From positions 1 to 38,862 of the forward strand of contig PXUB01000040.1 of assembly GCA_003009755.1 (NCBI GenBank): DNA of 38,862 bases, given 5' to 3'. The DNA comes from Thermoplasmatales archaeon SW_10_69_26. Its GTDB lineage: Archaea > Thermoplasmatota > SW-10-69-26. The notes beneath the pieces are model-generated. The model was not told the DNA's origin and made no database searches. It saw only the letters and a list, made by a program, of their open reading frames with translations. The translations under genes and the position numbers were made by a program. Of the stretch, positions 1 to 38,862 are shown piece by piece (the stretch's first letter is position 1; the number at the start of each line of letters is the position of its first letter).

Positions 1-186
1 ACGTGAATCTACCATTCCTGCCAACGAGGGCCCGTTCTTCACCCTTCTTGGCCCCCGCGCCTTGTGTGTCGACGCCAGCTGCGCGTCGGCTGGTCCGGGT
101 GTGTGGTGAGGTTCTCCTCCGGGCCGTTGGGTTCGTCAACGACCTCGGTGGATTGCTCAGGATCCGCCGAGCCACCACGGGGAACG

Positions 187-194
187 TTGAAATA
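187..194 (+). promoter_or_regulatory. Putative TATA box of the rpl1 operon (TTGAAATA)
   Basis: AT-rich box in GC-rich DNA, about 25-30 nt upstream of the L1 leader motif. Confidence 0.5.
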
Positions 195-219
195 GGACCC
201 CTCTTATGGCCGCGGCGCT

Positions 220-250
220 GCAGGAGGTCCTCCCGGACCGTTCGCACTGC
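220..250 (+). promoter_or_regulatory. L1-binding autoregulatory mRNA leader (mimic of the 23S rRNA L1 site)
   Basis: GCAG-GA-GGTCC-tccc-GGACC-GTTCGCA-CTGC: two helices flanking an asymmetric GA / G..A internal loop, directly before rpl1. Same architecture as known L1 operators. Confidence 0.7.
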
Positions 251-252
251 GC

Positions 253-906
253 GTGGTGACGACTTTGGTCGATCGCGAAGAGATCCGAGAGGCTGTCGAA
301 GACGCCCTCGAACGAGACGAGGGCCGCAACTTCACCCAGTCCGTGGACCTCGCCATCAACCTCCGGGACGTCGATCTCGCCAACCCCGAAGAGCGGGTCG
401 ACAAGGAGATCCTCCTCCCGGAGGGGCGAGGCAAGGACGTGAACGTGGGGTTGTTCTGCACCGAGGAGATGGCGACGAAGGCCGGCGACGTGGCCGACGA
501 GGTCGTGCTCCCCGAGGAGATCGAAGACCTCGGCGACGACGACAACGAGGCCAAGGCGCTGGCTCGCGAGATGGACTTCTTCCTCGCCGAAGCCCCCCTC
601 ATGCCGGACATCGGTCGCACCCTCGGACCCGTGCTCGGGCCGCGAGGGAAGATGCCGAACCCGGTCCAGCCGGGCACCGACCCCTCCGAAACGATCGACA
701 ACCTGCGTCGCACTGTGCGAGCTCGGTCGCGCGACCGCCGGACCTTCCACCTCGCGGCCGGCACCGAGAACCACAACCCCGACGAGCTGGCGACGAACAT
801 CCGCCGGCTCCTCCGCGAGATCACCATGGATCTCGAACGGCACGAGCACAACTTGGACGCCGTGTACGTGAAGACGACCATGGGTCCGTCCGTCCAGATC
901 CTCTGA
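253..906 (+). CDS. rpl1: 50S ribosomal protein L1 (uL1)
   Basis: RNFTQSVDLAINL and LGPVLGPRGKMP motifs, C-terminal YVKTTMGP; archaeal length. Confidence 0.97.
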   Translation: MVTTLVDREEIREAVEDALERDEGRNFTQSVDLAINLRDVDLANPEERVDKEILLPEGRGKDVNVGLFCTEEMATKAGDVADEVVLPEEIEDLGDDDNEAKALAREMDFFLAEAPLMPDIGRTLGPVLGPRGKMPNPVQPGTDPSETIDNLRRTVRARSRDRRTFHLAAGTENHNPDELATNIRRLLREITMDLERHEHNLDAVYVKTTMGPSVQIL

Positions 907-916
907 GGTGCGATCG

Positions 917-1978
917 ATGGCAACGAGAACGCAGGCACGCGTCGCCCCCTGGAAGAAGCAAGAGGTGCAGGAGCTCGTCGACCTCCTGCGCGAGCACTCC
1001 GTCGTCGGCGTGGCTCGCATCGACAGCCTGCCCAGCCAGCAGTTCCAGGAGGTCCGCGCCACGGTTCGCGATCAGGCCCAGATCCGCGTCGGTCGCAACT
1101 CGCTGATCGAGCGAGCGATCGACGAGCTCGAGGATGAGAGGGACGACCTCGCGGACATCAAGCCGTTCATCAGCGGCCAAACGGCCCTCATCCTCTCCAA
1201 CGAGAACCCCTTCAACCTGTTCACGACGGTCGAGGAATCCAAGCAGAACGCGCCTGCCAACCCGGGCGACGTTGCCCCCAAGGACATCTGGGTCGAGGAA
1301 GGCGACACGCCCTTCGACCCCGGTCCCGTGGTCGGCGACCTGCAGAAGGCCGGGCTGCCCGCCAAGATCGAGGGCGGCAAGGTCGTGATCTCGGAGGACG
1401 AGCTCGTCGCCGAGGAAGGCGACGAGATCGGCGCCGATCTCGCCGACGCTCTCAGCCGGCTCGAGATCCACCCCATGATCGTCGGGCTGGATCTCCGCGC
1501 CGTCTGGGAAGAGGGCACGGTCTTCGACCGCGACACCCTCGACGTCGATCAGGAAGCCTTCGTCGACGACCTGGGCGCCGCCCACGGCCGCGCTCGCGCG
1601 CTCGCCGTCGAGGTGGCCTACCCGGCGGCTTCGGTCCTACCGGAGCTCGTCTCGTCCTCGGCAGCCGAGGCCCGCAGCCTCGCGCTCGAGGCCGAGTACC
1701 CCGCCTCCGACATCGTGGACGAGATCCTCGCCCGCGGCCACTCCCAAGCGCTGGCCCTCGCCGGCCAGCTGCCGGACGAGGCGCTCAGCGAGGACGTCCA
1801 GGACCAGCTCGGGGCCCAACAGGCCCAGCCCACCCCCGAGCCCGACACTGAGGACGAGGACGACACCGAGGCCGAGGAGGCCGAAGACGAAGACGACGAC
1901 GAGGGCGAGGGCGAGGGCGAGGGCGAGGAGGTCTCCGAGGAGGAGGCCGCCGAAGGGCTGGGCGAGATGTTCGGCTGA
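917..1978 (+). CDS. rpl10: 50S ribosomal protein L10/P0 (uL10)
   Basis: VAPWKKQEV and GDTPFDPGPVVGDLQ motifs, acidic tail ending EGLGEMFG. ATG 917 follows GAGGTG SD. Confidence 0.96.
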   Translation: MATRTQARVAPWKKQEVQELVDLLREHSVVGVARIDSLPSQQFQEVRATVRDQAQIRVGRNSLIERAIDELEDERDDLADIKPFISGQTALILSNENPFNLFTTVEESKQNAPANPGDVAPKDIWVEEGDTPFDPGPVVGDLQKAGLPAKIEGGKVVISEDELVAEEGDEIGADLADALSRLEIHPMIVGLDLRAVWEEGTVFDRDTLDVDQEAFVDDLGAAHGRARALAVEVAYPAASVLPELVSSSAAEARSLALEAEYPASDIVDEILARGHSQALALAGQLPDEALSEDVQDQLGAQQAQPTPEPDTEDEDDTEAEEAEDEDDDEGEGEGEGEEVSEEEAAEGLGEMFG

Positions 1979-2005
1979 CGATCAACAATCACGGAGGAAC
2001 ACACA

Positions 2006-2350
2006 ATGGAGTATGTCTACGCTGCACTGTTGCTGAACGCGTCCGGTCAGGACGTCGACGAGGACGGGATCACCGAGATCCTCGAAGCCGCTGGCACCGA
2101 CGTGGACGAGTCCCGCGTCAAGGCGCTCGTGTCCGCCCTCGACGGCGTCGACATCGAGAACGCCATCCAGTCCGCGGCCGTCTCCGCGCAGGCTGCCCCC
2201 GCCGCCGGTGGCGGCGGGGGCGCGGCCGAGGCTGCCGAGGCCGACGAGGCCGAGGAAGCCGAGGAGGCCGAGGGGGCCGAGGAAGACGAAGAAGAGGAGG
2301 ACGTCTCCGAGGAGGAGGCGGCCGAGGGCCTCGGCGAGCTGTTCGGCTGA
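2006..2350 (+). CDS. rpl12: 50S ribosomal stalk protein L12 (aP1)
   Basis: MEYVYAALLL start, Ala-rich hinge, EGLGELFG C-terminus; GGAGG SD. Confidence 0.97.
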   Translation: MEYVYAALLLNASGQDVDEDGITEILEAAGTDVDESRVKALVSALDGVDIENAIQSAAVSAQAAPAAGGGGGAAEAAEADEAEEAEEAEGAEEDEEEEDVSEEEAAEGLGELFG

Positions 2351-2516
2351 TCGCCGCTCGCCTCGATCGACCCTCGATGGACCGGGGCCGGGCCCAGCGT
2401 CGGCAAGGGCCACCCCGCGTCCCCTCGTGATCGGACGCCGCTCCGGTCGTTCGGTGCTCGTCACCGGACGGCCGGCTCACTTCCGTTTTCTCTCTGTCTC
2501 TTCCCCTTAGCTTCCG

Positions 2517-2957
2517 CTAGACTGCCGGCTGTGCTTGGGTTAAGCTCTCGCTCGGCCTCAGGCGGTGAAAGCGCGGAGCCGAGACGAAGGAGTAGCCGGA
2601 GGCTACTTCGAGGTCGAAGGCGACAACGCTTGGAAACCTCACAACTTGCAAGGATCGTATCATCGCCGCCTGAGGGCGGCCTCGCGTGGAGGCGCCGGTC
2701 TGAGGCGGGCAATCTCGTTGTCGCCCTCCGTCGAAAACCCACAGGATCGCCTCCCGCGGCAACCGGTACACGGCCTCGTCGTCGGCCAGCCACAGCGCGT
2801 CGTCGGTCAACGCGACCGGTGGACCGCCCTCGCCGAACACCTCGATCGGGGTCTCGCCGCGCTCGCGAGCGCGAGCGTCGATCGCCTCGGCGGACGTGTC
2901 CACGTTCACGCGGTAGCGGGACAGCGGGTCGGCGGCGGCGGGATCCACCTCGCTCAT
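2517..2957 (-). pseudogene. Hypothetical protein, probably truncated at ~2735 by repeat insertion
   Basis: Starts 10 nt after the alaS stop. The first ~75 codons are acidic and host-like, then the frame reads through the MITE-like repeats. Confidence 0.45.
2557..2674. mobile_element. MITE-like element with terminal inverted repeats and an internal hairpin
   Basis: CTCAGGCGGTGA / TCGCCGCCTGAG inverted ends (11/12), flanked by GGC on both sides; internal AGTAGCC-gga-GGCTACT hairpin. Confidence 0.5.
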
Positions 2958-2967
2958 GAGGGGACCC

Positions 2968-5790
2968 TCACGTCTCCAGCAGCTCGCGGGCCCGCTCCCG
3001 AGCGGCCTCGATCGCCTCGTCGGTGTTCTCGGCTTGGGGACCGCCGGCGCGGGCCATGTTCGGCGAGCCGCCTCCGCCGCCGCCCAGCGCTTGGCCGCCG
3101 GCGTTCACGACGTCGCTGGCGTCGACGTCCACGTTCGAGCTGGTGGCGACAGCGATGCCGGCCTTGCCGTCGTCGACGCCGCCGACGATCGCGACCACGT
3201 CGTCCTCGTCCACGAGGTCCCCCGCCGCGGACACGACATCGTCCAGCGCGAGGTCCACTCGGGTGGCCACGAGGCGGACGCCGGCCACCGCCTCGGCCTC
3301 GGCCAGCTGCTCGGCGAGGCGGTGGCTGGCGAGCTCGCCGCGCAGCTGCTCGGCCTCCTTCTTGTAATGCTTCCACTCGTCGAAGAACCGGTTGGCCGTC
3401 GAGGGCAGGTCCTCGATGGGGACCTCGAAGGCGTCGGCGGCGTCGTGCAGCAGGTCCTCGCGCTGCTGGACCTGCGTGAGCGCGGCCAGCCCGGCCGCGT
3501 ACTCGATCCGCTCGACGCCGTCCTGCACGCGCTCGGTGCCGAAGATCTTGACCAGGCCCAGCTCGCCGGTCGAGCCGACGTGCGTGCCACCGCAGGCTTG
3601 CACGTCGAACTCGCTGATGCGCACGACGCGGATGTCCTCCTCGTCGGGCACGCCGCCCTGGTAGAGGCGGAAGCCGTGGTTCTGCTCGGCGGTGACGCGG
3701 TCGACCCACGTCTTCTCGACGGGTCGACCCTCGAGCACGATCAGGTTGGCGAGGGTCTCGATCTCGCGGATCTCCTCCTCGGTCAACCGCTGGTAGTGCG
3801 TGATGTCGAGCCGCGAGCGCTCGGTGCCCTTCTGGGCGCCGGACTGCCAGACGTGGTCGCCGAGCACGCTGCGCGCGGCCGCCCCGATGATGTGGGTCGC
3901 GGTGTGGTTGCGCGTCAGCGCCTGGCGGCGCCCCCAGTCGACCTGACCGCGCACGGACTCGCCGACCTTGATCTCCTCGGGCACCTGGTGGACGACGAGA
4001 CCGTCCCACTCCTGCACGTCCTCGACGGGGATCGCCTCCTCGCGAGCGAACAAGAACCCCTCGTCGGCGGGCTGTCCGCCGCCCTCGGGGTAGAAGCCGG
4101 TCTGGTCGAGGATGACACCGTAGCCCTCGTCGACGGGGTCCTCACCGACCCAGAGCACGGTCGCGTTGAAGTCCCTCGTCGTCGCCTCGTCGTAGTACAG
4201 GCGATCGGTCTCCGGCAGGTCCGGCGGCTCGGGACCGGTCTCGATCTCGGCAGCGTCGGCGTCGGCGTGGCGCTGGTTGACCCGCCGGTAGAAGTCGTCG
4301 GGCAGGTCGATGGCGACGCCGGCCTCCTCGGCCACGTCGGCCACGATCTCCGGCGGCATGCCGTGGCTGTCGTACAGCTCGACGAGCCGGTCCGTGGACA
4401 AGCCGTTGCCGGCCTTGGCCTCGAGCTCGCGTCGCACGAGACGCCGGCCGCGCTCGAGCGTGCGATCGAACTTGTCGGCCTCGGTCTCGATCATCGACTG
4501 GATCGAGTCCCGGGCCCGCCACAGGTGGTCGTAGTCCTCGCGCAGCTCGTCGAGGTGGGTCTCGATCACGTCGTAGAGCGGGACGTCGATGGCCACCTCG
4601 TCCATCAGGCGCAGGCTCTTGCGGATGAGCAACCGGGCCAGGTAGCCGGCGCGGACGTTGCTGGGCACGATGCCGTCGCCGAGCATGAACGCCAGGCAGC
4701 GCGTGTGGTCGGCGATGGCGTAGATCCGCTCGAGCGGGGCCAGCCGCTCGGCCAGCTCCTCGGGCCCGATGTCGAACCCGCGCTCGTTCAACCGGTCGGC
4801 GACCTGCTCGCGCAGGTGCCCGAGCTTGGCGCCTGTGTCGACCTCCAGCATGCAGCTCAGCTTGGCGTGCTCGGCGAGGATGTCGGCGGTGGCCGGATCC
4901 TCCCGCGGGTCGACGCCGGCGTGCTCGGTGAGCACGTCCACCGTCTGGGGGAACACGCTCTCGTAGATCGTCGGTGTCCCCTGGCTGGCCCAGACGAACC
5001 GCTCGAGCCCGTAGCCGGTGTCGACGATCGTGAGCGGCATCTCCGCGTAGGGGTCGCCTTTGACCTCGATCGGGCCCTCGGGGTCGGCCTCGTACTGCAT
5101 GAACACGAGCGTCGAGACCTCGAGCCCGTGCGTGAGCACCTCGAAGGCGGGCCCGGCGTTGCCGCCGCCCGCCCACGGGTTCTCCTTGTACGTGACCGTG
5201 TCCGTGTCGACGCCGAGGCTCTCCAAAAGCCCGTGGCAGAGGTTGACGGTGCGCTCCTTGAAGTAGAAGTCGTCGGGGTCGCCGGCTTTGCCCTGCCGGA
5301 TGAACTCGTGACCGTCGGGGTAGTTGAAGCAGTGGTGCCCCATCATCTCGAACATCGTCAGGTGCCGGCCCGAGCGGCCGACGCTGTCCACGTCGTTCAG
5401 CCGGATGCACGGCTGGGAGACGGCCAACGGGTTGGCCGGCGGCGGCACGTTGCCGCTCGTGACGTGAGGCTGGTAGTTCGCGATCGAGGCGATGTTGAGG
5501 TAGATGTCGTCGCGCCAGCGGGCTACGGTCGGCTGCGGGCGCACGCGCTCGTGACCCTCGGCGTCGTGGAACGCGAGGAACCGCTCGCGCATCTCGGACA
5601 GATCGAAGCTCTCGTCGGTGATCGGGGATCCGATGAAGCTGTACTCCGTGCAGGGGGGATCGCCGCACAGCTCGGTGTCCGGGTCCTGCGTCCAGAACCA
5701 GCTCTCGCAGGACGGGCACTGCTTGCGGGAGAACCCGTGCTCGTCGAAGAACCTCAGCCGGTACTCGTCGCTCAGGTCCACGTCGGTCAC
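2968..5790 (-). CDS. alaS: Alanine--tRNA ligase, archaeal type
   Basis: N-terminal CPSC/CGDPPC, HLTMFEMMGHH, DTGYGLER, editing HTATH and CGGTH, C-Ala GGGGGG. GTG start overlaps the upstream TGA. Confidence 0.96.
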   Translation of the reverse strand: MTDVDLSDEYRLRFFDEHGFSRKQCPSCESWFWTQDPDTELCGDPPCTEYSFIGSPITDESFDLSEMRERFLAFHDAEGHERVRPQPTVARWRDDIYLNIASIANYQPHVTSGNVPPPANPLAVSQPCIRLNDVDSVGRSGRHLTMFEMMGHHCFNYPDGHEFIRQGKAGDPDDFYFKERTVNLCHGLLESLGVDTDTVTYKENPWAGGGNAGPAFEVLTHGLEVSTLVFMQYEADPEGPIEVKGDPYAEMPLTIVDTGYGLERFVWASQGTPTIYESVFPQTVDVLTEHAGVDPREDPATADILAEHAKLSCMLEVDTGAKLGHLREQVADRLNERGFDIGPEELAERLAPLERIYAIADHTRCLAFMLGDGIVPSNVRAGYLARLLIRKSLRLMDEVAIDVPLYDVIETHLDELREDYDHLWRARDSIQSMIETEADKFDRTLERGRRLVRRELEAKAGNGLSTDRLVELYDSHGMPPEIVADVAEEAGVAIDLPDDFYRRVNQRHADADAAEIETGPEPPDLPETDRLYYDEATTRDFNATVLWVGEDPVDEGYGVILDQTGFYPEGGGQPADEGFLFAREEAIPVEDVQEWDGLVVHQVPEEIKVGESVRGQVDWGRRQALTRNHTATHIIGAAARSVLGDHVWQSGAQKGTERSRLDITHYQRLTEEEIREIETLANLIVLEGRPVEKTWVDRVTAEQNHGFRLYQGGVPDEEDIRVVRISEFDVQACGGTHVGSTGELGLVKIFGTERVQDGVERIEYAAGLAALTQVQQREDLLHDAADAFEVPIEDLPSTANRFFDEWKHYKKEAEQLRGELASHRLAEQLAEAEAVAGVRLVATRVDLALDDVVSAAGDLVDEDDVVAIVGGVDDGKAGIAVATSSNVDVDASDVVNAGGQALGGGGGGSPNMARAGGPQAENTDEAIEAARERARELLET

Positions 5791-6917
5791 CGCCCCAGCT
5801 CGTCGTGGATCGCTTGCGCCGCGGCTCCGTGCTCGACCTTGGAGCCCAAATCGCGCAGCACGCCCTCGAGGTTGGCGTAGAAGGCCACGATCTCGCGCAC
5901 GTCGACCTGTCCCATGTGGCCCACGCGGAAGATCTCGCCGCTCATGTGGCGCTGCCCGCCGGCGATCACGATGCCTTCCTGCTTGAGCGCCCCCAACAGC
6001 TCCTCGCCCTCGATGCCGTCGGGGACCTCGACGGCGGTCAGCGTGTCCGAGCGGTGCTCGGGCTCGGCCAGCAGGTCCAGGCCCAGCGCCTGGGCGCCGG
6101 TGCGCGTGGCTTCGGCGACCCGATGCACGCGCTCGAAGCGCTCCTCGAGACCCTCCTCGAGCACGATGCGCAGCGCCTCGCGCGTCGCCAGGTGCAGGTG
6201 CGTGGCCGGGGTCCAGGGGGTCTGGTGGTCCTGCCAGCGGTCCAGGTACTGCGGGAGATCGATGTAGTAGGAGGGATGCTCGTGCAGCTGTTCCCGGGCT
6301 CGCTCGGACAGGCTCACGAACGAGAGCCCGGCCGGCGCGCCCAGGCACTTCTGCGAGCCGGAGACGCACGCATCGAGCCCCAGCTCGTCGACCGGCACGT
6401 CGATGCCGCCCAAGCTCGTGATGCAGTCGGCGATCACCAGCGCGTCGTGGCCCTCGGCGATGTCTGCCAGGTCCTCGATCGGGTGCGTGAAGGCCGCCGA
6501 CGACTCGTTGTGCGTGAACAGCAACGCGTCGGCGCCGTGCATCGCCTGGTCCACCGTCGCCAGGTCGAAGGGCTGGCCCCAGGCCTGCTCGAGGTGGGTG
6601 ACCTCGCCGGCATAGCGGTGAGCCAGCTTGGCCATGCGGTTGCCGAACTTCCCGTTGTCGAGGACGACCACCATGTCCGACCCGTCGACCAGGGACCCGA
6701 CCGCGGCGTCCATCGCCGACGTGCCCGACCCCGACAGGCACAGCACGGGGTCGTCGGTCTGGTAGACGTCCTGCAAGAGCTCGAACAGCTCGCGGTTGAC
6801 CTCGGTGAACTCCGGGCTCCGGTGAGCGTGGGCGGGCTGCGCCATCGCTCGTTGGACCCGGGGATGCAGGTCGACCGGGCCGGCGAGGAGGAAGAGGTTG
6901 TCCTCGACGTCGTACAT
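5787..6917 (-). CDS. Class V PLP aminotransferase (serine-pyruvate/alanine-glyoxylate family)
   Basis: LAGPV, GSGTSAMDAA, HNESS, DCITSLGG, SGSQKCLGAPAG (PLP Lys), FRVGHMG. Confidence 0.92.
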   Translation of the reverse strand: MYDVEDNLFLLAGPVDLHPRVQRAMAQPAHAHRSPEFTEVNRELFELLQDVYQTDDPVLCLSGSGTSAMDAAVGSLVDGSDMVVVLDNGKFGNRMAKLAHRYAGEVTHLEQAWGQPFDLATVDQAMHGADALLFTHNESSAAFTHPIEDLADIAEGHDALVIADCITSLGGIDVPVDELGLDACVSGSQKCLGAPAGLSFVSLSERAREQLHEHPSYYIDLPQYLDRWQDHQTPWTPATHLHLATREALRIVLEEGLEERFERVHRVAEATRTGAQALGLDLLAEPEHRSDTLTAVEVPDGIEGEELLGALKQEGIVIAGGQRHMSGEIFRVGHMGQVDVREIVAFYANLEGVLRDLGSKVEHGAAAQAIHDELGR

Positions 6918-6940
6918 CAGGCCGCCCTACCGCAGCCGGG

Positions 6941-6946
6941 GTTAAA
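6941..6946 (-). promoter_or_regulatory. Putative TATA box (TTTAAC) for a leaderless aminotransferase-alaS transcript
   Basis: 24-29 nt upstream of ATG 6917. Confidence 0.5.
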
Positions 6947-7042
6947 GGGCTTGTCGCCCGGTGCTGCCGGAAGCCGGCGGGAACCGTTGGCGAACGTCCA
7001 CGTTCGACACGTTGAAGGGCCAAGGGCGCGCCATCAGGTTCC

Positions 7043-7186
7043 ATGCCCGAGCTGCCCGGGACCGAGTGCCCGCGTTGCGGGGCCCTCGCCGACCGCGAGG
7101 AGACCAGCGTCGGGATCTTGCTCGCGTGCCCGGACTGCGGGTTCGAAGCCGGCGACCCGCTCGATCTCGACTTCAAGTCGGACTGA
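7043..7186 (+). CDS. Small CPxCG zinc-finger protein (47 aa), absent from the ORF track
   Basis: Manual translation MPELPGTECPRCGALADREETSVGILLACPDCGFEAGDPLDLDFKSD; TTGAAG box about 30 nt upstream. Confidence 0.75.
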   Translation: MPELPGTECPRCGALADREETSVGILLACPDCGFEAGDPLDLDFKSD

Positions 7187-7235
7187 GGGCTCGCCCGGGC
7201 CAACGCGTAAGCTCGCCGAGCCTGCTGGGTCACCG

Positions 7236-7566
7236 ATGGCCGAGATCCTCGTCGGCACCTCGGGCTGGTCCGAAGACGACTGGGTCGGACCGTTCCACCC
7301 GAAGGCCGTCGACCGCTCAGACTGGCTGGGTTACTACGCCCAGCGGTTCCCGACCGTCGAGGTCAACTACACCTTCTACCAGACGCCCGCCGCCGACCGC
7401 ATGCAGACGCTGGCCGGCCGCTTCGCCGATCCCGATCTCGAGGGCGTGTTCGAGGCGCCGCAGACGATCACGCACGAGGCGATCGTGGACGGCCGCGAGC
7501 CGTTGGCCCAGCGGCGGCTGGCGACGTTCTTCGACGCGATGCAGCCCGTGGCCGAGGGCGGGCGCG
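7236..7566 (+). pseudogene. Truncated DUF72 family protein
   Basis: ILVGTSGWS..DWVGPFHP and YAQRFPTVEVNYTFYQTP are typical of the DUF72 N-terminus. Similarity is lost after ~110 aa and the frame runs into an opposite-strand gene. Confidence 0.75.
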
Positions 7567-7647
7567 ACGGCGGGCGCGGTCCAGATGCAGCCTCGGGCCG
7601 GGGGAGACCAGCACGAGCACGAGCAGGCAGGCCGTGGCCCGACGCAC
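7567..7647 (-). pseudogene. Frameshifted lipoprotein signal-peptide remnant
   Basis: GTG 7647 gives MRRATACLLVLVLVSP; lipobox-like GCI (7584-7592) lies out of frame. Confidence 0.3.
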
Positions 7648-7713
7648 GCCCAGCCAGCGTCCGTGCCTGGCAAGAGGCTTGGGGCGAGGCTCCCAGGCGG
7701 CGTCGATCCGGCC

Positions 7714-8004
7714 CTACCCGTCGTCTTCGGCGATCGCCGGGACCTCGACGTTGTGGACGGTGGCCTCGTCGGCGTGCCCGTTCGTGCGCAGGCCGGCGAT
7801 CCGGTTGGCGGATTCGCCCAGCCAGTCGGCGAAGGCCTCGCGGCACTCGGGGCAAAGCTCCAGCTTCTCGCGGCGACGTATCGGCAAGAACGAGCTGGAC
7901 TCGGGGTCGTCGAACTTGATCGTGAGATCGAGCTTGGTCTGCTCGATCTCGGCTTCGCGCATCTCCCGCTCGCAGCGGTCGCACACGAGGATCGTCACCT
8001 TCAT
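7714..8004 (-). CDS. Small protein with two CxxC pairs (putative Zn-binding)
   Basis: MKVTILVCDRCE...LELCPECREAFADWL, acidic tail. Confidence 0.75.
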   Translation of the reverse strand: MKVTILVCDRCEREMREAEIEQTKLDLTIKFDDPESSSFLPIRRREKLELCPECREAFADWLGESANRIAGLRTNGHADEATVHNVEVPAIAEDDG

Positions 8005-8091
8005 CGCGGTCACCGCACCCAGCGTTAGCCAGACGGCGTATAGGGGTTGTTCCGAAGATGTCGAAACGTTGCCTCGCTTGAGGAGGATGGC

Positions 8092-8280
8092 TCAGGCGAA
8101 GGCCCAAAGCGTCGGCTCCTCGGCGCGCGCGAACCGGTCCTCGAGGCGGTCCTCGTCCCAGCCGGTCGGCATCAACAGCGAGGCAAGCCCGCGCAGCACG
8201 AGCTGCTGGTCGTGCTCGCGGTCGTAGGCCCTGCTCGATGTCGTCCTCCTCTTGCCCGGCTTGGCTGTGCGAGGGCGCAT
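8092..8280 (-). CDS. Hypothetical small protein (62 aa)
   Basis: ATG ORF co-oriented with its neighbours; basic N-terminus and acidic, protein-like C-terminus. Confidence 0.45.
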   Translation of the reverse strand: MRPRTAKPGKRRTTSSRAYDREHDQQLVLRGLASLLMPTGWDEDRLEDRFARAEEPTLWAFA

Positions 8281-8410
8281 CCGGCGGCGTGGTGAGGCAC
8301 CCGTAGAGGCGGTTCGGGGCGCCTCGCGGCAACCCCGTTTTCTTTGGCCGAGTGGTTTCTTTTTCCGGGGGTTGCCAGGCGTCAGGGGCCCTGAAAAAGG
8401 GGAAAGATTC

Positions 8411-9952
8411 CTACCACCGCATGGGCTCCTCTCTGAGCCACTCGACGTCGCTCATGTACAGATCGCGGATGTCGTCCAGCCCGAGCACGACCATCGCCAA
8501 CCGTTCCAGGCCCAGGCCCCAGGCGAGCACGGGCACGTCCACGCCCAAGGGCTCGGTGACCTCGGGGCGGAAGATGCCGGCGCCGCCCATCTCGAGCCAC
8601 TCGTCGTTGTAGACGACCTCGACCTCGAGGCTGGGCTCGGTGTACGGGAAGTAGGCTGGACGCACGCGCACGTCGTCGAAGCCCATCTTCTCGTAGAAGG
8701 TCTCCAGCAGGCCGACGAGCATGTCGAGGCTGGCGTCCTCCTCGACGACGATGCCCTCGACCTGGTGGAACTCCGGCAGGTGGGTCGCGTCGATCTTCTC
8801 CTTGCGGAACACGCGCCCGATCTCGAACACGCGCTGGGGCGCCTCGGGGTTCTGCGCCAACCGCGTGATTGTGTCGACCGTCGTGTGGGTGCGCAACAGC
8901 GTGCGGCGGGCCTCCTCGCGGCTCCAGTCGCCGCCCCAGCCCTTCGAGCCGGTGTCGCCGCCGGCCTCGTGCACGGCCTCGACCTTCTCGACGACCTCGG
9001 GATCGTTCAGATCGGTCTCGTCGTGGGGATCGGCCAGGTAGAAGGTGTCCTGCATCTCGCGAGCCGGGTGGTCTTGCGGGATGAACAGAGCGTCGAGGTT
9101 ACAGAACGCCGAGCGGGCGTAGTGGCCGCCGAGCTCGTGGAACCCCATGTCGAGGTAGATGCGGCGGATCTTCTCGATGATGTCCCGCATCGGGTGCCGC
9201 TTGCCGGGGTGCTCGGCGCTGGCGAAGGCCTTGACGTCGTAGGAGCGGATGTCGGCGTCCTTCCAGGCGCCGGATTGGAGGATCTCGGGCGTGAGCTGGG
9301 TGATCTGCTCGGTGATCGCCAGATCGCGGGCGGCGACCTGTGAGCCCTCGGAGGTCAAGCGGACGCTGCGGATCGCCTCGTCGCGCTTGTTGAACAGGTC
9401 CGGGCGCGTGGCGAAGTGCTCGAACCCGTCCTCCTCGATGCCGCGCAGCTCCTCCTCGCTGGCCTCGCCCTCGGCCAACCGGGCCAAGATCGGCTCCTCG
9501 GGCAGCTGGCCGTCGGCGGCGTCCTCGCCGGCCTCGGTCAGCCGGATCGTGCCTTGGTCGATCTCGACCAGGTGCTTGGACTTCAGCTGGCCGATGGCGA
9601 CGCCGCGCTCGTGCTCCTCGAGCGTCTCGTGCGTGGTCAGCGTCTGCATCGGGCACTCGCCGCCGGCTTCGGACAGGACCCGCAGCGCGCGCCGCTCGGG
9701 CAGCTCGTTCGCCACGCAGTGGCGGCCCTCGTCGGTCAGCCGGAACATCCGACGCACGTTCTCGTCCTGGCGGACCAGGCCTTTGGATTCCAGCCACGAG
9801 GAGGCGTTCATGACCTCGACGAGCTCGTCGAGCTCGGTCTCGGCGACCAGGTCCTCGGGTTGGATCTCGCCCGTCTCGCGGAGGGCGTCGAGAACGTGTT
9901 TCTCCTCGTTCGTGAGCGTCTCGACGACGTCGGCGATCTCGTCCTCGTCCAT
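8411..9952 (-). CDS. pheS: Phenylalanine--tRNA ligase alpha subunit, archaeal long form
   Basis: QDHPAREMQDTFY, LLRTHTT, THLPEFHQVEG, YFPYTEPS, WGLGLERLAM; N-terminal extension; ATG 9952. Confidence 0.96.
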   Translation of the reverse strand: MDEDEIADVVETLTNEEKHVLDALRETGEIQPEDLVAETELDELVEVMNASSWLESKGLVRQDENVRRMFRLTDEGRHCVANELPERRALRVLSEAGGECPMQTLTTHETLEEHERGVAIGQLKSKHLVEIDQGTIRLTEAGEDAADGQLPEEPILARLAEGEASEEELRGIEEDGFEHFATRPDLFNKRDEAIRSVRLTSEGSQVAARDLAITEQITQLTPEILQSGAWKDADIRSYDVKAFASAEHPGKRHPMRDIIEKIRRIYLDMGFHELGGHYARSAFCNLDALFIPQDHPAREMQDTFYLADPHDETDLNDPEVVEKVEAVHEAGGDTGSKGWGGDWSREEARRTLLRTHTTVDTITRLAQNPEAPQRVFEIGRVFRKEKIDATHLPEFHQVEGIVVEEDASLDMLVGLLETFYEKMGFDDVRVRPAYFPYTEPSLEVEVVYNDEWLEMGGAGIFRPEVTEPLGVDVPVLAWGLGLERLAMVVLGLDDIRDLYMSDVEWLREEPMRW

Positions 9953-9954
9953 CC

Positions 9955-11325
9955 TCACTCCTCCCGAACGAGCTGGTCGATGGCGGCTTCGGCCTCGGCG
10001 CGGTCGCTTTCGTGCTCGTTCAGCATCGCGTCGGCTCGCTCCTTGGCGATGCCCTTGCACTCCCCGCAGAGGATGTCCCCGCCCGAGCAGCGGGCCTCGA
10101 TGTCCTCGAGGTCCTCGTCGTCGGGCATCAGGTGGTAGGTGTACAGCTCGAAGATCGGGCACTCGTAGGGGTTGGCGCCCTCCTTGCGCTGCTCTTCGGC
10201 CGTCGGCTTGCCGCCCGTCTTGGCCTGGTTGATCTTGTCCTCGGCCGTGGCGGGCGGGTCGGAGAGGAAGATCGCGGTTTCGGGCGCGCTGGAGCTCATC
10301 TTGTCGCCGGTGAGCCCGGTCTGGAACCGGTGGTAGGTCGAGGCGGGCGCGATCAGACCCAGCTCGCCCAGGTCCTGTTCGCGTCGGGCCAGCGGGACGT
10401 CGATCTTGAAGCGATCCTCGGCCGTGGCAGCGGGCGCATACAGGGCGCGGTAGCCGACGTTCGTCTCGAGGTCGGCGAAGCCCAGATCCGTGAGCACGTC
10501 GGCGGCCTCGTCCAGCAGGTGCTCGACGATGTCGTCCTCGGCGACGCCGATCCGCTCGGCAACGCGGGCCAGGTTGCGATCCGCCTCGTCGGACTTGACG
10601 AAGACGCCCAGCCCGTGCTCGGTGTCCTTGATCGAGAACAACCGCGTGGCCTCGGCGAGGTCACGGGTCAGGCGGATGTGGGGGTCCTGGTCGACCCCGA
10701 CGGGGACCAGCGTGGGTCGGGACTGGCCGTACTCGGGCAGCTGGGGATGCAGGATGTCGGCGGCTTGCACGAGCGGGGACAGCATGTGGCTCATCGAGTC
10801 CTCACCGTCGAACCCGTACAGGGCCTGCATCTTGGACAGGTTGACGCGGTCGGCGAGCAGGAACGCCAGCCGCTGCACCGGCGATCGCTTGGACTGGAAG
10901 TAGACCTGCGCGTCGTCGGGGTCGAGTCCGAGCGCGAGGTAGTTCTTCGCATACTCCTCGAGCGCGAGCTCGCGGCCCTCCTCGAGATCGATGCCCCGGG
11001 TCGCGTAGGCTTCGAGATCCGCGACGCCGACGAACACCTCGGCACCGACGTCCTGGAAGTACGTGACCTGGTCGAGCACCATCTTGTGGCCCAAGTGCAT
11101 CTGCCCGCTGGGCATCAGGCCCGTCATCACCGCCCAATCCTCGTCGAAGCGGATCGCGCGCTCGACGGGCTGGAACCCACGGTGGGCGAACACGATGCCG
11201 CGCCGGAACAGCGAGGGCGGATCGGGCAGCTCGTCCACGACCCCCTCGAAGGACGCCAGCCCGAACTCGTCCCGCAGGCGGTCGTAGTCGGCGAACTGGT
11301 GGGAGGACCACGGATCGATTTGCAA
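9955..11325 (-). CDS. trpS: Tryptophan--tRNA ligase
   Basis: PSGQMHLGH (HIGH), VPVGVDQDPH, KMSSS, CGECK. TTG start inferred from the IDPW motif and an upstream TATA-like box. Confidence 0.94.
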   Translation of the reverse strand: MQIDPWSSHQFADYDRLRDEFGLASFEGVVDELPDPPSLFRRGIVFAHRGFQPVERAIRFDEDWAVMTGLMPSGQMHLGHKMVLDQVTYFQDVGAEVFVGVADLEAYATRGIDLEEGRELALEEYAKNYLALGLDPDDAQVYFQSKRSPVQRLAFLLADRVNLSKMQALYGFDGEDSMSHMLSPLVQAADILHPQLPEYGQSRPTLVPVGVDQDPHIRLTRDLAEATRLFSIKDTEHGLGVFVKSDEADRNLARVAERIGVAEDDIVEHLLDEAADVLTDLGFADLETNVGYRALYAPAATAEDRFKIDVPLARREQDLGELGLIAPASTYHRFQTGLTGDKMSSSAPETAIFLSDPPATAEDKINQAKTGGKPTAEEQRKEGANPYECPIFELYTYHLMPDDEDLEDIEARCSGGDILCGECKGIAKERADAMLNEHESDRAEAEAAIDQLVREE

Positions 11326-11351
11326 CGTGGCCCGAGCCAGGATAGGGAGGG

Positions 11352-11358
11352 TATCAAA
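11352..11358 (-). promoter_or_regulatory. Putative TATA box (TTTGATA) for trpS-pheS
   Basis: About 27-33 nt upstream of the inferred TTG start. Confidence 0.45.
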
Positions 11359-11420
11359 GGGTTGCGGTGCCGGCCGGGAGGAGGGCAGAGGTGAGAGAGG
11401 GCGCAAAGCGCCGATCCCGA

Positions 11421-11460
11421 TCACAGAGGCACGGAGGCGCAGAGGATCCCACAGAGACGG
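11421..11460 (+). repeat. CACAGAG/CACGGAG-type short repeat cluster
   Basis: TCACAGAGGCACGGAGG CGCAGAGG ... CACAGAGACGG; the 17-mer recurs inverted at 13477-13493. Confidence 0.65.
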
Positions 11461-11642
11461 GCGGGTGAGGGGGAGCAGACGGAGGACAAGCAAGCGAGGG
11501 GGGCGCAGGGTCACCGGACGGTGTGGACCCAAGGAACCGGGCCCCAAGCCGGGGTTCACGGGGCAACCAAGCGATGATTGGGGTGGGCAAGCCCTCGGCT
11601 CGGCCGAACCCTATTTAGGGGAAAAGCGTTAGCCGGGACGCG

Positions 11643-13223
11643 ATGGACGTTCGCCCCACGGACAGCCACTGGCCACGTGATCTGGAGCCGGTGGCCATCA
11701 TCGGAGCGGGGGGATCCGGCCTTGCCCTGGCCGAGTTGGCCCTCCACTTCGGGTACCCGACGAGGATCGTCGACACAGACAAGAGCAAGCTCAAGAAGGT
11801 CCGCGATCGGGTCGCCGGCAAGCTCGGCGACCTGAAGGACAAGGGCCTTCTCCACGACGACGTGGACACCTTCCTCGACGGGCTCACGACGACCAGCTCG
11901 CTGGAGGAGGCTGTCGAAGACGCCGGCATCATCGTCGAGGCCCTCCCGGAGGATCTCGACCTCAAGCGCGGCGCCTTCGAGAAGCTCGCCGACGCCGACG
12001 GAGACCCCGTCATCGGGACGGACACCTCGCTGTTCTCCGTCAGCGAGGTCGCCGAGGGCAACCCGGCGGCCGACCGCATCGTCGGCACGCACTTCTACGG
12101 GCTCGGCCGCCAGATGCCGCACGTAGAGATCATCCGTGGGGACAAGACCAGCGAGGGGACCGTCGATCGCGCCGAGGAGTTCGTCCGCGGCATCGGCAAG
12201 GACTACGCCATCGTCGGCAAGGACGAGCCCGGCTTCGTCACGACGCGCGTCCTCTCGCGCCTGTTCCACCGCTGCGCCGAGGCGACCGAGGACGACGACG
12301 TCGAACCGGCCCGCATCGACGCCGGCTTCCGCGAGCTCGGCTTCCCGCGTGGCCCGTTCCAGCTGATGGACGAGATCGGGCTCGACCGGGTCGAGCTCGT
12401 CGCCGAGCACCTCGACGGCGAGGCGCCCGACGCGATCGGCGAGCTCGTCGAAGAGGACAAGCTGGGCAAGAAGACCGGCGTCGGCTGGTACGAGGGCCCG
12501 CCGCCCCGCGACGTCGAACCGGCCGACCCCTGGCCCTACCTGCCCGACTTCCTCGTCGAAGCCGCCCGCATGGTCGAGGAGGACTTCGCCGACGCCCAGA
12601 CCGTCGATCGCCTGCTCCGCCTGGGCGCCAAGTGCCCCGGCGGCCCGTTCCAGCTCGTCCACAAGAAGGGTCTGGACGAGATCGTCGAGCTCGCCGAGGA
12701 CAACGACGTCGACCCCTCGCCGCTCGAATCGATCGAGCTCCCCGAGGAGACGAACGGCGTCGAGGTCCACCAAGCCGGCGACCTCACGCTCATCAAGTTC
12801 GTGCAAAGCCACCGCGGCAACCGCCTCACGGAGGAGGCCGCCGACGCGTTCGCCTCCGCCGTCTGGGAGGTCGACGGCCCGCTCGTCATCGCCAGCGAGG
12901 GTCGCTACTTCCTGCACCCCGACCAGGAGCGCTTCCCCGACGAGACCCTGGACGCGCTGCGCAAGACGGAAAGCGTCGCGCTGCTCCACGGTCCCCTCGG
13001 TGGTGGCGCCATGAGCGTCGCCCGCGCCTGCCGACGACGCGTGGCCCGCGTCGACGCCGCGATCGGCATCGACCGTCCCGTGCCCGCCACGCGCGCCGTG
13101 CAGCTCGAGCTCGTCGACGCCGTCGCGCACCCGCTGTGGCTCAACAGGGCGGTCAAGAGCGTGCTCGGCACAGTCGCCGACGTCAGCGAGCGCAGCCTCG
13201 ACCGCCTGCTCGAGAACCTGTAA
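11643..13223 (+). CDS. 3-hydroxyacyl-CoA dehydrogenase fused to a degenerate crotonase-like domain
   Basis: IIGAGGSG Rossmann motif, VEALPEDLDLK, GTHF, duplicated GPFQL dimerisation repeat, GKKTGVGWY; shortened ECH-like C-terminus. Confidence 0.85.
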   Translation: MDVRPTDSHWPRDLEPVAIIGAGGSGLALAELALHFGYPTRIVDTDKSKLKKVRDRVAGKLGDLKDKGLLHDDVDTFLDGLTTTSSLEEAVEDAGIIVEALPEDLDLKRGAFEKLADADGDPVIGTDTSLFSVSEVAEGNPAADRIVGTHFYGLGRQMPHVEIIRGDKTSEGTVDRAEEFVRGIGKDYAIVGKDEPGFVTTRVLSRLFHRCAEATEDDDVEPARIDAGFRELGFPRGPFQLMDEIGLDRVELVAEHLDGEAPDAIGELVEEDKLGKKTGVGWYEGPPPRDVEPADPWPYLPDFLVEAARMVEEDFADAQTVDRLLRLGAKCPGGPFQLVHKKGLDEIVELAEDNDVDPSPLESIELPEETNGVEVHQAGDLTLIKFVQSHRGNRLTEEAADAFASAVWEVDGPLVIASEGRYFLHPDQERFPDETLDALRKTESVALLHGPLGGGAMSVARACRRRVARVDAAIGIDRPVPATRAVQLELVDAVAHPLWLNRAVKSVLGTVADVSERSLDRLLENL

Positions 13224-13476
13224 GGGTTCCGCGAGCGCGGTGTCCGCGCACAGAGCCCCAGAGGCTCGTGGGTACAGAGGCTGGACAGGGAAAGGGTGGA
13301 TCGGATGGGGAGCTCCGGCCGCCTCGATAGCTGAGGGAGGGGGGTCGGGCCCCTCCGAGGCATCACGTCTGCGACGATCTGATCGAGCACGACGGGGGGG
13401 AGCTCACACCGCTCGGCCTCCGCGGCCGGTTGCTGCGCTCCGCCGACCAGCTCCGTCCTCTCGACCGTCGTTCGGT

Positions 13477-13512
13477 CCTCCGTGCCTCTGTGACTCCGTG
13501 TCTCTGTGTGGT
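13477..13512 (-). repeat. CACAGAG/CACGGAG-type short repeat cluster
   Basis: Minus strand reads ACCACACAGAGACACGGAGTCACAGAGGCACGGAGG. Confidence 0.65.
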
Positions 13513-13532
13513 CACCGTCGAGGGCGACTGCG

Positions 13533-14582
13533 TCACGGTCCGAGTTCCGCCAGCACGTCGTCGGTGTGCTCGCCCAGCCCCGGCGCGCCCTCGAGATCCG
13601 ACTCGCCGTCGACGCCGGGCGGGTCGGTGCTGGCCAGCTCCAAGGGCTTGGCGAGGGCCTCCTGCGTCGAGCGGACGGGAGCACACGGGACACCGGCCTC
13701 GCGCAGCCGTGACAGCCAGGCTTCCCGCGGCTGGCGGGCGATGCGGTCGGCGAGGATCTCGCGCGCCTTCGCCGGGTCCTCGGGATCGACGGGATCGCCG
13801 AGCGCGTGCAGCTCGCGGTCGCCGATCGCCATGCAAAGGCCCTGCCAGTAGTCCGGCTCGAGCGCGCCGATCGCCAGCCAGTGGCCGTTCTCGCACTCGT
13901 ACACATCGTAGCCGGGATGGCCGCCGGTCAGCGGGTCCTCGCCGCCGGCGACACCGATCGCGTCCTGGACGATCGCCGGGGCCTGCAGGGCGCCGGTGAG
14001 GCTGGGCTCCAGCTGGTGGCAACCCGTCGCGTGGAGGTGGGAGACGGCCAGCAGGGCAGCCCACAGCGCGCTCGTGGCGTCGGCGGTGGGCAGGTTGGGC
14101 AGCCGGGGGCGCTCGTCGTCGAGGGTGCCGGCCCACGCCTGGTAGGTGAGATCGTGACCGGGCTCGCCGGCCATGGGGCCCTCGGGTCCGAACCCGCTGA
14201 TGCGGACGTAGACGAGGTCCTCGCGGTCCTCGGCCAGCGTGTCGAACCCGACCGCGAGGTCCTCGGAGACGCCGGGCCGGTAGCCGTCGATCACGACGTC
14301 CGAACGGTCGGCGAGCGCGCGGTAGGTCTCGACGTCCTCGTCGTCCTCGAGGTCGAGCTGGACGCTCTTCTTCGATCGGTTGAGGGCGCAGAAGACCGCG
14401 CCGGTCTCTCCCTCGTCCACGAACGGGGGAAGGTTGCGCGTGGCATCGCCCAGCGGGGATTCGACCTTGAGGACCTCGGCGCCGAGCTCGGCCAGCACCA
14501 GCCCCGCGTAGGGGCCGGGGAACAGGTGGGCGAACTCGAGCACGCGCACGCCGTCGAGGGGCGTGGTCTCGCGAGACGACAC
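13533..14582 (-). CDS. CaiB/BaiF family III CoA-transferase (AMACR-like)
   Basis: PLDGVRVLEF..PGPY..LAELGAEVLKVE, NRSKKSVQLDL, GHDLTY, PGLGEHTDDVL; GTG start inferred. Confidence 0.92.
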   Translation of the reverse strand: MSSRETTPLDGVRVLEFAHLFPGPYAGLVLAELGAEVLKVESPLGDATRNLPPFVDEGETGAVFCALNRSKKSVQLDLEDDEDVETYRALADRSDVVIDGYRPGVSEDLAVGFDTLAEDREDLVYVRISGFGPEGPMAGEPGHDLTYQAWAGTLDDERPRLPNLPTADATSALWAALLAVSHLHATGCHQLEPSLTGALQAPAIVQDAIGVAGGEDPLTGGHPGYDVYECENGHWLAIGALEPDYWQGLCMAIGDRELHALGDPVDPEDPAKAREILADRIARQPREAWLSRLREAGVPCAPVRSTQEALAKPLELASTDPPGVDGESDLEGAPGLGEHTDDVLAELGP

Positions 14583-14732
14583 GCGCCAGGCAACGGCGCG
14601 CGGCGGGTTACCGTTTTCGCCGGCCGAGCCGCCGGTCGCTCGCCTCAGCGATGGACGCCCGCTCGGCCCGTTCGATGGCGATACGGAAGGCTTATCCTCT
14701 GGCAGGCTGGTCCACCTCGCGGTGCCGTTGGG

Positions 14733-15665
14733 GTGATCTGGTGCGAGGGGTTCTCCCGGTCGTTCGGGGAGCACGAGGCCGTCGTCGGGGTCGACCTCGA
14801 CATCGACGAGGGCGAGGTGTTCGGGTTCCTGGGCCCCAACGGCGCGGGGAAGACGACCACCACGCGGATGCTCACCACCCTGCTGGAGCCGGACACCGGC
14901 GAGGCGCGCGTGGCCGGGTACGATCCTGTGACCGAGCCCCTCGAGGTGCGCCGCCGGATCGGGTACGTTCCGGACGAGCTGCCGGTATACGAGCGCCGAA
15001 CCGCGCGCGAGTTCCTGCGGTTGTTCGCCCACCTGGAAGGCATGGACCGGCGCGAGGCGAATCGGCAGGCCGAGACGCTGCTGGAGCGCGTCGGGTTGCC
15101 GGACGTGGCTGGGAAGCCGGTCGGCCAGTTCAGCAAGGGCATGAAGCAGCGGCTGGGCCTGGCCCGGGCGCTGCTCGGCGACCCGGAGGTCCTGTTCCTC
15201 GACGAGCCGGCCTCGGGCCTGGACCCGATGGGCCAACGCGAGATCCGGTCCTTGATCAAGGAGACCTCCACCGGCGGCGTCACCGTGTTCCTGTGCAGCC
15301 ACGATCTGTCGGAGGTCGAGGAGGTCTGCCAGCGGGTCGCCGTCATCCGGGACGGACGCATCGTGCGCGAGCAGGCGCTCGACCGCGCCCGGCGGACCGT
15401 CATCCGGTTGGATGTGGACGGCCAGCCGCCGACGTTGCGCGAGCGGCTCACGCGCTTGCCGAACCTGCACGCCTACGAATCCGACGGCGAGGTCGTCCGC
15501 GTGACGTTCGAGGGCCCGGTCGACCGACGCGACGTCGCGCGCGCGGCCCAGGAGGGCGGCGCGATCCTGCTCGACATCGAGGAGGAGCAGGTGGACCTCG
15601 AGCGCATCTACGAGGACGCCGTCGTCGACGGTGACGCTACCCGCACCCGGGAGGGGCCACCTTGA
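14733..15665 (+). CDS. ABC exporter ATP-binding subunit
   Basis: Walker A GPNGAGKT, signature FSKGMKQR, Walker B LFLDEP, H-loop SH. Confidence 0.95.
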   Translation: MIWCEGFSRSFGEHEAVVGVDLDIDEGEVFGFLGPNGAGKTTTTRMLTTLLEPDTGEARVAGYDPVTEPLEVRRRIGYVPDELPVYERRTAREFLRLFAHLEGMDRREANRQAETLLERVGLPDVAGKPVGQFSKGMKQRLGLARALLGDPEVLFLDEPASGLDPMGQREIRSLIKETSTGGVTVFLCSHDLSEVEEVCQRVAVIRDGRIVREQALDRARRTVIRLDVDGQPPTLRERLTRLPNLHAYESDGEVVRVTFEGPVDRRDVARAAQEGGAILLDIEEEQVDLERIYEDAVVDGDATRTREGPP

Positions 15666-16423
15666 CGCGGTTCCCGATGGTCGGCAAGGCGACCTACGAG
15701 CTCGTGCTCGACCGTCGCGTCCCGATCGCGTTGCTGCTCGTCTCGGCGTTGTTGACGCTCACGTTCGGGTTCATGACCGGCCAAACGGCGTCGAACCCGG
15801 CCTCCCCGATGGACTTCGTGGAGCCCCTGCGGTTCGTCGGGCCGATCATCGTGGGCCTGTTCGCCATCGCGCTCGCCGGCGACGCGATCTCGCGCGAACG
15901 ACAAGACGGCACGATCCGCCTGTTGTTCACGGCCCCGGCGACGCTCACCCGGTACTGGGCAGCCCTGACCGCGGCCCACGTCCTCGCGTTCGCCACCTTG
16001 ACCGTCGTCACGCTCGCGTTCGCCGCCCTCGTCGGCGTCGTGGCGGGCTGGGTCGCGCTGAAGGCGACCCTCATCTTGGTGGGGCTGGCCCTGTTCCCCC
16101 TGTTCCTGACGCTGGACATGGGCCTGCTCGCCGCGTCGGCCCGGTTCACGAGCGGTCGAACCTCGCTGGTCGTCGCCACGCTGACGGTCGTCGTGCTCTG
16201 GGGCACCGGATCCGTCGGCCCCCTCGGCGAGCTCCTGAAGGGGGTCGACCTCTGGAGCTACGTGAGCCCCTGGCACCCGTTCGACCTCGCCTACGGCGTG
16301 GGTTCCTCGCTCCTCGACGAGGGGATGATCGCCTGGCAGGACGTCGGCAAGGCCTACCTCGAGGCGGCAGCCGCCGCCGGGATCGCCTGGGCGAGCCTGA
16401 TCCGGATGGAGGTGGGCCTGTGA
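15662..16423 (+). CDS. ABC-2 type permease
   Basis: About 6 hydrophobic segments, DAISRERQDGTIRLLFTAP motif; overlaps the ATPase stop. Confidence 0.88.
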   Translation: MTRFPMVGKATYELVLDRRVPIALLLVSALLTLTFGFMTGQTASNPASPMDFVEPLRFVGPIIVGLFAIALAGDAISRERQDGTIRLLFTAPATLTRYWAALTAAHVLAFATLTVVTLAFAALVGVVAGWVALKATLILVGLALFPLFLTLDMGLLAASARFTSGRTSLVVATLTVVVLWGTGSVGPLGELLKGVDLWSYVSPWHPFDLAYGVGSSLLDEGMIAWQDVGKAYLEAAAAAGIAWASLIRMEVGL

Positions 16424-17985
16424 GGCGGCGGCTGACGGTCGCCGCCCTCCTCGTCGCGCTGCTCGCGGCCCCGGCCGCGCTGGCCGCCCACGAGGAGGGG
16501 GATCGTCGGCGCGAGCGGCCCCTCCTCGGCTCGGGACCCCAGATCCTCGTCGAGATTGAGCCCGACCGGACGGCGGTAACCCCGCCCGCCAACGTGTCCG
16601 CCGAGGTCCGGTTCACGGGCAACGCCCGGACCTCGCTCGCGGTCGACGCGACGCTGGGACTGTCCACTCCCCACGGATCGGCCGAACGGGAGGGCGAGGC
16701 CGAGCAGAGATCGGCCCAGCCGGGCGGCGGGCTGGCCAGCTTCCAGCTCGACCTCGACCCGGGCGAGGCGGTCACCCGATCGGTCACCGTCCCCGTCGAC
16801 GGGATCGGCAATTGGCAGATCAACGTCGACGCCGTCACCCGCGACGGCGGCCGGCACCTCTCCACGCACGTGGCCCCGCTCGAGCTCGTCGGCCTCGCAC
16901 CGCTCGAGGTCACCCCGGTCGATGCGCCCGAGCGACGCCTGGTCAGCCTCCCGGATGAACCGGCCACGTACACCGTCCGATTGACCGCGCACGAGGACGC
17001 CAACCTCTCGGACCTCCGGCTCGCCGGCCGAGGGACGGGCGAACCGGCCGAGATCGGCTCCCTCGAACCTGGCTCGTCCACCGAGGTGACGCTCCAACCG
17101 GCCCGGGAAGAGCACGACCCCCGGCGTCCGACCGGCATCGAGAAGACGGTCCTCCTGCCGCGCCTGTCGGGACGGGTCGACGGCGTCGCGTTCCAGCATC
17201 CCCTCCACCTGACCTCCGGCGAGGAGCCCAGCCTCGTCCATCCGCCGGTCTACGTGGTCGCCTCGACGGGTCTGGCGCTGATCCCGCCCGCGGACGCCGA
17301 ACTCGGGTCACCAACCGAGATCGAGCTCGTGTTGGCGAACACGGATGCCTCGCCGGTCCAGGCGACGCCGACCGTCCACATGGAGCCCGAGAGCCTGCCC
17401 AGCCTGACCGAACAGCGCGAGGTCCGGCTCCAGGCCGCCCCCGGCGAGGTCGCGGTCCAGCTGGTCACCTGGACGCCGCCGGCCTCCGGACAGTGGGACC
17501 TCGTGGCCCGCCACGACCTGGGGCGCCACGCCGTGAGCAACGACCTCCACGTGGCCGGCCCGATCCAGCGGGCCGACATCGAGCTCCCCACCCAGACCAT
17601 CGAACGGGGTGAGACGATCGAAGCCACGGTGACGTTCACCGCCGGCGAAGCCACCACGGTGAACGGGTTCTCGCTCACGACGTGGAGCGCACCGAAGGAG
17701 GGGACGATCGGCACGCGGGACATCCTCCGTCTCGAGGGCCCCGGCTCGCTCGACCTCTCGCCCTCGCAGCCGACGGAGACCACGCTGCAGCTGACCGCGC
17801 AGGCCAGCGGGGGCTACCAACTGTTCCTCGTCGCCGAGACCGCCGAAGGCCCCTCGATCCACCGGTTGACGCGCTTGACGGTGGACACGAACGCCGGCGG
17901 CTGGGGTCTGGCCCTGGTGCCGACCGGTCTCCTCCTGGCCGGGCTCGGCTTGCACACGGTCTGGCGCGCCCGTTGGGTCGAGTGA
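16420..17985 (+). CDS. Exported beta-rich (Ig-like) protein with C-terminal membrane anchor
   Basis: GTGA overlap with the permease; signal peptide MRRRLTVAALLVALLAAPAALA; repeated beta-strand patterns; C-terminal TM segment. Confidence 0.8.
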   Translation: MRRRLTVAALLVALLAAPAALAAHEEGDRRRERPLLGSGPQILVEIEPDRTAVTPPANVSAEVRFTGNARTSLAVDATLGLSTPHGSAEREGEAEQRSAQPGGGLASFQLDLDPGEAVTRSVTVPVDGIGNWQINVDAVTRDGGRHLSTHVAPLELVGLAPLEVTPVDAPERRLVSLPDEPATYTVRLTAHEDANLSDLRLAGRGTGEPAEIGSLEPGSSTEVTLQPAREEHDPRRPTGIEKTVLLPRLSGRVDGVAFQHPLHLTSGEEPSLVHPPVYVVASTGLALIPPADAELGSPTEIELVLANTDASPVQATPTVHMEPESLPSLTEQREVRLQAAPGEVAVQLVTWTPPASGQWDLVARHDLGRHAVSNDLHVAGPIQRADIELPTQTIERGETIEATVTFTAGEATTVNGFSLTTWSAPKEGTIGTRDILRLEGPGSLDLSPSQPTETTLQLTAQASGGYQLFLVAETAEGPSIHRLTRLTVDTNAGGWGLALVPTGLLLAGLGLHTVWRARWVE

Positions 17986-18013
17986 TCGCTGCCAGCCGCG
18001 GGCGAGGCGTCCC

Positions 18014-18667
18014 TCAGGGCTCCCAGCCACCGCCGGGCCCTTCGAGGGTCGGGCCAAGGCTTGCATCCGGGTCCTCGCGCTCGAGCACGAGGCAGCTGGC
18101 CAAGTGGTCGTGCAGGGCCTGGTTGCGCTCGCTGGAGAAGACCATCAGGAACCCCAGGCCCAGCGGCAGCGCGGACAACAGCTTGCCGACGTAGCGACCG
18201 GTGGCGCGCAGGAACGAGATCGGCTCGCCCTGCTCGTCGGTGACCTGCAGGCCCAGCAGGTGCTTGCCGAGCGTGGCCTGCAGGGTCGAGCTCTCGAACG
18301 AGGCGAAGTAGGTCCACGCGATCACGCCGTTCAGGGCGTAGTAGGGCCACAGCTCATCCAAGGCCGCCGGTGCCAACGGATCGATGTCGGCAGGCGGCTG
18401 GCCGCCGAGGATGGCCTCGGCCGCCACCGTGGTCGCCACGAAGATCACGACCGCGTCGAGCAGGTAGGCGCCCAACCGCCGCCAGAAGCTGGCCGGGGTC
18501 TCCCGGCGAGGCGCCGCACCGGTTGGACTGGGCTGGGGAGCCGGCTCGGGGGTGTCGGTCTCGGCGCCGAGGTCGACCTCGGCGCCGATCGCCGACCCGG
18601 AGCCGCGGTGGACGTTCTCGCCGCCTCGCTCGTCGGGGTCGTCCCAGGAGCCCGGCTGCGTGGTCAC
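18014..18667 (-). CDS. RDD family membrane protein
   Basis: ASFWRRLGAYLLD, QATLGKHLLGLQV, QALHDHLA. Confidence 0.9.
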   Translation of the reverse strand: MTTQPGSWDDPDERGGENVHRGSGSAIGAEVDLGAETDTPEPAPQPSPTGAAPRRETPASFWRRLGAYLLDAVVIFVATTVAAEAILGGQPPADIDPLAPAALDELWPYYALNGVIAWTYFASFESSTLQATLGKHLLGLQVTDEQGEPISFLRATGRYVGKLLSALPLGLGFLMVFSSERNQALHDHLASCLVLEREDPDASLGPTLEGPGGGWEP

Positions 18668-18742
18668 GGGCGGGGAACCGGTTCCCCCTCTTTCGCGTTA
18701 CGGCCGGCCGGTGGCTGCCGGCCCGCGGGGTGGCCGGCTGGC

Positions 18743-19822
18743 CTACCCGTCGAAGCCGTCCTCGTACCAGAACGTGCCATCCCGCTGGACGACCTCGCCG
18801 TCGACCTCGATGCGCGAGCCCTCGCCCATCGTCTTGATGAAGTCCTGGTGCACGGCGGACTCGACCTCGCCGTTACACTCCTTGTAGGCCCGACCCAGCG
18901 CGAGGTGGATCGTGCCGCCCATCTTCTCGTCGAGCAGGATGTTCCTCGTCGGCCGGTCGATGCCGCGGTTCATGCCGATCCCGAGCTCCCCGAGCTTGTC
19001 GGCGCCCTCGTCGGTCTCGAGCAGGCTCTCGAGCGCTTCCTCGCCGCGCTCGGCGCTGTACTCGACGACCTGGCCTTCCTCGAACGTGAGGTGGATGCCC
19101 TGCACCTCCCGCCCCTCGACGACGGCGGGCAGGTCGATGTAGGCCTCGCCGGTCGTGCCGTCGAGGATCGGCGCGGTGAACGCCTCCCCGCTGGGCAGGT
19201 TCTTGTCGCCGATGCTGGCGACGAAGTGGCGATCGGTGACCGGCATCGTGAGGTCGGTGCCTTCCCCGACCAGGCGGACCTCGTCGGCCCCGTTGAACCG
19301 ATCGGCCACGCGCTCGATCTCCTGGGCGAACTCGGCCCAGTCGATCAGTACCGCGTCGTAGTACAGATCGGCGAAGGCCTCGGTGCTCATGCCGGCCTCC
19401 TGCGCGAGCGCGTCCGTCGGGTGCATCGTCAGGCACCAGCGCTTGGACAGGCGCTCTTCGCGGATGTCCTCGACCGCCTTGCGGCGCCGAGCCTGGGCCT
19501 GGCTGGGCACGTCGCTGGACTCGCGCGTGTTCTGGCCGGCGCGCAGGTGGACGACGACGTCGGCCGCCTCGGTCGCGGCTCGCGCGTGCGCCGGCTCGGT
19601 GGCGATCGTCTTGTCGTCGGCCCGACGCAGGAACGCGCGTCCGGCCTTGCCCGACTTGTAGGTGACCAGCGGCTGGCCGCCGCGGTCGGCGACCTCGCCC
19701 ACGAGGGCTCGGGCCAGCTCCTCGGCGCCCTCCTGACAGTGGATCATGACCTGGTCGCCTCGGGAGATGTCCGTGCTCCAGTCGGCGACGATCTCGGCGT
19801 GCTCGCGGATGCGCGCGTCCAT
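18743..19822 (-). CDS. M29 family aminopeptidase (AmpS/aminopeptidase T-like)
   Basis: NLPSGEAFTAP, LGELGIGMN, LLDEKMGGTIHLALG, SAVHQD. Confidence 0.92.
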   Translation of the reverse strand: MDARIREHAEIVADWSTDISRGDQVMIHCQEGAEELARALVGEVADRGGQPLVTYKSGKAGRAFLRRADDKTIATEPAHARAATEAADVVVHLRAGQNTRESSDVPSQAQARRRKAVEDIREERLSKRWCLTMHPTDALAQEAGMSTEAFADLYYDAVLIDWAEFAQEIERVADRFNGADEVRLVGEGTDLTMPVTDRHFVASIGDKNLPSGEAFTAPILDGTTGEAYIDLPAVVEGREVQGIHLTFEEGQVVEYSAERGEEALESLLETDEGADKLGELGIGMNRGIDRPTRNILLDEKMGGTIHLALGRAYKECNGEVESAVHQDFIKTMGEGSRIEVDGEVVQRDGTFWYEDGFDG

Positions 19823-20076
19823 CGACGGGCGAGCGTGGTTCAGCCCTTCAAAGGATGTGGCCGTGGGCCTCGTCCGTCACGGCCCGGTGAGGCGTCCGAG
19901 GACCAGCTCCACCGAGGTCCCGCGATCCGCGGTCTCGGCGAGGGCAGGTCCACAGGGGATCGATCGGCTCGATGGGCTCGCTCGGGGGGCGGAGAGCAGG
20001 ACTGTGTCCCGCAGACACCGCGCTCGGTGCCTCTCTCGATGAACCCCTCCCTTCCATCCTCTGTGAGCTGTTTGAA

Positions 20077-20337
20077 TCATTCCCCGATCTTGTCGTAGAT
20101 CTCCTTGGCCTGCTCCTGGGCCTTGCCCTCGCCGACGTTCTTCTTGATCAGGACGCTTTGGACCTCCCAGTCGTCGGAGCCTTCCTTCTTGCCGGTGCGG
20201 ACCTCGGCGCCCTGCGAGACGGACTGGGCGGCGTTCTCGGCCCAGTCGGGTGTCCGGATCGTGTCGTAGTCGTCGGGGTCGTGGAACCGGACGTGCGTGT
20301 ACTCGTCCTCGGTCTCGACCTTGTCGATGCTGGCCAT
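20077..20337 (-). CDS. Small acidic hypothetical protein (86 aa), haloarchaeal-like
   Basis: [34 protein letters not shown]...; host-like codon usage. Confidence 0.8.
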
Positions 20338-20540
20338 GGATGCCGGTAGTCGAGGGCCCGGTTTCAGGCACCCGCCCATCGAAGATGTACGGCCTTTCAT
20401 CCGAGCCCGTCACGGATCTCGCCGTATCGTCGGGCGTCCGTCATGGACGTTGCGTCCAACCCCGAAAGGAAGGGCCGTCTTCGGGAGGGGTGCACGGATG
20501 GCGAGGCCTCGATCCCGCGCGCACGCGCACACACGGAAGC

Positions 20541-20546
20541 TTTTAT
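20541..20546 (+). promoter_or_regulatory. Putative TATA box (TTTTAT) of gyrA
   Basis: AT-rich box preceded by the purine-rich GGAAGC, 60 nt upstream of the ATG. Confidence 0.55.
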
Positions 20547-20605
20547 CCCAGGGGTCTTGCATGGCCCCGCAAGGCGGGGATGGGGCCTGCCTCTGTTGTG
20601 ATTCC

Positions 20606-23146
20606 ATGCCGGAGGAGATCGACGAAGACGTAGCCGAGGACCTGCCAGGCGAACCCACCGACGTCGGGGACGCCACGGTCGAGGTCACGGTCGAGGAGGA
20701 GATGCGCAGCTCGTACATCGATTACGCGATGAGCGTCATCGTCGGCCGCGCCCTCCCCGACGTCCGCGACGGCTTCAAGCCGGTGCATCGGCGCATCCTG
20801 TACGCGATGGACGACATGGGTCTCAACAGCGACGGCCCGCACCGGAAGTCGGCCCGCGTCGTGGGTGAGGTGCTCGGGAAGTACCATCCCCACGGCGACA
20901 CGGCGGCCTACGACACGCTCGTCCGCATGGCCCAGGAGTTCTCGCTGCGCTACCCGCTCGTCGACGGTCAGGGGAACTTCGGCTCGATGGACGGCGACTC
21001 CCCCGCTGCCATGCGTTACACCGAGGCTCGGTTGACGCCGATCGCCGAGGAGATGCTGGCCGACATCGACGAAGACACGGTGGACTTCACGCCGAACTTC
21101 GACGCCTCGATGGAGGAGCCCACCGTCCTCCCCGGCAAGTTGCCGAACCTGCTCGTCAACGGGTCGGCCGGGATCGCCGTCGGCATGGCCACGAACATGG
21201 CCCCGCACAACCTGGGCGAGATCGTCGACGCGCTCGTCCTCCAACTGGACGACCCGGACGTCTCCATCCAACGGCTCATGCAGGCCGTGCCGGGACCCGA
21301 TTTCCCGACCGGCGGCATCATCCAAGGCACCGGCGGCATCCAGAAGGCCTACGCAACCGGGCGCGGCATCGTCCGCATGCGAGCCCGGATGCACGAGGAG
21401 GACGAGGGCGGCCGACTGGTCGCCACCGAGATCCCCTACCAGGTCAACAAGGCCAAGCTGGCCGAGGACATCGCCCAGCTCGTCCGCGACGGCAAGCTCG
21501 AGGGCATCAGCGACCTCCGCGACGAATCCAGCCGCGAGGGCGTGCGCCTCATCATCGAGCTCAAGCGCGGCGCCAACCCCGAGATCGTCAAGAACCAATT
21601 GTTCCAGAAGACCCAGCTCCAGGACAGCTTCGGCATCAACAACGTCGCGCTCGTCGACAACGAACCCAAGGTCCTGAACCTCAAGGAGCTGCTCCAGTAC
21701 TGGATCGAGCACCGGCTCGAGGTCATCGTCCGCCGCACCCAGTACCGGCTCGACGAGGCGCTCGACCGCGCGCACATCGTCGAGGGCCTGCTCACCGCCC
21801 TTCGCAACATCGACGACGTGATCGAGACGATCCGCGCGGCCGAGGAGACGGCCGACGCCCGCGAGGCCCTCATAGCGGACTTCGAGCTCACCGAGGAGCA
21901 GGCCCGCGCCATCCTGCGCATGCGCCTGTCCCGGCTCACCCGGCTCGAGCAAGCCAAGCTCGAGGACGAGCTCGAGGGCCTGCGCGAGGACATCGAGCGC
22001 TACCGCAACATCCTCGACGACGAGGAGCGCCAACGCGGCATCATCAAGCAGGAGCTGGTCGACCTCAAGGAGGACTACGACGACGAGCGCCGCACCGAGA
22101 TCCGCGAAAGCGAGGGCCAGCTCGTCATCGAGGACCTGGTCCCCGACGACCCGGTCGTCATCCTCCGCACCGACCAGGGCTACGTCAAGCGCGTCCCGCT
22201 GGAGAAGTACCGCGTGCAGCGGCGTGGTGGCCGTGGCGTCATCGGGATGGAGACCAAGGAAGGCGACCACGTCGTGGACGTGCTCACCTGCACCAACCAC
22301 GATCGGTTGCTGTTCCTCACCGAGGAGGGGATCGCCCACGACATGAAGGCCTACCAGGTGCCCGAGGGCGACCGCTACGCCCGTGGCTCCCCGGTGCAGA
22401 GCCTCTTCGAGCGCTGGGACCCCGACACCGACGTCGAGAAGATCCTCCCCGTCGACAGCTTCGACGAGGATCGGTTCCTGTTCTTCGCCACCCGGCAAGG
22501 CAAGGTCAAGAAGACGCCCCTCGACGAGTACGAGCGCATCAACGTCAACGGCAAGATCGCCATCCGGCTCGAGGACGGCGACCGGATCGTCGACGCCACG
22601 ATCACCGACGGCGACCGCGACATCGTGCTCGTCAAGACCAGCGGCAAGGGCCTGCGCTTCCCCGAGAAGCAGGTCCGACCCATGGGCCGGGTCGCCTCCG
22701 GCGTGAAGGGCACCGAGCTACGCGGGGACGAGGAGGTCGTCGGGCTCGTCGCAATCGAGGACCCCGACGAGACGCTGCTCACCGTCACCCGCCAGGGCCA
22801 GGGCAAGCGCACGCCGTTCTCCTCCTACCGCCCGAAGAACCGCGGCGCCTGGGGCATCTACATGCACGACGTCGCGGAGGACGAGACCGGCCCGGTCGTC
22901 GCCGCCGTCGAAGCCCACGACGGCGACGAGATCGTGTTCACCTCCCGCGAGGGCGTCCTCATCCGCAGCCTCGCGGGGGACATCAGCCGCATCTCGAGCG
23001 GCCAAGCGATGGGCGTCATCGTGCAACGGCTCGAGGACGGCGACGAGACGGTCGCCGTCTCCCGGCTGACCGAGGACGAGCTCGGAGCCCTCGAGGACGC
23101 CGAGGACGAGGCCGACGCCGAAGAGGCCCCCGCCACGGAGGCCTGA
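20606..23146 (+). CDS. gyrA: DNA gyrase subunit A
   Basis: [27 protein letters not shown], catalytic AMRYTEARL, GyrA-box QRRGGRG, beta-pinwheel repeats. Confidence 0.97.
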
Positions 23147-23168
23147 CACCGCCGTCGGGCCCACCCCG

Positions 23169-23189
23169 GGCCCCGTCCGAAACGGGGCC
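23169..23189 (+). terminator. GC hairpin after gyrA (possible terminator or stabiliser)
   Basis: GGCCCCGT-ccgaa-ACGGGGCC perfect 8-bp stem; no U tract. Confidence 0.35.
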
Positions 23190-23270
23190 AGTCGCCTCCC
23201 TGGGAGACAGGATTTCGCCCCGCTTGCGAGGGTCTACCTCGAAGTTGAGGTGGGCCCAATCGGGGGTACA

Positions 23271-23309
23271 TTTATCTAAATGGGACGACTCAGGTGCGAT
23301 TGCAACCTG
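23271..23309 (+). promoter_or_regulatory. suf promoter (TTTATCTAAA) with an overlapping candidate Rrf2 operator
   Basis: TATA-like box followed by the imperfect palindrome AATGGGAC-N7-GTGCGATT and by CAGGT..ACCTG. Confidence 0.5.
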
Positions 23310-23328
23310 TGCCGCCGAGGAACACCCC

Positions 23329-23834
23329 ATGTTGAGGATCTCACGCCTAACCGACTACGCCTTCATCCTCCTGGCCGAACTCGCCGAGGCCGAGGAGGGC
23401 GAGGTGCTCAGCGGGAGCACGCTCGCAGAGCGCACGCCGCTTCCGCTACCCACGGTGCGCAAGGTCCTCAAGAAGCTCGGTCAGGAAGGCCTGCTGGAAT
23501 CCCACCAGGGGGCCCACGGCGGGTACGCGCTGACGCGCTCCGCCGACGAGGTCTCGGTGACCGAGGTCATCTCCGCCATGGAGGGCCCGATCGCCGTGAC
23601 CACGTGCACGGACGCCGACGAGGTCTGCGAGATCGAGGAGGCCTGTCCGACCAGCGAGAGCTGGAAGGTCATCAACGAGGCGATCCGCGCCACGCTGGAC
23701 GAGCTGACCCTGGCCGACCTCCACGGTCCCGACACCGAGACTGTGCAGGCGGCCCTCAGCCGAGCCGGTTCCTCGGGATCCGCCCCATCACCGGGGGGAC
23801 GCTCACCTGACGATCCCCCACGGAGGTCGAACCC

Positions 23835-23838
<4 letters not shown>
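23329..23838 (+). CDS. Rrf2/IscR-family SUF operon regulator
   Basis: [25 protein letters not shown], three Cys (C-x6-C-x5-C). Confidence 0.92.
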
Positions 23839-25292
<1,454 letters not shown>

Positions 25293-25327
25293 GCAAGATC
25301 AACACCGATACCAACGAGGAATCAACC

Positions 25328-26118
<791 letters not shown>

Positions 26119-26122
<4 letters not shown>

Positions 26123-27459
26123 CCCAGACCCAGCCACAGCTCGACGTCCACCTGGCCAACCGCCGCGAGATCGAGGGCCAGCTACCGGGTTCGACCGACT
26201 GGGTCAGCGACCTCCGACGCCGCGGGCTCGAGACGTACGAGGAGGAAGGCTGGCCCACCCAGGACGAGGAGGCCTGGAAGTACACCAGCCTGCAAGCGGC
26301 GCGCGAGACCGAGTACGCCTCCCCGCTGACGCTCGACGAGGCCGACGTCTCGCGTGAGGACCTCGCGGAGTTCACCTTCGATGCAACGACGGCTCAGCTC
26401 GTGTTCGTCAACGGCCGCTACCGCGCGGACCTGTCCAACCTCGACGCCGTGCCCGAGGCCGCCACCGTGCGCCCCCTCGCGGACGTGCTCGACGAGGACC
26501 CCGGCCGCGTCCGCGGCCTGCTCGGCGAGTACGCCGAGCCCGAGGACGAGCCGCTGACCGGGCTCAACACGGCCAACTTCGCCGACGGCGCCTACGTCGA
26601 GGTGCCCGAGACCGAGGTCGTCGAGGCCCCGATCCACGTCCTCTACCTCACCACGGACGTCGGCGAACCGATCGCCGTCCACCCGCGCACCCTGATCGTC
26701 GCCCACGAGAGCAGCCAGGTCCCCGTCGTCGAGACCTACGCCGGCCTCGACGACGTCGAAGCGTTCACGAACGCCGTGACCGAGGTTTTCACGGCCAAGA
26801 ACGCGACCGTCGACCACGTCAAGCTCAACCGGGAGAGCCCCGAGACGATCCACGTCGGCACGCAGGAGTTCGAGCAGGACCGCGACAGCGTCGTCCGCTC
26901 GAACACCGTCACGTTCGGGTCCAAGCTGACCCGCAACAACGTGTACGACATGCTCGTCGGCGAAGGCATCGATGCCAACCTCAACGGGCTCTACATGGGC
27001 ACCGACGACCAGCACATCGACAACTACACCCGCATCAGGCACGACGAGCCCCACGGGGACAGCCACCAGCTGTACAAGGGCATCCTCGACGACTCGTCGC
27101 GCGGCGTGTTCCGCGGCACGATCTTCGTCAGCCCCGGCGCGCAGAAGACCGACGGCTACCAGCACAACCCGAACATGATCGTCAGCGAAGACGCGCTGGC
27201 CAACAGCGTGCCCCAGCTCGAGATCTTCGCCGACGACGTGAAGTGCAGCCACGGCTCGACGACCGGTGACGTCGACGACAAGTGGATCTTCTACCTGCGC
27301 TCGCGCGGCCTCTCGGAGGACCAGGCCCGCGATCTGATCGTCTACAGCTTCGCCGGCGAGGTCGTCGAGGACATCACGATCGAACCCGCGCGCGACACCG
27401 TGCGGGAGCTCGTGCTCGACAACCTCGACCACGGTGACGCGGTGAGGGACGCTCTATGA
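26119..27459 (+). CDS. sufD: Fe-S cluster assembly protein SufD
   Basis: EAWKYTSL, GAQKTDGYQ, PQLEIFADDVKCSHG, FYLRSRG. Confidence 0.95.
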
Positions 27460-28721
27460 GCGGCTCCGGCAGCGTCGTCGAACCCCCCCCCCCCGGCTCG
27501 TCCCCGCTCGACGTGGACGAGATCCGGGCTGAGTTCCCCGCCCTGGACCAGCAAGTCCACGGCCGGGACCTGGTGTACCTCGACAACGCTGCCACCGCCC
27601 ACAAACCCAACCGCGTCATCGACGCCGTGCGCGAGCACGACCGCGCGACGAACGCCAACGTCCACCGCGGCGTCCACGCCCTCAGCCAACGCGCCACCGA
27701 CGCCTTCGAGGAGGCTCGCGACACCACGCGCGCCTTCCTCGGCGCCGAGGACCCCGAGGAGATCATCTGGACCCGCGGCACGACTGAGGCGATCAACCTC
27801 GTCGCCGACGCCTGGGCCCGCCGCGAGCTGGGCCCCGACGACGAGATCGTGCTCACCGAGCTCGAGCACCACTCCAACATCGTCCCCTGGCAGCGCGTCC
27901 GAGAGGAAACCGGCGCCCGACTCCGCGTCGTCCCGATCGACGACGACGGCGCCGTCGAGATGGACGCCCTCGAGGACGCCGTCGGACCCGACACCGCGCT
28001 CGTCACGCTCGCCCACGTCTCCAACGCGCTGGGCACGGTGAACGACGTGCACGCGGCCACCGAGATCGCCCACGACGCCGACGCGCTCGCGCTCGTCGAC
28101 GGCGCCCAAGCCGTCCCGCACATGGACGTCGACGTGCAGGACATCGGGTGCGACTTCTACGCCTTCAGCGGCCACAAGGTGTACGGCCCGACCGGCATCG
28201 GCGCCCTCTACGGCCGCCGGGAGCTGCTGGAGGAGATGCAACCCTACCAGGCAGGGGGCGAGATGATTCGCCAGGTCACCTTCGAGGAGACCACCTACGC
28301 CTGCCTGCCCGCCAAGTTCGAGGCCGGCACGCCGAACATCACCGGCGCCGTCGGCCTCGGCCACGCGCTCGACTTCGTCACCGACCACGGGCGCGACAGC
28401 ATCCGAGCGCACGAGGACCGTGTCCTCTCGGCCGCCACCGAACGCCTGGCCGCGATCGACGAGGTCGAGATCCTCGGCACCGCCGAGGACAAAGCCAGCG
28501 TGCTGTCCTTCGTGATCGAGGACGTCCACCCCCACGACGTGGGCACCGTGCTCGACCGCGAAGGCGTGGCCATCCGGGCCGGCCACCACTGCACGCAACC
28601 CGTCATGGACAAGTTCGGCGTGGCCGCCACCTGCCGCGCCAGCTTCGCCATGTACAACACGGTCGAGGAGACCGAGGCCCTCGCCGACGCCGTCCGAGAG
28701 GCGATCGAGATCTTCCACTAG
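27456..28721 (+). CDS. sufS: Cysteine desulfurase SufS
   Basis: VYLDNAATAHKP, EHHSNIVPW, FSGHKVYGPTG, catalytic RAGHHCTQP. Confidence 0.96.
   Translation: MSGSGSVVEPPPPGSSPLDVDEIRAEFPALDQQVHGRDLVYLDNAATAHKPNRVIDAVREHDRATNANVHRGVHALSQRATDAFEEARDTTRAFLGAEDPEEIIWTRGTTEAINLVADAWARRELGPDDEIVLTELEHHSNIVPWQRVREETGARLRVVPIDDDGAVEMDALEDAVGPDTALVTLAHVSNALGTVNDVHAATEIAHDADALALVDGAQAVPHMDVDVQDIGCDFYAFSGHKVYGPTGIGALYGRRELLEEMQPYQAGGEMIRQVTFEETTYACLPAKFEAGTPNITGAVGLGHALDFVTDHGRDSIRAHEDRVLSAATERLAAIDEVEILGTAEDKASVLSFVIEDVHPHDVGTVLDREGVAIRAGHHCTQPVMDKFGVAATCRASFAMYNTVEETEALADAVREAIEIFH
27483..27494 (+). repeat. C12 homopolymer in the sufS 5' coding region
   Basis: GAA CCC CCC CCC CCC GGC (12 C, in frame). 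Confidence 0.9.
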
Positions 28722-28730
28722 AGGGACACC

Positions 28731-29186
28731 ATGGTCGACGCCACCGATCTGTACCAAGAGATCATCATGGACCACACGAAGTCCCCCCGCAACTACGAGC
28801 ACCTCGCGGACGCCGACCACGAGGCCCAGGGGGACAATCCCCTCTGCGGGGACGAGCTGACCGTCTACATCAAGCTCGACGACGGCAAGGTCACCGACGT
28901 CACGTTCGAAGCCGATGGCTGCGCCATCTCCACCGCCTCCGCCAGCGTCATGACCGAGGCCGTCGAAGGCCGCGACATCGACGACGTGGAGGAGCTCGTC
29001 GAGACGTTCAAGAACCTCGTCACCGGCGAAGAGGACGCCAACGCCATCGACCCCGCCGAACTCGGTGACCTGGCCGCCCTCCGCAACGTGCAGAACTTCC
29101 CCACAAGGGTCAAGTGCGCGACCCTCTCATGGCATACCCTGCAGGCGGCCCTCAACGGTCGCGACGAGCCCGTCACCACGGAGTGA
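28731..29186 (+). CDS. sufU: SufU sulfur-transfer protein
   Basis: NPLCGD, GCAISTAS, RVKCATL, with the SufU-type insertion between Cys2 and Cys3. Confidence 0.95.
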   Translation: MVDATDLYQEIIMDHTKSPRNYEHLADADHEAQGDNPLCGDELTVYIKLDDGKVTDVTFEADGCAISTASASVMTEAVEGRDIDDVEELVETFKNLVTGEEDANAIDPAELGDLAALRNVQNFPTRVKCATLSWHTLQAALNGRDEPVTTE

Positions 29187-29190
29187 TCGC

Positions 29191-29754
29191 ATGCGGTCCC
29201 ACAACAACACCTGGATCGAGACCGAGCGCGATGTGCCCGCGACCGTCATCCCCAGCGGGGACGACGTCACGCTGAACGAGGGCACGAAGGTGATGATCAA
29301 CCAGGAGATGGGGGACCAGTTCACGTTGCGAACCCAGCGCGGCCACCTCGTCCGCATCGAAGCCGAGGACGCCGACGCGATCGGCCGCGAGCCGCCCTCG
29401 GGCGACGACGAGACCGACGCCACCGACGAGGAGCTCGAGGGCCCGGTCGAGGACCGGGTCTGGGACAAGCTATCCGAGGTCTACGATCCCGAGATCCCGA
29501 TCGACGTCACCGAGCTGGGCCTCATCTACGAGTGCAACGTCGAGGAGAACGACGACGGCAACCACGACGTCCACGTCGAGATGACGCTCACCGCGCCCGG
29601 TTGCGGCATGGGCGACGTCATGGCCCAAGACGCCATGCAGAAGGTCGAAAGCCTCCCCGACGTCGACGCCTGCGACGTCGAGATCGTCTTCAACCCGCCC
29701 TGGACCCCCGACCGCATGAGCGACGAGGCCCGCCTCGAGCTCGGCATGATCTAA
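29191..29754 (+). CDS. sufT: SufT (long form, DUF59 domain)
   Basis: RDVPATVIPSG N-domain, YDPEIPIDV..LGLIY, MTLTAPGCGMG, PPWTPDRMS. Confidence 0.93.
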   Translation: MRSHNNTWIETERDVPATVIPSGDDVTLNEGTKVMINQEMGDQFTLRTQRGHLVRIEAEDADAIGREPPSGDDETDATDEELEGPVEDRVWDKLSEVYDPEIPIDVTELGLIYECNVEENDDGNHDVHVEMTLTAPGCGMGDVMAQDAMQKVESLPDVDACDVEIVFNPPWTPDRMSDEARLELGMI

Positions 29755-29993
29755 GCCGGGCCCCTTACCGCTCGCCGGCCGCCGACCGATCCGCCCTCGG
29801 CCACGGCAGCCAGCCCCCTGCCTCTCTCACCTTCCTTGTTAACGTTCCCCTAAGCGGCCCTCCGCCCGCAAGGTCGAACGTTGCCTCCTCGCCGTTCACG
29901 GGTCGGACGGCTCGTCCCTCGTCATGAGGCGCTCGTCCGCCCTGGGCCCCCCGCGAGCCCCTACTTATGCTGGACCCGGGGAGCCTGGGGGTG

Positions 29994-31757
29994 ATGCGTC
30001 GCCGCGTCCTGCTCATCGCCTCGCTTCTCCTCCTCGCCGGCGGGACCCAGGCCGTCGGAGGCCTGGACGAGGACCCCGCCCCCGCCGAGGAGCCGGTGCT
30101 CGTCACGCTCGACACGTGGCCACCCCAACGATCGCTGATGGAGACGATGGACCACCTCGGCGTCGAGGAGCGCGAGCGCTTCGACGTGGCGCAGACGATG
30201 CTCGTCGACGCGCCGGTGACCAGCCACCGACACCTGGCGATGCATCCCTCCGTCACCGGCATCTACGCCGACGAACCCCTCGACCCCCAGCTGGCCTCCA
30301 GCAAACCGGCCGCAGGCGTGACCGAACGCCTGCACCGGGCTGGCGTGACCGGCGAGGACGTCACGGTCGCCGTCGTCGACAGCGGGATCGCGGCCGACCA
30401 TGCCGGGCTCGACGAGGAGATGGCCGGCCAGTACACCGTCGACGACGACGGCGTTCACGGCGGCGCCGACGACCCGTCCAAGCACGGGACCCACGTCGCC
30501 GGCATCCTCGTCGGCAGCGGCGAAGGCGCTGGCCCCGATCGAGGCGACGTGCGCGGCGTCGCACCGGCCGCCCAGGTCGTCTCCTTCGACATCAGCCAGG
30601 ACTTCACGACGTCGAACGCGCTGAGGGCCTTCGAGTGGATCTACGAGAACCACGAGGAGGAGGACATCGACGCCGTGACGAACGCCTGGGGCCGCCTGGA
30701 GAACCCGGCCACCTACGACCCCGACGACCCCGTCGTGCGCGCCTCGAGCGCGCTCGTCGCCGACGGCCTCGTGACCGTGTTCTCCGCCGGGAACGGCGGC
30801 GGGCAGGACAGCCGCATGACGGTCGAGGCCACCAACCCCGACGTGATCACGGTCGGCGCCGCCACCGACCAAGGCGAGATCGAGTCCTACTCCTCGCGCG
30901 GACCCGTCTACGACACCGACGGCAACCCGGTGAACTGGACCAAACCCGACCTCGTCGCCCCGGGCAGCCACGTCGTCTCCACGCAGCCCGCCGGCGAGCC
31001 CGGACCGGCCTACACCACGATGAACGGGACCAGCATGGCGGCCCCGCACGTCGCCGGCACCGTCGCCCTCGTGCTCGACCAGCGCCCCGATCTGGCGCCC
31101 GAGGAGGTCAAGAGTCTGCTCGTGCGCGCCGCCCAGGACGTGGGCCCCACCGGAGTCGACGACGCCTCCGGGGCCGGCATGGTGGACGCCGAATCCGCGA
31201 TCCGCCTCCTCGAGGAGTCCTCCGGCACGATGGAGAGCCGCCAACGCTCCAGCCAGCACTCCGAGCAGCTCACCGGACCCGCCCAGGGCGAGGCCGTGTT
31301 CGGCCAGGCCGAGATCGACAACGAGGACACGATCGAGATCGACGTCCCGGCCAACGGCACGAAGCTCGAGACCGAGATCCGCTGGGGCGGCGAGGGCGAC
31401 CTCGAGGCCAGCTTCCAGCGGCCCGACGGGTCGACGGCGCGCACGATCGATGTGAGCGCCGAGCGATCGCTGGCCATCCAAGACCCCGTCGAGGGCGAGT
31501 GGACGATCTCCGTGCAACCCCAGGACGTGTCCCGCGGCAGCTACCACGCCAACGTGACCGTCACCTGGCTGGAGCCGGTGAACGGGAGCACGGTTCCCTT
31601 CAGCGCCGAACGCTCGGCCGAGGGCACCTTCCCGTCGACCGGTGGCCCGCTGGACCCCTGGGCCGAATCCTGGCTGCCGGGCGTCCCGAACATCGCGCTC
31701 ATGGTGGCGGGGGCCGCGTTCTCGGTCACGATGCTCGTCGGCCGGATCCGACGCTGA
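29994..31757 (+). CDS. Membrane-anchored S8 subtilisin-like serine protease
   Basis: Signal peptide; triad VAVVDSG / HGTHVAG / GTSMAAPHVAG; C-terminal beta domain, TM helix and RIRR tail. Confidence 0.94.
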   Translation: MRRRVLLIASLLLLAGGTQAVGGLDEDPAPAEEPVLVTLDTWPPQRSLMETMDHLGVEERERFDVAQTMLVDAPVTSHRHLAMHPSVTGIYADEPLDPQLASSKPAAGVTERLHRAGVTGEDVTVAVVDSGIAADHAGLDEEMAGQYTVDDDGVHGGADDPSKHGTHVAGILVGSGEGAGPDRGDVRGVAPAAQVVSFDISQDFTTSNALRAFEWIYENHEEEDIDAVTNAWGRLENPATYDPDDPVVRASSALVADGLVTVFSAGNGGGQDSRMTVEATNPDVITVGAATDQGEIESYSSRGPVYDTDGNPVNWTKPDLVAPGSHVVSTQPAGEPGPAYTTMNGTSMAAPHVAGTVALVLDQRPDLAPEEVKSLLVRAAQDVGPTGVDDASGAGMVDAESAIRLLEESSGTMESRQRSSQHSEQLTGPAQGEAVFGQAEIDNEDTIEIDVPANGTKLETEIRWGGEGDLEASFQRPDGSTARTIDVSAERSLAIQDPVEGEWTISVQPQDVSRGSYHANVTVTWLEPVNGSTVPFSAERSAEGTFPSTGGPLDPWAESWLPGVPNIALMVAGAAFSVTMLVGRIRR

Positions 31758-31766
31758 CGGGCCGCA

Positions 31767-33095
31767 CTAGCCCGGCTCCCACCGGTCCCCGTCGACGGTC
31801 ACCGCACCGTCGTCGACGAGCTTGGCCAGGTGGGCCCGCGTGCTGGCGTGGGTCAGCTGCGTGGGCGCCTTCGGCTTGTCCTCGTAGGCGCGCCTGGCGA
31901 TCGCGGGCAGCTGGCGAGCGCCGGCCTCGACGGCGTCCAGCACCTCGACCTCCCGCTCGCGCCGGTGCTCGAGTGTGTCGCGGAACGTCTGGCCCGGACC
32001 GAACACCGGCGGCCCGTGCGCGGGGAACGCCAGCCGGACCCCCTCGTCCTCGCACAGGTCCGCCATGCGCGCGAGGCTGTCCATGTAGGCGGCCATGTCG
32101 CCCTCGTCGGGGTCGACGAGCACGGTCCCGATCCCAGCCACGAGGTCCCCGGGCAGCACCGCGCGTGCCTGGGGCACGTGGAAGGCCAGGTGCCCGGGCG
32201 CGTGGCCGGGCGTCTCGAGCGCGACGAGCGCGTGCTCGCCCAGATCGAGTTCGTCGCCCTCCGCGAGGAGGACGTCGGCCTCGGGCTCGATTCGCTCGGC
32301 GGTGGCCGGCGAGCAGGCCAGCTCGGCGTCGAACTCCTCGAGCAAGGCCTGGACGCCGCCGACGTGGTCGCCGTGGTGGTGGGTGAGGGCCACGTAGGCC
32401 AGGTCCTCGGCGTCGGTCTCCAACGCGTCGAGCGCGTCGAGCAAGGGATCGAGCTCGGGGGGCCCGGCGCCGGGGTCGACGACGGCCAGCTCGTCCTCGC
32501 CGACGACGAAGGCGTTCGTGTGCGTGTGCGGCGGCAGCGTCGAGGTTTCCAGCGGCTCGACGCGCAGCCCGGGCAGGAACGTGATCGGGAACGAGTCGAC
32601 CTCGGTGCCGCGGGCTCGCACCGCCTGGGGCCCGTCGTCGGCGAGCAGCTCGAGCGTGTGGATCACCGGGGGCGGCAGCTTGACCTCGCCGGCTTCCCAG
32701 CCCTCGATGGCGGCCGCGGGCGTGGTCCAGCTGCCCCCCGCCAGCTCGGGTTCGCTGGGCTCGGGCTCGCAAGCCGCGTCGACGTCGGCGAGGAAGAACT
32801 GCGTCCGGTAGCGGATCGGGGAGAAGGGCGGCGTGACGACGACGCCGGCCGGGGCCAGCTCGTCGGGGCTGACCTCGACGCGGGTCTCCTCGCGCAGCTC
32901 GCGGGCCGCGCAGGCGCGCAGCGTCGCCAGCTGGTCCTCGGCCTCGTCCTCGGGCTCGACGCCGCCGCCAGGGAAGGCGTGGAAGCCGGGGAAGAAGCTG
33001 GCCGATCGCGGGCGACGGACGAGGTAGATCTCGCCGTCGGGTCGGCGCAGGATGACGACGGCGCTCGGGTCGGGATCGGGCGGGTGATCGTCCAC
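31767..33095 (-). CDS. NUDIX hydrolase-metallo-beta-lactamase (LACTB2-like) fusion
   Basis: FPGGGVE...AARELREET NUDIX box; THHHGDH, TPGHAPGH, GD, PAHG; C-terminal wHTH-like AHLAKL. Confidence 0.9.
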   Translation of the reverse strand: MDDHPPDPDPSAVVILRRPDGEIYLVRRPRSASFFPGFHAFPGGGVEPEDEAEDQLATLRACAARELREETRVEVSPDELAPAGVVVTPPFSPIRYRTQFFLADVDAACEPEPSEPELAGGSWTTPAAAIEGWEAGEVKLPPPVIHTLELLADDGPQAVRARGTEVDSFPITFLPGLRVEPLETSTLPPHTHTNAFVVGEDELAVVDPGAGPPELDPLLDALDALETDAEDLAYVALTHHHGDHVGGVQALLEEFDAELACSPATAERIEPEADVLLAEGDELDLGEHALVALETPGHAPGHLAFHVPQARAVLPGDLVAGIGTVLVDPDEGDMAAYMDSLARMADLCEDEGVRLAFPAHGPPVFGPGQTFRDTLEHRREREVEVLDAVEAGARQLPAIARRAYEDKPKAPTQLTHASTRAHLAKLVDDGAVTVDGDRWEPG

Positions 33096-33099
33096 GCGA

Positions 33100-34002
33100 T
33101 CAGCCCTGTTCGTCGAGCCAGTCCCAGACGCCGCGCGTGTTCATCCGCACCTCGTGGCGGAACGTGGCCTCGTCGTAGACCTCGAGCCCGGCGTCGTACT
33201 CCTTCATCAACCGCTGCACGGTCTCGTCGAAGGGGTGGCCCTCCGCGCGCAGCTCGCGGATGCGGTCGACCCAGGCCTCGAGGTCGCCCCGGAAGGTTGC
33301 CAGGTGGGCACCGTCGACGACGTTGAAGTGCGTCAAGGCCACGTGATCGGGCTCCAGGGCCTCCAGCTCGTCGAGCGTGTCCCGCCAGGCTTCGAGATCG
33401 AAGGCCGGCGGCGGGGTCGTCATCAGCAACGGTCTCCCCTCGCAACGGATGCCGGCGGCGTCGCCCACGTAGAGGACGCTGGCCTCCAGGTCGAACACGT
33501 TGTACTGGTGGGGGGCGTGCCCGGGCGCGTCGACGAGCTCGAGTTCGCGGCCGCCGAAGGCGACGGTCTCGCCGCCCGCGATCGAGCGCGTCCGGTCGAC
33601 GTCGATCGGTTGCAAGGTCCCGTACTGGGGGAACCGCTCGCTGCCGACGGCCGCCTCGACGGAGGTCATCAGCTTGCCCACGAGCTCGGGGTCGGTGAGG
33701 AACGCGATCCCGTTCTCGTGGATGTGAGCCCTCGCGTTCGGGCACTCCTCCAACAGGCGCCAAGTCGCCCCCGCGTGGTCGAGGTGGATGTGCGTGGGCA
33801 GGATGTCGGTCACGTCCTCCGGCGAGAAGCCCTGCTCCTCGATCGCGTCGAACACGCGATCCACGGTCACGCTGGGTCCGGTGTCCACGATCGCGAGCTC
33901 GTCCTCGCCCGGCAGGAGGAAGAACCCGCAGTAGCCCTCCATCGAGAACCCGCCTGTGTCGTACAGGTAGGCGGGGCCCGGCAGCTTGCGCTCGGCAGGC
34001 AT
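33100..34002 (-). CDS. MBL-fold metallo-hydrolase
   Basis: VDTGP, THIHLDHAG, APGHAPH, GDAAG, LTHF; TTTAT box at 34029-34033 on the minus strand. Confidence 0.92.
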   Translation of the reverse strand: MPAERKLPGPAYLYDTGGFSMEGYCGFFLLPGEDELAIVDTGPSVTVDRVFDAIEEQGFSPEDVTDILPTHIHLDHAGATWRLLEECPNARAHIHENGIAFLTDPELVGKLMTSVEAAVGSERFPQYGTLQPIDVDRTRSIAGGETVAFGGRELELVDAPGHAPHQYNVFDLEASVLYVGDAAGIRCEGRPLLMTTPPPAFDLEAWRDTLDELEALEPDHVALTHFNVVDGAHLATFRGDLEAWVDRIRELRAEGHPFDETVQRLMKEYDAGLEVYDEATFRHEVRMNTRGVWDWLDEQG

Positions 34003-34088
34003 CGCGCCCGCCAGTGCGGACGCGCAGGATAAAGAATGCGGGGGTCGCGACACGACGAGGACGCCGGGCGAGCAACCTGCGACCGGCC

Positions 34089-34440
34089 GTTCGAGACCCC
34101 TCGCGGTCGCGGGGGGGTTCGACGATCCGCCCGGATCGGAGATCCGGGCTCACGTCACGAACAAGCCTGTCTGCCTACTCCCACTCGACCGCGAGGATTC
34201 GGCCCTCAGCCAGGAACCCTCGCGATTCGGACGAACCGACCGTTATCCGCCGGTTCGTACTCTCGAGCGGGAGTTCGCTGGCGCTCACTCCCACTCGACG
34301 GTTCCCGGCGGCTTGTTCTGCGGTTCGAGACCCTCGCTTCGCTCGGGTCTCGAGTTTCGCCTGAATCAGAGATTCGGGCTCACGTCACGAACAAGCCGCC
34401 TACTCCCATTCTACGGTTCCCGGCGGCTTGTTCGTGACGT
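34089..34440. mobile_element. Tandem miniature integrated elements / att scars at the guaAB 3' end
   Basis: Gene-end copies at 34400-34433, 34285-34318 (30/34) and 34175-34189. 29-bp direct repeat 34139-34167 / 34369-34397 (28/29). Perfect 19-bp inverted repeat 34382-34400 / 34422-34440. Several hairpins. Confidence 0.7.
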
Positions 34441-35347
34441 CGTACACGACCCGGTTGACGTGGTCGCCGAGCTGGTTCGTGATACGCGTGCTGATCGAAT
34501 CCAGCACGTCGAGGGGGACCTCGCTGAACGAGGCCGTCATGCCGTCGAGGCTGTCGACGGCGCGGACGGCGATCGTCTCGCCGTAGGCGCGCACGTCGCC
34601 CTGGACGCCGACCGATTGGACGGGGAGCAGCGCGGCGTAGTACTGCCAGGGCCGCTGCATCTTGCCCTCCTCGGCAGCCTGCTCGAGCTCCTCCTCGACG
34701 ATCGCGCACGCCTCGCGCGTGACGTCGACGCGCTCGGGCGTGACCTCGCCCAGCGTGCGGATCGCCAGGCCCGGACCCGGGAACGGTTGGCGCTCGGCGA
34801 CGGGCAGATCGAAGTGACGGGCGACCTCGCGGACCTCGTCCTTGTACAGGTCGTACAGCGGCTCGACGACCTCGAGATCCATCTTCTCCGGCAGGCCACC
34901 AACGTTGTGGTGGCTTTTGATCGTGTCGCGCGTCTCGTCGCCGGACTCGATCCAGTCGGGCGCGATCGTGCCTTGGACGAGGTACTCGGCCTCGAGGCCC
35001 TCGGCCTCCTCCTCGAAGACGCGGATGAACTCCTCGCCGACGACGTTGCGCTTCTCCTCGGGGTCCGTGACGCCCTCGAGCGCGTCGAAGAACCGATCGC
35101 GGGCGTCGACGAAGTCCAGCTCGATCCCCATGTCCTCGAAGATGCGCTCGACCTGCTGGGGCTCGTCCTTGCGCATCAGGCCGGTGTCGACGAAGACCGC
35201 GGTCAGGTGCTGGGGTACCGCCTTGCCGGCCAGCACGGCCGCCACCGTGGAGTCCACGCCACCAGAGCAGGCGATGATCGCGGGACCGTCGACGATCTGT
35301 TGGATCTGCTCGACCTGCTCTTTCACGAAGGCCTCGGGGTCGACCAT
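34400..35347 (-). CDS. guaAB: GMP synthase subunit B (ATP pyrophosphatase)
   Basis: SGGVDS PP-loop, [49 protein letters not shown]; no GATase domain (archaeal split form). Confidence 0.96.
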
Positions 35348-35457
35348 GGGCGCTCGCTTGAGGGTAGCCGGCCGGGGTACAAGAAGGTGGTGGCAGGTCG
35401 TTGCATTTCAACGAGGTCAGCACACGCCTTTTGGCCCGCCCCGCCGCTGGCCACCGT

Positions 35458-36030
35458 ATGCACCGACGTTGGATCCTCGCCGGCCTCGTTGCCCTGGCGT
35501 TGTTGGGAGCCGGTTGCCTGGGCCTCGGCGGCGATGACGGCGGGGACCCAGCCCCCGCCTTGGACGATGACTCGGGCGGTCAGGAGAGCGGCGGCTCGTC
35601 GACGTCCGACGACGCGAACGCGACCTCGGCCTCCTACTTCTCGGCCCCCGGCGACGCGAAGGCCATCGTCGCCGAGGTCCGCTGGGACGGGACCGCCGAC
35701 ATGGACCTGGCCCTCTGGAGCCCGCAGTTCTGCTCGGAGACGACCGCGCCGGAGCCGGCAGGCGAACCCGCCTGCACCATCGGGTACTTCGCCACGGGCG
35801 ACGAGACGCACGCCTACGGCACCGATCGCGCCTCGCCCGCCGTCCAGGAACGACGAGCCGAGGTGCGCGTCGACGCGACCACGATCGCCGAGGAGGCCTG
35901 CGAGACCCCGCCCTGCGAGTGGCAAGCCCACGTGAACCCGAACGTGGCCGTGGACTCGGCCTTCGAGCTGCGCGTCAGCGTCTTCCCCCACCACTCCCCG
36001 CCCGAGGACTACTCGGCGTTCGACGAGTAA
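35458..36030 (+). CDS. Putative lipoprotein
   Basis: MHRRWILAGLVALALLGAGC lipobox, G/S/D linker, beta domain with four more Cys. Confidence 0.82.
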   Translation: MHRRWILAGLVALALLGAGCLGLGGDDGGDPAPALDDDSGGQESGGSSTSDDANATSASYFSAPGDAKAIVAEVRWDGTADMDLALWSPQFCSETTAPEPAGEPACTIGYFATGDETHAYGTDRASPAVQERRAEVRVDATTIAEEACETPPCEWQAHVNPNVAVDSAFELRVSVFPHHSPPEDYSAFDE

Positions 36031-36074
36031 GCTGCCGGCACCACGCTCGAGGCCCGCCGCGAGCATCGCCGCGC

Positions 36075-36272
36075 ATGCGAGGGACCCACGTGGTTCTCGT
36101 GCTCGCGCTCCTTGCTACCTTCGCCCTCGCGGCCTGTCGACGGCGGCGACGGCGGCTCCGGCTTCGCGCGGACGGAGGAGGAGTGCGAGCCCCCGGGTCC
36201 AACGCGACGTCGACTGCGCTGGGGCGATCGAGGAGGAGCCGGTCGCCGAGCCCGGACCCGATCCGGCCCACG
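36075..36272 (+). pseudogene. Frameshifted lipoprotein remnant
   Basis: MRGTHVVLVLALLATFALAAC, then the typical linker VDGGDGGSG continues in another frame; end coordinate approximate. Confidence 0.45.
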
Positions 36273-36746
36273 CTAGGGGCCAGGATCGGATCCGAAGCCG
36301 ATCTCGGCGCGGAGGACGTCCGCCAGGGCCACCGCGAGGCCCGCGAGGGCGGCCACCTTGTAGAGACCGACCCCCCAGAGCAGCTCCCGGTCCTCGCACA
36401 TGAAGCACAGGAGCCAGGCCCAGTCGTTCCACGCTAGCGCCGGGATCGCCACGAGCGTCCATACGCCGAGCTGGGCCCACCGTCTCGTCCGCGAGGTCCG
36501 CAGGATGGCGAACACCAACAGCCCCAGCAGCGCCAGCAGGAGGAGCGGCGTCGCGGCCTCGTAGCCGCGCTGGACGACGAGGGGTCGCTTGGACGAGCCC
36601 CAGAAGCCGTCGAAGAACGGCCGGCCGCGAACCCACGGCGTCGCCAGCGAGATCGCAAGCAGCGTGTACGGCACGAGCAGCAACCGCTGCAGCCGACCGG
36701 CTTGCTCCCAGACGCGACGAGCCCACGGGCGAGCGTGAACCTGCAT
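36273..36746 (-). CDS. Hypothetical membrane protein (about 4 TM)
   Basis: Four hydrophobic segments; start uncertain. Confidence 0.6.
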   Translation of the reverse strand: MQVHARPWARRVWEQAGRLQRLLLVPYTLLAISLATPWVRGRPFFDGFWGSSKRPLVVQRGYEAATPLLLLALLGLLVFAILRTSRTRRWAQLGVWTLVAIPALAWNDWAWLLCFMCEDRELLWGVGLYKVAALAGLAVALADVLRAEIGFGSDPGP

Positions 36747-36849
36747 CCCCACCACCTTCCTCCGCGACGGTGGTCGAGAAAAGGCTTGGGATCGACGTTT
36801 CGACCATCGTGGCGAGTCCCGGTTCGCCGGTCTTCGACCTTCGGGGAAC

Positions 36850-37782
36850 TCAGCGGCCCGCGGGCGCGTCGGCCTTCGTGCCGGGCTCGACGAACACGTA
36901 GCTGAGCACCGGCACCGCTCGGCGCAGGTCGGCCTCGATGCGGTCCATCGCCGCCTCGGCCTCGTCGCTGTCGAGGCCGTCGGCGAGATCGATCTCCACG
37001 CCGAGCAGCACGTCCTCGTGGCCCAGGTACATGCTCTGGATGCGGAAGACGTCGTCCACGGCAGGGTCCTCGGCGAGCACCGCCTGGACGCGGCGACGGT
37101 CCTCGCTCGAGAGGCCGCGGCCCAACAGCAGGCCTTTGACGCGCCAGGCGAGGAATGTGGCGAAGCCCATGAGCAACCCGCCGATCATCAGGCTGCCGAT
37201 CCCGTCCCAGATCGGGTTCCCGGTGACCACGGACAGGATCATCGAGCCGGCCGCGATCGGCAACCCGACGAGCGCCAGCGAATCCTCGACGATCACCGTC
37301 AACAGCGTGGCGTCCCGGGTCTCCGTGAGGAACTCCCCGACCGATCCCATCCCCTGGTCCTCGGCCGCCTGGCGGGCCTTGCGGACCGCGATGAAGAGCA
37401 CGATGCCCTCGATCACGAACGCGGCCGCCAGCACGAGCAGCGAGAGCCGAATCGAGCCCAACGGGTGGGGATCGAGGACCTTGTGGACGCCCTCGTAAAG
37501 GCTGTAGAGCCCAGCCACACCGAAGAGGAGCACGGCCACGAGGAACGGCCAGAAGTAGGCCGACTTGCCCCGCCCGAACGGGTACTCGTCCGTCGGCGAG
37601 GGCTCGGCCCGCTGCAACCCGAGCAACAACAGGACCTGGTTGCCGGTGTCGGAGAAGCTGTGCGCGGCCTCGGCCAGCATCGCCGAGCTGCCGGCGGCCA
37701 GCCCGGTCACGAGTTTCAAGATCGCGATGAGCAGGTTGCCCACGAGGGCGGCGATTACGCTGACGAGGCTTCCCGACGCCAC
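36850..37782 (-). CDS. Cation diffusion facilitator (CDF) transporter
   Basis: SSAMLAEAAHSFSD, YPFGRGK, VEDSLAL, C-terminal cytosolic domain; GTG start inferred. Confidence 0.92.
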   Translation of the reverse strand: MASGSLVSVIAALVGNLLIAILKLVTGLAAGSSAMLAEAAHSFSDTGNQVLLLLGLQRAEPSPTDEYPFGRGKSAYFWPFLVAVLLFGVAGLYSLYEGVHKVLDPHPLGSIRLSLLVLAAAFVIEGIVLFIAVRKARQAAEDQGMGSVGEFLTETRDATLLTVIVEDSLALVGLPIAAGSMILSVVTGNPIWDGIGSLMIGGLLMGFATFLAWRVKGLLLGRGLSSEDRRRVQAVLAEDPAVDDVFRIQSMYLGHEDVLLGVEIDLADGLDSDEAEAAMDRIEADLRRAVPVLSYVFVEPGTKADAPAGR

Positions 37783-37968
37783 GGCGAGCCGACACCGGCG
37801 CGCGCGGTTGAGAGTTTCGGGTCGACGGCGCCCGAGGGGACGCCACCCAGCTGACCCCGCCCGTGCTCGACGACCCCGCAACGCACGAGCGACCCGACGA
37901 CGTCTGAGGTCTCCCTTGGCTAGGGGTTCTGGCCGTAACCGTTTCAAGGAGCAGGCCCTTCCCGTGGT

Positions 37969-38862
37969 GTGGTCCAGGACACGATCGTCGGAGTGCTCGG
38001 CGCCGTCCTGATCGTCGGCTCGATGGTCACCGCGATCAACGTCCAGGACACGAGCGCGCCTGGCGAGGGCGAGGTGCAGGATGCCCCCCCCGCGATCGGC
38101 ACCTCGACCTGGAAGGCCTCGAGCTGCGAGGCCGGCTCCGTGTACTGGACCCCGGCGCTCGAGGACCTAGACGAGGTCGTCGGCCCCAACCTCGAACCAG
38201 CCGAGGGACCCTTGCCGGACCGGGGCTTGTTCTGGCTGTTCGTCTTCGATTGCGATCGCTCCAGCGTGAACGGGCTAACCATCTCCCCGCCGACCGGCGC
38301 CTCGGCGCTGGTGGCCGTGGAAGAGCCCGACGACACCCGCAACGTGACCGCCCCCGACGGATGGGCGGCCATCCCCAGCCAGTACGGCAGCGCCGACAGC
38401 CAGATCGCCGACATCTTCGACAAGCACGGCTTCAACTACACACCCGCGCAAGCGGCCGTCGGCACGTCCTCGACCCCGCTCAGCGACGACGTGCGCCTCA
38501 CGCTCGACACGCCCACCGGCTACTTCGAGGCCTCGCTCACCCTCACGGGCCCCACGAACGAGCGCACCGTCGAGGGCGCCATCGTCGGCACCAGCGAGGA
38601 CCGGTTCAGCGTCTTCTCCGGCGAGGAGCGCATGGATCGGCGCGAGAACGGCACGTCCACGATCGAGACCCGCGGCACGACGTGGGTCGAACGGCTGAAC
38701 CTCGATCCCAACCCGTACGCGATCAGCTACGACAAGGGGATGACGTGGAACTTCACGTTCGAGGACGAGCCCTTCGACGGGAACGCGAGCGAGCCCTCGG
38801 GCAACGGCCTCGACACGTCCCGGACGATCGACGACGTGGCGAGGGACCGACCGACGGACGGG
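37969..38862 (+). CDS. Membrane-anchored exported hypothetical protein (3' partial)
   Basis: Open frame from GTG 37969 to the window end (MVQDTIVGVLGAVLIVGSMVTAINVQD...), acidic, N-terminal TM; TTTCAA box about 25 nt upstream. Confidence 0.8.
   Translation, partial: MVQDTIVGVLGAVLIVGSMVTAINVQDTSAPGEGEVQDAPPAIGTSTWKASSCEAGSVYWTPALEDLDEVVGPNLEPAEGPLPDRGLFWLFVFDCDRSSVNGLTISPPTGASALVAVEEPDDTRNVTAPDGWAAIPSQYGSADSQIADIFDKHGFNYTPAQAAVGTSSTPLSDDVRLTLDTPTGYFEASLTLTGPTNERTVEGAIVGTSEDRFSVFSGEERMDRRENGTSTIETRGTTWVERLNLDPNPYAISYDKGMTWNFTFEDEPFDGNASEPSGNGLDTSRTIDDVARDRPTDG

Follow-up and report, generated by a model that had tools for sequence, protein, structure and literature searches.

We observed that the spacer behind guaAB in SW_10_69_26, the genome of a salt-rock archaeon, carries a stack of DNA units that hold hairpins and no genes, each bounded by a further copy of the last guaAB codons, and that units of the same design lie behind many tRNA genes and some other protein genes of this genome. 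Our preferred reading, which we hold tentatively and at a little less than an even chance, is that hairpin cassettes without genes accumulated at a conserved gene end by recombination (recombinational accretion). The genome, a MAG, comprises 49 contigs and is 95% complete; the window (the whole stretch of DNA that was analysed) is 38,862 nt long. The guaAB spacer of ~350 nt consists of two gene-less hairpin units (115 and 110 nt) and, behind them, an older hairpin tail. Each unit has an inverted gene-end copy at its start and a direct copy at its finish, and in both the order is target, loop, inverted target, hairpins, target; neither has an ORF beyond chance frames. The parts are as follows, with the live gene end called copy A.

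34400..35347, minus strand: guaAB (GMP synthase subunit B) coding sequence, from the ORF call; Pfam GMP_synt_C, E = 7.9e-35
34422..34440, minus strand: arm x, a 19-nt coding segment (V T N K P P) serving as 5' arm of the hairpin at the gene end; 100% complementary to x'
34401..34421, minus strand: loop y(A), the 21-nt hairpin loop with the live last codons GGG AAC(C) GTA GAA TGG GAG TA
34400-34402, minus strand: guaAB stop codon TAG, from the ORF call
34382..34400, minus strand: arm x', the inverted copy of arm x, beginning at the final base of the stop codon
34319..34381, minus strand: body of unit 1, with GAGC, hairpin h1 (34360-34378), linker CGAAAC, hairpin H2 (34325-34353, loop CGAGCGAAGCGAG) and ACCGCA, from the fold
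34282..34318, minus strand: copy B of the gene end, 12 nt of arm x followed by GTC GAG TGG GAG, with the stop TGA at 34285-34287; a 37-nt, 89% repeat
34190..34281, minus strand: body of unit 2, with loop GAGCGCCAGCGA, an inverted gene-end copy (34263-34274), GAGT, hairpin h2 (34231-34258), CCGAAT and hairpin H3 (34190-34224), from the fold
34173..34189, minus strand: copy C of the gene end, GTC GAG TGG GAG TAG and GC, with the stop at 34175-34177; a direct repeat
34086..34172, minus strand: older tail, with a second x' copy (34152-34167), GAGC, hairpin h1' (34130-34148) and hairpin H2' (about 34091-34122); homologous to the tail of unit 1
33100..34005, minus strand: the next gene, a metallo-beta-lactamase-fold protein; Pfam Lactamase_B, E = 1e-26

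The 15-mer GTCGAGTGGGAGTAG, with <=2 mismatches allowed, matched the window three times, always on the minus strand (34175-34189, 34285-34299 and 34400-34414), where 0.21 matches were expected; 0/100 shuffles reached three. An earlier, sequence-only reading of this DNA had seen the last guaAB codons three times at intervals of about 110-115 bp, and the start-to-start spacings of 115 and 110 nt bear this out. Copies A and B form a 37-nt repeat of 89% identity (34282-34318 / 34397-34433) around an exact 21-mer (34298-34318 / 34413-34433), the core that this reading had named. The block of 29 nt that it had assigned to its units 1 and 3 was also recovered (34139-34167 / 34369-34397, 28/29 identical) and extends to 40 nt at 90%; the hairpin arm shared by the same parts, GTTCGAGACCC, is present twice (34086-34099 / 34320-34333). 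All gene-end copies contain GAGTGGGA or GAATGGGA, and codon comparison of the three ends (stops at 34400, 34285 and 34175) confirmed that all differences among them are synonymous, as had been claimed.

A perfect 19-bp inverted repeat (34382-34400 / 34422-34440) pairs the coding sequence with the DNA just after the stop. Because this repeat spans the gene end, the guaAB stop codon lies in a 21-nt loop. The stem ties for the longest perfect hairpin stem genome-wide, and it covers gene sequence outside the direct repeat; the second x' copy in the older tail likewise pairs with arm x, over 16 nt and with 100% complementarity. For the whole 371-nt stretch the fold has an energy of -113.1 kcal/mol (z = -7.9; 0/100 shuffles as good), and comparison of h1 with h1' shows one compensatory pair change (G-C to A-T). 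Neither the 19-bp inverted repeat nor the strong fold of the whole stretch was mentioned in the sequence-only reading. In the region 33500-35000, Rfam returned no family, only four chance-level matches (E >= 3.8), and a tRNA scan of the window returned no tRNA.

An array of this kind might be produced by a repeat-induced mis-join of strain variants, the misassembly that had been named as a possible refutation; the MAG is in 49 contigs, and strain variants do occur at exactly the stack. However, 0.97 of the sampled words are present in the independent Logan contigs of the run that is the probable source, contigs of two other halite runs, X4 and X5, reach from the tail through copy C and unit 2 to copy B (34007/34029-34317), one X2 contig joins copy A to copy B, and the same architecture stands in other genomes. 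We regard an assembly artefact as hardly credible.

The runs also differ among themselves. One X2 contig skips 61 nt (34318-34378), which is the body of unit 1, and one X4 contig skips 110 nt, from 34176 to 34287; each joint comes from a single short contig, the flanking sides being 32 and 50 letters long at 85% likeness. Depth over the unit 1 body is low in X2-X5, holes of this type in contig coverage not being taken as evidence by themselves. L092 and L097 diverge exactly within a gene-end copy. The joints and this divergence support the gain or loss of guaAB units as blocks between strains. When metagenomes were scanned for the exact 21-mer, the one match, L039, was a chance match inside an unrelated ORF, and therefore the scan supplied no same-species contigs. 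The strains bear on another point of the sequence-only reading, which took the AT-ending live codons as a sign of foreign supply. The codons GTA GAA are two substitutions private to the source strain, and the codon argument for a foreign origin fails because 4/4 other halite runs read C at 34409 and 34412, that is, GTG GAG.

Among relatives, guaAB gene-end copies were found in 7 of 19 genomes of the class and in 0/11 genomes of other classes; in a wider set they occur at 4/66 guaAB loci (controls 0/0/0). The two closest relatives, L010 and L011 (85% and 82% protein identity), have no stack and one gene-end copy, and in them the metallo-beta-lactamase-fold gene directly follows guaAB behind a short stackless spacer (L043 was also examined). 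Identical tandem units are present in L015, L024 and L027, and genome G003 shows three copies arranged in the same order. Of what the earlier reading had proposed to seek in downstream alignments, stackless and multi-copy relatives were thus both encountered, but integrase-bearing islands were not (0/155 ORFs). Set against the 13 of 1719 protein-gene ends with a downstream copy in the present genome, the figure of 7/19 means that guaAB behaves as a hotspot, affected ~40 times more often than the average protein gene. The sequence-only reading had named the guaA 3' end as an integration hotspot of bacterial tyrosine-integrase islands, in agreement with this, and the repeated core contains GAGTGGGA, the core site of the GIsul2 island, which with its CR2-sul2 unit lies at the bacterial guaA 3' end, as described in PMC9376610.

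The gene-end stem is perfect (19/19 pairs) in two genera, G003 included, with 4/19 pairs changed on both sides and 0 on one side. In G003, the direct repeat has no overlap with the stem and sits in the loop. As the inverted copy is complementary to the gene outside the direct repeat and co-varies with it in two genera, local templating or selection fits better than an imported cassette. The guaAB repeats measure 15, 16, 22-24, 34-37 and 63 nt across lineages and are, by this variability, unlike a fixed att core; the cassette contents are unrelated between lineages. When spare ends were compared with live ends, the differing codons were 50 synonymous and 40 non-synonymous, where 21% synonymous was expected (binomial P = 4e-13). 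Many of the non-synonymous differences fall at repeat edges, and the clean cases read 4/0, 5/1, 5/0, 5/1 and 3/0 (synonymous/non-synonymous). Because the differences are synonymous, here as well as in the relatives, the spare ends resemble former coding ends or alternative ones.

This recoding is hard to reconcile with a functional multi-hairpin 3' region that had grown in place by tandem duplication and slippage, under selection for 3'-end/terminator or tRNA-like processing signals and with no outside DNA: decaying copies should gain non-synonymous changes, whereas the clean cases are almost purely synonymous. Growth in place would account for the very strong fold, for the compensatory changes in the 19-bp stem between genera and in h1 versus h1', for the identical tandem units in three relatives and for the G003 order. 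However, the two closest relatives have no stack, the units here differ in content and are not mutual copies, unit bodies are missing in sister strains, and no Rfam family matched. We consider this explanation improbable.

The phenomenon is genome-wide, reaching tRNAs and other genes, and is not a guaAB-specific attachment system. The 13 affected protein-gene ends compare with 2, 4, 1, 0 and 3 in permuted controls, and about ten protein genes besides guaAB carry the layout S - loop - S' - body - S. Read by eye, the affected conserved ends include a TFB-like and a cox3-like C-terminus. Of the 42 canonical tRNAs, 16 are followed within 450 nt by an exact repeat of >=12 nt from their own 3' end, against 1 in the upstream control and 1, 0, 0, 0 and 0 in permuted ones. 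Ten tRNA-linked units align as one family, in which the inverted segment follows the local tRNA, even for TTCGAAT versus TTCAAAT. The tRNA-linked units are stereotyped in order and size, and the T-loop is always where their direct repeat begins (positions 11-15 within the final 30 nt); wherever inspected by eye, the direct repeat has its left edge a few nt inside the 5' hairpin arm. As the same design recurs behind many tRNA genes, it represents a mode, common to the lineage, by which DNA is stacked on conserved gene ends.

The building blocks are also found elsewhere in the genome. Hairpin H2 of unit 1 is one of 17 h-type hairpins (loop CGAGC-N-GCGAG; controls 3 and 5) and shares an exact 21-mer with C48:7974-7994, behind tRNA-Asn. 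Modules related to the body of unit 2 occur at C15:20356-20420 (76% over 66 nt, E = 5.5e-7) and on C8, C38, C32, C9 and others. The profile of the ten aligned tRNA units gave 34 matches genome-wide at E < 0.01, including the 10 training units; in 34080-34440, nhmmer gave no match with it at E <= 10. Most hairpin stems are unique. The pattern GGATGAGAACC-N-GGTTCG was counted 8 times in this genome, once in G003 and 0 times in the other 19 class genomes, and this sequence family is narrow because only the first two carry it. Flanks resembling CGAATC show just 2.8-fold enrichment at hairpins (31/610 versus 90/5000), and GAG flanks show none (103/610 versus 735/5000). A genome-wide GAG/CGAATC linker 'grammar' was dropped as a general claim, one motif being 2.8-fold and the other not enriched, and the triple-pattern count (75 versus 12) was set aside as evidence because tandem hairpin arrays inflate it. 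The units are not MITEs: their inverted segments are local target copies, different at every locus, and the duplications span 12-63 nt.

Could an enzyme have inserted the units? They may be non-autonomous att-bearing mini-elements that a recombinase acting in trans inserts at conserved gene ends, with GAGTGGGA as the site in guaAB and the T-loop in tRNA genes, a possibility of real weight that nonetheless seems to us less than likely. The enzyme could come from a tRNA island, a virus or a plasmid, the reaction might proceed via a single-strand site in which the gene-end copy folds back on its inverted copy, and each integration would bring a new live end and displace the old one downstream. 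The hotspot behavior of tRNA genes and guaAB, the constant T-loop left edge of a stereotyped tRNA unit, the recoded spare ends and the loss of units as whole blocks are in keeping with such a process. By our own derivation, the layout S - loop - S' - body - S is expected from the insertion of a hairpin-att circle; the repeat edge inside the stem is roughly predicted by this folded-att model and not by a host-recombination model. Three tyrosine recombinases are encoded in the genome (C2:33474-33929, C19:59113-59667 and C1:122312-122803), all in tRNA-gene islands flanked by 13-16-nt tRNA-end repeats. According to PMC9376610, the bacterial island GIsul2 has GAGTGGGA as its site in guaA and mobilises in trans a unit that is not autonomous, and folded single-strand att sites are described for integrons in PMC4792948.

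The searches for an enzyme and several features of the units speak against a recombinase in trans. PF00589 (Phage_integrase) gave 0 matches in the window's contig, in accord with the sequence-only reading, which had seen no integrase in cis. None of 155 ORFs downstream of guaAB in relatives is an integrase (ORFs >= 230 aa only; threshold 1e-5 for 76 and 1e-8 for 79), and tblastn of the three integrases of this genome against 103 guaAB loci returned nothing, leaving no recombinase linked to guaAB in these loci. In the real tRNA islands, the repeats begin inside the T-stem and the island ends are without hairpin modules. The inverted segment matches and co-varies with the local gene outside the repeat, the G003 repeat lies clear of the stem, repeats at guaAB range in length between 15 and 63 nt, lineages do not share related cassette contents, and the tRNA-unit profile misses the guaAB units; such an enzyme would also have >25 different target sequences to serve. 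The earlier picture of a polar stack built by successive integration is therefore retained in part: the discrete gene-less units bounded by gene-end copies stand, while integrase-driven integration stays conjectural. A bolder form of the trans-recombinase idea, which we think doubtful, is that the units would be the smallest integrative elements yet seen: gene-less pieces of 60-120 nt with a hairpin att made of target copy and inverted copy, inserted by a trans recombinase into T-loop-like sites and conserved protein-gene ends such as guaAB, renewing these ends in polar stacks, as an archaeal cargo-free counterpart of integron attC/CTX-type single-strand integration.

Bacterial guaA is known to bear scars left when large integrase-bearing islands lost all but their ends, and real islands sit at three tRNA genes of the present genome. 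At guaAB, however, no island was found in the 19 class genomes or at 66 further loci, the units are uniformly small and built from the genome's own hairpin modules, and the ends of the real islands look different. We judge an origin from such scars very unlikely, and the 'collapsed islands' offered by the sequence-only reading are unsupported because no relative has an island at guaAB.

Y1_Tnp (PF01797), RVT_1 (PF00078, reverse transcriptase), Cas1 (PF01867) and the TnpB domain each gave 0 matches in the 95% complete genome. Casposon, retroelement (including diversity-generating), TnpB and RAYT readings were ruled out because these genes are absent. An integron cassette array was rejected as well, there being no recombinase nearby and no ORF in the units beyond chance frames. 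IS110 elements were inspected, and their visible end is not the hairpin module. A viral scan with a degenerate guaA end gave 3 matches; each is an ordinary guaA end bordering a contig or provirus, and all have 47-56% G+C and are unrelated to the present lineage.

For recombinational accretion, we propose the following course of events. The stack would have grown by repeated target-duplicating recombination within the last 15-35 nt of guaAB, each event leaving the previous gene end, its codons still readable, further downstream, so that the gene-adjacent copy would be the copy in use. The cassettes, without genes or enzyme of their own, would be built from hairpin modules circulating in the genome, such as the h-type. 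The likely driver would be the host's own replication and recombination machinery. Template switching could write perfect inverted copies of the local gene end and in this way yield the 19-bp stem; microhomology-guided or homology-facilitated recombination, together with unequal crossing-over between gene-end repeats, could add, remove and exchange units; and allelic recombination with diverged strains could recode the live end. Conserved ends (tRNA genes, guaAB and others) would be hotspots as the best anchors for recombination between diverged strains. Hotspots might also arise from likeness to cassette linker motifs, the T-loop resembling CGAATC and TCGAGTGGGAG resembling TCGAGAG, an idea that we formed post hoc. 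The hairpins may stabilise or terminate the 3' end of the transcript.

Some features sit less easily with accretion by host recombination. The constant T-loop edge and the stereotyped tRNA units look more site-specific than illegitimate recombination, unless microhomology explains them. The ~40-fold excess at guaAB and the status of the core GAGTGGGA as a proven integrase site in bacteria may also be counted against it.

The units resemble several known systems in part. CIMEs are cis-mobilizable remnants of integrative elements, att-flanked, kilobases long and derived from a recognisable parent element. The guaAB units are likewise non-autonomous, bounded by gene 3'-end copies and stacked by accretion at one site, but no parent element is seen at guaAB. 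REP, BIME and REPIN sequences are bacterial elements with RAYT transposases; the likeness lies in extragenic hairpin mosaics with short linkers behind genes, variable copy number and stem co-variation. In contrast, there is no Y1/RAYT gene here, the stems are locus-specific and can copy the neighbouring gene end, and gene ends are duplicated. The rtT repeats, 178 bp long and located behind E. coli tyrT, each start with the tRNA 3' end and are thus also tandem units behind a tRNA gene with copies of its 3' end; however, rtT is a single locus without an inverted copy or a hairpin-module family.

Insertion with long target duplication was reportedly recognised by Nobusato in 2000. At guaAB we found a 37-nt A/B repeat, no mobility gene, and one copy in the closest genera. 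In the account of Furuta 2010 (PMC2853133), this pattern without mobility genes involves, as at guaAB, repeats that are longer and more variable than transposon duplications and often lie over a gene 3' end. The cases described in PMC2853133 are bacterial and carry restriction-modification genes, whereas the guaAB insert is a hairpin cassette with an inverted target copy.

In CTX phage, attP is a folded single-strand attachment site. With this site and with integron attC (as presented in PMC4792948 and PMC5027507) the guaAB stack shares a site with an inverted copy forming a hairpin, the order site - loop - inverted site - body - site once insertion has taken place, and the arrangement in cassette arrays. 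It differs in having no IntI/attI platform, gene-less cassettes and many targets, and the G003 repeat is in the loop and not in the stem. The likeness to GIsul2 as described in PMC9376610 covers several points: the target is the last GMP synthase codons, the core is GAGTGGGA, att-like copies stand in a row (attL/attLR/attR) and an integrase-less unit lies between copies. Here, however, the units are 110-115 nt, consist of hairpins only and have no cargo, an inverted target copy is present, no integrase was found for the site, and the host is archaeal with a split guaA.

Conserved gene ends, those of tRNA genes and guaA, are where islands and phages classically land. In the present genome, these landing sites gather very small hairpin blocks without genes, with the target duplicated in direct and inverted form, and more than a third of the tRNA genes are affected. 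If host replication and recombination are responsible, the stacks would cleanly document the natural origin of perfect hairpins and of long target duplications, and would also show gene-end swapping between strains in polyploid, recombining archaea. If a recombinase is responsible, they would be minimal integrative elements of an undescribed kind and a handle on an unknown archaeal recombination system. Spare gene and tRNA ends call for caution in annotation, as they can be mistaken for split genes or pseudogenes, and under either reading the arrays are strain markers.

The stack behind guaAB is firmly established as real: hairpin cassettes without genes built it up in layers at the end of guaAB, and strains differ in it. 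The window is contig C40 of a MAG (G000; 2.8 Mb in 49 contigs, 69% G+C, 95% complete) found in halite metagenome runs. The 350-nt intergenic region between guaAB and the following gene contains the entire stack seen in the sequence-only reading, and its parts, in the sense of the gene, are listed below.

Features of the guaAB locus
35347 to 34400, minus strand: guaAB (GMP synthase subunit B; Pfam GMP_synt_C, E = 7.9e-35)
34440-34422, minus strand: arm x, the 19 coding bases preceding the final six codons
34400-34382, minus strand: arm x′, a perfect inverted copy of arm x directly after the stop
after x′, minus strand: unit 1, comprising GAGC, small hairpin h1, linker CGAAAC, hairpin H2 and ACCGCA
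minus strand: copy B, the last codons with stop TGA together with 12 nt from arm x
minus strand: unit 2, with copy B as 5′ arm of a second hairpin, loop GAGCGCCAGCGA and the inverted gene end as 3′ arm
minus strand: remainder of unit 2, comprising GAGT, hairpin h2, CCGAAT and hairpin H3
minus strand: copy C, stop TAG, followed by the tail
minus strand: tail homologous to that of unit 1, comprising a second x′ copy, GAGC, h1′ and H2′
34005-33100, minus strand: metallo-beta-lactamase-fold gene, next after guaAB

The last guaAB codons do occur three times, as the sequence-only reading had reported, with stops at 34400 (live copy A), 34285 and 34175; 0.21 matches were expected, and three were reached in none of 100 shuffles. 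The finer repeats that it described were also recovered: the A/B repeat spans 37 nt at 89% identity with an exact 21-mer inside, the 29-nt block matches at 28/29 positions (40 nt at 90% in a longer version), and the GTTCGAGACCC arm is present twice. Because x′ perfectly inverts x, the final guaAB codons and the stop are placed in a 21-nt loop, and this gene-end stem is the joint longest perfect hairpin stem in G000. The second x′ copy, in the tail, is 16 nt long; its complementarity to the coding arm, at a distance of 257 nt, is 100%. Writing S for the gene end and S′ for its inverted copy, the overall order is gene – S – loop – S′ – hairpins – S – loop – S′ – hairpins – S – old tail. As single-stranded DNA the stack folds at −113.1 kcal/mol (z = −7.9; equalled by 0/100 shuffles).

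Strain variation was followed in contigs of four halite runs, all from a different study than the probable source run, aligned at 85% likeness. One contig of run X4 omits 110 nt (34176 to 34287; 7 shared letters; side 32), by which unit 2 is gone, and one contig of run X2 omits 61 nt (34317 to 34379; side 50), by which the hairpin body of unit 1 is lost while the direct – inverted – direct order is retained. Contig depth was 0.24-3.3 over 34315-34375 vs ~5 alongside. This shows that block-wise variants of the stack exist between strains, single short contigs giving no frequency for them; that the array is an assembly artefact is exceedingly improbable. The AT-ending codons of the live end, earlier taken as the trace of an incoming element, did not bear this out: all four runs have GTG GAG in place of the GTA GAA of G000, and the difference therefore amounts to two private transitions.

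Of the 19 class-level genomes whose guaAB end could be read (G000 included), seven carry 2-4 guaAB end copies with hairpins between them (G000, G003, G007, G009, G014, G018 and G020), and none was found in 11 genomes of other classes of the phylum. A second, named set gave copies at 4/66 guaAB loci, with zero in three controls. Between lineages the hairpin contents differ and the repeats span 15 to 63 nt. In G003, which belongs to a different genus (74% protein identity), the three copies stand in the order seen in G000 and the 19-bp stem again spans the stop. Each of the 19 pairs is conserved in the two genomes, 4 of them with both bases changed; with two sequences the shuffle control for this is weak (35/500). 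That the stack grew in place, with selection for RNA structure, we consider unlikely. In the two genera closest to G000 (85% and 82% identity) there is no stack, and a short spacer leads to the same neighbour gene; two related MAGs (L092 and L097) have the first 195 nt behind guaAB in common and diverge exactly within a gene-end copy. An integrase-bearing island at guaAB was found in none of these relatives. We also observed, 133-220 nt behind guaAB of G020 (locus L021), a second end copy of 63 nt (21 codons) preceded by hairpins with GAA triloops of the GCGAAGC type. Behind guaAB of G012 (L030), from ~182 nt up to where the contig stops, a small hairpin comes after each of three short GGAATGA/GGGATGA motifs; a 14-nt tandem repeat (GCTCATTCCGCGTA) then reaches the contig end.

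Similar units are present at tRNA genes. An exact 3′-end copy (at least 12 nt, within 450 nt downstream) was observed for 16/42 canonical tRNAs of G000 (controls: upstream 1; permuted 1, 0, 0, 0, 0), an inverted copy within 90 nt also for 16/42, and both for 10/42. The T-loop is always where the direct repeat begins, and ten single tRNA-linked units align as one family with the following order.

Order of the tRNA-linked units
first part: trailer; inverted T-arm and acceptor part matching the local tRNA; small GAACC/GGTTC hairpin
second part: long variable hairpin; GAGAG; h-type hairpin (loop CGAGC-N-GCGAG); CG.AATCC; tRNA end again

By sequence profile the guaAB units fall outside this family. 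Only 17 h-type hairpins occur in G000 (controls 3 and 5); hairpin H2 of guaAB unit 1 is among them and has an exact 21-mer in common with the unit behind tRNA-Asn; sequences related to the unit 2 body occur on contigs C15, C8, C38, C32, C9 and elsewhere. The tRNA trailer often opens with a conserved TTCTCC or TTCTCG (for example at C2:33132, C3:293, C27:15536, C47:53377, C19:72383). Separately, a ~115-nt repeat (GGCGGATCCTCGCGAGAGT - CCGGATCTTCGATCCGG - GCGAACC ... GCCGGCAGTCTAG) has at least 8 copies in G000. It interrupts the assembly at contig starts (C1:1-115, C4:1-116, C20:1-115) and one end (C29:77830-77945), has internal copies near C14:16700-16830, C41:38690-38810 and C11:18250-18370, adjoins the stop codon of an opposite-strand gene and includes a CCGGATC-NNN-GATCCGG hairpin identical to h1′ of the guaAB tail.

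Protein genes were tested for a copy of the last 15 nt (up to 2 mismatches, within 400 nt downstream) at 1719 ends from a crude call of 1741 confident frames. Thirteen ends had such a copy, vs 2, 4, 1, 0 and 3 in five permuted controls, and ~10 look genuine when inspected. The genuine cases have a guaAB-like layout, with the stop in a hairpin loop and the direct end copy after at least one hairpin; the gene at C19:44956 has six end copies, and long recoded copies include a TFB-like end (16 codons) and a cox3-like end (10 codons). A match at 1978 of the window was rejected, being two ribosomal stalk-type genes with a common C-terminus: the neighbouring acidic genes at 1940-2340 end almost identically (…EEAAEGLGEMFG and …EEAAEGLGELFG), the usual tail of that protein. 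Post hoc, several protein genes, for example C19:44956, C38:49284, C22:44964, C6:563 and guaAB in locus L034, were noticed to have T-loop-like strings (GGTTCA, GATTCGGAACC, GTTCGTC, GGTCGAATGG) on the left edge of the direct repeat or immediately ahead of it.

The copies were compared with their live ends in 33 comparisons from ten guaAB loci and nine G000 genes, those within a locus being non-independent. Differing codons were synonymous in 50 cases and non-synonymous in 40, many of the latter at repeat edges where the walk-back overshoots; 21% synonymous is expected at random (binomial P = 4e-13). Clean cases gave synonymous/non-synonymous counts of 4/0, 5/1, 5/0, 5/1 and 3/0, and G000 guaAB gave 2/0 twice. 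The differences being mostly synonymous, either the spare ends evolved as coding sequence or diverged alleles replaced the live end.

Family searches of G000 yielded no match for Y1 transposases (profile search, genome 95% complete), reverse transcriptases, Cas1 or the TnpB domain, and three each for IS110-type proteins and tyrosine recombinases. An IS110-family element has two copies, 85% identical (C3:88268-89666 and C2:62080-63482), both cut by contig ends. All three tyrosine recombinases lie within islands at tRNA genes.

Tyrosine recombinase islands
C19:58919-72742: at tRNA-Phe
C2:33058-37680: at tRNA-Gly(CCC)
C1:107700-123009: at tRNA-Glu(CTC)

These islands have 13-16-nt repeats of the tRNA end on either side. 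The repeats begin within the T-stem, and no hairpin modules occur at the island ends; for both reasons the islands are not simply enlarged mini-units. We regard it as very improbable that the stacks are scars of large islands. Stacks of hairpin units are seen at the far ends of the three islands, and a repeat of ~85-100 nt brackets the Gly(CCC) island; within it are the tRNA end, an inverted copy of that end and a hairpin. In relatives, none of 155 ORFs (at least 230 aa) downstream of guaAB matched an integrase at thresholds of 1e-5 and 1e-8, and tblastn with the three G000 integrases against 103 guaAB loci gave no match. Of the successive integrations proposed earlier, the layering of gene-less units at the gene end stands, but no integrase was found linked to guaAB.

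A dedicated recombinase acting in trans is a possible mover of the units. The tRNA units are regular with an edge always in the T-loop, a circle inserting through a hairpin att site would give the layout, and guaAB is a strong hotspot whose core is the proven core of the guaA-targeting island GIsul2 (PMC9376610). Tentatively, we lean towards host machinery as what drives stack building at guaAB. Consistent with host machinery, the inverted copy follows the local gene even beyond the direct repeat, the stems are perfect and sequence-unique, repeat lengths are variable, cassette contents are lineage-specific and no enzyme was found. Allelic recombination between diverged strains would yield recoded ends such as those observed, and conserved ends would be its natural anchors.

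Among described systems, the nearest are islands targeting guaA whose units are mobilised in trans, CIMEs, insertion with long target duplication (PMC2853133), mosaics of the REP/BIME kind, att sites that fold as single strands, and the E. coli tyrT repeats. A narrow literature search, not aimed directly at the subject, found no description of such a stack at archaeal guaAB. None of the systems named joins a gene-less hairpin unit to direct and inverted target copies at many different conserved ends. The guaAB stack is firmly one case of a lineage-wide process that favours tRNA genes and a few highly conserved protein-gene ends.

What the first reader, a model, noticed from the sequence alone, without database searches (positions are those of the whole stretch)
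34382..34440. Mini-element carries an antisense copy of its own target that extends beyond the duplicated core
Seen: right after the guaAB stop, a perfect 19-bp inverted copy of codons DVTNKPP folds back over a 21-nt loop holding the last codons. The antisense arm includes 7 nt matching coding sequence (ACGTCAC) that are absent from the displaced direct-repeat copy. The same arm is retained in the older unit (34152-34167). Inference: it may help target recognition by base pairing, either as a folded ssDNA attachment site (analogous to CTX-phage attP or integron attC) or as an RNA guide. It could instead be an mRNA 3' hairpin that affects guaAB termination or stability.
Basis: partly seen in the sequence, partly recalled or inferred. 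Interest (0 to 1): 0.7.

Follow-up and report, generated by a model that had tools for sequence, protein, structure and literature searches.

The report
Gene-end mini-element with target-matching hairpin arm
The hairpin after this archaeal GMP synthase gene is real and belongs to a tiny gene-less insertion that copies the gene's end and also carries an inverted copy of it, a layout that recurs at many gene ends in this genome and behind tRNA genes across bacteria and archaea.

Summary
A perfect 19-nt inverted repeat (34382-34400 / 34422-34440) spans the stop codon of the GMP synthase subunit B gene. The arm reaches 7 nt beyond the duplicated gene end, and the older unit keeps the arm.

It is not a one-off. 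The arm is followed by GAG, a hairpin, a CGAAT-like linker and a second hairpin. The same layout, each time with an arm matching its own target, sits behind 13 of 57 tRNA genes and 11 other protein genes of this genome, against about 0-1 expected.

The only homologous guaA element found, in a genus of the same family, has a 20-nt arm that follows that host's codons: 4 differences, all compensated.

Related strains lack one unit exactly between the repeats, or carry other inner hairpins behind the same arm.

The layout also occurs behind tRNA genes in many phyla, including the classical E. coli tyrT repeats, known as RtT RNA. This scan had noted it before in Patescibacteria.

My best reading is a non-autonomous integrative mini-element whose arm and target form a folded recombination site, with the outer arm acting as a target-matching guide. 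The mechanism is inferred, not shown.

The parts
34400..35347 (-). GMP synthase subunit B gene (guaA-B), the target; its last ~33 nt are the live copy of the duplicated gene end
   Evidence: GMP_synt_C, E 7.9e-35
34422..34440 (-). Target half of the stem (codons (D)VTNKPP). The outer 7 nt, 34434-34440, lie outside the duplicated segment
   Evidence: (I1)
34401..34421 (-). Loop: last codons (GTVEWE) and the first two bases of the stop codon
34382..34400 (-). Element-borne antisense arm, 19 nt, perfect. Its inner 12 nt can also pair with the displaced copy at 34307-34318
   Evidence: (I1, I7)
34379..34381 (-). GAG linker (CTC on the + strand), conserved after arms across the genome
34359..34379 (.). 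Hairpin SL1 (9 pairs, 3-nt loop)
   Evidence: fold; relatives of this hairpin
34325..34353 (.). Hairpin SL0 (9 pairs), after the CGAAA-type linker 34354-34358
   Evidence: fold; (D4)
34318..34378 (.). Inner hairpin pair. In contigs of run X2 it is replaced by 77 other letters. Contigs of X3 and X5 also break at both edges
   Evidence: tables 5 and 8
34287..34318 (-). Displaced copy of the gene end ([10 protein letters not shown], stop TGA). It differs from the live copy by synonymous changes and in the stop codon
   Evidence: (D2)
34190..34286 (-). Second unit: hairpin, ATTCG-type linker, hairpin, CTCTC-type linker, and a 10-nt arm (one mismatch) facing the WE-stop codons of the displaced copy. 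With one repeat copy it is absent from a contig of run X3 (joint 34176->34287, 110 nt skipped)
   Evidence: (I13, D3)
34173..34189 (-). Third, shortest copy of the gene end (VEWE, stop TAG)
   Evidence: D3
34086..34167 (-). Older unit, paralogous to the first: orphan arm 34152-34167, GAG, hairpin 34130-34148, distal hairpin region
   Evidence: (D1 90% over 40 nt, D4, I5)

Best explanation
The hairpin is the gene-proximal junction of a gene-less integrative mini-element about 115 nt long from repeat to repeat. The element belongs to a family that inserts at the 3' ends of tRNA and protein genes. Each member carries three things: a sense copy of the end of its target gene, which becomes the live end of the gene and displaces the old one downstream; an inverted copy of the target 13-20 nt long; and a backbone of GAG, a hairpin, a CGAAT-like linker and a second hairpin.

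The junction between chromosomal and duplicated sequence lies inside the stem, usually 4-7 bp from its base. The outer part of the arm is therefore complementary only to chromosomal DNA that the element does not itself bring.

I infer that the stem, as a folded single strand or a cruciform, is the recombination site, much as in integron attC or the folded attP of CTX phage. I further infer that the outer arm aligns the element with its target by base pairing, as the short guide next to the hairpin does in IS608. A recombinase encoded elsewhere would do the chemistry.

Shown: the architecture, its recurrence, co-variation with the target, differences between strains, and the presence of an arm in one integrase-bearing island. 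Inferred: the folding, the guide role, and the enzyme.
For: Recurrence within the genome:
- 13 of 57 tRNA genes have a perfect inverted copy of 14-18 nt of their own 3' part within 150 nt downstream. The permutation control never exceeds 12 nt. All 13 also have a direct repeat of the tRNA end further on.
- When tRNA genes are chosen by the repeat alone, 19 of 57 qualify. Of these, 10 have a perfect 14-nt inverted match and 6 a match with 2 mismatches. Among the other 37 tRNA genes, 3 are perfect and 1 has 2 mismatches.
- 12 of 2163 CDS ends have a stop-spanning perfect repeat of 13 nt or more, against about 1 expected. 11 of the 12 are followed by (G)AG and two hairpins.

Position of the junction:
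- The repeat starts inside the arm's target in 19 units, with 3-13 nt of arm beyond it, most often 4-5.
- The sequence before the displaced repeat is unrelated to that outer stretch: 23 of 94 positions are identical.

Co-variation: of 85 guaA loci, only the window and L005 carry an arm (19 and 20 nt; control maximum 11). Four differences between the two genes are all compensated, and both arms end at the same codon before GAG.

Mobility: one contig of run X3 lacks 110 nt exactly between two repeats. A contig of X2 has 77 other letters in place of the inner hairpins, with arm and repeat kept.

Retargeting: one hairpin subfamily sits behind different arms.

Link to a recombinase: on contig C2 a low-GC island with a tyrosine integrase (PF00589, E 6.6e-13) has an 11-nt arm right after its own repeat of the tRNA-Gly end.

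- 94 of 123 matches are a single tRNA gene followed by an inverted T-arm copy.
- 63 of those 94 have the direct repeat within the held flank.
- In 57 of 64 units the arm reaches 3 nt or more beyond the repeat. The median unit is 136 nt.
Against: - No recombinase lies in or next to the unit. The genome (95% complete) gives only 3 tyrosine-recombinase hits for at least 24 target specificities, and no Y1 HUH transposase.
- No excised circle, empty guaA site of a near-identical strain or single-stranded form was seen.
- Co-variation at guaA rests on one homologue. Two of the three other family members whose guaA end was read (L003, L004) show neither arm nor element; the third (L002) has only a displaced partial copy and no arm.
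- My first lists required perfect arms, so 'arms are perfect' is partly built in. The unbiased list shows 6 of 19 arms with 2 mismatches.
- In the E. coli RtT model the arm pairs with the downstream repeat, not with the gene. The pairing that matters may therefore be a different one.
- The strain data are contigs, not reads.
Confidence: 0.5

Rival explanations
1. The arm is a by-product of how the unit got there. A free 3' end at the gene end snapped back and copied 13-20 nt of the gene, or the replication template was switched as in tandem inversion duplications. The hairpin module and the direct copy were then joined on. The arm has no function and looks perfect because the events are recent.
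For: - The order sense-antisense-sense is what such events give.
- The arm copies the duplicated part and then runs a few bases further, as limited strand displacement would.
- The arm often starts 0-5 nt after the stop codon with 1-nt overlaps.
- Arms do decay: 6 of 19 have 2 mismatches.
Against: - The window's first and third units and the L005 element share arm end-point, GAG and backbone, so arm and backbone are inherited together.
- An island that integrates by a tyrosine recombinase, which does no synthesis, also carries an arm.
- Live and displaced gene ends differ by synonymous changes and by the stop codon used: TAG/TGA at guaA, TGA/TAG at the C17 gene, TAG/TAA at the C38 gene. This suggests two alleles that both evolved as coding ends, not a fresh duplication.
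- The same layout in many phyla calls for a regular process.
Confidence: 0.25
2. The arm is an extra duplex binding site for an integrase. It is a second, inverted copy of the core-type site placed in the element's arm region, read as double-stranded DNA with no folding and no pairing to the target.
For: - Behind tRNA genes the arm is an inverted T-arm, which is the natural core-site mimic for tyrosine recombinases (passages of the review PMC8371274).
- An integrase island carries such an arm.
- The repeat often starts in the T-loop.
Against: - At least 24 unrelated arm sequences, including arbitrary coding sequence, occur in a genome with 3 integrase hits.
- The distance between arm and target ranges from 13 to about 100 nt. 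That suits a hairpin but not a rigid protein dimer.
- The arm follows synonymous differences of the host gene.
Confidence: 0.15
3. The structure works as RNA. It could be a 3' hairpin that ends or stabilises the guaA message, or a processed small RNA like E. coli rtT, or a guide RNA read from the element.
For: - The E. coli relatives of this layout are curated as an RNA family and yield an RNA product: RF00391, four copies at 133-138 bits in the tyrT locus, annotated rttR.
- The hairpin would form in the guaA transcript.
Against: - No T-run follows the stem, and there is no terminator-like site in 33900-34600.
- No Rfam family matches 33000-35500 at E up to 1.
- In 34 modules the two strands fold equally well (17 against 17) with 33 G-U pairs each.
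- A trailer that pairs with a tRNA's own T-arm and acceptor strand would hinder tRNA folding, yet 13 tRNA genes have one.
- The repeats and the differences between strains are features of the DNA.
Confidence: 0.08

Closest known systems
E. coli tyrT-linked 178-bp repeats / RtT RNA (Rfam RF00391; gene rttR)
   Same: I read the K-12 locus. Each unit follows a tRNA-Tyr gene or a previous unit. It begins with an inverted copy of the T-arm region, holds GC-rich hairpins with GAGAG-like linkers, and ends in a direct copy of the tRNA end that starts in the T-loop. The units stand in tandem.
   Different: - No sequence-level membership: RF00391 does not match the window or any of 19 other loci of this layout tested at E up to 0.01.
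- The target here is a protein gene in an archaeon.
- The E. coli arm has mismatches in the T-loop part.
- The Rfam consensus pairs the arm with the downstream repeat.
- RtT is filed as a cis-regulatory RNA, not as a mobile element. A mobilome preprint (10.1101/2024.07.17.603846, passage read) reports raised coverage of this locus under stress and calls the mode of action unknown.
Integrative elements that replace the 3' end of a tRNA or protein gene, and their integrase-less derivatives (cis-mobilizable elements, CIME)
   Same: Direct repeats of the target end flank the insert and the gene stays intact. Units stack in tandem. One unit is missing between repeats in another strain. An integrase island uses the same tRNA-Gly site.
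   Different: The units are only 60-330 nt, carry no gene, and have a target-antisense arm. The papers I looked at do not mention such an arm: passages of PMC8371274, and search listings only for PMC5704250 and PMC6323972. That elements at icd, fda or guaA in bacteria rebuild the gene end is recalled, not checked here.
Folded single-strand recombination sites: integron attC and CTX phage attP
   Same: A hairpin made from one strand stands in for a duplex site, and the crossover lies inside the stem a few bases from its base. After recombination, part of one arm comes from the partner. The mechanism of these systems is taken from the abstracts of PMC3442271, PMC5027507 and PMC4792948.
   Different: There is no conserved R box and no dif-like site. 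Each stem sequence is specific to its target. The outer arm has no partner inside the element. No IntI or Xer involvement was tested.
IS200/IS605 (IS608) guide-target pairing and its terminal-only derivatives (PATE)
   Same: Hairpins next to a short stretch that pairs with the target or cleavage site. This is recalled knowledge of IS608.
   Different: IS608 pairs 4 nt and makes no target duplication. Here 13-20 nt pair and 10-50 nt are duplicated. No Y1 transposase is found in the genome.

Membership tests
Site-specific integrative element / CIME-like unit at a gene 3' end | Insert flanked by direct repeats of the target's 3' end | tested here: met
   (D2, D3): 32 nt with 30 identical between the live and displaced copies.
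Site-specific integrative element / CIME-like unit at a gene 3' end | Target gene kept intact by the proximal copy | tested here: met
   open frame ending ...KPPGTVEWE*, and a full GMP_synt_C match.
Site-specific integrative element / CIME-like unit at a gene 3' end | Presence or absence between strains, bounded by the repeats | tested here: met
   one X3 contig joins 34176 to 34287, so the second unit is absent. For the first unit only an exchange of its interior was seen.
Site-specific integrative element / CIME-like unit at a gene 3' end | Cognate recombinase and an excised circular form | not testable with these tools
   No recombinase was found among the 12 ORFs of 25.8-38.4 kb scanned. 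There are 3 PF00589 hits elsewhere in the genome. Contigs cannot show circles.
RtT RNA (RF00391) | Covariance-model score at or above 45 bits | tested here: not met
   no Rfam match at E up to 1 in 33000-35500. The positive control, E. coli, scores 133-138 bits.
RtT RNA (RF00391) | Unit starts with an inverted copy of the upstream gene's end and finishes with a direct copy | tested here: met
   for the window; for E. coli.
Integron attC | Conserved R boxes (RYYYAAC / GTTRRRY) at the stem base, and an IntI integrase | tested here: not met
   The stem base is target sequence and differs at every locus. The R-box consensus is recalled. IntI was not looked for.
CTX-type folded attP | Two inverted dif-like sites and integration at dif | tested here: not met
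   The targets are gene ends. The outer arm has no inverted partner in the element.
IS200/IS605 or PATE; REP/RAYT | Y1 HUH transposase in the genome; no target duplication | tested here: not met
   PF01797 is absent (genome 95% complete). Duplications of 10-50 nt are present.
IS110/IS1111 with bridge RNA | Non-coding RNA next to a DEDD transposase that carries the target-matching loops; no long duplication | tested here: not met
   IS110 genes exist, but the region upstream of one copy lacks the GAG-hairpin backbone. Only one copy was read.
Intrinsic terminator-like 3' hairpin | Stem followed by a T-run | tested here: not met
   0 sites in 33900-34600. By eye, the sequence shows no run of five or more T after the stem on the sense strand.

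The most novel reading that the evidence does not exclude
These mini-elements are a widespread class of non-coding mobile DNA, found in both Bacteria and Archaea, whose insertion site is written in nucleic acid. A 13-20-nt arm next to a conserved hairpin scaffold pairs with the target strand across the future junction. The outer 4-7 nt act as a toehold. Rewriting the arm and the adjoining sense copy retargets the element from tRNA genes to arbitrary protein-gene ends. On this reading the classical E. coli RtT repeats would be members of the class.
Probability: 0.3. Interest if true: 0.9.

Novelty: new variant of a known kind. Interest (0 to 1): 0.72.

Why it matters
If the arm directs insertion, this would be a natural system of sequence-programmed integration that needs no gene of its own. 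It would explain the piled-up hairpin modules, the broken-up tRNA genes and the displaced gene tails that fill the spacers of this and other genomes. It would also give a function-level reading to the E. coli tyrT repeats, which have been known for decades without one. Even if the arm is only a by-product, the layout is a recognisable signature of a widespread process of gene-end turnover that current annotation ignores. My searches of the paper library found no description of a target-antisense arm in such units. Subscription journals are largely outside that library.

Tried and rejected
- Rfam on the window region and on 8 other module loci: only tRNAs.
- IS110 link: the region upstream of one transposase copy has no module backbone.
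- The GCGAAGC DNA mini-hairpin motif, seen in the window's SL0 loop, occurs 0 times in 34 modules and shows no strand excess genome-wide: 394 against 360.
- Strand of folding: no bias, 17 against 17.
- A generic scan for GAG plus two hairpins was too noisy: 1637 hits, mostly coding. An earlier TTCG...CTC scan was likewise noisy.
- Metagenome relatives of GuaA-B: 68 loci, all at 69% identity or less, none with an arm.
- The class holds only 21 species genomes, so no wider kin set was available.
- Integrase adjacency for 5 far-flung loci could not be settled, because contig numbers did not map to my loci. For two of them the contig sizes exclude adjacency.
- No RNA holder is listed among the sequencing runs, so expression is untested.
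- A reading as a transposon with terminal inverted repeats and a target-site duplication was rejected. It would require each element's terminal repeat to equal the chromosomal sequence next to its insertion site by coincidence at more than 20 loci.
- The sequence before the displaced repeat does not resemble the outer target stretch. That speaks against a complete CTX-like hairpin in the free form.
- One malformed literature query was re-sent correctly.

Full report
**What is at the site**

The window is contig C40 of a 2.8-Mb, 49-contig genome assembled from a halite metagenome. The minus-strand gene 35347..34400 encodes the ATP-pyrophosphatase subunit of GMP synthase. It hits GMP_synt_C at E 7.9e-35 and ends ...[16 protein letters not shown]. 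The next gene downstream is a metallo-beta-lactamase-fold gene (33100-34053 as scanned), so about 400 nt of spacer lie between the two genes.

Folded as single-stranded DNA, either strand gives -24 to -26 kcal/mol, which none of 200 shuffles reached.

The spacer also holds two more copies of the gene end:
- 34287-34318, reading [10 protein letters not shown] with stop TGA;
- 34173-34189, reading VEWE with stop TAG.

A second copy of the arm plus its neighbouring hairpin lies at 34128-34167, 90% identical over 40 nt. The displaced copy starts 7 nt inside the arm's target, so the arm does reach beyond the duplicated core.

**The hairpin is one module of a recurrent three-hairpin unit**

Read in the direction of the gene, the arm is followed by GAG, a 9-bp hairpin, a CGAAA linker, a second 9-bp hairpin, and then the displaced gene end. 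The second unit (34190-34286) has the same plan with other stems. Its arm faces the last codons of the displaced copy.

A first search for the small GGATC/GAATC-type hairpin found 57 places in the genome, many followed by CTCTC and a further, variable hairpin. Two systematic tests followed.

- asked whether tRNA genes are followed by an inverted copy of their own 3' part. Of 57 tRNA genes, 13 have a perfect copy of 14-18 nt within 150 nt. Pairing each tRNA with the flanks of other tRNAs never gave more than 12 nt.
- One search did the same for 2163 crude CDS ends. Twelve have a perfect stop-spanning repeat of 13-18 nt, against about 1 expected. Eleven of the twelve are followed by (G)AG and two hairpins.

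The protein targets are ordinary chromosomal genes, among them a class II aminoacyl-tRNA synthetase, TFB, acetyl-CoA synthetase and an M48 peptidase.

All 13 tRNA cases, and 8 of the 12 CDS cases, also have a credible direct repeat of the gene end beyond the hairpins.

To remove the bias of asking for perfect arms, selected tRNA genes by the direct repeat alone, which gave 19 of 57.
- Of these, 10 have a perfect 14-nt inverted match, 6 have 2 mismatches, 1 has 3 mismatches, and 2 have 4-5.
- Among the 37 tRNA genes without such a repeat, the usual best match has 4-5 mismatches.

The arm is therefore a near-constant part of these units, and it can decay.

**Where the junction lies**

In 19 units with a usable repeat, the repeat begins inside the arm's target. 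This leaves 3-13 nt of the arm, most often 4-5, complementary to chromosomal sequence that is not duplicated.

The sequence in front of the displaced repeat is unrelated to that stretch: 23 of 94 positions are identical, which is chance level. If a unit were excised between its repeats, the inner part of the arm could pair with the unit's own sense copy. In the window that is 12 nt, pair I7. The outer part would have no partner except the target.

**Co-variation**

I read the 3' end and downstream DNA of guaA in 85 loci: 19 other genomes of the class, further members of the phylum, and 68 metagenome contigs. Only the window and L005 carry a long arm. L005 comes from another genus of the same family and its protein is 74% identical.

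The L005 arm is 20 nt, perfect, with a 19-nt loop. It ends at the same codon before GAG and is followed by two hairpins and a displaced gene end. The two genes differ at 4 of the 19 shared positions, and the arm follows all four. The cross-genome control never exceeded 11 nt.

Of the three other family members whose guaA end was read, two (L003, L004) show no element. The closest relative (L002) has only a direct partial copy after its stop and no arm.

**Differences between strains**

Contigs of four other halite runs were laid on 33600-35000.
- One X3 contig joins 34176 to 34287. It skips 110 nt, that is, the second unit with one repeat copy.
- One X2 contig matches 34268-34317 and 34379-34846 with 77 other letters in between. 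The two inner hairpins are exchanged, while the displaced copy, the GAG linker, the arm and the gene are kept.
- Contigs of X3 and X5 also break at 34317 and 34379.
- All four runs have C instead of T at 34409 and 34412. Both positions are synonymous and lie in the loop.

These are contigs, so they show what exists, not how often.

**Evidence that the live gene end came with the element**

Live and displaced copies differ mostly by synonymous changes and by the stop codon used: guaA TAG/TGA, the C17 gene TGA/TAG, the C38 gene TAG/TAA. In guaA the differences lie in the last 15 nt, and there are none in the first 18. Two copies that both look like working gene ends fit integration of a circle carrying an allelic gene end. 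They do not fit a fresh target duplication.

**Link to recombinases**

The genome has no Y1 HUH transposase, three tyrosine-recombinase hits and IS110-type genes whose upstream region shows no module.

On contig C2 the tRNA-Gly(CCC) gene is followed in turn by:
- a mini unit with a 15-nt arm;
- a repeat of the tRNA end;
- a 9-nt loop and an 11-nt inverted T-arm copy;
- a 4-kb low-GC island with a tyrosine integrase;
- another repeat with a further arm-bearing unit.

An integrase-bearing island thus also carries an arm next to its repeat, and mini units share its site.

**Beyond this genome**

A pattern made of the conserved T-loop segment, a 20-50-nt gap and its inverted copy was run over one genome per species.
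- Of 123 matches, 94 are a single tRNA gene followed by the inverted copy, 4 are convergent tRNA pairs, and 25 have no called tRNA.
- Of the 94, 63 have a direct repeat of the tRNA end within the 300 nt held, usually 40-110 nt past the arm.
- In 57 of 64 units the arm reaches 3 nt or more beyond the repeat, again most often 4-5 nt.
- The sequence before the repeat is 31% identical to the outer stretch. The median unit is 136 nt.

The hosts include Lachnospiraceae, Gammaproteobacteria, Akkermansia, Paenibacillus, Methanosarcinales, Halobacteriales, Nanoarchaeota and Thermoplasmatota.

Earlier notes of this scan describe the same layout in Patescibacteria and hairpin modules in this very genome. 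They are unchecked AI notes, but they agree with what I measured independently.

One of those notes named the E. coli tyrT repeats, so I read that locus. Each of the four RtT units (133-138 bits to RF00391) starts with an inverted copy of the tRNA-Tyr T-arm region, holds GC-rich hairpins and ends in a copy of the tRNA end that starts in the T-loop. The Rfam model itself pairs the arm with the downstream copy. RF00391 matches neither the window nor any of 19 other loci of this layout. RtT is therefore one sequence family within a broader architectural class.

**How it most likely works**

Shown: a gene-less unit bounded by repeats of the gene end, with an arm matched to its own target, the junction inside the stem, inheritance of arm and backbone together, gain, loss and exchange between strains, and recurrence at many targets.

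Inferred: the stem, as a folded strand or cruciform, is the site of strand exchange. The outer arm aligns the element with the target, and a recombinase encoded elsewhere acts on it. I put this at about 0.5.

The main rival is that the arm is a templated by-product of insertion or repair (0.25). It explains why the arm runs just past the duplicated part. It does not explain the shared end-points, the allelic gene ends, or the arm in an integrase island.

A duplex protein-binding site (0.15) is hard to square with more than 20 unrelated arm sequences and with spacings of 13-100 nt.

An RNA role (0.08) has no support here: no T-run, no strand bias, and no Rfam match. The E. coli RtT RNA keeps this reading open.

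**Limits**

- Gene calls for the CDS survey were crude: open frames with high third-position G+C.
- The wide scan covered only T-loop arms, and only its first 120 loci.
- Co-variation at guaA rests on one pair.
- No RNA run holds the region.
- No enzyme was tested.
- Most subscription-journal literature, including the original tyrT papers, was not readable here. What I say about IS608 guides, R boxes and the gene-end replacement by elements at icd, fda or guaA is recalled.

Noticed in passing
window 2516-2745: A copy of a dispersed ~230-nt repeat that matches the ends of many contigs of this assembly. Several repeat families have 20-45 matches.
   Followed up: partly
window 34409 and 34412: Two synonymous positions in the hairpin loop are T here but C in contigs of all four other halite runs. 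The live gene end uses GTA GAA, which looks unusual for a genome with about 69% G+C (composition).
   Followed up: no
L002 (G004:C99), about 19-50 nt after the guaA stop: The closest relative has a direct partial copy of its own guaA end just after the stop, but no antisense arm and no hairpin unit. It may be the scar of an earlier exchange.
   Followed up: no
G000 contig C2, 33.4-37.5 kb (L039 covers part): A low-GC island (55-63%) at tRNA-Gly(CCC) with a tyrosine integrase in two overlapping ORFs of 219 and 214 aa. Only the first hits PF00589. Arm-bearing mini units flank the island on both sides.
   Followed up: partly
L041 (G000:C1:120812-124303), 2390-3190: tRNA-Ser(TGA) has three tandem upstream copies of its 5' part. 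Each is followed by hairpins and an 11-nt inverted copy of the D-arm region. Displaced middle and 3' pieces lie downstream. Units therefore also enter at the 5' side of a gene, as a mirror image.
   Followed up: partly
arm ends genome-wide: Arms tend to end in GA just before the GAG linker: 6 of 12 CDS arms. GAGAG thus straddles arm and linker, and the targets mostly start with TC or TTC. Class-I tRNA arms end in GAAC. This points to a sequence preference at the base of the stem.
   Followed up: no
window 34334-34344: On the gene-sense strand, the loop of hairpin SL0 contains GCGAAGC, the extraordinarily stable DNA mini-hairpin (abstract of PMC13037366). The motif is not a general feature of the modules.
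   Followed up: yes
L007, L016, L019, L026 (guaA loci of other families of the class): Tandem or single mini units after guaA, each ending in a copy of the last codons. Some have short or imperfect inverted copies: 11 of 12 nt in L026 and L019, 11 of 13 nt in L016, by eye.
   Followed up: partly
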